Source: Eledone cirrhosa (lineage: Eukaryota). Taken from it: a stretch of DNA of 64,000 nt. A model generated the notes under the pieces. That model saw only the letters and a program-made list of their open reading frames with translations. It was not told where the DNA came from and did not search any database. This document shows positions 1 to 64,000 of this stretch, one piece after another (within the stretch, counting starts at the first letter, position 1; each line of letters opens with the position of its first letter). Both the position numbers and the translations under genes were made by a program. The stretch lies in NCBI GenBank assembly GCA_964016885.1, contig OZ024743.1, positions 2,666,001-2,730,000 on the forward strand. Reading direction: 5' to 3'.

Positions 1-34
1 TATGTATGTATATATGTATATATATATATGTATG

Positions 35-67
<33 letters not shown>

Positions 68-148
68 ATATATATATATATATATAATGTATATATGTGT
101 ATATATATGTATGTATATATATATAATGTATATATGTGTATATATATG

Positions 149-187
<39 letters not shown>

Positions 188-347
188 GTGTATATATATG
201 TATGTATATATATATATATATAATGTATATATGTGTATATATATGTATGTATATATATATATATATATATGTATATATGTGTATATATATGTATGTATAT
301 ATATATATATGTGTATATATATGTATGTATATATATATATATATGTG

Positions 348-392
<45 letters not shown>

Positions 393-393
393 G

Positions 394-424
<31 letters not shown>

Positions 425-431
425 ATATGTG

Positions 432-466
<35 letters not shown>

Positions 467-490
467 GTATGTATATATATATATATGTAT
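1..490. repeat. (TA)n/(TATG)n compound microsatellite
   Basis: Direct inspection. It is the first of many such arrays, e.g. 1150-1580, 3215-3715, 3855-4560, 5190-6168, 12706-13250 and 17636-17903. Confidence 0.98.
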
Positions 491-785
491 GTTTGCTATA
501 CAAAAATGGTTTTTAATGTCATTGCGGACATTAAAACGTTGTTTCTCAGCAGAGATTAAAAACCTTTTTTGTACAGCAAACCGTGTCACTCTTCTTTCCT
601 GATTTATCATTACTCCAAGTGTTTACAACATAGGAATTACAGCGTACTCGCAACATAACTATAGAAACGCCTTGTTGAGTCAAACTTAGCCAAGCGTTGA
701 TATCATCCACAACCCGGAGTACTATAACTGGACTACACTTAAGTGGACTACCTATAACAATAATTTATTTCCCTGTATATATATG

Positions 786-817
<32 letters not shown>

Positions 818-818
<1 letters not shown>

Positions 819-1150
819 CATCATCATCATTTCATTTTACGTCCGCTTTTTCCCTGCTTGCAAGGGTGGGACGGGAACTGATTCTGGCTTGATTTCTACA
901 GCTGGATGCCCTTCCTAACACCAACCTCATTTACAGTGAGTGCTGGGTGCTTTTTTGCCGTGGCACTTCCACTACCACTTTACAGTGGAATGATAGTCCT
1001 TATCATCTCATTTCTACAGCTGAGTAAACTGGAGCAATGTGAAATAAAGGGTCTTGCTCAAGGAAACAACACATCACCCAGTCTGAGAATTGAACTCACA
1101 ACCTTTCGATTGCAGGGCCAATGCTCTAACCACTAAGCCATGTACCTCCA
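818..1150 (-). mobile_element. tRNA-derived CORE-type SINE with RTE-like 3' tail ending in (GAT)n
   Basis: The minus strand reads GGAGGTACATGGCTTAGTGGTTAGAGC (A box)...GTTCAATTC (B box)...CCTTGAGCAAGACCCTTTATTTCACATTGCTCCAG (CORE-like)...GTTAGGAAGGGCATCCAGC...(GAT)n. It is near-identical to 48042-48428 and 55786-56116. Confidence 0.85.
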
Positions 1151-1366
1151 TATATATGTATGTATGTATATATATATATATATATATGTATGTATATATA
1201 TACATATATATGTATATATATATGTATGTATATATATGTGTATATGTATATATATGTGTATATGTATATATGTATATATATATGTATATATATGTGTATA
1301 TATGTATATATATATATGTATATATGTATATATATATATATGTCTATATGTATATATGTATATATG

Positions 1367-1399
<33 letters not shown>

Positions 1400-1448
1400 G
1401 TATGTATATATGTATATATATGTATGTATATATGTATATATATGTATG

Positions 1449-1482
<34 letters not shown>

Positions 1483-1579
1483 CATGTATATATATATGTA
1501 TATATATATATATATATGTGTATATATATGTATATATATATATGTGTATATATATGTATATATATATATATATGTGTAT

Positions 1580-1897
1580 ATCATCATCATCATCATCAAC
1601 GTTTGACGTCCGTGTTCCACGCTTGCATGGGTTTGGACGGGGGTTTTCCCACTTGAGGCAAGAGTGATTGTCTTGCTCGCATAGGACTGTCTGGCAGGTT
1701 TTCTACTGTTGGATGCCCTTCCTAACACCAACCACATTTACAGTGTGGGTCTGGGAGGTTTTTACCGTGTTGCCTACACGGCCACATTACAGCGTGGACT
1801 GTGTCTTTTTTTTTTGTCGTGACACCTACACGATCTCATTTGTTTCGGCCTGGATGTTGTGGCACCAACATAACTTTACATAGAAGGGGGCGGTGTG
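1580..1897 (-). mobile_element. 5'-truncated RTE LINE 3' UTR copy
   Basis: Matches the 3' UTR of the RTE at 13828-14140. Its (CAT)n tail on the + strand abuts (TA)n. Confidence 0.85.
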
Positions 1898-2053
1898 GGT
1901 ATATGTATATATATATATATGTGTATATATATGTATATATATATGTGTATATATATATATGTATATATATGTATATATATATATATATGTATATATATGT
2001 ATATATATATATGTATATATATGTATATATATATATATATGTATGTATATATA

Positions 2054-2383
2054 TTTCATTTCATTTCATTTGAGTTTGAGTCCATGCTCAGGCCAAGTCG
2101 AAGACTCCACCCTCAGAGTCTGGTGTGGTTGCCAGGTTGTATTCTCTGTTTAATTTTGACATGTGTAGGAGCGAGTTTGAGTCAGTTTGTGCTCGTTGTG
2201 TATATCCTGGGAGATGGGGTTCATCTCTAATGGTGCTTAAGTATCTATCCAGCTGCAATTTGAATGATTCCACACTGCATCCTGATAGATTTCTGACATG
2301 TACCGGAATGGAGTTGAATAGTTGTGCCCCTCGAACCAACAGACTTGACTCTCGCAGGGTTTTTGCTGCTTGGCCAGCCTTTT
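2054..2383 (-). mobile_element. 3' end of a CR1/L2/Jockey-group LINE with (AAATG)n tail
   Basis: Peptide [43 protein letters not shown] resembles the ORF2 C-terminus (FN.LP...FK..LD..L..D.P). A short tandem tail (TTTCA)n lies at 2054-2070. Confidence 0.7.
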
Positions 2384-2414
2384 TGTATGTATGTATGTAT
2401 ATATATGTATATAT

Positions 2415-2545
2415 AAGCGAAAACCAACCAAATAGTGAGTGTGTTCTGTTATTAATTCTGGCAATATTACACAAATATGACCCTCCCCAAGTATAACAAT
2501 ATTTGTTTCGACACACGATTTCATAAAAAACCTCACAAAACTAAT
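2415..2545 (+). mobile_element. Fragment of a PLE 3' non-coding region (pLTR)
   Basis: The motif ATGACCCTCCC(C/A)AAGTATAACAATAT is shared with 11345-11475, 17903-17990 and the sequence downstream of the GIY-YIG relic at 19920-21095. Confidence 0.6.
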
Positions 2546-2559
2546 TCATCGCTGTTATA

Positions 2560-2748
2560 TGGGCGGTGGATTGGCAGTATCGGTAGAGGGTCGGACGCCA
2601 TGCTTTCCAGCATAGTTACGTCCCTTTACGATCTGAGTTCAAATCCCGCTGAGGTTGACTTTGCCTTTCATCCTTACGGGGTCGATAAAATAAAGTACCA
2701 GTAATGCACTGGATAATTGCTGGCCTTGTGCCTAAAGTAGAAACAGTT
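2560..2748 (+). mobile_element. Short tRNA-derived SINE (Meta-like central domain)
   Basis: GGGCGGTGGATTGGCAG...GAGTTCAAATCCCGC (B box) followed by GACTTTGCCTTTCATCCTTACGGGGTCGATAAAATAAAGTACCAG. A near-identical copy lies at 54218-54407 (-). Confidence 0.8.
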
Positions 2749-2769
2749 ATATGTATATATATGTATATA

Positions 2770-2811
<42 letters not shown>

Positions 2812-2832
2812 AATGTATATATATATATATAA

Positions 2833-2883
<51 letters not shown>

Positions 2884-2987
2884 ATATATATATATATATA
2901 TGATATATATATATATGTATATATATATGTATATATATATGTATATATGTATATATATATATGTATATATATATGTATATATATATA

Positions 2988-3215
2988 TACAGTCCACGCT
3001 GTAATGTGGCCGTGTAGGCAACACGGTAAAAACCTCCCAGCCCCACACTGTAAATGTGGTTGGTGTTAGGAAGGGCATCCAACTGTAGAAAACCCGCCAG
3101 ACAGTCCTATGCGAGCAAGACAACCACTCTTGCCTCAAGTGGGAAAACCCCCGTCCAAACCCATGCAAGCGTGGAACACGGACGCTAAACCTGATGATGA
3201 TGATGATGATGATGA
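2988..3215 (+). mobile_element. 5'-truncated RTE 3' UTR copy
   Basis: Reverse complement of 1580-1800. It ends in (GAT)n and is embedded in (TA)n. Confidence 0.85.
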
Positions 3216-3231
3216 TATGTATGTATATATG

Positions 3232-3262
<31 letters not shown>

Positions 3263-3473
3263 GTATATATATATGTATATATATATGTATATATATATGT
3301 ATATGTATATATATATGTATATGTATATATATATGTATATATATATGTATATATATATGTATATGTATATATATATGTATATATATATGTATATATATAT
3401 GTATATGTATATATATATGTATATATATATGTATATGTATATGTATATGTATATATATATGTATATATATATG

Positions 3474-3504
<31 letters not shown>

Positions 3505-3954
3505 GTATATATATATATGTATATATATATATATGTATATATATATGTATATATATATATGTATATATATATATGTATATATATATATGTATATATATAT
3601 ATGTATATATATATATGTATATATATATATGTATATATATATATGTATATATATATATGTATATACACGTACATACATATATGTATACAGACGTACAGTA
3701 GTAGGTATATATATATATGTACGTATGGATTCACCGAACATTTATTATAATGCTCGGTGTGTTTGTAAACAAACATCCCTTATTAAGCTGTAATGTCCAG
3801 CAAGTAACAGCCGTACTAAGAGTGGGAAATGAAATTTTGTTTCATTTTTTCCGTTTATATATATATATATATATATATAAGTATGTATATATATGTATAT
3901 ATATATGTATATGTATATATATATGTATATGTATATATATATATGTATGTATAT

Positions 3955-3986
<32 letters not shown>

Positions 3987-4038
3987 GTATGTATATGTAT
4001 ATATATATATGTATGTATATATATATATGTATGTATAT

Positions 4039-4070
<32 letters not shown>

Positions 4071-4441
4071 GTATGTATATGTATATATATATATGTATGT
4101 ATATGTATATATATATATGTATGTATATGTATATATATATATGTATATATATATATGTATGTATATGTATATATATATATGCATATATATATATATGTAT
4201 ATCTGTATATATCTATGTATATATGTATATATATATGTATATGTATATATATATGTATATGTATATCTATATATGTATATGCATATATGTATATATGTAT
4301 CTATATATGTATATATATATATATGCATATATATATATATGTAAATATATGTATATGTGTATATATGTATATATATATGTATATGTATATATATATATGT
4401 GTATATATGTATATGTGTATATATGTATATATGTATATGTG

Positions 4442-4472
<31 letters not shown>

Positions 4473-4503
4473 GTATATATAAATGTATATGTATATATAT
4501 ATG

Positions 4504-4534
<31 letters not shown>

Positions 4535-4560
4535 ATGTATATATATATTTATATTATATT

Positions 4561-5191
4561 ATATTTTGAGAATAAACTCTGTCATTTACAATAATTAAGC
4601 TCCAGGAAGGGTCTCTTCCTAACAGTTAATACATTTAAAGTGTACGATAAACACGAAATGTGTTTACATTGCAACAGACAAAGTTAGCTATTAATGAAAT
4701 AAACTAATAAAAGTGAATACAATTTGTCTGTCTCGATATAAGTCAATAAAGACAATATTATATTGGCAACAGCCATGATTCCTGCACATATTTAAATTTC
4801 AAAATTCAAACCTGTTCTGTAGACGAATTTGAACCTCGAAACCCAAATAAGTTTCGCAACGGTGGAATGTGAATTGAAAAATAAAGAGAATCAAAATGGG
4901 ATGGAAATAAAAGAGTGAAATACCCAAATCTTCTGTGCTTATCAACAGGAATCCAGTAAGATTAGTTTATCACACATCAAAAATTTTGCAAGACTGACTA
5001 CACGTGGGTAGGCAGGCCAGAACTAGCTATCCCACATTCACGGTGCTAGAAATAACAGCCGCTTATGCAGGATTAAGGATCAGCTCTTATATCGAGACAG
5101 ACAAATTGTATTCACTTTTATTAGTTTATTTCATTAATAGCTAACTTTGTCTGTTGCAATGTAAACACATTTCCTGTTTATCGTACATTTT
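4561..5191. mobile_element. Non-coding insert with ~107-bp inverted repeats in (TA)n
   Basis: 4635-4742 is the reverse complement of 5086-5191 with about 2 mismatches. The left arm is preceded by ~75 nt of unpaired sequence. Confidence 0.75.
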
Positions 5192-5298
5192 ATATATATT
5201 TATATGTATATATATATGTATATGTATATATGTATGTATATGTATATATGTATGTATATGTATATATGTATGTATGTGTATATATGTATGAATATATG

Positions 5299-5361
<63 letters not shown>

Positions 5362-5492
5362 GTATATGTATATATGTATGTGTATATATATATGTGTGTA
5401 TATATATATGTGTATATATATATGTATGTATGTATATATGTATGTGTATATATATATGTGTGTATATATATATGTGTATATATATATGTATG

Positions 5493-5533
<41 letters not shown>

Positions 5534-6123
5534 ATATATAAGTATATATATGTATATGTGTATATATATATTTATATATATATATATATATATGTGTGTG
5601 TAATAATAATATATGTGTTTATATATAGATATGTATATATATACATGTATATATATATATATATATACATGTATATATATATATGTATATATATACATGT
5701 ATATATATATATATACATATATATGTACATGTATATATATATGTATATATATATATATATATATGTGTGTATATATATATATATATGTGTATATATATGT
5801 ATATATATATATATGTGTGTATATATATGTATATATATATATATATGTGTATATGTGTATATATATGTATATATATATATATATGTGTATATATATATAT
5901 ATATGTGTATATATATATATATGTGTGTATATATATGTATATATATATATGTGTGTATATATATATATATATATACGTGTGTATATGTATATATATATAT
6001 ATGTGTATATATATATATGTGTATATATATATATGTATATGTATATATATATGTGTATGTATATATATATATATATATATGTGTGTGTATGTATATATAT
6101 ATATATATATGTGTGTGTGTATG

Positions 6124-6170
<47 letters not shown>

Positions 6171-6268
6171 ATAATAATAAATTTGAAGACTAAAATCCAA
6201 AGATGGCTCCATAAGGATAAATATATATCAAATATATAAGAACCGTACAGCAAATATTTATTAAAATA

Positions 6269-6344
6269 ACAGATTAAAGTTTAAGCAAAGAATCGCTGCT
6301 TTCACCCTTAACGGGATCTTCTGAAACTAACAAAGTCAATCTGT
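6269..6344 (-). ncRNA. Variant type I hammerhead ribozyme-like motif
   Basis: Minus strand: acagattga..agttt CAGAAGA t ccc gttaa ggg t GAAA gca gcgattctt tgc TT aaact ttaatctgt. Stems I (extended), II and III all pair, but the core has A at position 4 instead of U. Confidence 0.55.
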
Positions 6345-6368
6345 AAACCTATATATATATATAGGTGT

Positions 6369-6880
6369 ATCATCATCACCGTTTTACGTCCGTTCTTCCA
6401 CGCTATCATGGGTTAGACGGGTTGTCCTGTTGTGGGCAGTGTCTGGTCGGCTGACCATGCCTTGCTAATACAGGAACTGATCTGGCTTGATTTCTACAGC
6501 TGGATGCCCTTCCTAACACCAACCTCATTCACAGCTGGGTGCTTTTTCGTGGCGCCTACACGTCCACTTTACAGTGTGGGCTGGGTGCTTTTTTGCCGTG
6601 GCACCTCCACGACCACCTTGCGGTGGGGGGGGGGGGGTCGGGGGGGGGGGGCATATTGTTTATATGCTTCAGCATGTACCCATGGGAGGTCGGGTACCCT
6701 GTATTACTGCGTGACGCCAGAAGTCACGGTCGTGTGTCATTGACTTTGAGAGGTGTAGTTGGGTAAGGTCGGCTTTTATCACCTCATCCCGTCTTCTTGG
6801 GTCTCCCCACTCCGCGGTTTCCATCAACTTCTAGTGCTCTGCACCTTTTTATGCAGCTGTCATCCTTCAGCTGTCATCCG
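6369..6880 (-). mobile_element. RTE LINE 3' fragment (second subfamily)
   Basis: 6800-6880 encodes DDSCIKRCRALEVDGNRGVGRP on the minus strand, homologous to the RTE C-terminus at ~14270-14340. This is followed by a 3' UTR and a (GAT)n-like tail. Confidence 0.75.
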
Positions 6881-6927
6881 TATATATATGTATATATTTA
6901 TGGATCCGTATATATATGTATATATTT

Positions 6928-8177
6928 ATGGATCTTACTGGATCAACAAGAAATCTCAGACCCCATTTGACGTTAGCATGGGGGCGAGTGACTCGGCTGA
7001 AATTAGCGACCTTGTGGGCCTGTACATCCTACATAACCTGAAGAACCTCTTTACCGGCCTTACTGGAGGTTTATACCGAGACGACGGCCTCTTCGCCCTG
7101 CATAAGGTTAGCCCCAGAACCACCGATGGGTTTCGGAAAAACTTAAGCTCTTTCTTCTCTAATCTAGGATTTAGTATTACTATAGATTCTAATTTGACTA
7201 GGGCCAACTTCTTAGATGTCACTCTCGACCTAGATACTTCCCTCTATTACCCGTACCACAAACCTAACGAGTCCCTTAAATATATTAATGTTAATTCAAA
7301 CCACCCCCAAAACATTACTGATAACCTAGTAAAAAGCGTCTCTATTAGAATATCTGGCCTCTCCGCCAACAAAGATATTTTTAATGCATCTGCCTCCTAC
7401 TACAATGACGCCCTAGCCCGTAGCGGATTTAAAGATAAGATAACTTACCTAGAAACCACCGCAAAATTGCAGAGGAGGAATAGACATAGGCAGATTAGCT
7501 GGTACAACCCTCCCTTCAATAGAGAGGTATCTACTCCGATAGCTAGGATTTTCTTCACTTTACTGAAATTACACTTCCCCATACAACATAGGTACTACAC
7601 CATCTTTAATAAGAACACTATAAGACTGTCTTACTCCACCACACCTAACCTAGCTAGGAATATAGCCAACCACAACTCTAAACTAAATAAGCCAACCACC
7701 TCCGAAACCAATCCCCGGACTGGGGCTCTATGTAATTGCCTAAATAAGGAAACATGCCCACTAGAAAACAAATGCCTCACAAACGACATCGTATACAAAT
7801 GCGATGTCATCTCGGGCACCGAGGATTGCAAAAAAACTTACATCGGCATGACATCCAACACCTTTAAGACCCGCTGGTATGCCCATACCCACTCCTTCAG
7901 AAGACCGGATAAATCAAACCAAACAACACTCGCCTCCTACGTTTGGGACCTCAAAAGGAACTCCACCCCCTTCACGCTTAATTGGAAAATACTCCAGAAA
8001 GCGCGCTCTTACGACGGAGGACACAAGGGCTGCGACCTTTGTATTTCAGAGAGTTACGAAATTTTATTCGCCAAGGGCCCGCTACTGAACAAACTCTCTG
8101 AACACTGCCCGAACTGCATGCACAAGAACTTTGCAACATTCAAACACTTTAAGCCAGTGTTAAAGCCCGATGGCTAA
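6928..8177 (+). CDS. 5'-truncated Penelope-like retroelement polyprotein (RT C-terminal half, Cys linker, GIY-YIG endonuclease), Naiad-like
   Basis: The frame is open and contains [74 protein letters not shown] and LNK.SE..C.H. The first ~55 aa of the listed ORF 6759-8177 derive from the adjacent RTE fragment and TA repeats. Confidence 0.9.
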
Positions 8178-8309
8178 AAACGACCTCCTCCTATTGGCCC
8201 CTATACCTCCTCCCCACCCTACCCCCACCCCTCCTCAACCTGAAATACGGCCACTATGGTCATGTGAGTACCTCTTTTGTATCTACTTTTTCTGCCTGTA
8301 GGGGTGTCT

Positions 8310-10620
<2,311 letters not shown>

Positions 10621-11170
10621 TGTGAGTGAGTATGTGTGTTTTTTTGGTGGTTTTTTTTAGGTGTGGCTTTTTTTGTTTTTCTGTTTTTTTGGTTTTTTTG
10701 GGGTTTCTTTGTTTTTTTGTGAATGTGTCTGTTGATTTGGCATATTGTTGATTAGTTTAAGAGAAGTTCGAAGATAATAGTAAGATATGCACTCAGTATT
10801 TTGAATCTGTCTGCAGAATTCCCTAGACCTTTGTCACTTAGCAGAACTTAATGACTTTAGCTTTTAAAGAATCTCCCTTTTCTTTAATTCTATCGAGCAT
10901 GAATGACCCCCCACTGATTTTATAGACATCTGCTAGCTTAAGAGAAACTTATTGACAAGGAATGGTATGCCATCCGGAACTTGTTTATAGATTTCTGTCT
11001 GCCTTTGTTACTCTAAAAACATAAATAAATATAAATTAACTATAGCTATGTAGAATTAGCCTTTAATGAATTCCCTTCTCTATCAACCAATGACCTGCAC
11101 CCATCCCACTCCCCACCCTCTCCTACCACTTGTAGAGACCTATAAATACCATATTTATTTTTTGATACCC

Positions 11171-11221
11171 AGATTCCTGATGATTTCTAATGAATGAAAC
11201 AGTTCTAGTCCTGTAGAATCT
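11171..11221 (+). ncRNA. Type I hammerhead ribozyme, copy 1
   Basis: AGATTC CTGATGA t ttc taat gaa t GAA ACAG ttctagtc CTGT A GAATCT. Stem I is 6 bp and perfect, the core CUGAUGA/GAAA is intact, stem III is ACAG/CTGT, and the triplet is GUA (predicted cut after 11215). Confidence 0.85.
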
Positions 11222-11304
11222 CATCTATATTAAAACTATTATACTCTGCTATGTATTGAGTACCTTACTTACTGTGGTTACCTCCGATTCAACCCGGAAT
11301 AACG

Positions 11305-11336
<32 letters not shown>

Positions 11337-11401
11337 TATACATATTTCGTTTCTGAATTTGTTTAGCAAGATTCTTTATCTGAAATCGTGTGTTGAAACC
11401 A

Positions 11402-11474
11402 ATATTGTTATACTTTGGGAGGGTCATGTTGCCAATAAGATTGGCAACATGACCCTCCCAAAGTATAACAATAT
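11402..11474. repeat. Perfect hairpin (35-bp arms, 3-nt loop) made of PLE pLTR sequence
   Basis: ATATTGTTATACTTTGGGAGGGTCATGTTGCCAAT aag ATTGGCAACATGACCCTCCCAAAGTATAACAATAT. Confidence 0.9.
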
Positions 11475-11782
11475 ATATATATATATATACATAAATATAT
11501 ATATATATATATACATAAATATATATATATATAAAAAAAGAGCTTAAGAGAAACTTAATGACAAGGAATGGTATGCCATCCGGAACCTGTTTATAGAATT
11601 CTGTCTGCCCTTGTTACTCTAAAAACATAAATAAATAAAAATAAAAATAAACTATAGCTTTGTAGAATTAGCTTTTAATGAATTCCCTTTTCTATCAACC
11701 AATGACCTACACCCATCCCACTCCCCACCCTCTCCTACCACTTGTAGAGACCTATAAATACCATTTTTATTTTTTGATACCC

Positions 11783-11833
11783 AGATTCCTGATGATTTCT
11801 AATGAATGAAACAGTTCTAGTCCTGTAGAATCT
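11783..11833 (+). ncRNA. Type I hammerhead ribozyme, copy 2
   Basis: Identical to 11171-11221 and located 612 nt downstream. Confidence 0.85.
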
Positions 11834-11938
11834 CATCTATATTAAAACTATATATATATATATTAGGGTAAACATTGATGCAATTCAATTCAAGCACTCA
11901 TCGTACTTTTTCCACATAGGAGTGACGGAGTAAATATC

Positions 11939-12039
11939 GAATAAGGAAAAGCGAAGTAGTTTCAGATGTTCAAATCCTTTAATAATAAATTATTATTAAA
12001 GGATTTGAACATCTGAAACTACTTCGCTTTTCCTTATTC
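11939..12039. repeat. Perfect hairpin (49-bp arms, 3-nt loop)
   Basis: GAATAAGGAAAAGCGAAGTAGTTTCAGATG...AATAATA aat TATTATT...CATCTGAAACTACTTCGCTTTTCCTTATTC. Confidence 0.92.
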
Positions 12040-12105
12040 TATATATATGTATATATATATGTGTGTATATGTGTGTGTATATATATATGTATATATATAT
12101 ATATA

Positions 12106-12150
<45 letters not shown>

Positions 12151-12156
<6 letters not shown>

Positions 12157-12706
12157 TAAATCATGTCTTAAGAATCATCAGATAATAAAATATATACTAT
12201 TTCTTCTTCTAATTAGCATAATTAACCATATAAAAAATCAATTAGAACAAGCTATAAGAATAAATGCTCTTATGGAGAAATCTCCGACAAATAACCGAAC
12301 GTAGTCTCTTCGCGGCGGCCTCAATCGAGTATTTATCCAACATTTCGACAGCATGTAGAAACTGACTAAATATACCATCAACCATACACAATTAGGTGGA
12401 AAATTAAACTTAGAAGAAATGCGCACATACCGTAATTATATCTCTACCATGGTTTCTTCCTTATTTTTAGACATCCAAATAATTGGAATGTCCTGAGTTA
12501 GGATTTATCAGGAGACAAACTCAAAATCAGACATCTAGTTTTTCAATCCGATCCCGCCAAAAATAGATTCAAAAATGGCTAAGAACCGCTATGTGGCTGT
12601 GGTCAAGCCAAAAATTTTATTATCTGATGATTCTAAAGACATGATTTATGATATATTGCTCTGATTTTTTAATTCATAGAGCTTAAAAGTGACCAGTTGC
12701 AACATC
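12151..12706. mobile_element. Non-coding insert with ~40-bp inverted repeats in (TA)n
   Basis: 12151-12190 is the reverse complement of 12615-12655 with 1 mismatch. About 50 nt of unpaired sequence extends to the right. Confidence 0.7.
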
Positions 12707-12787
<81 letters not shown>

Positions 12788-12821
12788 GTGTGTATATATA
12801 TATATGTATAAATATATATAT

Positions 12822-12860
<39 letters not shown>

Positions 12861-12926
12861 CATATATATACACATATATATATATATATACATATGTATA
12901 TATATATATGTGTGTATATATATATA

Positions 12927-12973
<47 letters not shown>

Positions 12974-13102
12974 ATATATATATATATGTGTGTATATATA
13001 TATATATATGTGTATATATATATGTGTATATATATATATATATGTGTATATATATATATATATGTGTATATATATATATATATGTGTATATATATATATA
13101 TA

Positions 13103-13147
<45 letters not shown>

Positions 13148-13219
13148 ATATATATATATATATGTGTGTGTGTGTATATATATATATGTGTATATGTGTG
13201 TATGTACATCTATATATAC

Positions 13220-13250
<31 letters not shown>

Positions 13251-13328
13251 ACGAAGGAAATGTGGTAAGGAACCAGGTGGACCATAACGCACCAAAGTAC
13301 TCAATACTTGTGGTAGTAGAGTGGGTAT

Positions 13329-13440
13329 TAGGAACCAGTAAGACCCCGACAGCTGAGCTCAAGCCGTTTCGACGGCTAATTCTAATTAGAATTAGCCGTC
13401 GAAACGGCTTGAGCTCAGCTGTCGGGGTCTTACTGGTTCC

Positions 13441-13442
<2 letters not shown>
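13329..13442. repeat. Perfect 114-bp palindrome containing the 3' half of a hammerhead
   Basis: 57-bp arms with no loop (centre TCTAA|TTAGA). Each arm carries C GAAAC GGC ttgagctca GCT GTC. Confidence 0.92.
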
Positions 13443-13472
<30 letters not shown>

Positions 13473-13494
13473 TATATATATATATATATGTATC

Positions 13495-13525
<31 letters not shown>

Positions 13526-13827
13526 TGCTTCTCTGATGAACTTTGATTTTCCATTAGAAATCCATTGGTCAGGGCGAAAAGGATAGGTAAATATTTAAAT
13601 CATACTTTTTTAATTTATTTTAAAAAATTGGTTGAATTTTGCTTGTTCTGCTTATCTTAATATTATAGTTCTGGTACAACCTTCAATCATAGACAACCTA
13701 TATATTTCCAGGGGTACTTAGTATCCTTGGGTATATTAACTTCTTTTATATGTATATATATATGTATATATATATATATGTATATATATATATGTGTGTG
13801 TGTATATATATATATATATCTATGTAT

Positions 13828-16800
13828 ATCATCATCATCATCGTTTAACGTCCATCTTCCACGCCTGTCTGGCGGGTTTTCTTCGGCTGGATGCTCTTCC
13901 TAACACCAACCACGTTTACTGTGTGGACTGGGAGGTTTTTACCGTATTACCTACACGGCCACATTACAGCGTGGGCTGTGTGTTTTTTTGTCGTGACACC
14001 TACACGACCTCATTTGTTTCGGACTGGATGTTGTGGTACCAACATAACTTTACATTGAAAGGGGTAGTGTGGATGGGGTGGGGGTAGTGTGACGGGGGTG
14101 TATTTTGTTAGAGGTGCCTTCTGACTGTAGTAGGTTTCACTTTGTACTTAGGTCAAACGGGTCTTCTGTATTACTGATATACCTTCTCCAAAGATCTCGG
14201 TCCAGTGACATTGTCTTGGAGAGGTGTAAGTGTGTGAAGTCGGAATTTATCAAGTCGTCCCAGGTTTTTCTGGGTCTGCCTACTCCACGGCTACCGTCTA
14301 TTTTTATTGCCCTGCACTTTTTTATACAGCTGTCTTTCATGCGCATCACGTAACCATACCAACGTAGTCTTCTCACGAGTAAGCATCTGATCCCTCTTAT
14401 TTCTAATTTTTCCCTTAGTTCGTTTATGCTTTGCCGTTCACGTATATTACTATTACACATCCAGCGGAGCATGCAAGCTTCGTTTCTCTCCAGTCTGCAT
14501 ATATCCTCTGCATACAATGCCCAGGTCTCACTGCCATGTAACATTGCTGTTCGTATGCAGGCATCATACAGCCTGCTTTTCATTTTTAGAGAGAACCCTT
14601 TAGCGGCTAATAGTGGTATAAGCTCTCTGAACTTTTTCCATTCAGTTCTGACTCTAGCTACTGTACTTTCAGTGCACCCTCCACCACTGCTGATTTTGTC
14701 ACCCAAGTAACAGAAGGTGTCCACTATTTCTATAGAACCATCTGTGCAATGGAATGAGCTAGTATTATGTGAGCACTTGCTGCTACTTTTTGCACCAGAG
14801 CACCGGCCACATGTAAAATCTATGTTCTTAGTTAGCTTATCTGTGGTCCCACTACATCTTTTATGCACCCATACTTTGCATTTGGGACATAAAATGAAGT
14901 TTCTACCTACTCCTTTCCTACACACTGAGAAATGGCTATTTCCCGGATGGGACCAGTGCCCTATTTTCCTTCCTACAAACTAGAACTTTAGTCTTAGACA
15001 GGTTAATTTTAAGGCCTTTTGATTCTAGGACATGCTTAGATGTTTGGAATTTCTTCTCTAGTTCGGCCATTGATTCAGCTATGAGCGTCAGATCATCTGC
15101 GTATAGGAGTTCCCATGGGCAGCCGGTCTTGAACTCCTCTGTTATAGCCTGAAGGACAATAATAAATAGTAAGGGGCTAAGAATGGAGCCCTGATGAACA
15201 CCAACTTTTACGCTAAACTCTTCACTATATTCGTTGTTAATTCTAACCTTGCTGACTGTTTCTTTATACATGGCTTGTATAGCTCTCACAAGCCATTCAT
15301 CAACACCTAGTTTTCTAAGAGCCCACCAGATGATGGAACGCGGGACTCTGTCAAAGGCTTTCTCCAAGTCGACACAAGCTAAGTATAGGGGTTTACTTTT
15401 AGCTAGGTACTTCTCCTGTAGTTGTCGTACAATGAAAAGAGCGTCTGTGGTACTTTTGCCTGACACAAACCCGAACTGCATTTCATCTAGATCAATTCTC
15501 TCTCTGATTAGTTGCGCTATTACTTTTTCCGTGACCTTCATGACCTGGTCGATTAATTTAATGCCTCTATAGTTACTCCTATCTAGGGCATCTCCTTTAC
15601 CCTTGTAGCACTTAATGATGATGCTGCTACGCCAGTCCTTCGGAACAACCCCATTCTGTATGACTTGGTTTACTATCCGGGTGACCATGGTGTGTCCCAC
15701 CGTTCCAGAAGCTTTCAGCATTTCAGCAACTATTTCCGATGGCCCAGCCGCCTTACCCGTCTTCATATCTTTGATTGCCTTACTTATTATACTACCTTCG
15801 ACTAACGCTGCTGGTCCCTCTATTGGATCGATGTGGGGGAGACTGTCTTTCTCCCATTTATTCTCCTCATTTAGTAGCCTTTCGTAGTGACACTTCCAAG
15901 CTACCTTCTTATCAGCGTCAGTGATGGCAAGTACACCATCATCATTAAGGACACACTTCTCCTCGACAATATCACGGTTTTCCTTGACACATTGCCTAGC
16001 AATCATGAACACTTCACGTTTTTGGTCCTCGCGTTGTAGAACATGCTTGAACTTTCTTTCCTCTGCTTCCCTTCTTGCGAAGTACACTTGTCTCCTAGCT
16101 TCCCTCCTGGCCACTTAATAGTCTTCTCTACTTCCCCCATCCCGCCATATTTTCCAAGCCTGCTTTTTGGCCTTGACTCCTCCACCTTACTGTTCCACCA
16201 CCACGTTACTCTCCTCCTGCCTATAGGCCTGCTCCAGCCACAGACTTCATCTGCCGCCATCAGCAGGTTTGCTTTCAGGAATTCCCACTGTTCCTCAATA
16301 TTGTACGACTCTAAATGCTCTTCCTTACTGTCGAAAGCATCAAGTAATATGCTTTTAAATTTATTACTGACTGTAGGGTCCTTTAGCTTTCATATTTTTC
16401 TCCTGAGGATAGTCCTCTTCTGTTGTCGAGTACGTCTCGTCCTAACTATGAGGTCGCTAATTATCAGTCTATGTTGGGAGGTGCATTGTTCATGGGGGAG
16501 GGATTTAGTGTTTACAACAGACACTCTGTCACGTCTTCTGGTAAAGATATAATCTTCCTGGCTGGTATGTTCCCCTGATCTGTAGGTGATCAAGTGATTG
16601 TCTCGTTTTTTGAAGTTAGTGTTACAGATAGTTAGGTTATTTGTGTTACAGAATTCCAGGATCTGGAGCCTTCCTCATTTCTAGTACCAAACCCATAGCC
16701 TCCGTGGATTCCGTCACAATGTTGTCCAACGTGACCATTTAGGTCACCAGCAATAATTATATAGTCACTGTCGGTTATTTGGGAGGTAGTGAGCATCAGT

Positions 16801-17290
16801 GTTTCATAGAATCTGTCTTTTATAGCGCCAGGCAGTCCGGATTGGGGTGCGTACACAGATATTACGTCTATAATCTTATCCACCCATTTTTCTGCTAACA
16901 TGATTCCTACTCCACCCAGCCCATTGTCATTTCCCACCCAGAAAAGCTCATAGCATCATTTTTTACCCACAGTGAATCTAGCAGACCCGCCCCTCCACCT
17001 GGTCTCTTGGATAGAGCAAACATCAACCTCCTTAAGTTCAAGCATTTCTCCAACCTCGTTAGAGCGGCCTTTTAAGGTGCCTACATTCATGGTACCAACT
17101 CTGAAGTTTTGGATTGCGTTTGGTGGGTGAGGGGGTGAGGTTGGGGTGATGTTGGCCATCCGCGGCCGAAACAAAGAGGAGGAGTCCTTGCCCTTTCGTC
17201 CAGCAGCATGAGGTGAATTAGTCGTTATCTTTGGCATTGTCTCCGAGTGTCCAGATTCTTCAGACTCTCCAGAAATTCCTTAGTCCAACC
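13828..17290 (-). mobile_element. Near-full-length RTE-clade LINE, frameshifted (APE endonuclease, RT, PHD-like Cys insert, 3' UTR, (GAT)n tail)
   Basis: The ORF pieces give APE motifs GTMNVGTL..IQETRW, VYAPQ and AGDLNGHVG; RT motifs NYRGIKL, QFGF, DLEKAFDRV, GVHQGSILSP and YADDL; a Cys insert C..C..WVHKRC..CGRC; and RRLRWYG..GRPRKTW. The 5' boundary is approximate. Confidence 0.93.
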
Positions 17291-17676
17291 ATCATATCGA
17301 AAAAGCAACCAGGAGAAGTGATAGCATAGGCCGTTGACTTATGATTGGTCCAAATAATAATGGTGGAGAGTGTGGGCGGGCGGGAGGGGTATGGGGTAGT
17401 TAGCGAGGAGAAGATTATTTAGAACAGTCAGACAGAATTATAGAATAGCATTAAGAAGTAGGATTTGGATTCTGGGCGATTATACAGATATATGGATGAA
17501 TGAACCGAAGGGTGGGGAGACAAGAAGAAAATGATATTTTTACATTACATTTCGTAGAAGTGGACTGACCATTAATAAGAGTTGACAAATTTTGAGATTC
17601 GTACCTCGTAACAGGTTTATTTATATTTGGTGAGAGTGTATATATATATATATACACATATGTATATATGTATATG

Positions 17677-17707
<31 letters not shown>

Positions 17708-18112
17708 GTGTGTATATATATATATATATATGTGTATATATGTATATATATATGTGTATATATGTATATATATATGTGTATATATGTATATATATATGTG
17801 TATATATGTATATATATGTGTATATATATATATGTGTATATATATATATGTATATATATATGTGTATATATATATATGTATATGTATATATGTATATATA
17901 TATATTGTTATATTTGGGGAGGGTCATATTTGCGTAATATTGCCAGAATTAATAACAGAACACACTCACTGTTTGGTTGGTTTTCGCTTCTCGCTGTCTT
18001 TTATATATATATATCTGCGATCTAACTTACTCGGTCCTCAATGTTGCCATTGACTGACCGGCGGTCAAAAATAATACAGATACAATATAGACAAACACAT
18101 ATATATATAGTT

Positions 18113-18157
18113 TACATAAATCTTTCGTTGCACATCTGCAACATCGTCAGTGGTGTT
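18113..18157 (-). ncRNA. Degenerate minimal hammerhead-like motif
   Basis: Minus strand: acca CTGACGA t GTTGCA gatg TGCAAC GAAA gatt TA tgt. Stem II is strong, while stems I and III are weak. Confidence 0.4.
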
Positions 18158-18317
18158 ATATTCATTGTTCCTCCTGTTGTGTTGTATGTCTACGCCATTT
18201 TTTTTTTGTTCAGTCTGTCTGTATATATATATATATATATGTATATACATATATACATATATACATATACATATATACATATACATGTATATATATATAT
18301 GATGATATATATATATA

Positions 18318-18545
18318 TCATCATCATCATCGTTTAACGTCCATCTTCCACACTTGCATGGGTTTGGACGGGAGTTTTCCCACTTGAGGCAAGAGTGGTT
18401 GACTTGCTCGCATAGGACTGTCTGGCGGGTTTTCTATGGCTGGATGCCTTTCCTAACACCAACCACATTTACAGTGTGGAACTGGGAGGTTTTTTTTGTC
18501 GTGACACCTACACGACCTCATTTGTTTCGGGCTGGGGGGGGGGGG
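18318..18545 (-). mobile_element. RTE 3' UTR copy
   Basis: Same sequence as 1580-1850. Other copies lie at 26911-27108, 32130-32277 and 39365-39885. Confidence 0.8.
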
Positions 18546-19149
18546 GGCATGCTAAAATTTACTGGGGTGTGCAGCTTCTAAAGTGGTTGCATAAATGACT
18601 TTTTAATGAGAAATATAGCACCTAATCATTTAACTCTTTTGATATCAAACCACCTGAAATCGCCCTGGATTTATGATACAAAATTTCTCGTTATAAAATG
18701 ATTGCCCATTCCTTCCATCATAATTTTATTTAAGAAATGTTTAAGCAATATCAGGCATGTGGCTTTGAGGTTAGAGAATTGGATTCACAATCCTGCAGTT
18801 GTGAGTTTGATTCCTGGACTGGGCAATGTGTTATGTCCTTGTACAAGACACTTTATTTCACATTGCTCTTTCTGACAGGCGTTGCAACCAGTAGATAGCA
18901 TCAGCAATGGAAAGACCAATGGTAACATTGTTTCTTTGGTCCGATTTGACAAGTACCACCCCACTTGGTATCCAAATGAGTCTAGGATCTTGTCGATTGA
19001 TTTGATCGATCAAATATCAGCTTAGTAATGAAGAGCTTAATCTTTTCACTGTCTGCTAAGAGTTACTCTTTACCTGCCTCCATATCCTCCATTTCTTTTT
19101 TCTTTTTATAAGGTGTGTGTGTGTGTGTGGGGGGGGGGGGGGAGTCCCC

Positions 19150-19710
19150 TAACACTCCTTTCAGTGAGTCCTGTCAGAAGTAACTGCCTCCAACTGATCC
19201 TGCTGGATCCCCCAAGCGAGACCAGCCAAGCTCATGGATGTGATCCAACCATGTTGCTCGTGGTCTATCCCTGGGTCTCTTGCCAGTTGGTTTAGCCTGT
19301 AAAATCTGCTTGGCAATTCTTTCCTGAGGCATTCTAAACACATGCTCATAGTATCATAGCTGTGATCTTTCAATTTGGAGAAGTAGCGGCTATACCTGGA
19401 GTGACTCTTTGATTTCCAAGCTACGCACTCTGTCAAGTAATGTTACTCCAAAGACCCTTTGGAGGAACCCCATTTCGGCCACTTGTATTTGCGATCATAT
19501 TCTTTCGGTCATTACTCAAGATTTATGACCTTAGGTTAGGGTTGGCACAAATACCGAATTGAAGATAGAGAGTTTGGCTTTTAAACCTTCCTCCCTTCTT
19601 TTGATTACTGAATGCTGAAGCTGGTGCATTATTGCACCAGCTCCTGCAATTCTTACAGTTAATTCAGCCTCCTGCCTTCCATACCTCATGAACAATATCT
19701 TCCATTTGTA
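19150..19710 (-). mobile_element. Decayed RTE/Expander-like LINE ORF2 3' fragment
   Basis: The minus strand reads AGAIMHQLQ..KAKLSIFNSVFVPTLT.GH.SWVMTER...RMPQERIAKQILQAKPTGKRPRDRPRTTWLD, with stops. A related fragment lies at 28255-28440 (+). Confidence 0.7.
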
Positions 19711-19719
19711 TCACTAATT

Positions 19720-21095
19720 CGCTTTACCGCATCTGTTTCTCTTCGATACATTGACCAATACTTTTGCTGTCCAAACCTTTCTTGGGTGTTTATATAAACA
19801 CACAGATACAGGAAAAGAGAAATAAGACTGTGTGATAATCATACCTTCAAAAGAATGAGCGACAACTGATGTGATATACACACACACACACACCACCCAC
19901 ACACACACTTCATTTTTGCATTTGTTTTGCAAGATTTCTTATCTGAAAACGGATTGTAACAGGTATTGTTATACTTTAAGACGGTCATGCTGCCAATAAA
20001 AACACATGCCCCTATTGGCTTAATAACCGGATGGTTGTTTGTTTATTGTCAAAGCTCTTTCATCACACATTCTGTTATCTCCTCGGTAACTTTATTTTGT
20101 GTCTCTCCTTTATTCTGTCCTACACCATCTTGTTTTTGTGTGCTGTGTATTTGAGATGTGAATGTGTTATATCCGGGTGGTTGTGTTTTTATTTATATGT
20201 TTATTTATTTGTCACTAGTTGGTTGCTTGTTCTATCTGTGCGTATCTGATTTGTTTTATTAGTTTGGTTCTTGTGTGTGTCTGTATGTCTTTGTATGTCT
20301 TTATCTTGTCCTTAATTACTAGTTGTGATGTTGTTGCATTTTCACTCATGTTTTCTGTTTAGTTTTGGTTGGAGTTTGTTTATGTTTGTTGCTTCTATAA
20401 TCTGTCAGAGCATTGCATCTTTTCTGTGTGTGGATATGATTTTTATTGCTATGTTTTCTTGTGTGTCCCCATGTTCCATTTTAGTATGTTGGTGGATTAC
20501 TAATGAGTTCTTCCCATTTTGGAATTCTCACCAGTGTTCATTTATCCTTTCTCCTATGCTACGGACTGTCACACCTATGTTAGTTATATACCTATTCCTA
20601 CACTGTCCCTCCATACATCTTATGCTATATACTACGTTCCTAGTTTTGCAGTTAATTTGCAGGCTACATTTCCTATCAGTGCAAGGATTTTTTTCAAAAG
20701 GATATGTTCTACTAAATCTAGAAGGGGTCTAGACAAACAAAAATTAAATATTAAGATAGTTGAACGACCAGGTATAAAAGCTCTAATTAGTAGAACATAT
20801 CCTTTTGAAAAAAAAAATAACCAGCACTGATAGGAAATGTATAGTCATACAAAGACATGCAGGTTGAACAAGCAACCAACTAGGGACAAATAAATATATA
20901 AATAAAAACACAAACACTAGGATATAATACATGCGCAACTCAAGTACACAACACACAAAATAACAAATTAGTCACTGAGGAGGTAACAGAATGTTATCTA
21001 GTTATCAAACCAACCAACTGGAAATTTGTAGTAAACTAAAGTGAAAACCAACAGGTGTGTGTTTCTATTGACAGCATGACCCTCCCAAAGTGTAA
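19720..21095. mobile_element. Decayed PLE 3' end (GIY-YIG plus pLTR) with an inverted second arm
   Basis: Minus strand 20340-20720 encodes NCKTRNVVYSIRC..IGVTVRSIGERINEH..IIEATNINKLQPKLNRKHE. Plus strand 20731-21095 repeats the linker (KIVERPG..RTYPF) and the pLTR in the opposite orientation. Confidence 0.75.
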
Positions 21096-21789
21096 TTATA
21101 TATATATATATAGTTTCATCAGTGTTTTTATATCATTTCCATGCTGGTATGGGTTGGTGGGGACTTTTTGAGGCAGTGTTTTACTGCTAGATGCCCTTCC
21201 TGATACTAACCCCTTGTGTCTCTTCATACGGCATAAAGGGAGACGTGTCACTATTCTAAACTCTATACACACAGTGTACATGCTTATTTGAAATATGAAA
21301 TAAAATAATTGCTAAAAGATTTAAATGCGATGGTAATAAATGATGGCAATGAAGTATGGTAAATGACATGGCAATAACAGAGTTAATAAAATGAGAAGCT
21401 CATAAAAGAACTATAAAAAATATTGAAATAAAAATAGAAAGTTTATGAAGTATGTGAGAGACTGATATTCCAAAATGTGCTTTTGCTATTGAGCAAAAAA
21501 GGCCATGAATTATCTCTATAAGATAGTTGTAAATAAAACAGGTATAACCCCTTGAAATAGAAAAAAAAGTTGAAAATCCTAGGTGGCTGTCCACTTTCTT
21601 CTGTCTCAATGGGTTATTTCCCTGATTTATTTACAATTATTTTATAGTGATAATGTATGCATCATGATTCTTTGCTCAATAGCAAAAACATACTTGAGAT
21701 ATTAGAATAAAGATCAGCTGCAAACAGCTCACTCTAAGCTATTCTATTCTATGCTTCCTTTTGACAAACTTATCTGTTTTCTGTATCCT

Positions 21790-22080
21790 GATTTTTGGAA
21801 TAAGTACACTGTATCCCTGTATGTCGTAAGAAGTGACTAAAAGGGTTGGTGTGAGGAAGGGCATCAAGTTTAGAATAAGTACACCATATCCCTGCATGTT
21901 GTAAGAAGTGACTCAAAAGGTTGGTGTGAGAAAGGGCATCCAGTTTAGAATAGATACACTGTATCCTTGCTTGTAATAAAGAGGCAACTAAAAGGATTGG
22001 TGTCAGGAAGGGTATCCAGCTATAAAACATTCTCAAAACATCCTATTCAACACATGACAATCATGTAAAAGTGGACATAA
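21790..22080 (+). repeat. ~75-bp tandem repeat (3 units) derived from the SINE/RTE tail
   Basis: The unit GAATAAGTACACTGTATCCCTG..GTAAGAAGTGACTAAAAGGGTTGGTGTGAGGAAGGGCATC is repeated. Confidence 0.75.
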
Positions 22081-22459
22081 AAAAATATCGTACTCACCTT
22101 ATTCCTCATTAACCTTTTTGTTACCATATTTCTAATGAAAGACACATGTACTCGTGATGTAATTGTCAAGGAGATTCAGCATGACACAGTATGACAGGGT
22201 TAACTCTTTGTATTATAGTTACTGTCCATCCAATGGGCTTCCAAACAATTTCTATCTCCAATTTAATTCACAAGACCAATGTCAATGCAAATCTATGGTA
22301 AATGACAATTGCCCAAGATGTCACATGGTGGACTTCAAGATTGTGAAGTGAACTTGTTAACTGTTCAACTATGCTATGTCTATATTATTTAATCACTCAA
22401 TAACTATAGATTTGTTGCATCAGTTATAACTATTTGCAATAATCTTCATATTGTTGCTT

Positions 22460-22716
22460 TACTCTTAACACCTTGTAATGATTTAGTAGAAAATATCTAA
22501 AAACAGGTTTGTTAATTCAAATGCTTATAGTATGTTTACTAATAGATGGATTGTTATGAAAAGTATTATCTCTTAGCATCTTGTAATGATTTAACAGATA
22601 ATATCTAAAAACAAGTTTGTTAATTCAAATATTTATAGTATCTTGACTAAGCAATCAGTATTGTTTTGTGCCTTTCAAGAATGACTTGCTAATATGATAC
22701 AGGGTGTTAAGAGTTG
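22460..22716. mobile_element. TTAA-type MITE family (TIR approximately CTCTTAACATCCTGTA)
   Basis: Related copies at 34803-34960, 50645-51145 (internally tandem), 52025-52303, 55298-55390, 55685-56220 and the window end. Ends read ...GATGTTAAGAGTTAA. Confidence 0.6.
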
Positions 22717-23879
22717 AGAAAAAAATGTTTACCCTCTTAGCCCCAACTTAAATTAAAGAAGGCAAAAAAGAGAGAATAAACGAAGTTTATTTCCCAATTA
22801 ATGTGTTATAAAAATTTAATTTTCAATGATACAGTTGTATGAATAATTGTTTCTACTTTTGGCACAAAGCCACAATTATCCCAGTGCATATAATCAGCAA
22901 CCACTGTTGCTGATTCAATGAACATATTTACAAGATTCATTTAAAATGTTTGTTTTTAATAAATGCATGTATTTATGTTGTTGTTTAACCCTAGGTTAAG
23001 CAAGATATACCTCCTTCCCGATCTGTCTGAGAGGTCAATACCTTGAATTAAGTTCTGATTAGGCCTGTGATGACCTCTCCAATGTTGCTTTTGAAGTCGA
23101 TTGATGGTGATTTGGTTGCTATTTCTAGCAGGTTGAGTAGCCACATAGAGGTTCTCTCATTGCATTGGTTGTAATGTACGTCTTTATGGTTTTCTTTGGT
23201 GTATTTCATAAGGCAGTTATCTGGAGGATTTGGATGTAGTATGGTTCCACAATCATTAGGTCATCCCACTGTATTGCATCTTGAGCAAATTTTTTTAACT
23301 ATAGCTGCAGGTTGACCCCAGTTTTCTGAGTGAAATTGGAGAGATGGAAATTGTTTGGAAACCCGTTGGATAGACTACCTGTAAATTCATGCTGAATCTC
23401 CCTTAGAATTAATTACATTAAGGAGTTCATATGTCTGTGGTGTGCTCAGCCACTAACATGTTAATTCCATTAGCAAACTGTTCCATTGATGGAATAACTG
23501 GAACACTCATTATGGAAACTTGTGGTCTATTCATTTGAATAATCTAATTGACTTAATAGATTAATTTTGACCTGAATTTTTAATCTTGTAGGTGGGTGAG
23601 TGTACATACATGCATGTATATATGTATCAAGTATCAACTCTCCATATTCCATAGATAACTGCTGGTATACAATATGTTGTCCACTGTAATTATTGCAAAA
23701 CTTGACTATAAACATTTGCCTTCATCTAAACAGGCTTTTAAGCTGCTATTTCCAGCTTATACAAAGTATTTTTGTTTTATTCATTGTTAGCTAATGTAAT
23801 ATACCTTATAATTTACTCTTTTACTGGTTTCAGTCATTAGACTGCAGCCATGTTAGGGTACCACTTTAAATTTTTTTTT

Positions 23880-24290
23880 GTTTCTAGTACACACTGTTAT
23901 GGGGTTGGCATTAAGAAAAGCATCCAGTTATAGAAACCATGCTCCCAGTACACACTGTAAAATGGTTAGCAGTAGGAAGGGCATCTAGTCATAGAAACCA
24001 TACTCCGAGTATGCACTGTAAACTGTTTGGCATTAGGAAGGGCATCGAGTCATAGAAACCATGCTCCCAATACACATTCTAAAGTAGTTGCCATTAAGAA
24101 GAGCATCCAGTTGTAGAAACCATATTCCAAATACACACTGTAAAATGGTTGGCAATAGGAAAGGCATCCAATCGTAGAAACTGGGCCAAAAACAGCACAC
24201 AAGCAAGAAGTGATCACCTGAGCAGTCAAACCTCAGTATATGATAACCTGTCTCAAGCAAACATGGAAAATAGACATTAGATGGGGATGA
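23880..24290 (+). repeat. ~61-bp minisatellite (5 units) from the RTE/SINE 3' tail
   Basis: The unit CCCAGTACACACTGTAAAATGGTTGGCATTAGGAAGGGCATCCAGTCATAGAAACCATGCT is repeated. Confidence 0.8.
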
Positions 24291-27219
24291 TAATGATAAC
24301 CTCAGTATTCATTTTACAAGTATGATATTTATTTTATTGGTCTTTTTGTTGATCTGCTAAGTTACAGGACATAATCACAGGCATGCTTACATACACGTGC
24401 AATCAGTAGAAACATTCTAGTGCTGGTACCAAAATAAAATGTACTCAGTACACACTGTAAAGTGGTTGATGATAGGAAAGCCATCCAGTCAAACAAAACC
24501 TACCAAACAGTTGAGAGGATTCTTCATTTGTGTCAAAGACATGGCAACCTCCCTTGTGCTGGTGTCATGGTAAAATGCACTCTCTGCTCTCTGTAGAGTG
24601 CAATAATGTATGTAAGCAAGATTCCCCCTACACACATATACTCACTTAGGTGTGAGCTGAACTGGTCATCATCCAAATAAATTCTTATTTGGAGTTAGTG
24701 GCAGGGTGGGGGACCATATGTTAGTACATTTCAAATTATTCTATGGTTGGATGCCTTTGCTAATGCTAACATCTTTACCATCTTTACAGAGTGAACTGGG
24801 TGCATTTCATTGTGGCACCATAACCGGACAAGTTGTCAAGTGTCCTCAAAAAAGCTAATGAGTCCTCTCTACTCTGCATTGTCCCTGTTCAATTGTTAGC
24901 CAATTTACAGAGTCTACTGGGTACATTTTATTATGGCACTAGCACTAGACAGGTTGTCAAGTCATTGACAAGACTAAAGAGTCCTTCATACCTTATGTTG
25001 ACTTCATGAAAATGATAACTGTTGAATATGTTTTTGGTTGAAATTTAAAACTTTTTAACATTTAGTTTCAAATTAAAATCCCACACTAAAAATTATTAAT
25101 GTGAAATTAAAGGATTTGACCAACATAACGTGATATTTGTGATATTTGTAACGCTTGTTGTTTAGCCCTAGGTCAGCCCTGATTAAGCAGCCTATGATCA
25201 AAAGCATTCCAACTTTGACCATCTAATCTTTTATTTCCAGGCATAGTATATCTAGGACTTCATTATCTATTGCCCTTTCTTTCTTTAAGAAAGAAGAGTT
25301 TGAATTTGGGGAAATTTGTCTGCAGGTGAAATGAGATTCTTGTTGGTTCAGTTATTGAGTTACGAACAAAGTTACAATTAGTTAACTTATTTTCCAGCTA
25401 CTAATGTCTTTGTTTTCTCACTTCTTTGACTTCTGATTGCAACAACATCCCAGCTACTAGTCTCTAAATAATGACTTTAAATCAGACAATTGAAAAGGAA
25501 ACCTGAAACTTGCATTTTGAATTCTACAAGGTTGTATCTTACAGGAGTTTTCTCTGATGTTTCAATGATAGGGCCTCCAGTCCCCTCATGAAAATGTTTC
25601 TTGGATCTTTTAATGATAGGGGCCCCAGTCCTATCATGTTGTTACAGCTCACACTTTTGCAAGTTTAGCTGACCTCCTATGAGGATGTTTCTTGGGTGTT
25701 TTAATGATAGTGGCCCCAATCCTATCAAGAAAAGCAATGTGAAATGAAGTGTCTTGCTCAAGAATACAATGCACTGCCTGGTCCTGGAATGGAATCCACG
25801 ATCATATAATCATGTATAACACCCTAACCACTAAGACATACATATTCATTTCTAAACAGTTGAATGACATTGTTTAACCTCCAGGTTAAAGAATGTCCAT
25901 GACTTGCCATATGTCAGGACAGTGCCCATATGACTCCATCAGGAGTTAAGGGTCCTTTATTTTTAACTACCATGACATACTAGTGTTACTTTGCCATTGG
26001 TCTCTCTCTCTCTCACATTGTCATTGAAATTTACTTGTATATCCTCTGTGTCTCTCTCTCTCTGTGCATCTTTGTCACTATAATCTCATTCGATCTCTTT
26101 CACTTTCTCTGTCTCACACACACATATGAAGGAAGTAGTGCCCCAGATTTGTTTCTTCTCAACATATCTTCTCTAGATAGCAGAAATTATCAATCAGTAC
26201 TCCTAAGTATTTGCTAATATACATAGCTGTTCTGGAATTATGATGGGAAATGTTCACTTAACATGACCTTTCCTCTATATTCTTTTCCTCAAAAGTTGTG
26301 AGCTATGGAATTTAAATGTGAAAGGATTAGTGTCTATCATCAACAAACATTTAGTGGAATTATGTAAATATATTTAAAAAAGCCTATCTTATAAAAATGA
26401 CGCTTACTTGATGACAGACGTGAAAATATTTTTGTGATTATTGTAATAAATATTGCATGAGATGTTGTCATTACTCCTTAGCTGAAGTCTTTTATTCTAT
26501 TGTGTGATGACAAGAAGATTTAGCCTTTATTGTGAGCTCATCTAATGCCAACTATTACACAATGGATATAGCTAGCTACAATGGCTGTATCTAGATGATA
26601 TTCTAGCATAGAAGAAAATGGTTCTCTGAAATAGTTGTGGTACTGGAAAGAAGTATTTGGAGGAAATGCCTGTGTAAGTGTGTCGATATATATGTCAGTG
26701 TATATGTGTGTCTGTGTATATGAGTATATTAGCATGGAAAATGGATGTTAAATGAATATGATGATGGTGATGAATCTATAATATTTGTATTTATACATAT
26801 ATGTCTGTATATGTGTTTGTAATATTTGTGTGCATTTGTATACACATGTATCTGTAATATGTGTACATATATATATGTATGTGCATGTGCCTGTATATAT
26901 ATATATATATATCATCATCATCATCATCATCGTTTAACGTCCATCTTCCACGCTTGCATGGGTTTGGACGGCAATTTTCCCACTTGAGGCAAGATTGGTT
27001 GTCTTGCTCGTATAGGACTGTCTGGCGGGTTTTTTACGGCTGGATACTCTTCCTAACACCAACCACGTTTACAGTGTGGACTGGGAGGTTTTTACCATGT
27101 TACCTACACATATATATATAGGAACCATCTTTACCATTGCTCCATCATTATGATGGGGCCTTGTTGTTTTTCTGTTATTACAATTTCTACTCAACATATG
27201 ATCTTTATATCATCTCTCT

Positions 27220-27354
27220 TTAGTTTTACTTGGGGCCCTCCTCTTCCTCCTTATCCATACCTATTTTCATTGGAACCTTCTTCTTTCTCTTCATGTCACC
27301 CTCAGTCTCATCCCTGCTTAGTTTTTCAGGCCCTCTTCTTGCTCTTCCTGTCAC

Positions 27355-27393
<39 letters not shown>

Positions 27394-27535
27394 CCTACCT
27401 AGTTTCTCAGGCCCTCTCCTTGCTCTTCCTGTCACCCTCTCTCTCATCCCTACCTAGTTTCTCAGGCCCTCTTCTTGCTCTTCCTGTCAACTTCACTCTC
27501 TCATCCCTATCTAGTTTCACTGGGGCCTTCTTCCT
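27220..27535. repeat. Pyrimidine-rich ~46-bp minisatellite with (CT)n
   Basis: The unit CTCATCCCTACCTAGTTTCTCAGGCCCTCTTCTTGCTCTTCCTGTCACC occurs 3-4 times. Confidence 0.8.
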
Positions 27536-29431
27536 AATGCCAATCACCTTGCATTTTATCATGACACTACCACATTACAGAGTGTACTGGGTGTATTTTA
27601 CCGTGGCACTACCACTGCTTTACAGAGTGTACTGGGTGTGTTTCATCAGTACATAGACCACCACCAGTTTCTTCTGATTCCAAATTTTACCATAACACTT
27701 TTTTAACTGAAATACTGTTTTGTTCTTTTTTTTTTTGTCTTTTATATTGGTTTTCATGCTTTTATTATATACTTGATAAACCTAAGGAATACTAAAAACA
27801 AAATTTGTTCCTCCATCATCCTTTTATGTTTGTTTTTCCATTCTTGCATAAGTTGGACATGTCTTCCTTTATCATCATCATCTCTGGAAGATCCAGTGTT
27901 TTGAGATCTGTTCAGGTCTTCCTTGGTCTTCTCTTTTGAAATTCACACAGAAGATAATTTCCTTAACACACAACAAAAGCTCTTAAAGTCTCCTTCCAGC
28001 TATTAATAAAATTGTTAATGAGTTGGGGAAGGAATAGAATCTCTTCTCATATGCTGAAAATTATAATTAATTGCTAATTTGAATTTATTCAAATATTTTT
28101 TTCAAAAATAGAAAGTACCAACATTACTATTTTTGAGAAAGTTTGAGGTATATGAAATTTATTCATCATCTTTACCCCTCAACATTCTCTAATGAGAAAG
28201 TTAGTATACTACTAAATCCTGCTAAATTCCTGATTATTTTCAAAATTATTTCAAAACTAAGAATTGCAGGAGCTGGTGCAGTAATGCATCACCTTCAGCA
28301 TTTGATCATCAGAAGAAGGGAGGTAGATGTAAAAGTCAAACTCACTATATTCAATTCAGTATTCATGTCACCCCTTACCTATAGCCATGAATCTTAGGTA
28401 ATAACCAAAAGAATATGATTGCGAATACAAGTAAATTTGGCTTTTACACCTACTTCCCTGCTTCTGATGACCAAATGCTGACGGTTATTAGATAAACAAC
28501 AGTGTGTACCCAGTTTGAAATAGATACACCATACCTTTGCATGTTTTAAAAGTGACTAAAATGGTTGATGTCAGAAAGGGCATCTGGCTGTAAAACATTG
28601 CTTCAAAAAGTTCTGTCCAACTGATACATAAAAATGATGATAAACACTTTAAAATAAACAATTTTGTATCATAGACCCAAGGACAATTTAGGTGGTTTGG
28701 TATCTAAAGAGTTGAATTTTCATCTCATTTTAACACCTCTTCATTACTATATTCAGAATTAGTTACACTGTGTATCATGATGATAATAACCTTTAATAAT
28801 TTATTCAATTTTTATACATTTAATAGCACCACTAAACTAAATGTTTCCTGACGTTATATTTTTGCTTCAGGACAGCATGTAACTTATTAAATTCATAATG
28901 GCATGCAGTCTTTTGAAGTGTTAATACTCATTTTATGCTAATTCAAAATGGTGTTTATGGATTATATTCACTAAAACAGGTGGATTTATTAGAATTGGAA
29001 ATTCGTTTTGCAATTGGTTATTTCAAAGTAATGAAGCAAATTGGTAGAGTCATTAAGGCTGTATCATAGAACCAGAGGTGGTTTCAAGCAGTTTTGCTAT
29101 CAAAAGGGTTAAATTATAGCTTTACACATATGCACATGCATGTATACACACACTTATGTAATTCAAACATTTTTCTGTCATCATCATCATTTTACATCCC
29201 TTTTTTCCATGTTGGGTGGGTCTTTTCTAGCACAGCTTCCTTCCAGTCATTGTGTTTCTTTGTCATCTGTGAGTTTCACTGATTTGAAATCAGCTCTCAC
29301 CACTACTGCCCAAGTTTCCCTTGGTCTGCCACTACTGCAGTTTCCTTCCACTGAAATTTCTTTGTACTTTTTCACCCAATTAAGAAATTGAGAATAGATT
29401 AGTCTTTATAAATCTTCTAGAGTTAATAATA

Positions 29432-30892
29432 CTAGCTGAAAAACCACCCTTTGGGTGGATTTCTGCTAACATGTGTAGAGTGCATATTGATAGTATACGC
29501 AAATATAGATGCCTGCATACGAACAGCAATGTTACATGGCAGTGAGACCTGGGTATTGTGTGCAGAGGATATACGCAGACTGGAGAGAAACGAAGCTTGC
29601 ATGCTCCGCTGGATGTGTAATAGTAATATACGTGAACGGCAAAGCATAAACAAACTAAGGGAGAAATTAGAAATAAGAGGGATCAGATGTTTACTCGAGA
29701 GAAGACTACGTTGGTATGGTCACGTGATGCGCATGAAAGACGACAGCTGTATAAAAAAGTGCAGGGCGATAAAAATAGACGGTAGCCACGGAGTAGGCAG
29801 ACCCAGAAAAACCTGGGACGACTTGATAAATTCCGACCTCACACACTTACACCTCTCCAAGACAATGTCACTGGACCGAGATCTTTGGCGCTGCACAGTC
29901 ATACAGAAGACCCGCCTTGCCTAAGTACAAAGTGAAACCTACAGTCAGTAGGCACCTCTAACAAAATACACCCCGTCCCACTACCCCCACTCCATCCACA
30001 CCACCCCCTTAAATGTGAAGTTATGTTGGTACCACAACATCTAGTCCGAAACAAATGAGGTCGTGTAGGTGTCACGACAAAAAAACACAGTCCACACTGT
30101 AATGTGGCTATGTAGGTAACATGGTAAAAACCTCCCAGTCCACACTGTAAACGTGGTTGGTGTTGGGAAGGGCACCCAGCCATAGAAAACCCACCAGACG
30201 TGTAGGTGTCACGACAAAAAAGCACACAGTCCACGCTGTAATGTGACCGTGTAGGTAACACGGTAAAAACCTCCCAGTCCACACTGTAAACGTGGTTGGT
30301 GTTAGGAAGGGCATCCAGCCATAGAAAACCCGCCAGACAGTCCTATACGAGCAGGACAACCAATCTTGCCTCAAGTGGGAAAACTCCTGTCCAAACCCAT
30401 GCAAGCGTGAAAGATGGACGTTAAACGATGATGATGATATATGCATGTAGATATGATACATCAAATGAAATCGTAATTGACAATATGCACAGAAATTGAA
30501 GAGAGACTGTGTTACACTGTCTTCTGTAACCAGTAAAGTAACCCATGATACATAAAAAAAGACGATATTATATATAAACTACATTACGGTAAAATGTTAT
30601 GAAAATGAAAAAGGAGAAAAGTAGCAATGGAATAATAAACCTTATATAACTATGCAAATATTTGAACGCTTATATAAGTGATGTGATATTTGAAAATTTT
30701 AAAGAAGTAAATCTTAAAATAAGCAATACTTTATATATAAGAATATTTATGTTTAATCAAGAACTACGGAATTTAGTAGATAAATTATATAATATTCATT
30801 CAAAGTAATCCAACTTATTTTACTAATGGGATTAAAAAAAATATAAAACTGACGCTGTCCCACCCACACTGCTCCCTTTATTATATTATAGA
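29432..30892 (-). mobile_element. Non-autonomous Helitron interrupted by an RTE insertion
   Basis: The minus strand starts A|TCTATAATATAATAAAG and ends with a CCACCC-AAA-GGGTGG hairpin followed by TTTTTCAGCTAG|T. It is colinear with 41751-42369. Confidence 0.8.
29507..30437 (+). mobile_element. 5'-truncated RTE copy (ORF2 C-terminus plus 3' UTR with an internal duplication)
   Basis: DACIRTAMLHGSETW...GRPRKTW is nearly identical to 14137-14570. It ends in (GAT)n. Confidence 0.9.
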
Positions 30893-31482
30893 TAGTGTTC
30901 ATGTTTGTAAGAGTCAAGTAAAAGGTTTGTGGTTATTCACCATGCTAGAAACGGCAGCCAAATCTTTCTAAAATCACACACCCTACCATCTTAAATTGAG
31001 AAAAAAACATACTGGTTGATATAGAAAAGACTTGTAAAATGATAGTCATGGCTGGAATGCCTTTGATCATAGGTTTGTCTTGGAGTTAAACAACACCAAA
31101 TTTGTAATAAATGTAATTTAAATTTATCATTAAAATATAATTTATCCATTTACTGTTTAAATTTGAATTCAACTGAATGTCAAAACTATTTAATGTTTAG
31201 ATAAATAACTGTTTGTTAAAGGTCGGTAAAATAATAGACTTTTAAGTATATTTCAAAACTTAGTTAATACTTATAATGGAATCTCTCTTTTGTCTTTCAC
31301 TATGACCTTACCAATTCCTGTTATGATATACAATCCATATTGGGAAAAATAAATTCCACTGATATAGTCATAGATTTTCCCATGTTCAACACTATAGTAA
31401 TGTGCTCTTAACCCTTTTCTTACTATATTTCTAATGAAAGACACTGCCTATATCTTTAACCCTTTCATTACATTCTTTTTAA

Positions 31483-31859
31483 CCCTTTAGCATTTAAACC
31501 GGCTGTATCCGGCCAGAATTTTCTTGCCTCTTTCTGTTTAAAATGGCCATAGCTAGCCACTCATACCTAAGTTAGGGTATTGTCCTAAACATAAATAATA
31601 TCAAAATCTCATACATTTGATATTATGTGAGACAAAGCCTTTCCTGTGAAAATACAATACTAGAATAATTGTTTCTACTTTTTGGCACAAGGCCAGCAAT
31701 TACCCAGCACATTACTGGTACTTTATTTTATTGACCCTGTAAGGATGAAAGGCAAAGTTAACCTCGGCGGGATTTGAACTCAGAATGGCAAAGGCCGTAA
31801 CTCTTTGCGTCAAAGCATGGTGTCCGACCCTCTACCAATACTGTGTAAACTCTAAAGGG
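31483..31859. mobile_element. piggyBac-type MITE (TTAA TSD, TIR CCCTTTAG) containing a SINE insertion
   Basis: TTAA|CCCTTTAGCATT...CTAAAGGG|TTAA, with a Meta-like SINE at ~31665-31843 (-). Confidence 0.75.
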
Positions 31860-32126
31860 TTAAAGAAAGACACAGCCTGTGTACCCTTTCATTACCATAT
31901 TCCTAATGAGAGAGACTGCCTATGTCATTAACCCTTTTGTTACCATATTTCTAGTGAAAGACATGGCCTATGTCATTAATTCTACCTTTTGTTAACATAT
32001 TTCAAATGAAAGACACTGCTTATGATTTTCAAATAATTTTGAGAATAATGAAGAATTTGAAAAGATTTAGTAATATAACCAACTTTCTCATCATTAAGCT
32101 GGTGTTTGGGGCATAACGTAGCAAAG

Positions 32127-32185
<59 letters not shown>

Positions 32186-32479
32186 ACGTTTAACGTCCGT
32201 GTTCCACGCTTGCATGGGTTTGGACGGGGGTATTTCCCACTTGAGGCAAGAGTGATTGTCTTGCTCGCATAGGACTCTTAAATAGAATTCTGAAGGAGGC
32301 ACTGGAACCATTTTGTGAGCATATTTCTGAGAGACACTACCTGTGATTTTGAAATCATTTTGAAAAAATCAAGAATTTAGAGGGATTTAGTAGTATAACT
32401 AACTTTCTCATCAGTAAACTAGGTGTTTGGAAGATAACAAAGGTTTTCACATAGAAACGTGATGGAAGGTTTTTAAGTA

Positions 32480-32815
32480 GTGTACATGAACAATAAAGCA
32501 AGGATGGACTGAGAGAAAAGCTGGGTATCAAAGGAATCAGATGCAGTGTGTAAGAGAGAAGACTGTGCTAGGATGGATATATGATGTGTATGGATTATGA
32601 ATGCTAGTTAAAGAAATGCTCGGTGGTGCCAGTTAAAAGAAGCTGTAGTAAAGGAAGACCAAGACAAACCTGGGCAGAGGTAGTGAAAATAGATCTCAAA
32701 ATGGTAAATCTCACAGTGGAGATGGCAAAGGAACACTAGGAGTGGAGGGAAGCTGTGTTAGAAAAGACCCATCCAACTCATGCTATCAAGACGGATGTAA
32801 AATTGTTGATGATAA
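32480..32815 (+). mobile_element. Old RTE 3' fragment
   Basis: LREKLGIKGIRC...RRL.W.G..GRPRQTW, with stops. Confidence 0.65.
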
Positions 32816-33544
32816 ATGTTTTAAAATGCAGTTTTGTATTTTAGAACCGAGGGCAGTTTCAGGGATGGGGTGTTGTATAGAAAGCATTAATATTTGAATA
32901 ATATCTGCCATAACATGTCTTATAGATCAGCTGCTACAAATGTAGTACTGTATTGTTCTCTGTTAACATTGATATACTACCAATCTTTCCTTGTCAGTCT
33001 TGCATATTTAATCTATATTTACAACATTGCTCTCTAATGTTATTGACATTTCAAATTCTCTTAGCATGGGTGTTGTCAATTTTCATATTGAAATCACTGC
33101 GCAACAATCACACACACTCTACAAGTATATAATGATAATTTATACTTAATCATACAGAATTCAAAAGCTGCTGTTTTATGTTTGATTTTGATGTTTTCAT
33201 CACTATGAATTTAGACATATGTTAACCCTTTCACTATCATATTTCTTATGAAATACACTGCTCATGTAGGTGTCAATCTTATGGGGGAAATGGCTTTGAA
33301 ACACTCATTGTTGTTGGTGTTATTGTATTTTAACATTTACTGGAAGCCTGTCATTTCTTCATCATTTATCTATTTTCTATATATAATCAAAACATATTTT
33401 ATGCTTTCTATGGATTCTAGCATAATGTGTTTTCATGTGATTGTTTTTTTTTTGTTTTTTTATGGTAGTTTCAGTCCTTAGACCCCAGTATTTTCTTTAA
33501 AGTCTGGTGCTTTAGTAACACAGAGAGGGATACACACACACACA

Positions 33545-33624
<80 letters not shown>

Positions 33625-36144
33625 TTAACATCCATGCTGGCATGAGTATATTTTACACTCTGCTTAGTGGTATTTGTTCCAGCTCTTTATGTTCTGAGTT
33701 CAAATACTGCCAATATAAATTTTTCCTTTTATTCTTTTGAGGTTGATAAACGACTATACCAGTCAAGTGTTGGGAGTCGATATAATCAACTTTCCTTTCT
33801 ACTCAAAATTGTTGGATTTGTGCCAAAATTAGAAGCCATTTTTATTATTATTTTATGTCTGTTAGGCAGTGTATTGACAGTATCAGTAGAGTGTCGAACA
33901 TGCTTTGCAGCATACAGTTATGTCCATTTACGTTTTAAGATCAAATCCCGCTGAGGTTGGCTTTGCCTTACATACTTACAGGTTCGAGAAAATAGAGTAC
34001 CAGTAATGCACTGGTTTGGATTTAATCGACTTATCCCTCGCCCTAATTGTTGGCCTTGTACCTAAATCAGAAACCATTATTTCATGTCTGTATCACATCT
34101 TTCTATTATTTTGTAAATGATCCAAACAATAAAATCCATTTGAGAAATGGAATCTAGAGAGTAAAAAAATAAAATTTACAAGAATGAAAATATGTCAGCA
34201 CAGTTCACAGAAAATTTTGATAAGAATTGTCATAAATTAGGGGCAGGCCATAGTTTCATCATGGCACTAGCACAAGAATCAGCTTACAGATGCTTGTGCA
34301 GTAGATATTTAGCTGCTCTTTGTGTAGGCAATAGTTATGATAGAGCTGACCAAATTTTCATTGACACTAGCACAAGAGTTGTCTGCTCTTGTTTATTCAT
34401 TTGCCAAGAATGAAATCAAAATCGAACCAATGCATTTATATGTATATTGGCAATTTATTTTATTTTTTGCTGGTTTCAGTCATTAGACTGCAGCCATGCT
34501 GGATTGCTGCATAAAAGAGATTTAGTCAATCATATTGATCCCAGTTCTATCATGAAAAGCAATATGAAATTAACAAGAACACAAAACTCCTCCCCGGTCA
34601 GGAATCGAACCTGCAACACTTTTGATTGGGAGTCTAACCATCCTAACTACTAGGCCACTCACCTTCACTTATATATAACTGGCCAGTCTGTCATAGGGAT
34701 ACTTATTCATAGATTCTCCATTTGTCTCTAGATGTTTACTTCTAAATATATTTACATGTTTACATAAAACTTTATTTTGAATTTCGAATCCTAACTTTTA
34801 CTTTAACTATTAACACCCTGTAAGGATGGTTAAGTAGAAAATCTCTAAAGAAACAGATTTGTTAATTCTAATATAGTCGTAGAGTAAAATTTTAATGTGG
34901 TGCAGTCAGTGTTGTTTTGTATTTTTCAAGTGTTTTGCTAATATGGTTTCATGTGATAGAGGACAGAACAGAAACAAAGGGCCACTTAGATACAACAAAA
35001 TAAAGGACCACATAGATACAACATAAAGGGCCACATAGATACAACTATTTTATAAGCAGCAGCAATAGTTTGGGCCTCTTTCTAGATGTCAGTATGTTAT
35101 TTGTGACATTCAGGTCTCTTCTTTACCTCACAGTTTATTATTAGGGATTCTAGTCAAAGTTACTGTTAACAATTCAATTCTTAGGTAGCTAAGGGGTAAA
35201 GGGTGGAACCAACAACACTTGACCCTAATTTCCTTAAGTGGTCACTAGTTAGCACAGCATAAGATTTTGTCCTTCATTCATATGTGTAATATTACCTATT
35301 TAAGGTCAAAAAGTTTTCAGAAGTGACTTTGATGGAAGACATTCAGTTAATTGGGTGGGTGGGGATGATGAAGACACGTGGCTTAATAGGATGTTCCACT
35401 TATAATTGCAAGGTCACGAGTTTGAATCCCAGCAGTGTGCTGGCCCCTTGAACAAGATACTTTATTTTGCATCGTTCCAGTCCACCCAGCTGGCAATTCA
35501 CTGAGTCAACTTTGTTACACACTACATCACACTGAAATTTCCCTGAAAACTTCATTAAGGGTATGTGGAATACTCAGCCACTTGCACATTAATTACATGA
35601 GCTGGCTGTTGTGATCATAACAACTGGAACACTGGTCTGCAGAACTAAAAAAGGACAAACATCACAGTTACATAGCCAAGTCGTCCCCCCCCCCCCCACA
35701 CACACACACAGTATTCAAATTTCAATAGACTATAAATAGTATGTTATCAAATATTTACTACATCTCTGGCTAAATTATTTATTCCATAGGCTTTTTTTAT
35801 TTTGTTGGGTTTTTTTTTTCCCCTCAATCTTTCTTTTAATTTTAGAATCAAATGATGACATTATGGCCAACGATTTCCCGAATTCTTTCATCTATCTAAA
35901 TTTAGTCTGTTGAACAAGGAGCAGTCTATACTTTTTAGATAACTATTTATACATAACATAGCAATGTTCTTAACGTTTCACATCACATTTAACCCCTGTT
36001 GTAATCTCACCTGATCTCTTACCTAGTCTATTTTTTGTTGTTCTTAACAGATAACATTATCAGGAAAGAGATTGTGTTCATTTTAACTTAAAAAGTTGCT
36101 TGTGTTTAAATTTCAATAGAAAACATTTATGCATTTGTTGTTAC

Positions 36145-36670
36145 TAGTGTTGGTACCTCAATAAAATACACCCAGTACACACTGTAAAGTTATTGAGTTG
36201 ATGCCATAATAAAGTACAGTCTGTAAAGTGATTATGCTGTTGCCACAATGAAATGCATCCAATATACTCTGTAGCATGGTTGTGCTGATGTCACATTAAA
36301 ATGCACCCAGTACTCCCTGTAATGTGTTAGTATTGGTATCACAATAAAATGCACTCAGTACACCCTGTAATGAGTTAGGGTTGGTGCCACAAAATACACC
36401 CAATATACTCTGTAAAGTGTTAGTATTGGTGCCACTGTAAAGTGATAGTGTTGGTGCCTCGATAAAATGTGGCCAGTTAATTTGGTAAAGTGTTAGTTTT
36501 GGTGTCACTGTAAAATGCACACAGTACATAGATTCTGTAAGATGGTTGGCATTAGGAAGGGCACCCAGCAGTAGAAGCCATACCAAATATGGAACATAAC
36601 AAGCAAGATGGGCTTGTGAATCTGTCTAATCCATGCTAGCATGGAAAGCAGCCATGATAAAGATGATTAT
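36145..36670 (+). repeat. ~45-50-bp degenerate minisatellite running into the SINE/RTE tail
   Basis: The unit TGGTGCCACAATAAAATGCACCCAGTACACTCTGTAAAG is repeated about 8 times, then GGCATTAGGAAGGGCACCCAG...GATGAT follows. Confidence 0.7.
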
Positions 36671-37349
36671 TATAGTTAATATTGAAGGCATGTAGCTGAG
36701 TGGTTAGAGAATTGGACTTCGCAATTGTGAAGTTATGAGTTTGATTCTCGAATCGGGTGATGCGTTATGTACTTGAGCAAGACACTTTATTTCACATTGC
36801 TCCTTCTGCCTGGATTTGCGACCAGTAGATAGTATTAGCAATTGGAAAGACCAATGGAAATGTTGTTTCCTTGGTCTGATTTGACGAGGTCTGGGATCTT
36901 TCAATCGACTGTCGATTAATGCTTAATTAATCAGCTTTTTGGTGTAGAGTGTCTGATTTCCCATATTGGTTTGGTTTAAACAGATTTCAATTGCAGTAAC
37001 TTTGGTCATGTATATTTTCTAATGAAATGCAGTTTCTTCAGATTTGCCTTAATCGCTGTTGGCCAGTACATCCTTGGGTGTCTGTGCTACTTTTGACTAC
37101 ATTGTGATAACTTCGTAATTTTTGTTGCTGTTGTTTTACCACCCAGAATTATGATCAAAGATATTGTAATTTTAATCCTCCTGACAGTCAAGTCATATAT
37201 CATATCCCTAATAGTTGTGTGTGATATGAGGGAGATTTAGCTGCTCTTTCTAGCAAGTTAATGGATCATGTAGGTACTACCTTATTGGTTTGTGTAATTG
37301 GAATTTTCCTGCCATATTATATTTCAGTTATGATATGACCATGGTTTTT

Positions 37350-37552
37350 AACCCTTTATTAATCAAGAATTTGAAGAGATTTAGTAATAACTTTATCATT
37401 ATTAAGCCAGTGTTAGGAACATAACTTAACAAAGGTTCTTTCATAAAATTATGAAAGGCAATGTTTTTAGAAAATATAAACATTTTAAAATAAACAGTTT
37501 TGTATCATAGAACCAGGGGTGGTTTCAGGTGGTTTGGCATCAAAAGGGTTAA
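37350..37552. mobile_element. TTAA-type MITE family (TIR approximately CCCTTTTG(A/T)TACC)
   Basis: TTAACCCTTT...CAAAAGGGTTAA. Many relatives, e.g. 31410-32110, 39945-40394, 54075-54515, 54820-55150 and 63570-63823. Confidence 0.65.
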
Positions 37553-38619
37553 GACTCCTTAATTTCATCGGCCATCGTGACAAACTCATTCAGATGTGGT
37601 TGCCATAGCACTAGAACTACACAAGCTCTTAAGTTCAAGATAAGAATGGGTGATCGTGAACTGAAACTTTATGTAGTTCTAGTGCCATGACAACATCTGA
37701 GTGATGTGATTTCATCACAATGAGGGGTCTTGAGCCCCAAACCTTGTATAATGCTAGTAAAAACCACATGATTTCATCACAATGAAATAAGGTGTTGTAA
37801 TCATCACACTAGAACTACACCAGGTCTTGGCCTGAAGATCACCCATTGAGATGAAGTCAGATGTGATTGTCATGGCACGAGAACTACACATGGTCTTGAG
37901 CTCAAGTCTTTTCCCTTACTCTCAGTTTGAGCCTTTATGAGCCATAATAGAACCCTAGATTGTGTAATTGAGTAGTTTGTGAAGAGAAAACTAAATCCTT
38001 TACATAATTTTTCCTTACACAGAAAAACTTTTTGTACCAGAGATCTTTCAAAGGGGACCTTACACCACACATTATATATAATTTTTATAACAACAAAATA
38101 CAACCTACCTAAACTAGCCAAAGCACACCACACAGAATATAATTACCCAGTTACATAAAATTAATATTAAAATTAAAACCACATATGAAAAAAACCTTTA
38201 TACTAGAGACCTTTGTATTTTTTGTAATGTGTTTTTGGTTAATTTAAGCTTGTTATATTTAGTTGTTGGGTAGGGTTGTATAATGAAAAAGTATATGTAT
38301 TGTATCATGCCTCGGATACAATTACCAATCCCCTCATATTTTGTGTAGTGTAACATACTTGTCACATTCTTTATTGTGGTTATAACATTTATCTGACCTC
38401 GTTTGTATAACCTTTTTCTTTTTGTATCAAGGTTATGGCTACAAATATGTTTTAATTGTTGTAATTAGTTAATTTGTTTGTAAGTCTAATCACTGTAATG
38501 TTACTAAATGTTACATTATTTATGTTGCTCTCTTTTGTCAACATTTATTTTCAACTATAAAATGTACCCGGTGCACCCTTGTAAAGTGGTTGTGCTGGAG
38601 CCACTATCAAATGCACCGG

Positions 38620-39055
38620 TGAGGATGACAGAGGAGAGAGAAGTGTGGGAGTAATGAGCTAGGGAGAGAAGGGAAACAGAAGTGAGGAAGTGATGAGGGA
38701 GAGAGACTATGGTAAGAGGAAAACAAATGTGGGAGTAATAAGGGAGGGAGAGAAGGTTGTGAGAGGGAAACAGAAGTGTGGGAGTAATAAGGGAGAGAGA
38801 GGTGTGAGTAATGAGGGAGGGAGACAAGAGAGAGAAGTGAGCATAATGGGGGAGGGAGACAAGTGAGAGTAATGAGGGAGGGAAACGAGTGAGAGTAATG
38901 AGGGAGGGAGTCAGGAGAGAGAAGTGTGAGAGTAAGAGAGAAAGTGTGTGTGTGAGAGGAGGGAGAAATAAAAGTGAGAGACACACACAATGGTAGCAGT
39001 GAGACAGAAGTGAGGGAGTAATGAAGGAGAGCATACTGGGAGAAGAGAGCAATGA
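38620..39055. repeat. Purine-rich (GA-rich) degenerate minisatellite
   Basis: Recurrent GGGAGTAATGAGGGAGAGAGAAG-like units. Confidence 0.8.
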
Positions 39056-41750
39056 ATGTCAAAAATGAGTGGTAGATGTGTGTGTGTGTGTGTGAGAGAA
39101 AGAGTATGATATATATAACAGTGAAGCTGGGTGTTAAGAGTAGGAGTAATGGAAGGATTGGTAATTGGAGTCAGAGAGAGAGGGAGATAAAGAAGTGCTT
39201 GTTAACTTTTGAAATAAGCTCTTTTACCATCATATATTCAATGTCAGGGACCTTCTTTGAAATTTATAAATGTTGTACTTTACCATAAAGACCAACTGTG
39301 TTTTCTAAGTATTTAGATTCAAAATACATACATCACATAAGACATTATAGTTATATAGTTCTTATCATCATCATCATCATCATCAGCGTTTAACGTCCGT
39401 GTTCCACGCTTGCATGGGTTTGGACGGGGGTAGTCCCACTTGAGGCAAGAGTGATTGTCTTGCTCGCATAGGACTGTCTGGCAGGTTTTCTACAGTTGGA
39501 TGCCCTTCCTAACACCAACCACATTTACAGTGTGGGTCTGGGAGGTTTTTACCGTGTTGCCTACACGGCCACATTACAGCGTGGACTGTGTGTTTTTTTG
39601 TCGTGACACCTACACGATCTCATTTGTTTCGGCCTCGATGGCGCGGCACCAACATAACTTTACATAGAACGGGGGGGTGTGGATCGGGTGGGGGTGGTGG
39701 GACGGGGTGTATTTGTTAGAGATGCCTACTGGCTGGAGTAGGTTTTACTATATATTTAGGTAAGGCGGGTCTTCTCTGTTACTGAGTACCGCCAAAGGTC
39801 TCGGTCCAGTGACATTGTCTTGGAGAGGTGTAAGTGTGTGATGTCGGAGTTTATCAGCTCGTCCCAGGTTTTTCTAGGTCTGCCTATTAGAGAGATATTA
39901 TTAAAACAGTATGTTGTAGCATAAGACACTTACAAAAGATTAATTTTAACCCTATTTCTAATGAAAGACATTGCCTATAATTTTTAAATAATCAAGAATT
40001 TGGATTTTGTAATACGTTCTCATTATTAAGCTTGTGTTTGGAACATAACTCTTTTACTTTTTTTATTTCTAAGTAAAGACACTGCATATAATTTTCAAAT
40101 AATTTTGAAAATCTAGAGTTTGGATGGATTTTGTTATATTTTCTCATTATTAAGCTGGTGTTTGGAACATAACTTAACCTTTTTGTTATCCTATTTCTAA
40201 TGAAAGACACTGCATATAATTTTGAAAATATTCAAGAATTTGGAGGGATTTGTAATACTTTCTCATTATTAAGCTGGTGTTTGGACCATAATTTTGCCCT
40301 ATTGTTACCATAAGTTCTTACATGAAGTTATAATGGAAAGTTTTAAATAAATATAAACATTTTACCAGTAACAGTTTTGAGTGGTTTCACATGGTTTTCT
40401 ATCAAAAGGGTTAAAAACTGTTTTGCACATCTATTTCTATCCAAGCATATGTGTGCAATTGTGTATGGGTGTGAATGCATGCATGCAATTGTGTGTGTGT
40501 GTGTGTGCATGCACATTTAAATTTGGATAATTGTAGTTAGTTTTCCTTCCTACCACTATGAACTTATCTATGATACCAAATTGGAGCGATTTTAGGCAAA
40601 TACAATTACATATCCTACTTAGTGAGGCAACACAACTACTACTGCAGAGTTTGAATAGACAATCATTTTGTCTGTTTTCTGTCTCCTTGATGTCTCAGCT
40701 AGTAAGTATCATTACCATCATCATCGTCATCATCATTTAATATCTGCTTTCCCTGCTAGCAAGGACTGGACAGGTCATCAGACCAAGTCAGTACTTAATC
40801 GGAACAAGTGACCTCTTAGACATGCTGGGGGCTGCATCTCCTTTACGTAGTATGTTGGATGCACTAGCACTAGGGTAGGTGTCATGTCTTTGACACAACT
40901 GAAGAGTCCTCTTAACACTTTGGCAAGTTTTCTATACCTGAATGCTCTTCCTATCATCAACAACTCTACAGAGTGTACTGGGTGCATTTTATCATGTTGC
41001 CAGCACTAGAGAGGTTGCTATGCCCTTGACACGACTGGAGAGCCCTCTAAATAATAAATCAAGTAAAAAATGGAGTAACAGTAGCTTGAGGCAAAGTCAA
41101 AATGAGAGGATACGTATGACAAAAAGTCATTGATAAGGTCACAGAATGTGTGGCAAAAGATTTAGATAAATGACTGTTTGGGTAATAATAATAAAAAACT
41201 GGAATGAAACTAAAAAGCATGTATGTTTATATTGTTTATATTAAAGTATAACAAAATCAAATAACACACCCAAGCTAAATAATTCATGATTGTTTTATGA
41301 ATTATATTAATCAGTTTTGTTATCTGCTGTGATACTTTAGTTTACATCTCTTTATTTTTCTGAAACTAGAATTTTTTTTCCATATGCTGATACGTATGTG
41401 TATATGTGGGTGTGTGTGCATATGCATACATTTATAAGTATGCTTATATGAATATAAATGTGCAAACACGGACACACTTCCTTTTACACACACATGCATT
41501 CACACAGGCAGTAGAGGAGAAATATGAAGTAGTCAAACTATTCCACTCTCTTGACACGCTTCCTTTTACACACACATGCATTCACACAGGCAAAGATAGA
41601 GGAGTAGTATGAAGTAGTCAAACTATTCCTCTCTTTTTACATGTCACAGAATCGCAGAAATTTATAAATAGATTATTACTGCTACTAGACTATCTTTGTC
41701 TCTAAAGTTCCTGCACTTGTCAGGAACCCGACTATGAATCATTATAAACA

Positions 41751-42369
41751 CTAGCAGAAAAACCACCCTTTGGGTGGTTTTCTGCTAGCATGTGTAGTGT
41801 GTATATTGATATTATACGCAGGTATATATACATGTAGCTATGATACATCAAATAAAATCGTAATTGACAATGTATAATACATAGAAATTGAATGAAGACT
41901 GCGTTACACTGCCTTATGTAATCAGTAACGTAATCCATGATACATTAAAAAAGACGATATTATATATAAACTGCATTAGGAGAAAATTAGTATGTTTATT
42001 TAAACAATGGCAACCGGAAGTCTTGACATTTCAGAAATTTTAAAGAAGTGAATCTTTAAATAAACAAAATATATTTAATGAACAGCCACGAAATTTAGTA
42101 GATAAATTATGTAATATTCATTCATTATTTTGACGTATAGAGGTACGGCCCTTGCCATTCTGAGTTCAAATTCTGTCGAGGTTAACTTCGCCTTTCATCC
42201 TTACGGGGTCGATAAAATAAAGTACCAGTAATGTACTGGGTAATTGCTGGCCTTGTGCCAAAAGTAGAAACAATTATTTATTCAAAGTAATTCAACTTAT
42301 TTTACTAATGGGATAAAAAAATTATAAACTGTACGCAGTCCCGCAGACCTTCCTTTATTATAGTTTAGA
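41751..42369 (-). mobile_element. Non-autonomous Helitron, second copy, with a SINE insertion
   Basis: The plus strand reads A|CTAGCAGAAAAACCACCCTTTGGGTGG...TTTAGA|T. A Meta-like SINE sits at ~42135-42275. Confidence 0.8.
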
Positions 42370-42529
42370 TGATATACATTTATAGTGCTTTTATTTTTAC
42401 CTTTTCTCAGTTCATCTAACTGTGATATTAACTTTTAAAACTTTAGAGTTTATCGAAAGGAAATCAAATTTCCTCCCTCGTTAATTGTAAGAGAAGTGAT
42501 TAATTAGATGGTTGAGTCAAGTGTTGAGA

Positions 42530-42950
42530 AAAGATGAATGTGGCATGGTGATGGGAATAGAACCAGTAATGAATGTTGTGAATAGACACGGAATGAGATG
42601 GCTAGGTCATATGTTGAGAAAGGATGAAAGTGACTGGATGAGAGGAATATAGCTAGTAATGAATGTTGTGAAGAGAAATAGAATGAGATGGCTGGATCAT
42701 GTATTAGGGAAAGATGAAAGTGACTGGGTACAACGTGTGATGGAAATCAATATGGAAGTAAGTAGAGGTAGGGGAAGACCAAGAAATACATGACTCAACA
42801 TGATGGAGGATGAATTGAATGTCAGCAGAGTTGGTTAGTAAGGAGGGATCTAGATAATAGGGTAAAATGGGAGAAATTTGTCATTGCCCACAAATGTATA
42901 CATGGCTAACCCTGCTTTAGCAGTGATAATGGCCTTAAAACACTTGTTGA
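42530..42950 (+). mobile_element. RTE-like LINE 3' fragment with a ~90-bp tandem duplication
   Basis: RWLGH(M/V)L.KDESDW appears twice, followed by RGRGRPRNT. Confidence 0.65.
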
Positions 42951-43304
42951 AACTGGAGTGAAATATTAGCTTACTGTATATTGCAGAAAAGGTTTATCTT
43001 TCCTATAAAATGTATTTTCAATATCAAAAACAATACCATAACCAAACAGACCTCTTTGGCCACATTTTGATAACATTCTACAACAAATCAGTGTTGATGT
43101 GATAAAGCAGATATTTTTACTGAATATCTTATCAAATAGTTGTAAATGATTGTTTCTGCTAAACACTGTATTCTGATCAATGTGTGCTATCACATTGTCA
43201 TCAAAGATCATATGATAACTGCTGCTTCATATCCTACACAGTTTATGTAAAATAAGTTTAATAAAAAAATTCTGTTGATTAATTGTCTGTAGAGGGTTAA
43301 GATG

Positions 43305-43540
43305 TGAAGGTATGTAGCCATAGGGTGTTGGACTTACAATCATAATGATGTGGGTTTGATTCCTGGACTTCATTTCACATTACTCGTATTCATTCAGCTG
43401 AAAATGAGTACCAGCAGTGGCTAGGAGTTAACCCTACAATAGACTGGCATCCTACCCAGCGGAGAGTCTACTCTGTCACTTAACGCCAAGGAAACTGAGA
43501 TAAACACCAGCCTGATGAGCCTTCATGCTGGGTGGGATAG
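43305..43540 (+). mobile_element. tRNA-derived SINE with V-domain-like segment
   Basis: AACCCTACAATAGACTGGCATCCTACCCAG...GAAACTGAGATAAACACCAGCCTGATGAG. A relative lies at ~57160-57420. Confidence 0.5.
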
Positions 43541-43834
43541 TGGGGAGAATTAACATATTATTTTTGTATACTTGTTTATTTTTCTTAGTGTTAAGGCCGC
43601 AAATTAATAGGGTTGTTAGAGTTTCGAACTAAATGCCTTGGAATTTGTTTCAGCTTTCTGTACTCCGAATTCAAATCCTGCTGGGGCCAGCTTGCTTTCA
43701 TCCTTTTGAGCTTAATAATTAAAATACCAGTCCATGGGCGTTGGGTTGGCAAAATTGTCGAAAAGTTTTCAGTATCTGATCTGTCTGAGTTTTGAGTTTC
43801 AATATCACCTTCTGTCGTTGGAAAAGTGGCAACA

Positions 43835-44190
43835 TCTCTGCCAAGAGTTGCCACCAGCAGATAGTATCAGCAATGGAAGGACCAGTGGAAAAATTGTTTC
43901 CTTGGTTCAATCTGAAGATCAGCTCCTTTCTTCTGCCAGGGAGTTGCAACCAGCAGAAAGTATCATCAATGAAAAGAAGATTTACAGAAACATTATTTCC
44001 ATTGTTCTATCTGACGACTGGTAGATAGTATCAGCAACAGAAAAACCAATGGAAACCTTATTTTCTTGGTCCAATCTAATGATCAGCAGCTTTCTTCTGT
44101 CAGGAATTGTGACCGGCAGATAGTATCAGTAATGAAAAGACTAATGAAAACATAGATTGGTCTGATCCAATGATCAATTCCTTTCCTTTT
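43835..44190 (+). repeat. ~90-bp tandem repeat (4 units)
   Basis: The unit CAGCAGATAGTATCAGCAATGGAAAGACCAATGGAAA..TTTCCTTGGTCCAATCTGA. Monomers also occur after CORE SINE heads at ~18885 and ~36820. Confidence 0.7.
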
Positions 44191-44610
44191 AGCCTAGGAG
44201 GAAAAACAGTGCCCATGACCCTTTTCAAAGCACCTGTAGCTGGTGGGATAGCGGGATGAAAGTATCTTCAAACCAGAGCCTTTACCTGAATGCTTACAAC
44301 AGAGTACCCTCCTTTCAAGGGCATGGTGGTGGGATTAAACTGGATGAAGGTTTAAGACTGGACTGATAATGTTTCCAAAGTTAACAAATGGTCATTAAAC
44401 ATGTATTTGAATAAGTGTTGTTTTTCAGAGCAGACAGTGAGGTTCTATGGAGGATATTATCAGCCAGAAGTTTGTTTTTACAGTGAAAAAATAAAATCGA
44501 CCTTCATTGCTTTCAACAGTGATTGTTCCAATTGTTTGATCGACAGAACAGACTGCTCATGAAATTAACATATAAGTGATTGAGCTTTCCACAGACACGT
44601 GTACCATTAA

Positions 44611-44812
44611 CCCTTTAGCATTTACTATTATGTACTATTGTATTTTTGTAGTAAGGCCTTTATCTCACATAATATTGAATCTATGATATTTTGATGTTAT
44701 TTATTTTGAGAACAATACCTTAACGTCAGTATGAGTGACTGGTTACATTCGGTTTGAACAGAAAGAGGTGAGAGAATTCTGGCCGGATATGGCTGGTTAA
44801 AATGCTAAAGGG
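44611..44812. mobile_element. piggyBac-type MITE (TTAA TSD, 12-bp TIR CCCTTTAGCATT)
   Basis: TTAA|CCCTTTAGCATT...AATGCTAAAGGG|TTAA. A third copy lies at ~59131-59345. Confidence 0.85.
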
Positions 44813-45254
44813 TTAATGTAATTCTTTAGGGAGATTCAACATAACACAGTCTATGGGATAGGCTTCTAAACAGTTTCCTTCCACCCAACTTTACTCACAT
44901 GGCATGAATCAACTTGTAACTATAGTAGATGACACTACACAATATGAGTGAACTTGGTACCTAATGATTGCAAAGTAAACTCCTTAACCATGGGTCATGC
45001 TGTGTTCACACAGTGAGAAAAATGTCAGTTATTGAATTGTTCATTGTTCAATGATTTGATAACTAAGACACCCTGTTTTGATTACTAACCAGGACAGCTA
45101 TTTAATGGTGAATTTGGTTGATTTAGACTTTGTCCACAAATGTTTGATTTCATTTGAACATTGTTAAATTTTATTGAGACACAATTTTTCTCTCTACCTA
45201 CCCAGCTCTCTCTCTCTCTCTCTCTCTCTCTCTACCCAGCTCTTCTACCTACCC

Positions 45255-45312
<58 letters not shown>

Positions 45313-48041
45313 ACCCAGCTTTCTCTCTGCCTATCTAGCTAACTCTCTCTCTCTCTTACAGCAAGTACTAAAATGTTGTACTAAACAGTATTAAAATAAC
45401 TATCTTTTCATGGAGACTATATATGATTGTCTGAAGACATGTGACTTAATGGTTAGGATGTTAGGTCTTTAGATGCCAGGTGGAGCATTATGATCTTAAG
45501 CATAATACTTTATTTCACAATACTCTAGTCTAATCAACTGGAAAAAATGGTTTGTACTTGTAATTCAAAGGGCCTGTCATGTTACACTCTGTCACACTAT
45601 AGTGTCTCTAGGTTTTGAAACCTTAGGTAGCAAGCAACTGTGTTGAGAAATTATAATAATAATAATAATTTCATTTATTGGCAACAAGGGCCGACATGTA
45701 GGGGACAATATAACCTATAATAATAGGTGCTCTGGGAATGATAAAAAACACAGACAAATACATAACCCAAACCCCAGGACTTACAAATATATACAGCATA
45801 CAAAAGATAGCACTACTAGGCACTGCACACATATGAAAAGTACTATCAATACAATAGAAACATCAGCAAAAAGTACACCGCTCATACCCAAGGTGCACAG
45901 CCGTGCTCGGTAAAGTAGTAATGATGCGCAATAAAAATTATAATGGAAATGATGATGATAATAATAATTGTTTCTACTTTTGGCACAACGCCAGCACAAT
46001 TATCCCAGTGCATTACTGGTACTTTATTTTATCGACTCCGTAAGGATGAAAGGCAAAGTTAACCTCGCCGGGATTTGAACTCATAATAATAATATGTGCA
46101 AATTTAGATATTAGCTTTTGATGACTTGCTCTTTTTACTGTTGTGGTATTTGAATGTTACGTAAATTTTAACTAGAATGAAACCCAATCATTCCACATCA
46201 GAACCTGACAGAATTTCTTATTTTATTGCCATACATAGCCTAAAACATTTATTTCTTGCACACATGAAATTATTACTTATTAGACTAGATTAATACTTTT
46301 CATACCAACCCACACAAAACCACCTCTGCTTCTAGAAAACAAAACTCCCTTTTTTAAAAGATTCCTATTTAAATTAAAATCTTACAACATCTTACAACAA
46401 TTTTTTATAAAAATAATTGTTTCTACTTTTGGCACTAGGCCAGCAATTACCCCAATTATTTTATCGACCCTGTAAGGATGAAAGGCAAAGTTAACCTCAG
46501 CAGGATTTGAACTCAAGACGTAAAGGGCCATAACTATGCTGCAAAGCAAGGCATCCAACCCTCTACCGATACTGCCAATCCATAATTTTATATGAAAATA
46601 ATGTTACTCTCTTGGTATTGAAATATGGTAATGAAAGGGTTGGCCCTAAACTGATTCTTGTTCTTTGAAACAAAACCATTCATTTTAAAGGATACTTAGT
46701 TAAATTAAAATCTTACAACATAATTTTACATATAAATAAATTATCCCATCAAGGGTGAAGCATTCATTTTGCTTTTTCTAATGGTTACAATATATACAGC
46801 TCGCTGCACCTGCATACTAATAGATTTCTCCGCTAACTGGAGCAGTTGTACCAATCCATTGTTGAATTAATAGTTAATCATCTGTGAAGCTACTGGTGTT
46901 CATAATGCCATGGTCACCTAATTAAACTGATGATCATCACACGAGCAGGGTTTTTTTTTAAGCTTACTCTTCTCGATCCGACTTGTTCTACTAGACTATC
47001 CTATGATAGTCATATCAGAAGCACCTCGTATAAGATGCAGCTTTTCACTGCACAGGTCAGTCTTCGAACTGAGAGAGGCTAAGTGCTCAGCTTGAATGCG
47101 AATATATTGTATGTCATCAGTTTGCTGAGTGGTATGTTGAACAGACACTGGGACACACAGGGACGTCACAAAAGACCAACCAGTGAAATCTACTACACCT
47201 CTGCACACTCTTCAATTAACATATACTTATTTATTCACCCACATGATATATACATATATACACACTTAGGTTTCGTTTTTCATCCTTCCAGGTGTCCAAA
47301 ATCACACTCCTCACTAAGCAAACTTGGGGGGGTTTCCAGTTTAGTCGCCGACGACCCAACCATATGACAAGTCACTCATGAGTGCTACTGGTAACATGTA
47401 ACCTGTAAATAGAAAATAATTTTAGTAAATCACTCAAACATTTTTATTAATTAAATGAAGTAGAATGTATTTCATTAAAAATGCGGTTGTTAAAATCTTC
47501 CAATATTTTATATAAGAACCATACTTTAAGTTACTATCTTAGTAATGAAATAATAAATAATTTAAGTAAATCGCTCAAAAGTATTCATTAATTAATTGAA
47601 ATTGAATATATTTCATTAGAAGTACCATCCTGAAATAGTTAATATCTAGAATGAAGTTTTTCAAGCAATTTATTAATTACCAATGGTAAAATATCCGTGT
47701 GTAGTCTTCAATATTTGACTATTTACTGTTCCTGCTACTAGGACTTTAGTTGTATTTACTTAATATCCTGTTGTACTTGTGCTTCACTTCATAGCATATT
47801 TCAACAATTCACACTGTGTACGCTGATAACTTTAATCTAACAAAACCATAACATGTCCTATCTGAATGCTAAATATAGTTATATAAATAGAATTTGAACA
47901 CTTTTTGAAAATTCAAAATAAAACAGATTTGTTGTCTGGTTCCAACCTTCATATTTAAGATTGTAGTTATTAAGTATGTCTTTAGATAAAGCACTGCCTT
48001 TCCTTTTTTTTTTTAAATTAATATATATATATATATATACA

Positions 48042-48428
48042 TGGAGGCACATGACTTAGTGGTTAGAGCATTGGCCTTGCAATCGAAAGGTTGTGAGTTC
48101 AATTCTCAGACCGGGTGATGTGTTGTTTCCTTGAGCAAGACACTTTATTTCACATTGCTCCAGTTTACTCAGCTGTAGAAATGAGATGATAGGGACTGGG
48201 GTCCCTATCATTCCACTGTAAAGTGGTCGTGGAGGTGCCACGGCAAAAAAGCACCCAGCCCACACTGTAAAGTGGTCGTGGAGGTGCCACGGCTAAAAAG
48301 CACCCAGCACTCACTGTAAATGAGGTTGGTGTTAGGAAGGGCATCCAGCTGTAGAAATCAAGCCAGAATCAGTTCCCGTCCCACCCTTGCAAGCAGGGAA
48401 AAGCGGACGTGAAATGAAATGAAATGAT
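48042..48428 (+). mobile_element. Full-length CORE-type SINE with RTE-like tail
   Basis: A and B boxes, CORE-like domain, an internal ~46-bp duplication, and an (AAATG)n end. Confidence 0.85.
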
Positions 48429-48554
48429 ATATGTGTGTGTGTGTGTGTTCATCAGAGTTTGGTTCTCAGCTCACTGCTGTTCATTATAGCTTTCCAGGCC
48501 ATAACAGAAGAGTTTAAGACTGGCTGTCCATAGGAACTTCTCTATTTGGATTAT

Positions 48555-49440
48555 CTGGTCCTTATAGCTGAATCCATTAAAGAACTAAAGAATAAGTTCA
48601 GACTGTGGAATCAAAAGAGCTGAAAGTAAACTTACCCAAAACTTAAATGTTAGTAAGTAGAAAAGGAGATAGGATCCCGATTCCTTCAGGGGAGTGCTGC
48701 TGCTCAATTTGTAGAAAAGGATAAGCATAAACTCTATACGATGTATACAATGTAAATCTTTGGTACACAAGAGATGTAGTGCGATAACAGGTAGACTAAC
48801 AGGAAGGGAAGACTTTGTATGCAGAAGATGCGCAGGGGTAATCAATGGGAAGAGCATCAGTGATATAAATCTTTTCCAATCCCATGAAGAATCCATAGAA
48901 GTGGTTGATAGGTTCTGTTATCTAAGTGACCTAATTAGCAGTGGAAATGGGTGCTCCGAGAGTATAATAGCTAGAATAAGAATAAGATGGAAGAAGTTTA
49001 GAGAGCTACTCCCACTGTTGACCACAAAAGGACAACTGTATGACACATATGTAGGCTGGAGAGAAATGAAGTAACCATGCTTTGTTGGATATGCAATGTA
49101 AATGTGAGGGAAAAGCAGAGCTTGCAAGAACTAAGGGAGAAATTAGGTTTAAGAGGAATCTGAAGTGGTGTGCAAGAGAGAAGACTGTGTTGGTACAGAG
49201 GTGATGCATATGGATGATGATCGCTGAGTGACGAAGTGTCAGAAAATCCCAGTAGAAGGAAGCCGTAGTAGAGGTAGACCAAGGAAGACCTGAGCGGAGG
49301 TGGTGAGAGCTTTTCTCTAATCGCTGAAACTCACAGAGGAAATAACAACGGAACATGATAAGTAGAGATATACTGTACTGGAAAGGACCCATCCAACCCA
49401 TGCAAGCATGGAAAAACAGATGTAAAAATGATGATGATGA
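48555..49440 (+). mobile_element. Decayed RTE LINE 3' part
   Basis: VHKRCSAITGRLT..CRRC..VVDRFCYL.DLISSG.GC.ESIIARIRIRWKKFRELLPLL is homologous to 14600-14900. It ends in (GAT)n. Confidence 0.8.
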
Positions 49441-52400
49441 TATAGTGTTGTATTTCTATTTAGGATAAGCAATAGATGAAATGAGCTACTGAATTGTTAT
49501 TGTTGTTTAGCCCAACTCAACTCTGACACAGCTGAAGATTCTAGCCATAGCTATCATTATCATGTCCACTTTTCCTTACTGACTTGGATTTGACAGGATG
49601 TTTTGAGGCATTTTCCAGCTAGATGCCCTTCATGATGCCAGCCCTTTTAGTCATCTCATATAACACGCAAAGATATGGTGTACTTATTCTAAACTATTTT
49701 TATAGTTAAGGCACTATGTAGAGGCTCTCTTTGTTTACTTGTTCAGCTTTCAAATTTAACCCTTTCATTACCATATTTCCTGTCATAGATTCTTATGTAA
49801 TAGAATTAATGAAAAACTTGAAGGATTTACTAGAATTATTACGATAGTATTTGTAACATAATTTAAAAAGTTCTTATATCAAATTATGTTAGTAAATTTT
49901 TTATTTGAAAAGAAACCCTTTAACATGAGGGGGGGGGGGGGGCTTCTATTTGCATAGTACCAGAGGAGGTTTTAGCCAGGTTAGTAATAAAAGAGTTACC
50001 CTTGGTGTGAACATATTTTTAATAAAAAAACATTCTACAGACACGTGTTCCCCTAATGTAATCTCCATGAAAATTCTGTATAATACAGGATGTGATAAAG
50101 ATGACCCTTTTGAATTACTGATACAACACATTTTTTTCTGGCTGAGTAGAACAACATAAAACAAAGTGTCTTGCTAGTAGACACAATGCACCACCAGGAA
50201 TCAAATTCCTGACCTTACAATTGTGAACTGAAGAGCCTAACCACAAAGCCACTCCACTTCACACTGATTTATATAATTCTATAATTCTTACCAATACCTT
50301 TCTTCTACAATTACTTGGAGTACAATGGTGATAGTTTGTCTAGATTGATACTATAATCTCTATTAGTTTTTGATAATTCTTCTATATTAAAAAAAAAAAT
50401 GTTATACTGAAGTCGAGCAATACACATTTGAAAAATACATCAACTTGACTAAAGTTGCATTTCAAAATCATATCAACATAGATTATTATTTAAAGGTTAT
50501 GGTATGATTTAGTTTAATCTTTGTATTTGATGATAGCAGATGTTTTGGAAATTCTCTCTTGTGAGTGAGAGCTATCTTGATTATGCAAGATTTCTCTTTG
50601 AATATAGATAACTCCACAATAAGTCATTGACCTAGGAAAAATATTAACTCTTAATATCTTGTAATGATTTAGCAGAAAATATCTAAAACAAGTCTGTTAA
50701 TTCAAATGTTTATTGTATCTTTACTATTAGACAGATCATTGTGAAAATTTGTAATATTTACATTCTTACCATCTGGTAATGATTTAGCGGAATATCTAAA
50801 AACATTTGTTGATTCAAATATTTATGCTGTCTTTACTACTGGACAAATTGTGAAAATTTTCAATATTATACTTAAGATTTCAGTTTTTAATGTAATGTAG
50901 TCATGCTAAAAAGTGATGTTGCATCTATGTAAGTTATTCATTAACTTTTAATATCCTGCCATGATTTAACAGAAAATATCTAAAAATGCGTTTGTTGATT
51001 CAAATGTTCGTAGCATCTTTACTGGTAGACAAAATGTGAAAATCTGCAATATTAAAGTAAAGACCTACATTTTATTTTAGTGCAATCACAATAGTTTTGA
51101 AGTTTTCAAGAATGCCCTGCTACTGTGGTTTCATCTGGTACAGTGAATATCTTTGTTTCATTGCCATCAATTTGACTTTTATATTCTCACCTGTATTTAT
51201 TGCTGTTGTTGTTGTTTTTTATATTTCTTTTTAACAATCTACAAGGAAGTAGTAATAAGTCATAATAGTTGTTTCTAATTTAGCCACACAGTCAGCAATT
51301 TGGGAACAGGGGAGGGAAATTGATTACATTGGCACCAATACTTGACTGGTATTTGATTTTTATCAATCCTGGAAGGATGATAGACAAAGTTGACCTCCTT
51401 CAGATTTAATTTCAGAGCCAAGTTTAATCCAATCCTTGCTAGCAAGGAAAACAGACATTAAACGATAATCATGAACTTAAAAAATGTTACTTCGATAAAA
51501 TACAAAAAGTAGTTGAAAGTAAGGCCAAAATTTAGGTTAAATATTTCCCGTATTTGATATTTTACAATCTAGTCTGTAGCAGGGGGCACTCTTGAAATGT
51601 CTTTTCTCATAGACATTCTAGCAGTGTAGCAAGCTATATTAGGAACCAGATAACAATTATAGTTAAAAAGCATCCAGCCCACACTGTAAGATGGTTGTGA
51701 TGGCGACACAGCAAAAAGTGCTTAGCCCACACTGTAAAGTGGTTGTGTAGGTGTCACATCAAAAAGCACCCAGTCCACACTGTAAAGTGATCGTGTAGGC
51801 GTTGCGACAAAAAGCATCCAGTACTCACTGTACCAAGCCAGAAATCAGTTGTATGAGCAAGACGTGGTCACCTGACCTGGCATTGCTCACAATAGGATAA
51901 CTCGTATAACCCATGCCAGTATGGAAAATGGGCGTTAAATGGTGATGATGATGATAGTTGAAATGATCATGTATATTTGAGTAGGATGAGGTAACACTTT
52001 TTTTTTTTTTTTTTTTTATATCTGCTTGCAAGGATTTAGCAGAAAGTATCCATAAACAGGTTTGTTAATTCAAGTGTTGTGAAAATGTTCAGTTTTAGGG
52101 TAAATACTTGTTAATGTGATGCAGTCATAGTGCTGTTTTGTACTTTTCAAGAATGTCTTGCTAATGTGGCTTCATGTGGTTTGTTAATTGAAATGTTTAT
52201 AGTATTTTTACTAGTGGACAAATTATTGTGAATATTTTTAGTGCCAGAGTAAAGACTTTAAATTTTAATGTGGTGATATGTGATGCAGGATGTTAAGAGT
52301 TAAAGTATTGGAGGATGTTAGCATTAAAAAAGCTAAATGTTAATACAATAATTTGCACTATAAACTACAGTATACCCTTTCTTTGGGCATAGATACATGT

Positions 52401-54217
52401 TGTTAATGTTGTGGTATGGAAATTATAATTTCTCAAAAATGTTATCACTGTGTTAATATATTTTCTTAGATATGATTAACCCTCTCCACTCAAGAATTTT
52501 ATTTTATAGGCATTTCTTATTTAGAAAAGATACATAGAGAAAATGTTGTGTATTTGTTGAAACCAAGATTATCATTTATTTTCATTTTCAATCCTCCATG
52601 AAGTTCCAACTCTAATTCATCACCATAATCATCATTTTATGTCTGTTTTCCACCTAGGTATGGGTTGGATGAGTTGTCATGCTCTGTTACTAGAGGGGAC
52701 AGGATGACCTCCTCTTGCTTGTACATTCCATATTTGGCATGGTTTCTCTGGCCAGATGCCCATCCTAATGCCAACAACTTTACTGGGTGCCTTTTATTAT
52801 GGCACCAGCACTAGAGAGGTTGTCAGATGTTCCCCTAAACTGAAGAATTCTTTTAAACCATATAGTGTGTCTCTAGTTACTCTCCCTCCTATTTATTCTC
52901 TACATTCATCAGTCTCTCCAGGCTTTCTTTTGAGTATTGGTCGTACTAAATGCACCAGTGTCATTTCTAACACACTTTTCCTCAACAACATCATTACTCA
53001 CACTGACACACTGCCTTGCGATGCGGAACTCTTCACGTCTCTGATCCTCACATTGCAAGACATTGGCAAACTTTCTTTTTTCAGCTTATCTCCAAGCTGC
53101 ATATACTTGTTGTCTAGCTTCTCTTTTAGCTATCCTGTGCCGATCTCTGCTACTCCCATTTTCCAGTCTTTCCATGCCAGAGTTAATTAATAGAAATGTC
53201 TCTTGGCTTTAATGGCTCTATCCACTGAGCTGTCCCACCATCAAGTCACCCTCTGTCTGGCTGGGAATGAAAACCATTCTAAGTGGACTGTGTGTTGTTG
53301 GCAATGATGAGTCTTTGTCAGTAACCCTAAAATGTTATGGTCCTGCATCTTTTTTTGTGTACCATTTTATTCTAAGCTTTTTTATATTAAACTGCCTGAA
53401 ACTGACTTTGGTTTTATGATACAAAATTGCTTGTTTTAATGTGTTTATATATATCTAAAAAACCGTCCATCATAATTTTATATATGAACCCTTGTTATGT
53501 TCCAAACACCAACTTAACCATGAGAAAATTAGTTATATTATATATATTATTTGAAAAAATCATAAGCAGGAATCAAACTCACAACATAATAGTGGGCCAA
53601 ATATTCTAGCTACTAACTCATATGATTTCACATCAATACATTTAATTGATTTTGTTTGTAAGTTTAATAGCAACTTACTAATCGTTACTATACATCATCA
53701 TCATATATTTCTTTTTTTGCTATTATGGGTTGTATAGGTCTTCAGTACAAAACATTGCCACTTTTGGTCCTGAATATTTTTATTCTTCTACTGGTTTATT
53801 TCTGACTGCAGTCATTCTCGGGTTTAGCAAATAATTCTGTTAAGTTGAATGTGAGCTCTTTTTTAAATTGTTTCATAATAAAAATTGTTAGCTTTCCCTT
53901 TTCCTATTTTTTAAACTTTAAACTTTAGCATTGACATTTGTTTTGAGATGGTAAAACTCCATCTTAATTACATAACAAAACCATAAAAACAGAGGTTATG
54001 AATGCTGAACTTCATTATTAATATCAGCTTTCTTAACCCTTATAGGGAGAACAGACATTAAATGATGGGGATGATTCCTAATGAAATATACTGCCTATAA
54101 GTTTGAAACCATTTTGAAAATAATCAATTATTTGAAATTATTTAGTATTATAACTAATTTTCTCATAATCTAACAGGTGTTTGGAGCATAACATGACAAA
54201 GGTTTTACATAAAATTA

Positions 54218-54407
54218 TAATTGTTTCTACTTTAGGCACAAGGCCAGCAATTACCCAGTGCATTACTGGTACTTTATTTTATCGACCCCGTAAGGATGAA
54301 AGGCAAAGTCAACCTCGGCGGGATTTGAACTCAGATCGTAAAGGGACGTAACTATGCTGGAAAGCATGGTGCCCGACCCTCTACCGATACTGCCAATCCA
54401 CCGCCCA
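54218..54407 (-). mobile_element. Young Meta-like SINE with a 13-14 bp TSD, inserted in a MITE
   Basis: CATAAAATTATAAT occurs at 54208-54221 and 54406-54419. The element is near-identical to 2560-2748. Confidence 0.85.
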
Positions 54408-55785
54408 TAAAATTATAATGGAAGCTTTTTAGATAAATATAAACACTTCAAAATAAACAGTCTTATATCATAAAACCAGGGGTGGTTTGAGGCGGCTTGG
54501 TTTCAAAAGAGTTAAAGGTCTGAGAGGAATGTTTTAATACCTCTCTCTGTTGACAATAGCAAAAGCTATGATCACACCAACAAATACTGCAATCAGATGT
54601 ACATTTGGTAAAAATCACATCTATCAATGAGATCAGTATCTACTATGCACCTGACAAAATTTGCAGTTAGAGCCTGTGTAGATTTAATTGGCCTTTTATA
54701 AGGTTGCATCTCATAGGAAGTTTCTTGGGTGCTTTAACGATAGGGGCCTCAGTCCTATCACTATTTAGTTGAGTTAATATCACATTTGTTCTTGGAAACT
54801 GATAATTGTAATAAAAAAACTTTTTGATACCAAAACTACCTAAAAGTGCTTCAGATTCTATGATACAAAACTGTTGATTTTGAAGTATATGTCTAAAAAG
54901 CTTCCATCATAATTTTATGTAAGTACTTTTATGTAATTTTCTAATTACCAACTTAATAATGTTAAAGATAGTTCTATGACTAAATCCCTCTAGATTCTTG
55001 ATTATATTTTTATTTATTTGAAAATCATAGGCAGTGCCTTTCATTAGAAATGTGGTAATGAAAGGGTTAATGACATAGGTAGCGTTTTTCATTAGAAATA
55101 TGGTAATGAAAAGGTTAGACATAGGCAGTCTTTCATTAGAAATATGGTAATGACATTGTTAAACTTTCATGTATTTTACCTCTTAAAATATCAAAGAGAA
55201 TATCATTCAATATTCTTGTTATGTATACAATCCAACATTCCTATACCTTGCTAGTATTCTATCTATGCCAAATATTTTTTTATAAAATTCAGCTGTTTAA
55301 CTCTTAACATCTTGTACCACATGAAATCCCATTAGCAAAACATTCTTCAAAGGTACAAAATATCACTGTCTGCAGCACATTGAAAACTAGACTTTATTAC
55401 TGGTCCTTGGCCTTAGTGCAAAGTAAAAGTCTGTCTATCATTATGACTTAATCAAATGAAGGGCAGTGCTTATAGTCATATGCAGAACCTCAAAGATTGG
55501 TGGAGAGGGAAAGAAACAAAGAAATCATAACTGATGGTTTATCTTCAGACAGAAGTACTACTCTGAATACTTGCTACAGAGTGATGAACTCTGCTGAAGA
55601 CAACTGTCAGATGATGGTGTTAACTTTTGATACCAATCCAGTCAAAACCAAATCTGGTTCTATGAAACAAAAACTACCCATTTGAACTCAATGTCCTGTA
55701 CCACATGAAACCACATTAGCAAGACATTCTTGAAAAGTAGAAAACAGTACTACAACAGCATCACATTGAAAATGAAAGTCTTTAA

Positions 55786-56116
55786 TGGAGGCACATGGCT
55801 TAGTGGTTAGAGCATTGGGCTTGCAATCGAAAGGTTGTGAGTTCATTTCTCAGACCGGGTGATGTGTTGTTTCCTTGAGCAAGACACTTTATTTCACATT
55901 GCTCCAGTTTACTCAGCTGTAGAAATGAGATGATAGGGACGGGTCCCTATCATTTCACTGCAAAGTGGTCATGGAAGTGCCACGGCAAAAAAGCACCCAG
56001 CACTCACTGTAAATGAGGTTGGTGTTAGGAAGGGCATCCAGCTGTAAAAATCAAGCCAGAATCAGTTCCCGTCCCACCCTTGCAAGCAGGGAAAAGCGGA
56101 CGTAAAATGATGATGA
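55786..56116 (+). mobile_element. Full-length CORE-type SINE inserted in a TTAA-MITE
   Basis: Near-identical to 818-1150. The MITE sequence resumes on both sides. Confidence 0.85.
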
Positions 56117-56439
56117 TTGCTCTAATACTGCAAATTTTCACAAAGGTCTGTCCACTAGTAAAGATACTATAAACATTCTGATTAACAAACTCATTTTTAG
56201 ACATTTCCCTAAATCATTACATCCCCATAAGCAGATTTCCTTTTGAAAGATAAATGTCAAGTGTTTTATGAGAATATTTTAACAAGAAGTGTAGGGTTAA
56301 TTAAAAAAAAAACATTCATTCTAATCTGTCATGAAATTCCATTTTTAGCCTTAGATTTTTATAAAACTTAATTTAGCAGTGTAAGGGCAGTACCCATGAT
56401 TTATTTTGGGGTTTTCATGACTGGAACGAGTTGTCTGGA

Positions 56440-56652
56440 GACTTAACCCAAATATATTCAACAGGCTGAATTCTGTTAAAAAAAAAACCTCTAGAAGCTC
56501 AGTGGTGGTGCTATTAAGCCAAAACTTCTAACAGACTAAATTCTGATAAGAGCCTCCAGACGCTCTGTGGTGGTGTTATTATATCAGTACTTTCAACATA
56601 CTAAATTCTGCTAAAAGCCTCCAGAGGCTCAGTGGTGATGCTATTAAACCAG
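56440..56652 (+). repeat. ~62-bp tandem repeat (3 units)
   Basis: The unit CAACAGACTAAATTCTG..AAGCCTCCAGAGGCTCAGTGGTGGTGCTATTAA. Confidence 0.7.
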
Positions 56653-58399
56653 GTGACACCATTAATTATGCCACACAACATAGTGGTATTTGTACTTTTC
56701 AAGAAAACCTTCCTAATGCAATTTCATGACACAGGATATTAAGACATATTTAAATGTGAACATTTTAAAACAAATGAAACGGATTATTTCAAGTGGGTTG
56801 GTATTAAAAGTGTTAAAAAACTGATTCTTTGACATTGTCAAGGTTTATTTTTGTGTCTCTGAGCAGCAAAATGATACTTACCGGATTGAAAATTTACTTA
56901 TTTGTAAACAATATAAAATTCTTAACCCATAAAGAGAGTAATAAAATGAGACATGGTAAATAGCTGTGTGTGTGTGTATGATGTGTATGTTGTATGTGTG
57001 GTGCTCTTGTACTGATACAGGAATGAGAGGATTCTCTTACTATGACTTATATCCTTATAGGATAGGTTTGCTGTTATGCCATAGAAGTAAATAAATACCT
57101 ATTAATAGTTAACAACAACAAAGTCTTCTATATTGCACTTAAATTAACTACAATCATAGTTTACATAACATAGTCTTATACTCATAATATTGTGGGTTCG
57201 ATTCCTGGGTGGAACATTGGGTTCTTGAGCAAAACCATTTTATGTTTTTCCAATTCACTCAGATGAAAACAAGTGCCAGCAGCAACACCTGACGGGTTAA
57301 CCATGTAATGGACTGGCGTCCTGTCCAGGGCAAAGTTTTGTAGTTTCAGTCATTTAGCACCAACAAATCCTGGTTAAGCTCTGGCCTAATGAGTCTCCAG
57401 GCTTGGGGTAGACTTCAATTTTATTTTTAATCTTATACTTGGTTGGTTATTAAATTACCATCAAACTAAACATTTCCTTGTATTTGACATTGCGTATTGT
57501 TTGTATTAAGGCGATGAATTGACAGTTGTTAGAACATTAGATAGAATGCTTTGCAGTATTTGTTCCAGCTCTTTGCTCTGAATTCAAATCCCACCAAGGT
57601 CAACTTCACCTTTCATCCTTTTGAGGTCGATAAAAAAAACCATACCAGTCTAGTACCAGGGTCGATTTTCTCTCATTCTCTATCCTTCTATGGATGAGAT
57701 TCACAGTGTCCAGACCAGGAGGGGAGATAGGCTCTACCAGGTTTTAAAATAGCCAAGAAATGTCATATGTCAGTATTGTGCCCCTATAATTCCATCAGGA
57801 GTTGTGTGTTCATACATACATTTTCTTTTTGTATCAAGAGGTTGGTCAGTTGACATCAACATACATTTTCTTATGTTCTCAACCCTTTTGATACCAAATC
57901 ACTTGAACATGCTCAAAGTGTTTATATTTTTATATAAAATACCTTCCATCATAATTTTATGTAAGATCTTAAGTTATGATATAAAAACTGACTTAATCAT
58001 GAGAAAGTTATATCAGTAAATCTCTTACACTTCCTGATTATTTCCATACACACTGCCATACAACTAGATAGACATACAGACATTTATATACGCACACACA
58101 TACATATTGGTTCACCGTCCTTTTATGTGCCTGTTATTCCATGAGAACTAATTACCATTGTCTAAAAGAACAATGATGAAAACATAAGCATGAATAATAA
58201 TAATCCCCTAAATCTTTTCTCTACAACTTTTAACTGCATATTGCAACAACTCTTCGTCACTATTCTCCAAATGTTCTGCATGTGTTCTCCTTTCATTCCT
58301 TATACAATAATACTGATGAGACACCCCCCCACCCCCCACCCCCCCCTCTCCCCAATTCTTTCTCTTTGTGTATAATCTATTTATATTTACTTTGATATT

Positions 58400-59125
58400 T
58401 CTTCTCCAGTCCACTTGACGATGGACTCCTATATTTAACCAACATAACTGCCTAGATACTCATTGCAGTGACTAGATTTTTCACATTCAGATTGGATTTC
58501 AAAATCAGTTTCACTCTCTTTAAATAAGTGTCTCTAACCTTTTCTTTCATTTTCACATACAAAATATCATCCAGTTCTAAAATCCCCAAATATGTGTATT
58601 TCGCCACAGGCTGCTTTCTTATGGAGCAGAGAGAATTTGAAAATCCCAAATTTCATGCTGATGTCATTGCTCCATATCTGGGTTGTTTCTACCAATAAAT
58701 GAGTCTCTCTGGTTTTCAGGCTTCCCAACAGTTTCAGGTCATCCATAAATAGAAGAGGGTTCATGAATGGCTCTTACTTTCCATAATTTTAACCCACTTT
58801 AACTTTCCTTAGTGTCAGTATTATAGGTATATTATAACAAATAATAATGGTGAAAATTAGTCACCTTAGAAAATACCCCTTTTAATACCTACTTCCTCAA
58901 GTAGGACATTGCTTGAGTACAACTTGGTCTTCCACTCTAGCATACAAATAGAAAATTTGGGATGTTGTCAGCAATACTAGATATCTGCAGGTATTCAACA
59001 ATCTAAGAATAAAGCATCATATATGCCTTCTTAAAGTCAATCTAGGCCATAGACATGTTAGTATGATGTTTGTTTTACGATGCCTCAAAACTGTTTTATG
59101 GATAACCAGGTGATCCCTGATGTCT
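58400..59125 (-). mobile_element. Decayed R4/Dong-clade LINE RT fragment
   Basis: LLFMDDLKL..WSNDISMKFG..YTYLGILELD..YLKRVKLILKSNLN.KNLVTA, with an upstream IKRGIF*GD-like motif. Confidence 0.75.
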
Positions 59126-59344
59126 TGAGACAGTTTAGCATTTAAACTGGCCATATCCGGCCAGAATTCTCTCACCTCTTTCTGTTCAAACCAGCTGTAA
59201 CCGGCCACTCATACTGATGTTAAGTTATTGTTCTCAAAATAAATATGAAAATCTCATAAATTCGATATTATGTGAGATATTATGTAAGATAAAGCCTTTA
59301 CCACAAAAATACAACAGTAAATATAGAGTAATGTTAAAGAGTTA

Positions 59345-60660
59345 AAGATTACCTTGCAGTTGATTATATGTAAGTCCTTACGTTTCAGGATAAAATCCCT
59401 TCATCAAAAGATTAGTAAAAAAAAAAACTAGTTTGGAGCTGTATATTTTTTTTGTTGCTCTTAAGCTGCCAAATGGATCATGTGGTATGGGATCTAAGCT
59501 ATTGTTCTATCATTTTTTAAATAGAATGAAGTGCAGTACTGTGTATGTCTATGTTAACCCATTTGGTGTTGAGTTGTAGTTTGCTGTTGATTTGGGTTTT
59601 CAGTTTGGCTATAAGTATAAATTCTTTTATTCTGGGATTGGATACAGTATATCATGTATGTCCATAGGCACATGTCTTTGCAGCGGATAGGGCAGTTTGC
59701 TAAGTGTGCATTGGTTATTGTTGTCTTCAAGCCATTTTTTTTTATAATTATTTCTGCAGTGAAGGGTCAAAGTAGGCTAACTGTATAGTCAATCTCTCTC
59801 TGTGGGTGGCCTTGCAAAAGTTATAGTTATCTTGTTGAAGTGTGGCAATTTCAGGGAATAGGTGTTGGAAGAGGTCTTATGTTTCCTGAGCATAGGGCTT
59901 TAAAGATGACTAGTAGTGGATACTGAATATCTGTTGATATCTAGCACCTTTTAGAAATAAATGACTTCATTCTGTATGTATCCGATTTTAGCACAGAGGG
60001 AAGGGACTGATTTGCAGTGTACGAACAGGTCTCTGCAGAAGTTGATATAGATGTCACCTCATTCTGTTATCCTTAGTTGGAAGTCAAGCAGTGACAAGGA
60101 TCCAGTGTCATCGGAGTGTTCTATGCTGATCCTTATGTTATCATCCATGTTCGAGAATGTTTCAAATATTTTTTGGGCTTCTTCACGAGAAGATGTGAGA
60201 ACAAGTATGTCATCTACATATCTGCTGAAGAAGATTCAGAAGAGGCAGGTGCTGACCACTCTATGTTCCAGCTGGTCAATATAGGTGATGACCAGTAGGG
60301 CTGAAAGGCTGGATCTCATGTTTTGACTTGTTTGTTTGTAAGTGTGTTTGTGGGAAGTAAAGTAGGTATTTTCACTGTAGAAATGCTTATCAAAAGAACA
60401 GCTTGAAGATGATGACAACCAATGCACACTGGCAAACTGCCCCATCTGCAGCACAGACATGTGCCTATGGACATATGTAGCATACTGTATCCAATGCTCC
60501 AAATGTGGCAAATAATTTTACATCAGCAGCACTATATGACCACTACATATGTGTTGAGCACCTTAACAGAAATAAATGCAAGAACATAAAAATATAACAG
60601 TTAGTATCAAAGCCAGGGATAGGAAGACCAGCAATCTCTACACTAATTGATCCATTCACC
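59345..60660. mobile_element. Decayed PLE (RT plus GIY-YIG on the minus strand) with an inverted 3' arm
   Basis: The minus strand encodes FFSRYVDDILV..IRISIEH..LSLLDFQL. Plus strand 60400-60660 reads CLWTYVAYCIQCSKCGK*FYISST and mirrors 59470-59720. Confidence 0.75.
59372..59414 (-). ncRNA. Minimal PLE-type hammerhead-like motif (C3U variant)
   Basis: Minus strand: tctt TTGATGA a GGGAT ttt ATCCT GAAACGTA agga. It lies at the PLE 3' end, with a mirror copy at ~62945-62978 (+). Confidence 0.55.
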
Positions 60661-62897
60661 CACTTCCAGTATTGAAAAGAAAGGAAAAAATTTCAAATTT
60701 CACAAAATGGCACTTTTTTCCATTGTGACCCTTGTGGTCGTATATGATTACTTCCCTTAGTATTTGACTCTACCTCCCTAAGCTAAATAGTGAGAATCGA
60801 TAGTTTTTTTTAACATGACCATACCAAAATTGCTCTAAGTTTATAAATTATTAAGATAAAAGCATGACATTTTCATTGAAGATTTTAAACTGAATTTTCT
60901 AAAGGATATTGCCAAAAATTTCATATTTACTGAGCAGTAAATAAAATAAACGATTTAATATAATAAAATGTATGCAAACAGATTTTTTTTTTTTTTTTCT
61001 GTATCAACATATACATACTTTTATGGGAAATGTTCCAGATGATAGGGCTTGAAACAATTAATGGAGATTTGCCTGGCATTGCTCACAGCTTGCTTATGGC
61101 TCCCTTCTAATATTTTGTTTGGAGCACTTCTTGTAAGTTCCCTTTGTCCCTAAATCTACAAGCCAGATATAGTCCCCAATAAGTTGATGGGCCAGGTTCA
61201 GTCTGAAACTCAACTGGTACATTGTTTTTCTTTACCTTTTCTAGACAGGTGTTTATGGTTTGGGGATCCTTTCATCAACATAAATGACAAACATATAACC
61301 ACATCAACAACAAAATAAAACAAATACTTCCACCATTTATTCGACTTCCTTCCAATGCAGTAGCTGGCTTTTAACTGGTCTGCACGGTCCACTCTATTCA
61401 TGTGCTCCATATAGTCTTTTACTGCCCTTGAACATGATGCACTGCAATGTTCCCCAATCTTTTGTTTTCACCGGACACTTGTTAAATCATTAGGACTGGA
61501 ATTTGTGGTCAACTGTGACACAGACCTTTTATCATGCCAGGCTATTTCCACCAGGTTCCCTTTTTGCCTCTGTATTGTATCACCTTGTTGCTTCAATTTT
61601 GCTGAGATAACAACTTTTGACCTGGTTTTACTATTTTTTCTTATTGTGCTACATAGCATTCTTTAAATGTTCCTGGAATAGTTTGACCGAGGAGAAAACA
61701 TTATTTCAATATGTGAGGTGATTCCCCCCTCCCCTCTATATGTCCTTCATGAGGTCCTTCACAACTTTTTCTCCAAGTCCTTGTTCTGTTTGATTTGGGA
61801 CATTCCCCGTATAAACTTGGAAGTTGCTTACATAGCCATTTTGTGGATCAGACCATATCCACACTTTTATCCCACACTTTGTAGGCTTCATTGGAAGATA
61901 TTGTTTAAAGCTTAGTTATCCAGTGAAAGCAATCATACCTTCATCAATTGATGCTTCTCAGTGTGGACTATACTGTGACTTCAAGTTCCCATGTATTCTT
62001 TCAATAAATGGGCAATTTTACCATGGTCAAAGTAGCCACCTGCTGGATTCTGGTTGACATCTGAAATATGAAAATACTGCTTTAGTTTGTTCAATCTGTC
62101 CCTTGTAATCAATTCCCTGATCCTTGCCAATGGGAATAAAAAATACATGTTCTGATTAGGGACAAACACAACTCCCATTGCTATCTGAAATGCAATAGGC
62201 CCTCATTTCTGAAGCAGTTGTTTTGCCATTTCTGATCCAGATCTTTCATTTCAGCATATTTAATTGTTTTAATTCCCTGCAAATCGAACAAATCCTTATT
62301 AAATATTTGAAAGAAAAAAATCTAGTTCTTTCTTCTCGGCATCAAAAATATTTACTGGTCCAAGATTTCCTCTAAATGCATCAGCATCAACTTCAGAAAA
62401 TCGATCGCTCCATTCCAACATGGATTCGCTATTATCTTCATTTTCACTTGAATTCATCGATATATCATCATGAGTCAGATTCTGACATTAAATCAATGTC
62501 TGATAAATTCTGTTCATTATCAATAAAAGAATCATATTTCTTTTGCGTCAACTAAATCAGTTTTAGTAAAGCCTTTGAAAAAAGTTTCATTTTCACTTTC
62601 TGACACTATATTTGTTGTTATAAATTATCCTTATTAAAACGTGCCACTCTCTCTCTCTCAAAAAGGGGGCAATTAATTACAATGTGCTGTTATATTAAAA
62701 AATGATTTATAAAACACTCCCTTATTGATTTAAACTAAAAATAGTTTCCTAATCCAATCACAGTATTTTACATCAGATCACAACTGTAGTTGTGGTTTGA
62801 CTAGGAATGTGAAATGTAAACAAATGACTTATGGATTGCTTCAATTTTCATTGACCTTTTAATGTCAAGACTACAGTTGTAGTTAAGAAGCAAGGGG
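60660..62897 (-). mobile_element. Decayed piggyBac (PGBD4-like transposase pseudogene)
   Basis: The minus strand gives fragments SIDEGMIAFTG, KPTKCGIKVW..NGYVSNFQVYTG, WHDKRSV.QLTT and M..VDRADQL..Y...RKSNKWWKYLF. One terminus, GGG|TTAA, lies at ~62895-62901. The other terminus is not recognisable. Confidence 0.85.
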
Positions 62898-64000
62898 TTA
62901 AAAGCAACAAAAAAATATACAGCACCAAACTAGTTTCTTCTATTAATCTTTTGATGAAGGGATTTCATCCTGAAATATAACTGAAATGTAAAATCTGTAA
63001 AACCTATACTGAATGTAAAATCTGTAACTAAATGCTGCAATGCATTTTGTCCAACACTACCAATTCTGCTAATCCACCACCCTTTCAACACTCTAATCAT
63101 ATTAACCATAATCTTTTTATAAAATGAAATCGCAACAAAAAACACACTCGACAAACAGTTTTGTTACAATTTGGTGACAAAACTGAATATTACTTATTCT
63201 CTTTGATAAATAACAGGTAGTGTACTAATATGAATATTATTCATACTAGTATTGTACTAGTATTAATAATATTCCCTTTGTTAATCAACAGGTTATGTAC
63301 TAGTACTGATAATTGAAGTATAACATAATCATCATTTCTATGCTGGTGTGAGTTGAACAAGTCTGCCATACAGCAGATCACGGTTAATCTCAAACTCTTG
63401 TCTCATCATTATATATGGCTAAATATTATCAGATCTTGCCACAAATCAGTTATCATATTTCTAATGAAATACATTGCCTATGATTTTCAAATCATTTTGA
63501 AAATAATCAAGAATTTGAAAGGGTTTAGTAATGTAACTAATTTTCTCCTTATTAAGCTGATGTTTGTCATGACTTTACCCTTTTGTTGCCATATTTATAA
63601 TGAAACACACTGCCTATATTTGATTAATTTTTCAAATAACCAAGAATTTGGAAAGATTTAGTAATCTAATTTTCTCATTCTTAATCTGGTGTTTAGAACA
63701 TAAAGGTTCTTAATAAAATTGTGTTTGGAAAGATTTTAGGTGCATGTAAACACTTTAAAATAAACAGCTTTGTATCACAGGTCCAGTAGCAGTTTCAAGC
63801 GGTTTGGTATCAAAAGGGTTATGTATTCCATATTCATTTTACTGCATTCGATAGATTACAGCTGTAATGTTGTTTAACATCTTCAGTATTTAGCCCAATG
63901 TAGTTAACCCTACACTTGTTAAAATATTCTCATGAAATACTTGACATTTATCTTTCAAAAGGAAATCTGCTTATGGAGTAATTAATTCTCAACATCCTGT

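Follow-up and report, generated by a model that had tools for sequence, protein, structure and literature searches.

A head-to-head pLTR stub of a Penelope-like element with motifs of the Hydra clade in Eledone cirrhosa, and junction statistics that argue for twin priming with run-off

Inverted pLTRs, palindromes at their junctions and tails on one end only had already been described for EN+ Penelope-like elements (PLEs) (PMC8557442; PMC3846280). The published explanations were self-priming (PMC3846280) and resolution by the endonuclease (PMC8557442), and the origin of the tandem and inverted structures was named as an open question (PMC8557442). Rotifer elements had an Initiator-like motif in the pLTR (PMC3846280). 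In vitro, the protein of the anole element Poseidon PAc cut and extended both target strands from two internal sites that bounded the tail, with uncleaved RNA as the template; the two strands did not differ there in their start sites (PMC11167929). At the snap-back junctions of R2 insertions, the 3' end of the cDNA primed an inverted segment (PMC11204384). With respect to the ribozymes of these elements, a hammerhead core with U3-A8 was found in Schistosoma PLEs (PMC4209133); this pair is known to function as a covariant replacement for C3-G8 (PMC3088659).

The locus that we compared with these systems was located in a 64,000-nt stretch of the Eledone cirrhosa genome (contig OZ024743.1, positions 2,666,001 to 2,730,000), referred to here as the window. 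A sequence-only reading of this DNA had reported a loopless 114-bp palindrome, and we found it at 13329-13442, perfect, with 57-bp arms; the longest palindrome arm in 30 shuffles of the non-microsatellite window DNA was 11 bp. Each arm held 53 nt of the element, and the rest was a 4-nt filler at the centre and 2 bp of TA on each side. The whole insert measured 190 bp, stood between two (TA)n target tracts (13228-13250 and 13441-13467) and was a stub with two head-to-head copies of the front end of a Penelope-like retroelement that has Hydra-clade motifs. Its long arm (13251-13383, minus strand) consisted of 133 nt of the pLTR front end, up to a distal ("long") start site beside the target, while the short arm (13388-13440, plus strand) comprised 53 nt and ended at a proximal ("short") start site, likewise beside the target. 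In comparison to the natural parent copy L147, the long arm was identical at 131 of 133 nt (mismatches at 13311 and 13328) and the short arm at 53 of 53. The filler AATT (13384-13387) was absent from the parent, and the match of both arms to the parent stopped 5 nt short of the stem II 3' strand, on its upstream side. It was likely that this filler was copied from the neighbouring arm during joining. Similar locally copied fillers were present at the junctions of L077, L091, L098 and L227, the last with a filler from the nearby arm copied three times over, and they resembled the products of end joining with repeated re-priming. Taken by itself, the window copy, with its 4-nt self-complementary centre, fitted either fold-back or joining.

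The right arm carried the 3' half of a type I hammerhead (13393-13428, plus strand): the 3' strand of stem II, GAAA (13401-13404), stem III with a palindromic loop (13406-13420), GUC (13421-13423) and the 3' strand of stem I (13424-13428). The order of GAAA, a stem III with a self-complementary loop and GUC after the hairpin was thus as previously noticed (13401-13423). A G-run was also present on the right arm, and the half was mirrored on the minus strand at 13343-13378. Since the 5' half of the core was missing from both arms, the half-hammerhead of the window was unable to fold as a cis ribozyme.

On the left, the arm continued for 80 nt (13251-13330, minus strand), in agreement with the earlier estimate. 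This one-sided tail spanned the gap between the two inferred reverse-transcription start sites, and the parents extended beyond it into a 5' UTR and an ORF. A motif that the left arm had been said to share with the region downstream of a hammerhead at 11171 proved to be an 11-mer, at 13297-13307 (minus) and 11253-11263 (plus); a shuffle was expected to give 0.05 occurrences, and two were reached in one of 500 shuffles. This tail motif was common to other hammerhead-bearing families, a 10-mer of it being present in other families among the loci compared. At least three families (window 13297-13307; L060, L150, L185) had the motif together with an upstream ACTC able to pair with it. The motif is likely part of a hairpin, situated between the start sites, that is a candidate for protein binding.

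Two other palindromes were observed beside TA runs in the window, at 11402-11474 (35-bp arms, 3-nt loop) and 11939-12039 (50-bp arms, 1-nt loop), and they were likely stubs of other families. Additionally, the window contained two copies of another family, at 10935-11305 and 11541-11849, about 612 nt apart and with a canonical CUGAUGA hammerhead; the first ended long (11305) and the second short (about 11849). Mirror stubs of families related to this one were seen at L029 and L235, with the centre at or just upstream of the core.

Parent copies were found for three subfamilies, namely A (that of the window copy), B and C. All of them had, in order, a C-run, UUGANAA, stem II with a loop of 37-39 nt, and then the half seen in the window. 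The central hairpin of the window had been taken for stem II, but the parental partner strand lay 37 nt (A and B) or 39 nt (C) upstream, and the apparent stem II was merely the mirror arm. The mirror copy did occupy the place of a missing core strand, as proposed, but this strand was UUGANAA and not CUGAUGA. None of the 116 core sightings, which came from overlapping loci, had CUGANGA: 67 were UUGAGAA, 43 UUGAUAA and two UUGAAAA, and four others were misparsed. The core of L200 was UUGACAA. Accordingly, N7 was G, U, A or C, and the other six core positions were invariant. An exact genome search for CUGAUGA beside the hairpin returned three matches, all palindromes that created the word at the junction, and they were rejected as parents, being junction products.

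The parent possessed a 3-8 pair, a free N7, GAAA and NUH, as in a type I hammerhead core. For subfamily A, the fold of lowest energy had the three helices around the core; when the core was kept unpaired, this fold was within 1.6 kcal/mol of the minimum for B and within 0.1 and 0.3 kcal/mol for two copies of C. The parent fold was no more stable than that of shuffles (z of 0.24 and -1.32), and a scan against Rfam gave no hammerhead among the 150 of 221 matches listed, only noise of the miRNA-hairpin type. Judged from its sequence, the parent is a predicted type I hammerhead with a U3-A8 core. It had in common with the Schistosoma PLE hammerheads the U3-A8 covariation, a palindromic loop 3, G10.1-C11.1 and a long bulged helix II (PMC4209133; PMC3088659), but its helix III was 4-5 bp and its helix II loop of 37-39 nt likely held the transcription start. 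A U3-A8 core combined with a long stem II loop escapes CUGANGA descriptors that use short spacers. At about 1407 (oriented) in L135, an ORF-leading copy started exactly at the predicted ribozyme cut, a single anecdotal case.

The ORF of the parents was 717 aa in L145 and L151, 719 aa in L147 and broken in L149. It contained reverse transcriptase (RT) and C-terminal GIY-YIG motifs, with YRDD and VIY..YIG read by eye. Since the ORF protein returned no Pfam family at E 0.01 and no match in a PDB sequence search, the assignment to EN+ PLEs rested on these motifs. The organization was also that of EN+ PLEs, with tandem and inverted pLTRs and an optional tail: tandems had a period of 3531-3546, and inverted ends and the 80-nt tail were present as well. 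The endonuclease region was 100% identical at the protein level in 150 of 150 scored matches, and therefore the family was young. Moreover, the ORF had, by eye, the motifs of the Hydra clade of C-terminal EN+ PLEs (DKT; RWK as RWR; a CxCx5C linker, CxxC and CxH; no CCHH), and insertion was into (TA)n, as in that clade (PMC8557442). In contrast to the Hydra clade, the unit was about 3.5 kb rather than <3 kb, and the hammerhead was non-canonical, with UUGANAA and a long stem II loop; a canonical pLTR hammerhead was an observation on the Hydra-clade families described (PMC8557442). By motifs and target, the element can be called a putative "Hydra-like" PLE. The Neptune clade was our first candidate and was dropped on the linker motif.

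The 3-Gb, TA-rich genome contained at least 13,928 head-to-head junctions of this one repeat family (exact pattern, two arms, spacer of at most 30 nt), and a reversed control gave none. A search with the 191-nt unit yielded 1,340 candidates, and 36 of the 40 scored matched over nearly the entire length at 95-100%. Among the 30 closest relatives of the long arm of the window there were 15 mirror stubs, six parents and nine single stubs or short remnants. The inserts resembled those of other EN+ PLEs in their head-to-head pLTRs, junction palindrome, tail on one end only and Initiator-like motif in the pLTR, and differed in the length of the tail (80 nt versus 30-40) and in the approximately 14,000 ORF-less stubs (PMC8557442; PMC3846280).

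Some loci had other arrangements. Long arms with a mirror piece of just 7-8 nt, adjoining (TA)n, were seen at L217, L231 and L232; in the last two, which were probably one duplicated locus, the tiny piece extended beyond the long arm. These pieces may point to a minor third start site at a different TA. A seven-unit tandem (L118-L124) had 299-nt units in which the core was complete and the stem II loop lacked 21 nt, the deletion ending at the inferred start A; by its sequence this tandem would be retrozyme-like. The window copy, an inverted pair that lacks a core, did not have the tandem units with a complete hammerhead in each that define a non-LTR retrozyme, and the available portions of a retrozyme preprint (10.64898/2026.07.22.740005) and of two papers (PMC13000458; PMC13282606) held nothing specific for such stubs. 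At L146 (260-3830, oriented), the inversion junction contained a 55-nt piece of the ORF in about 65 exact tandem copies, which suggests repeated template jumping.

The outer ends of the copies were fixed at two positions, 17 and 97 nt past the predicted ribozyme cut and 80 nt apart, each at a TA that continued into the target. Of 50 junctions taken by position, all within the first 22 Mb of one contig, 49 were long+short, with the tail on exactly one arm, and one (L099) was long+long (P of about 1e-13 versus free choice); six of the 49 could also be read as a 4-nt overlap where the subfamily parent permitted it. Further mirror junctions, picked for a long arm, had a short arm on the other side in 41 of 41 cases. 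Both ends were visible in three kilobase arrays, all long+short, while two more of the five gave no mirror end. The same two sites terminated single-ended copies: among 30 endonuclease-bearing loci, 14 ended long (two of them flagged apart for small indels) and 12 short, one was a tandem, and three had no pLTR in the flank. Because both start sites were downstream of the ribozyme cut, the templates must have been uncut RNA. Poseidon PAc from Anolis likewise used uncleaved RNA and an AT-rich target, and its two internal start sites bounded the tail with both strands extended; it belongs to another clade, and no coupling of strand to site was reported for it (PMC11167929). Since the anole strands showed no start-site difference there, the long+short coupling was without biochemical precedent.

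The inner ends were also concentrated. In 50 of 75 junctions, the end of the furthest-reaching arm was 9-11 nt upstream of the stem II 3' strand, and one of 75 had it beyond 14 nt, so that the ends piled up at one A inside the stem II loop; both arms reached this stop in 14 of 75. Position 10 was the A of TCAGTC (B) or TTAGTC (A and C), which we take to resemble the arthropod Initiator. A TATA-like word was found about 30 nt upstream of the A, although it was non-consensus, overlapped stem II and differed in subfamily C. A copied cap is seen as an extra base, G, at the end of a cDNA. The base preceding the A, where the other arm gave no template, was G in six of 10 arms (P = 0.02 versus 0.25), and no parent had G immediately before the A. 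We infer from these 10 arms that the extra G was probably a copied cap. The same inner boundary recurred in tandem units (L007, L118-L124), in the ORF-leading L129 and in single stubs such as L239. Furthermore, contig depth in public runs rose about 10-fold across L145:3439-3474, where the A is 3450; these runs were from one study, may represent the source sample, and their depth was no measure of copy number. No RNA run was among those listed as containing the sequence, which counts neither way. The motif likeness and the pile-up of ends point to transcription starting at the Initiator-like A within the stem II loop, and the hammerhead was likely split by the element's own promoter.

Our main reading, to which we assign a probability of roughly 0.7, is that the palindrome arose when the front end of an RNA was copied twice, both target strands priming at two fixed sites, with run-off and joining. 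Transcription would start at the A in the 37-nt loop of stem II, and the transcript would begin with a non-cutting half ribozyme. The endonuclease would cut (TA)n, and each 3' end would pair with UA in the RNA, one priming 58 nt from the RNA start, at the short site, and the other 138 nt from it, at the long site. Each cDNA would extend to the RNA 5' end and run off, in some cases with an extra base copied from the cap, after which the two 3' ends would be trimmed by a few bases and joined, either through microhomology of 0-4 nt or by short fillers copied from nearby sequence. If priming used these two start sites in the downstream pLTR, the kilobase inverted and tandem insertions would result. 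Both target strands prime in L1 twin priming as well, which produces inversion without duplication; in our model the same 53 nt appear twice and both start sites are fixed.

Could one cDNA have been sufficient? In this alternative, which we regard as unlikely, there is a single long cDNA, which extends to the RNA 5' end, runs off, folds back with a small loop and serves as its own template; the resulting hairpin is resolved by the endonuclease at the short-site TA. It explains the long+short structure and the identity of the arms at no cost, accommodates the 4-nt self-complementary centre of the window, and has precedents in the snap-back priming on cDNA documented for R2 insertions (PMC11204384) and in Craig et al., who attributed the tail to endonuclease resolution (PMC8557442); the R2 junctions differ from ours, where 53 nt are duplicated and the start sites are fixed. 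Under fold-back, the folding cDNA must be the long one, and therefore extra 5' bases are possible on the long arm only. Over 90 junctions, the long arm did reach further in 35, but the short arm did so in 39 (by at least 3 nt in 19 of 75), and the two were equal in 16 (L101 and L106 were scored against a mismatched parent and counted as equal). One folding cDNA would thus be insufficient. Moreover, both arms ended at the inner stop in the 14 of 75 junctions mentioned above, and 26 of 50 had only 0-2 unpaired nt at the centre. If spacers were inverted after insertion, this could imitate short-arm loops and blur the orientation, which would weaken the case for two cDNAs, but the splits among young subfamily A copies (eight long, six short and one equal; six, six and three in a further group) would demand an inversion far faster than point mutation. 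The second set of junctions was scored without L197, L200 and L209, of which two were parents and one a deleted mirror, and L184, the same as L078, was left out too. L099, whose two long arms differed at several sites, needs two cDNAs, and likely two different RNAs were used there. Elsewhere the arms agreed at five subfamily columns in 39 of 49 junctions (8.8 upon shuffling, with a maximum of 20 in 10,000; L067 was left out for an insertion in one arm) and disagreed at one or more columns in the other 10. This agreement fits a single RNA, but sources active in one era, or gene conversion from one arm to the other, would give it too.

A comparably improbable variant keeps two cDNAs and explains the inner stop by stalling at a structure in the stem II loop, or by a processed RNA end, rather than by a transcription start. 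In the predicted fold, the stop did fall within the apical portion of the stem II extension, and a few arms extended past it (L080, L199 and L235, to 13-14 nt; L223, L194). However, many cDNAs of longer inserts passed the site (L037, L050, L057, L058), the predicted apical structure varied among subfamilies while the stop did not, and the extra G in six of 10 arms was against a stall. Self-priming on an antisense template, put forward for the junction palindromes of rotifer Penelope elements in a paper that also noted bidirectional promoter motifs (PMC3846280), would account poorly for outer ends that are both fixed sense-RNA start sites next to (TA)n, for single-ended copies that use the same two sites, and for a stop at an Initiator-like A, which it does not predict; our junction statistics favour two cDNAs instead, and we consider this proposal very improbable here. 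Still less credible is the mechanism of the sequence-only reading, in which cDNA of the element 3' end folded onto itself at hammerhead stem II, thereby priming the second strand. That reading was right that the insert was a PLE pLTR piece with a half hammerhead, that parents existed and that the locus recorded inverted-pLTR formation; the predicted parental hammerhead was real, and the mirror centre was 5-10 nt from the stem II 3' strand. Nevertheless, such a fold-back would retain the 37-nt loop once, whereas the window spacer was 14 nt and, among mirror junctions gathered with no limit on the spacer, none of 41 had that form. Finally, we give almost no credence to a palindromic master amplified as a unit or to an assembly artefact. 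The exact centre of the window copy recurred in L002 and L012. One 53-nt public contig spanned it with one difference, but with <31 nt on each side it was too short to count as bridging. On the other hand, junction centres at unrelated loci differed among copies and across subfamilies, the flanks of the window copy matched none of six near-identical copies, the arms of older copies differed by point changes, and the loci numbered thousands on many contigs. Varied centres and unmatched flanks therefore ruled out both.

We found no paper with a two-primer, run-off model of PLE inversion in a literature search that lacked most subscription journals. The palindrome of the window was real, ordinary in kind and useful in number, with the statistics of its family arguing for twin priming with run-off, and no host function was implied for the window copy. 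With about 14,000 junctions of one young family and an intact enzyme in many identical copies, a direct test of the two-primer model is feasible. A broader and more tentative possibility is that a dimeric PLE enzyme acts on one capped RNA with its own fixed start site for each strand, that the promoter lies inside the hammerhead loop so that every transcript starts as a non-cutting half-ribozyme, and that copying of the front end is the main outcome of insertion. If this were true, the inverted pLTRs and one-sided tails would follow, class-wide, from the geometry of one enzyme on one RNA.
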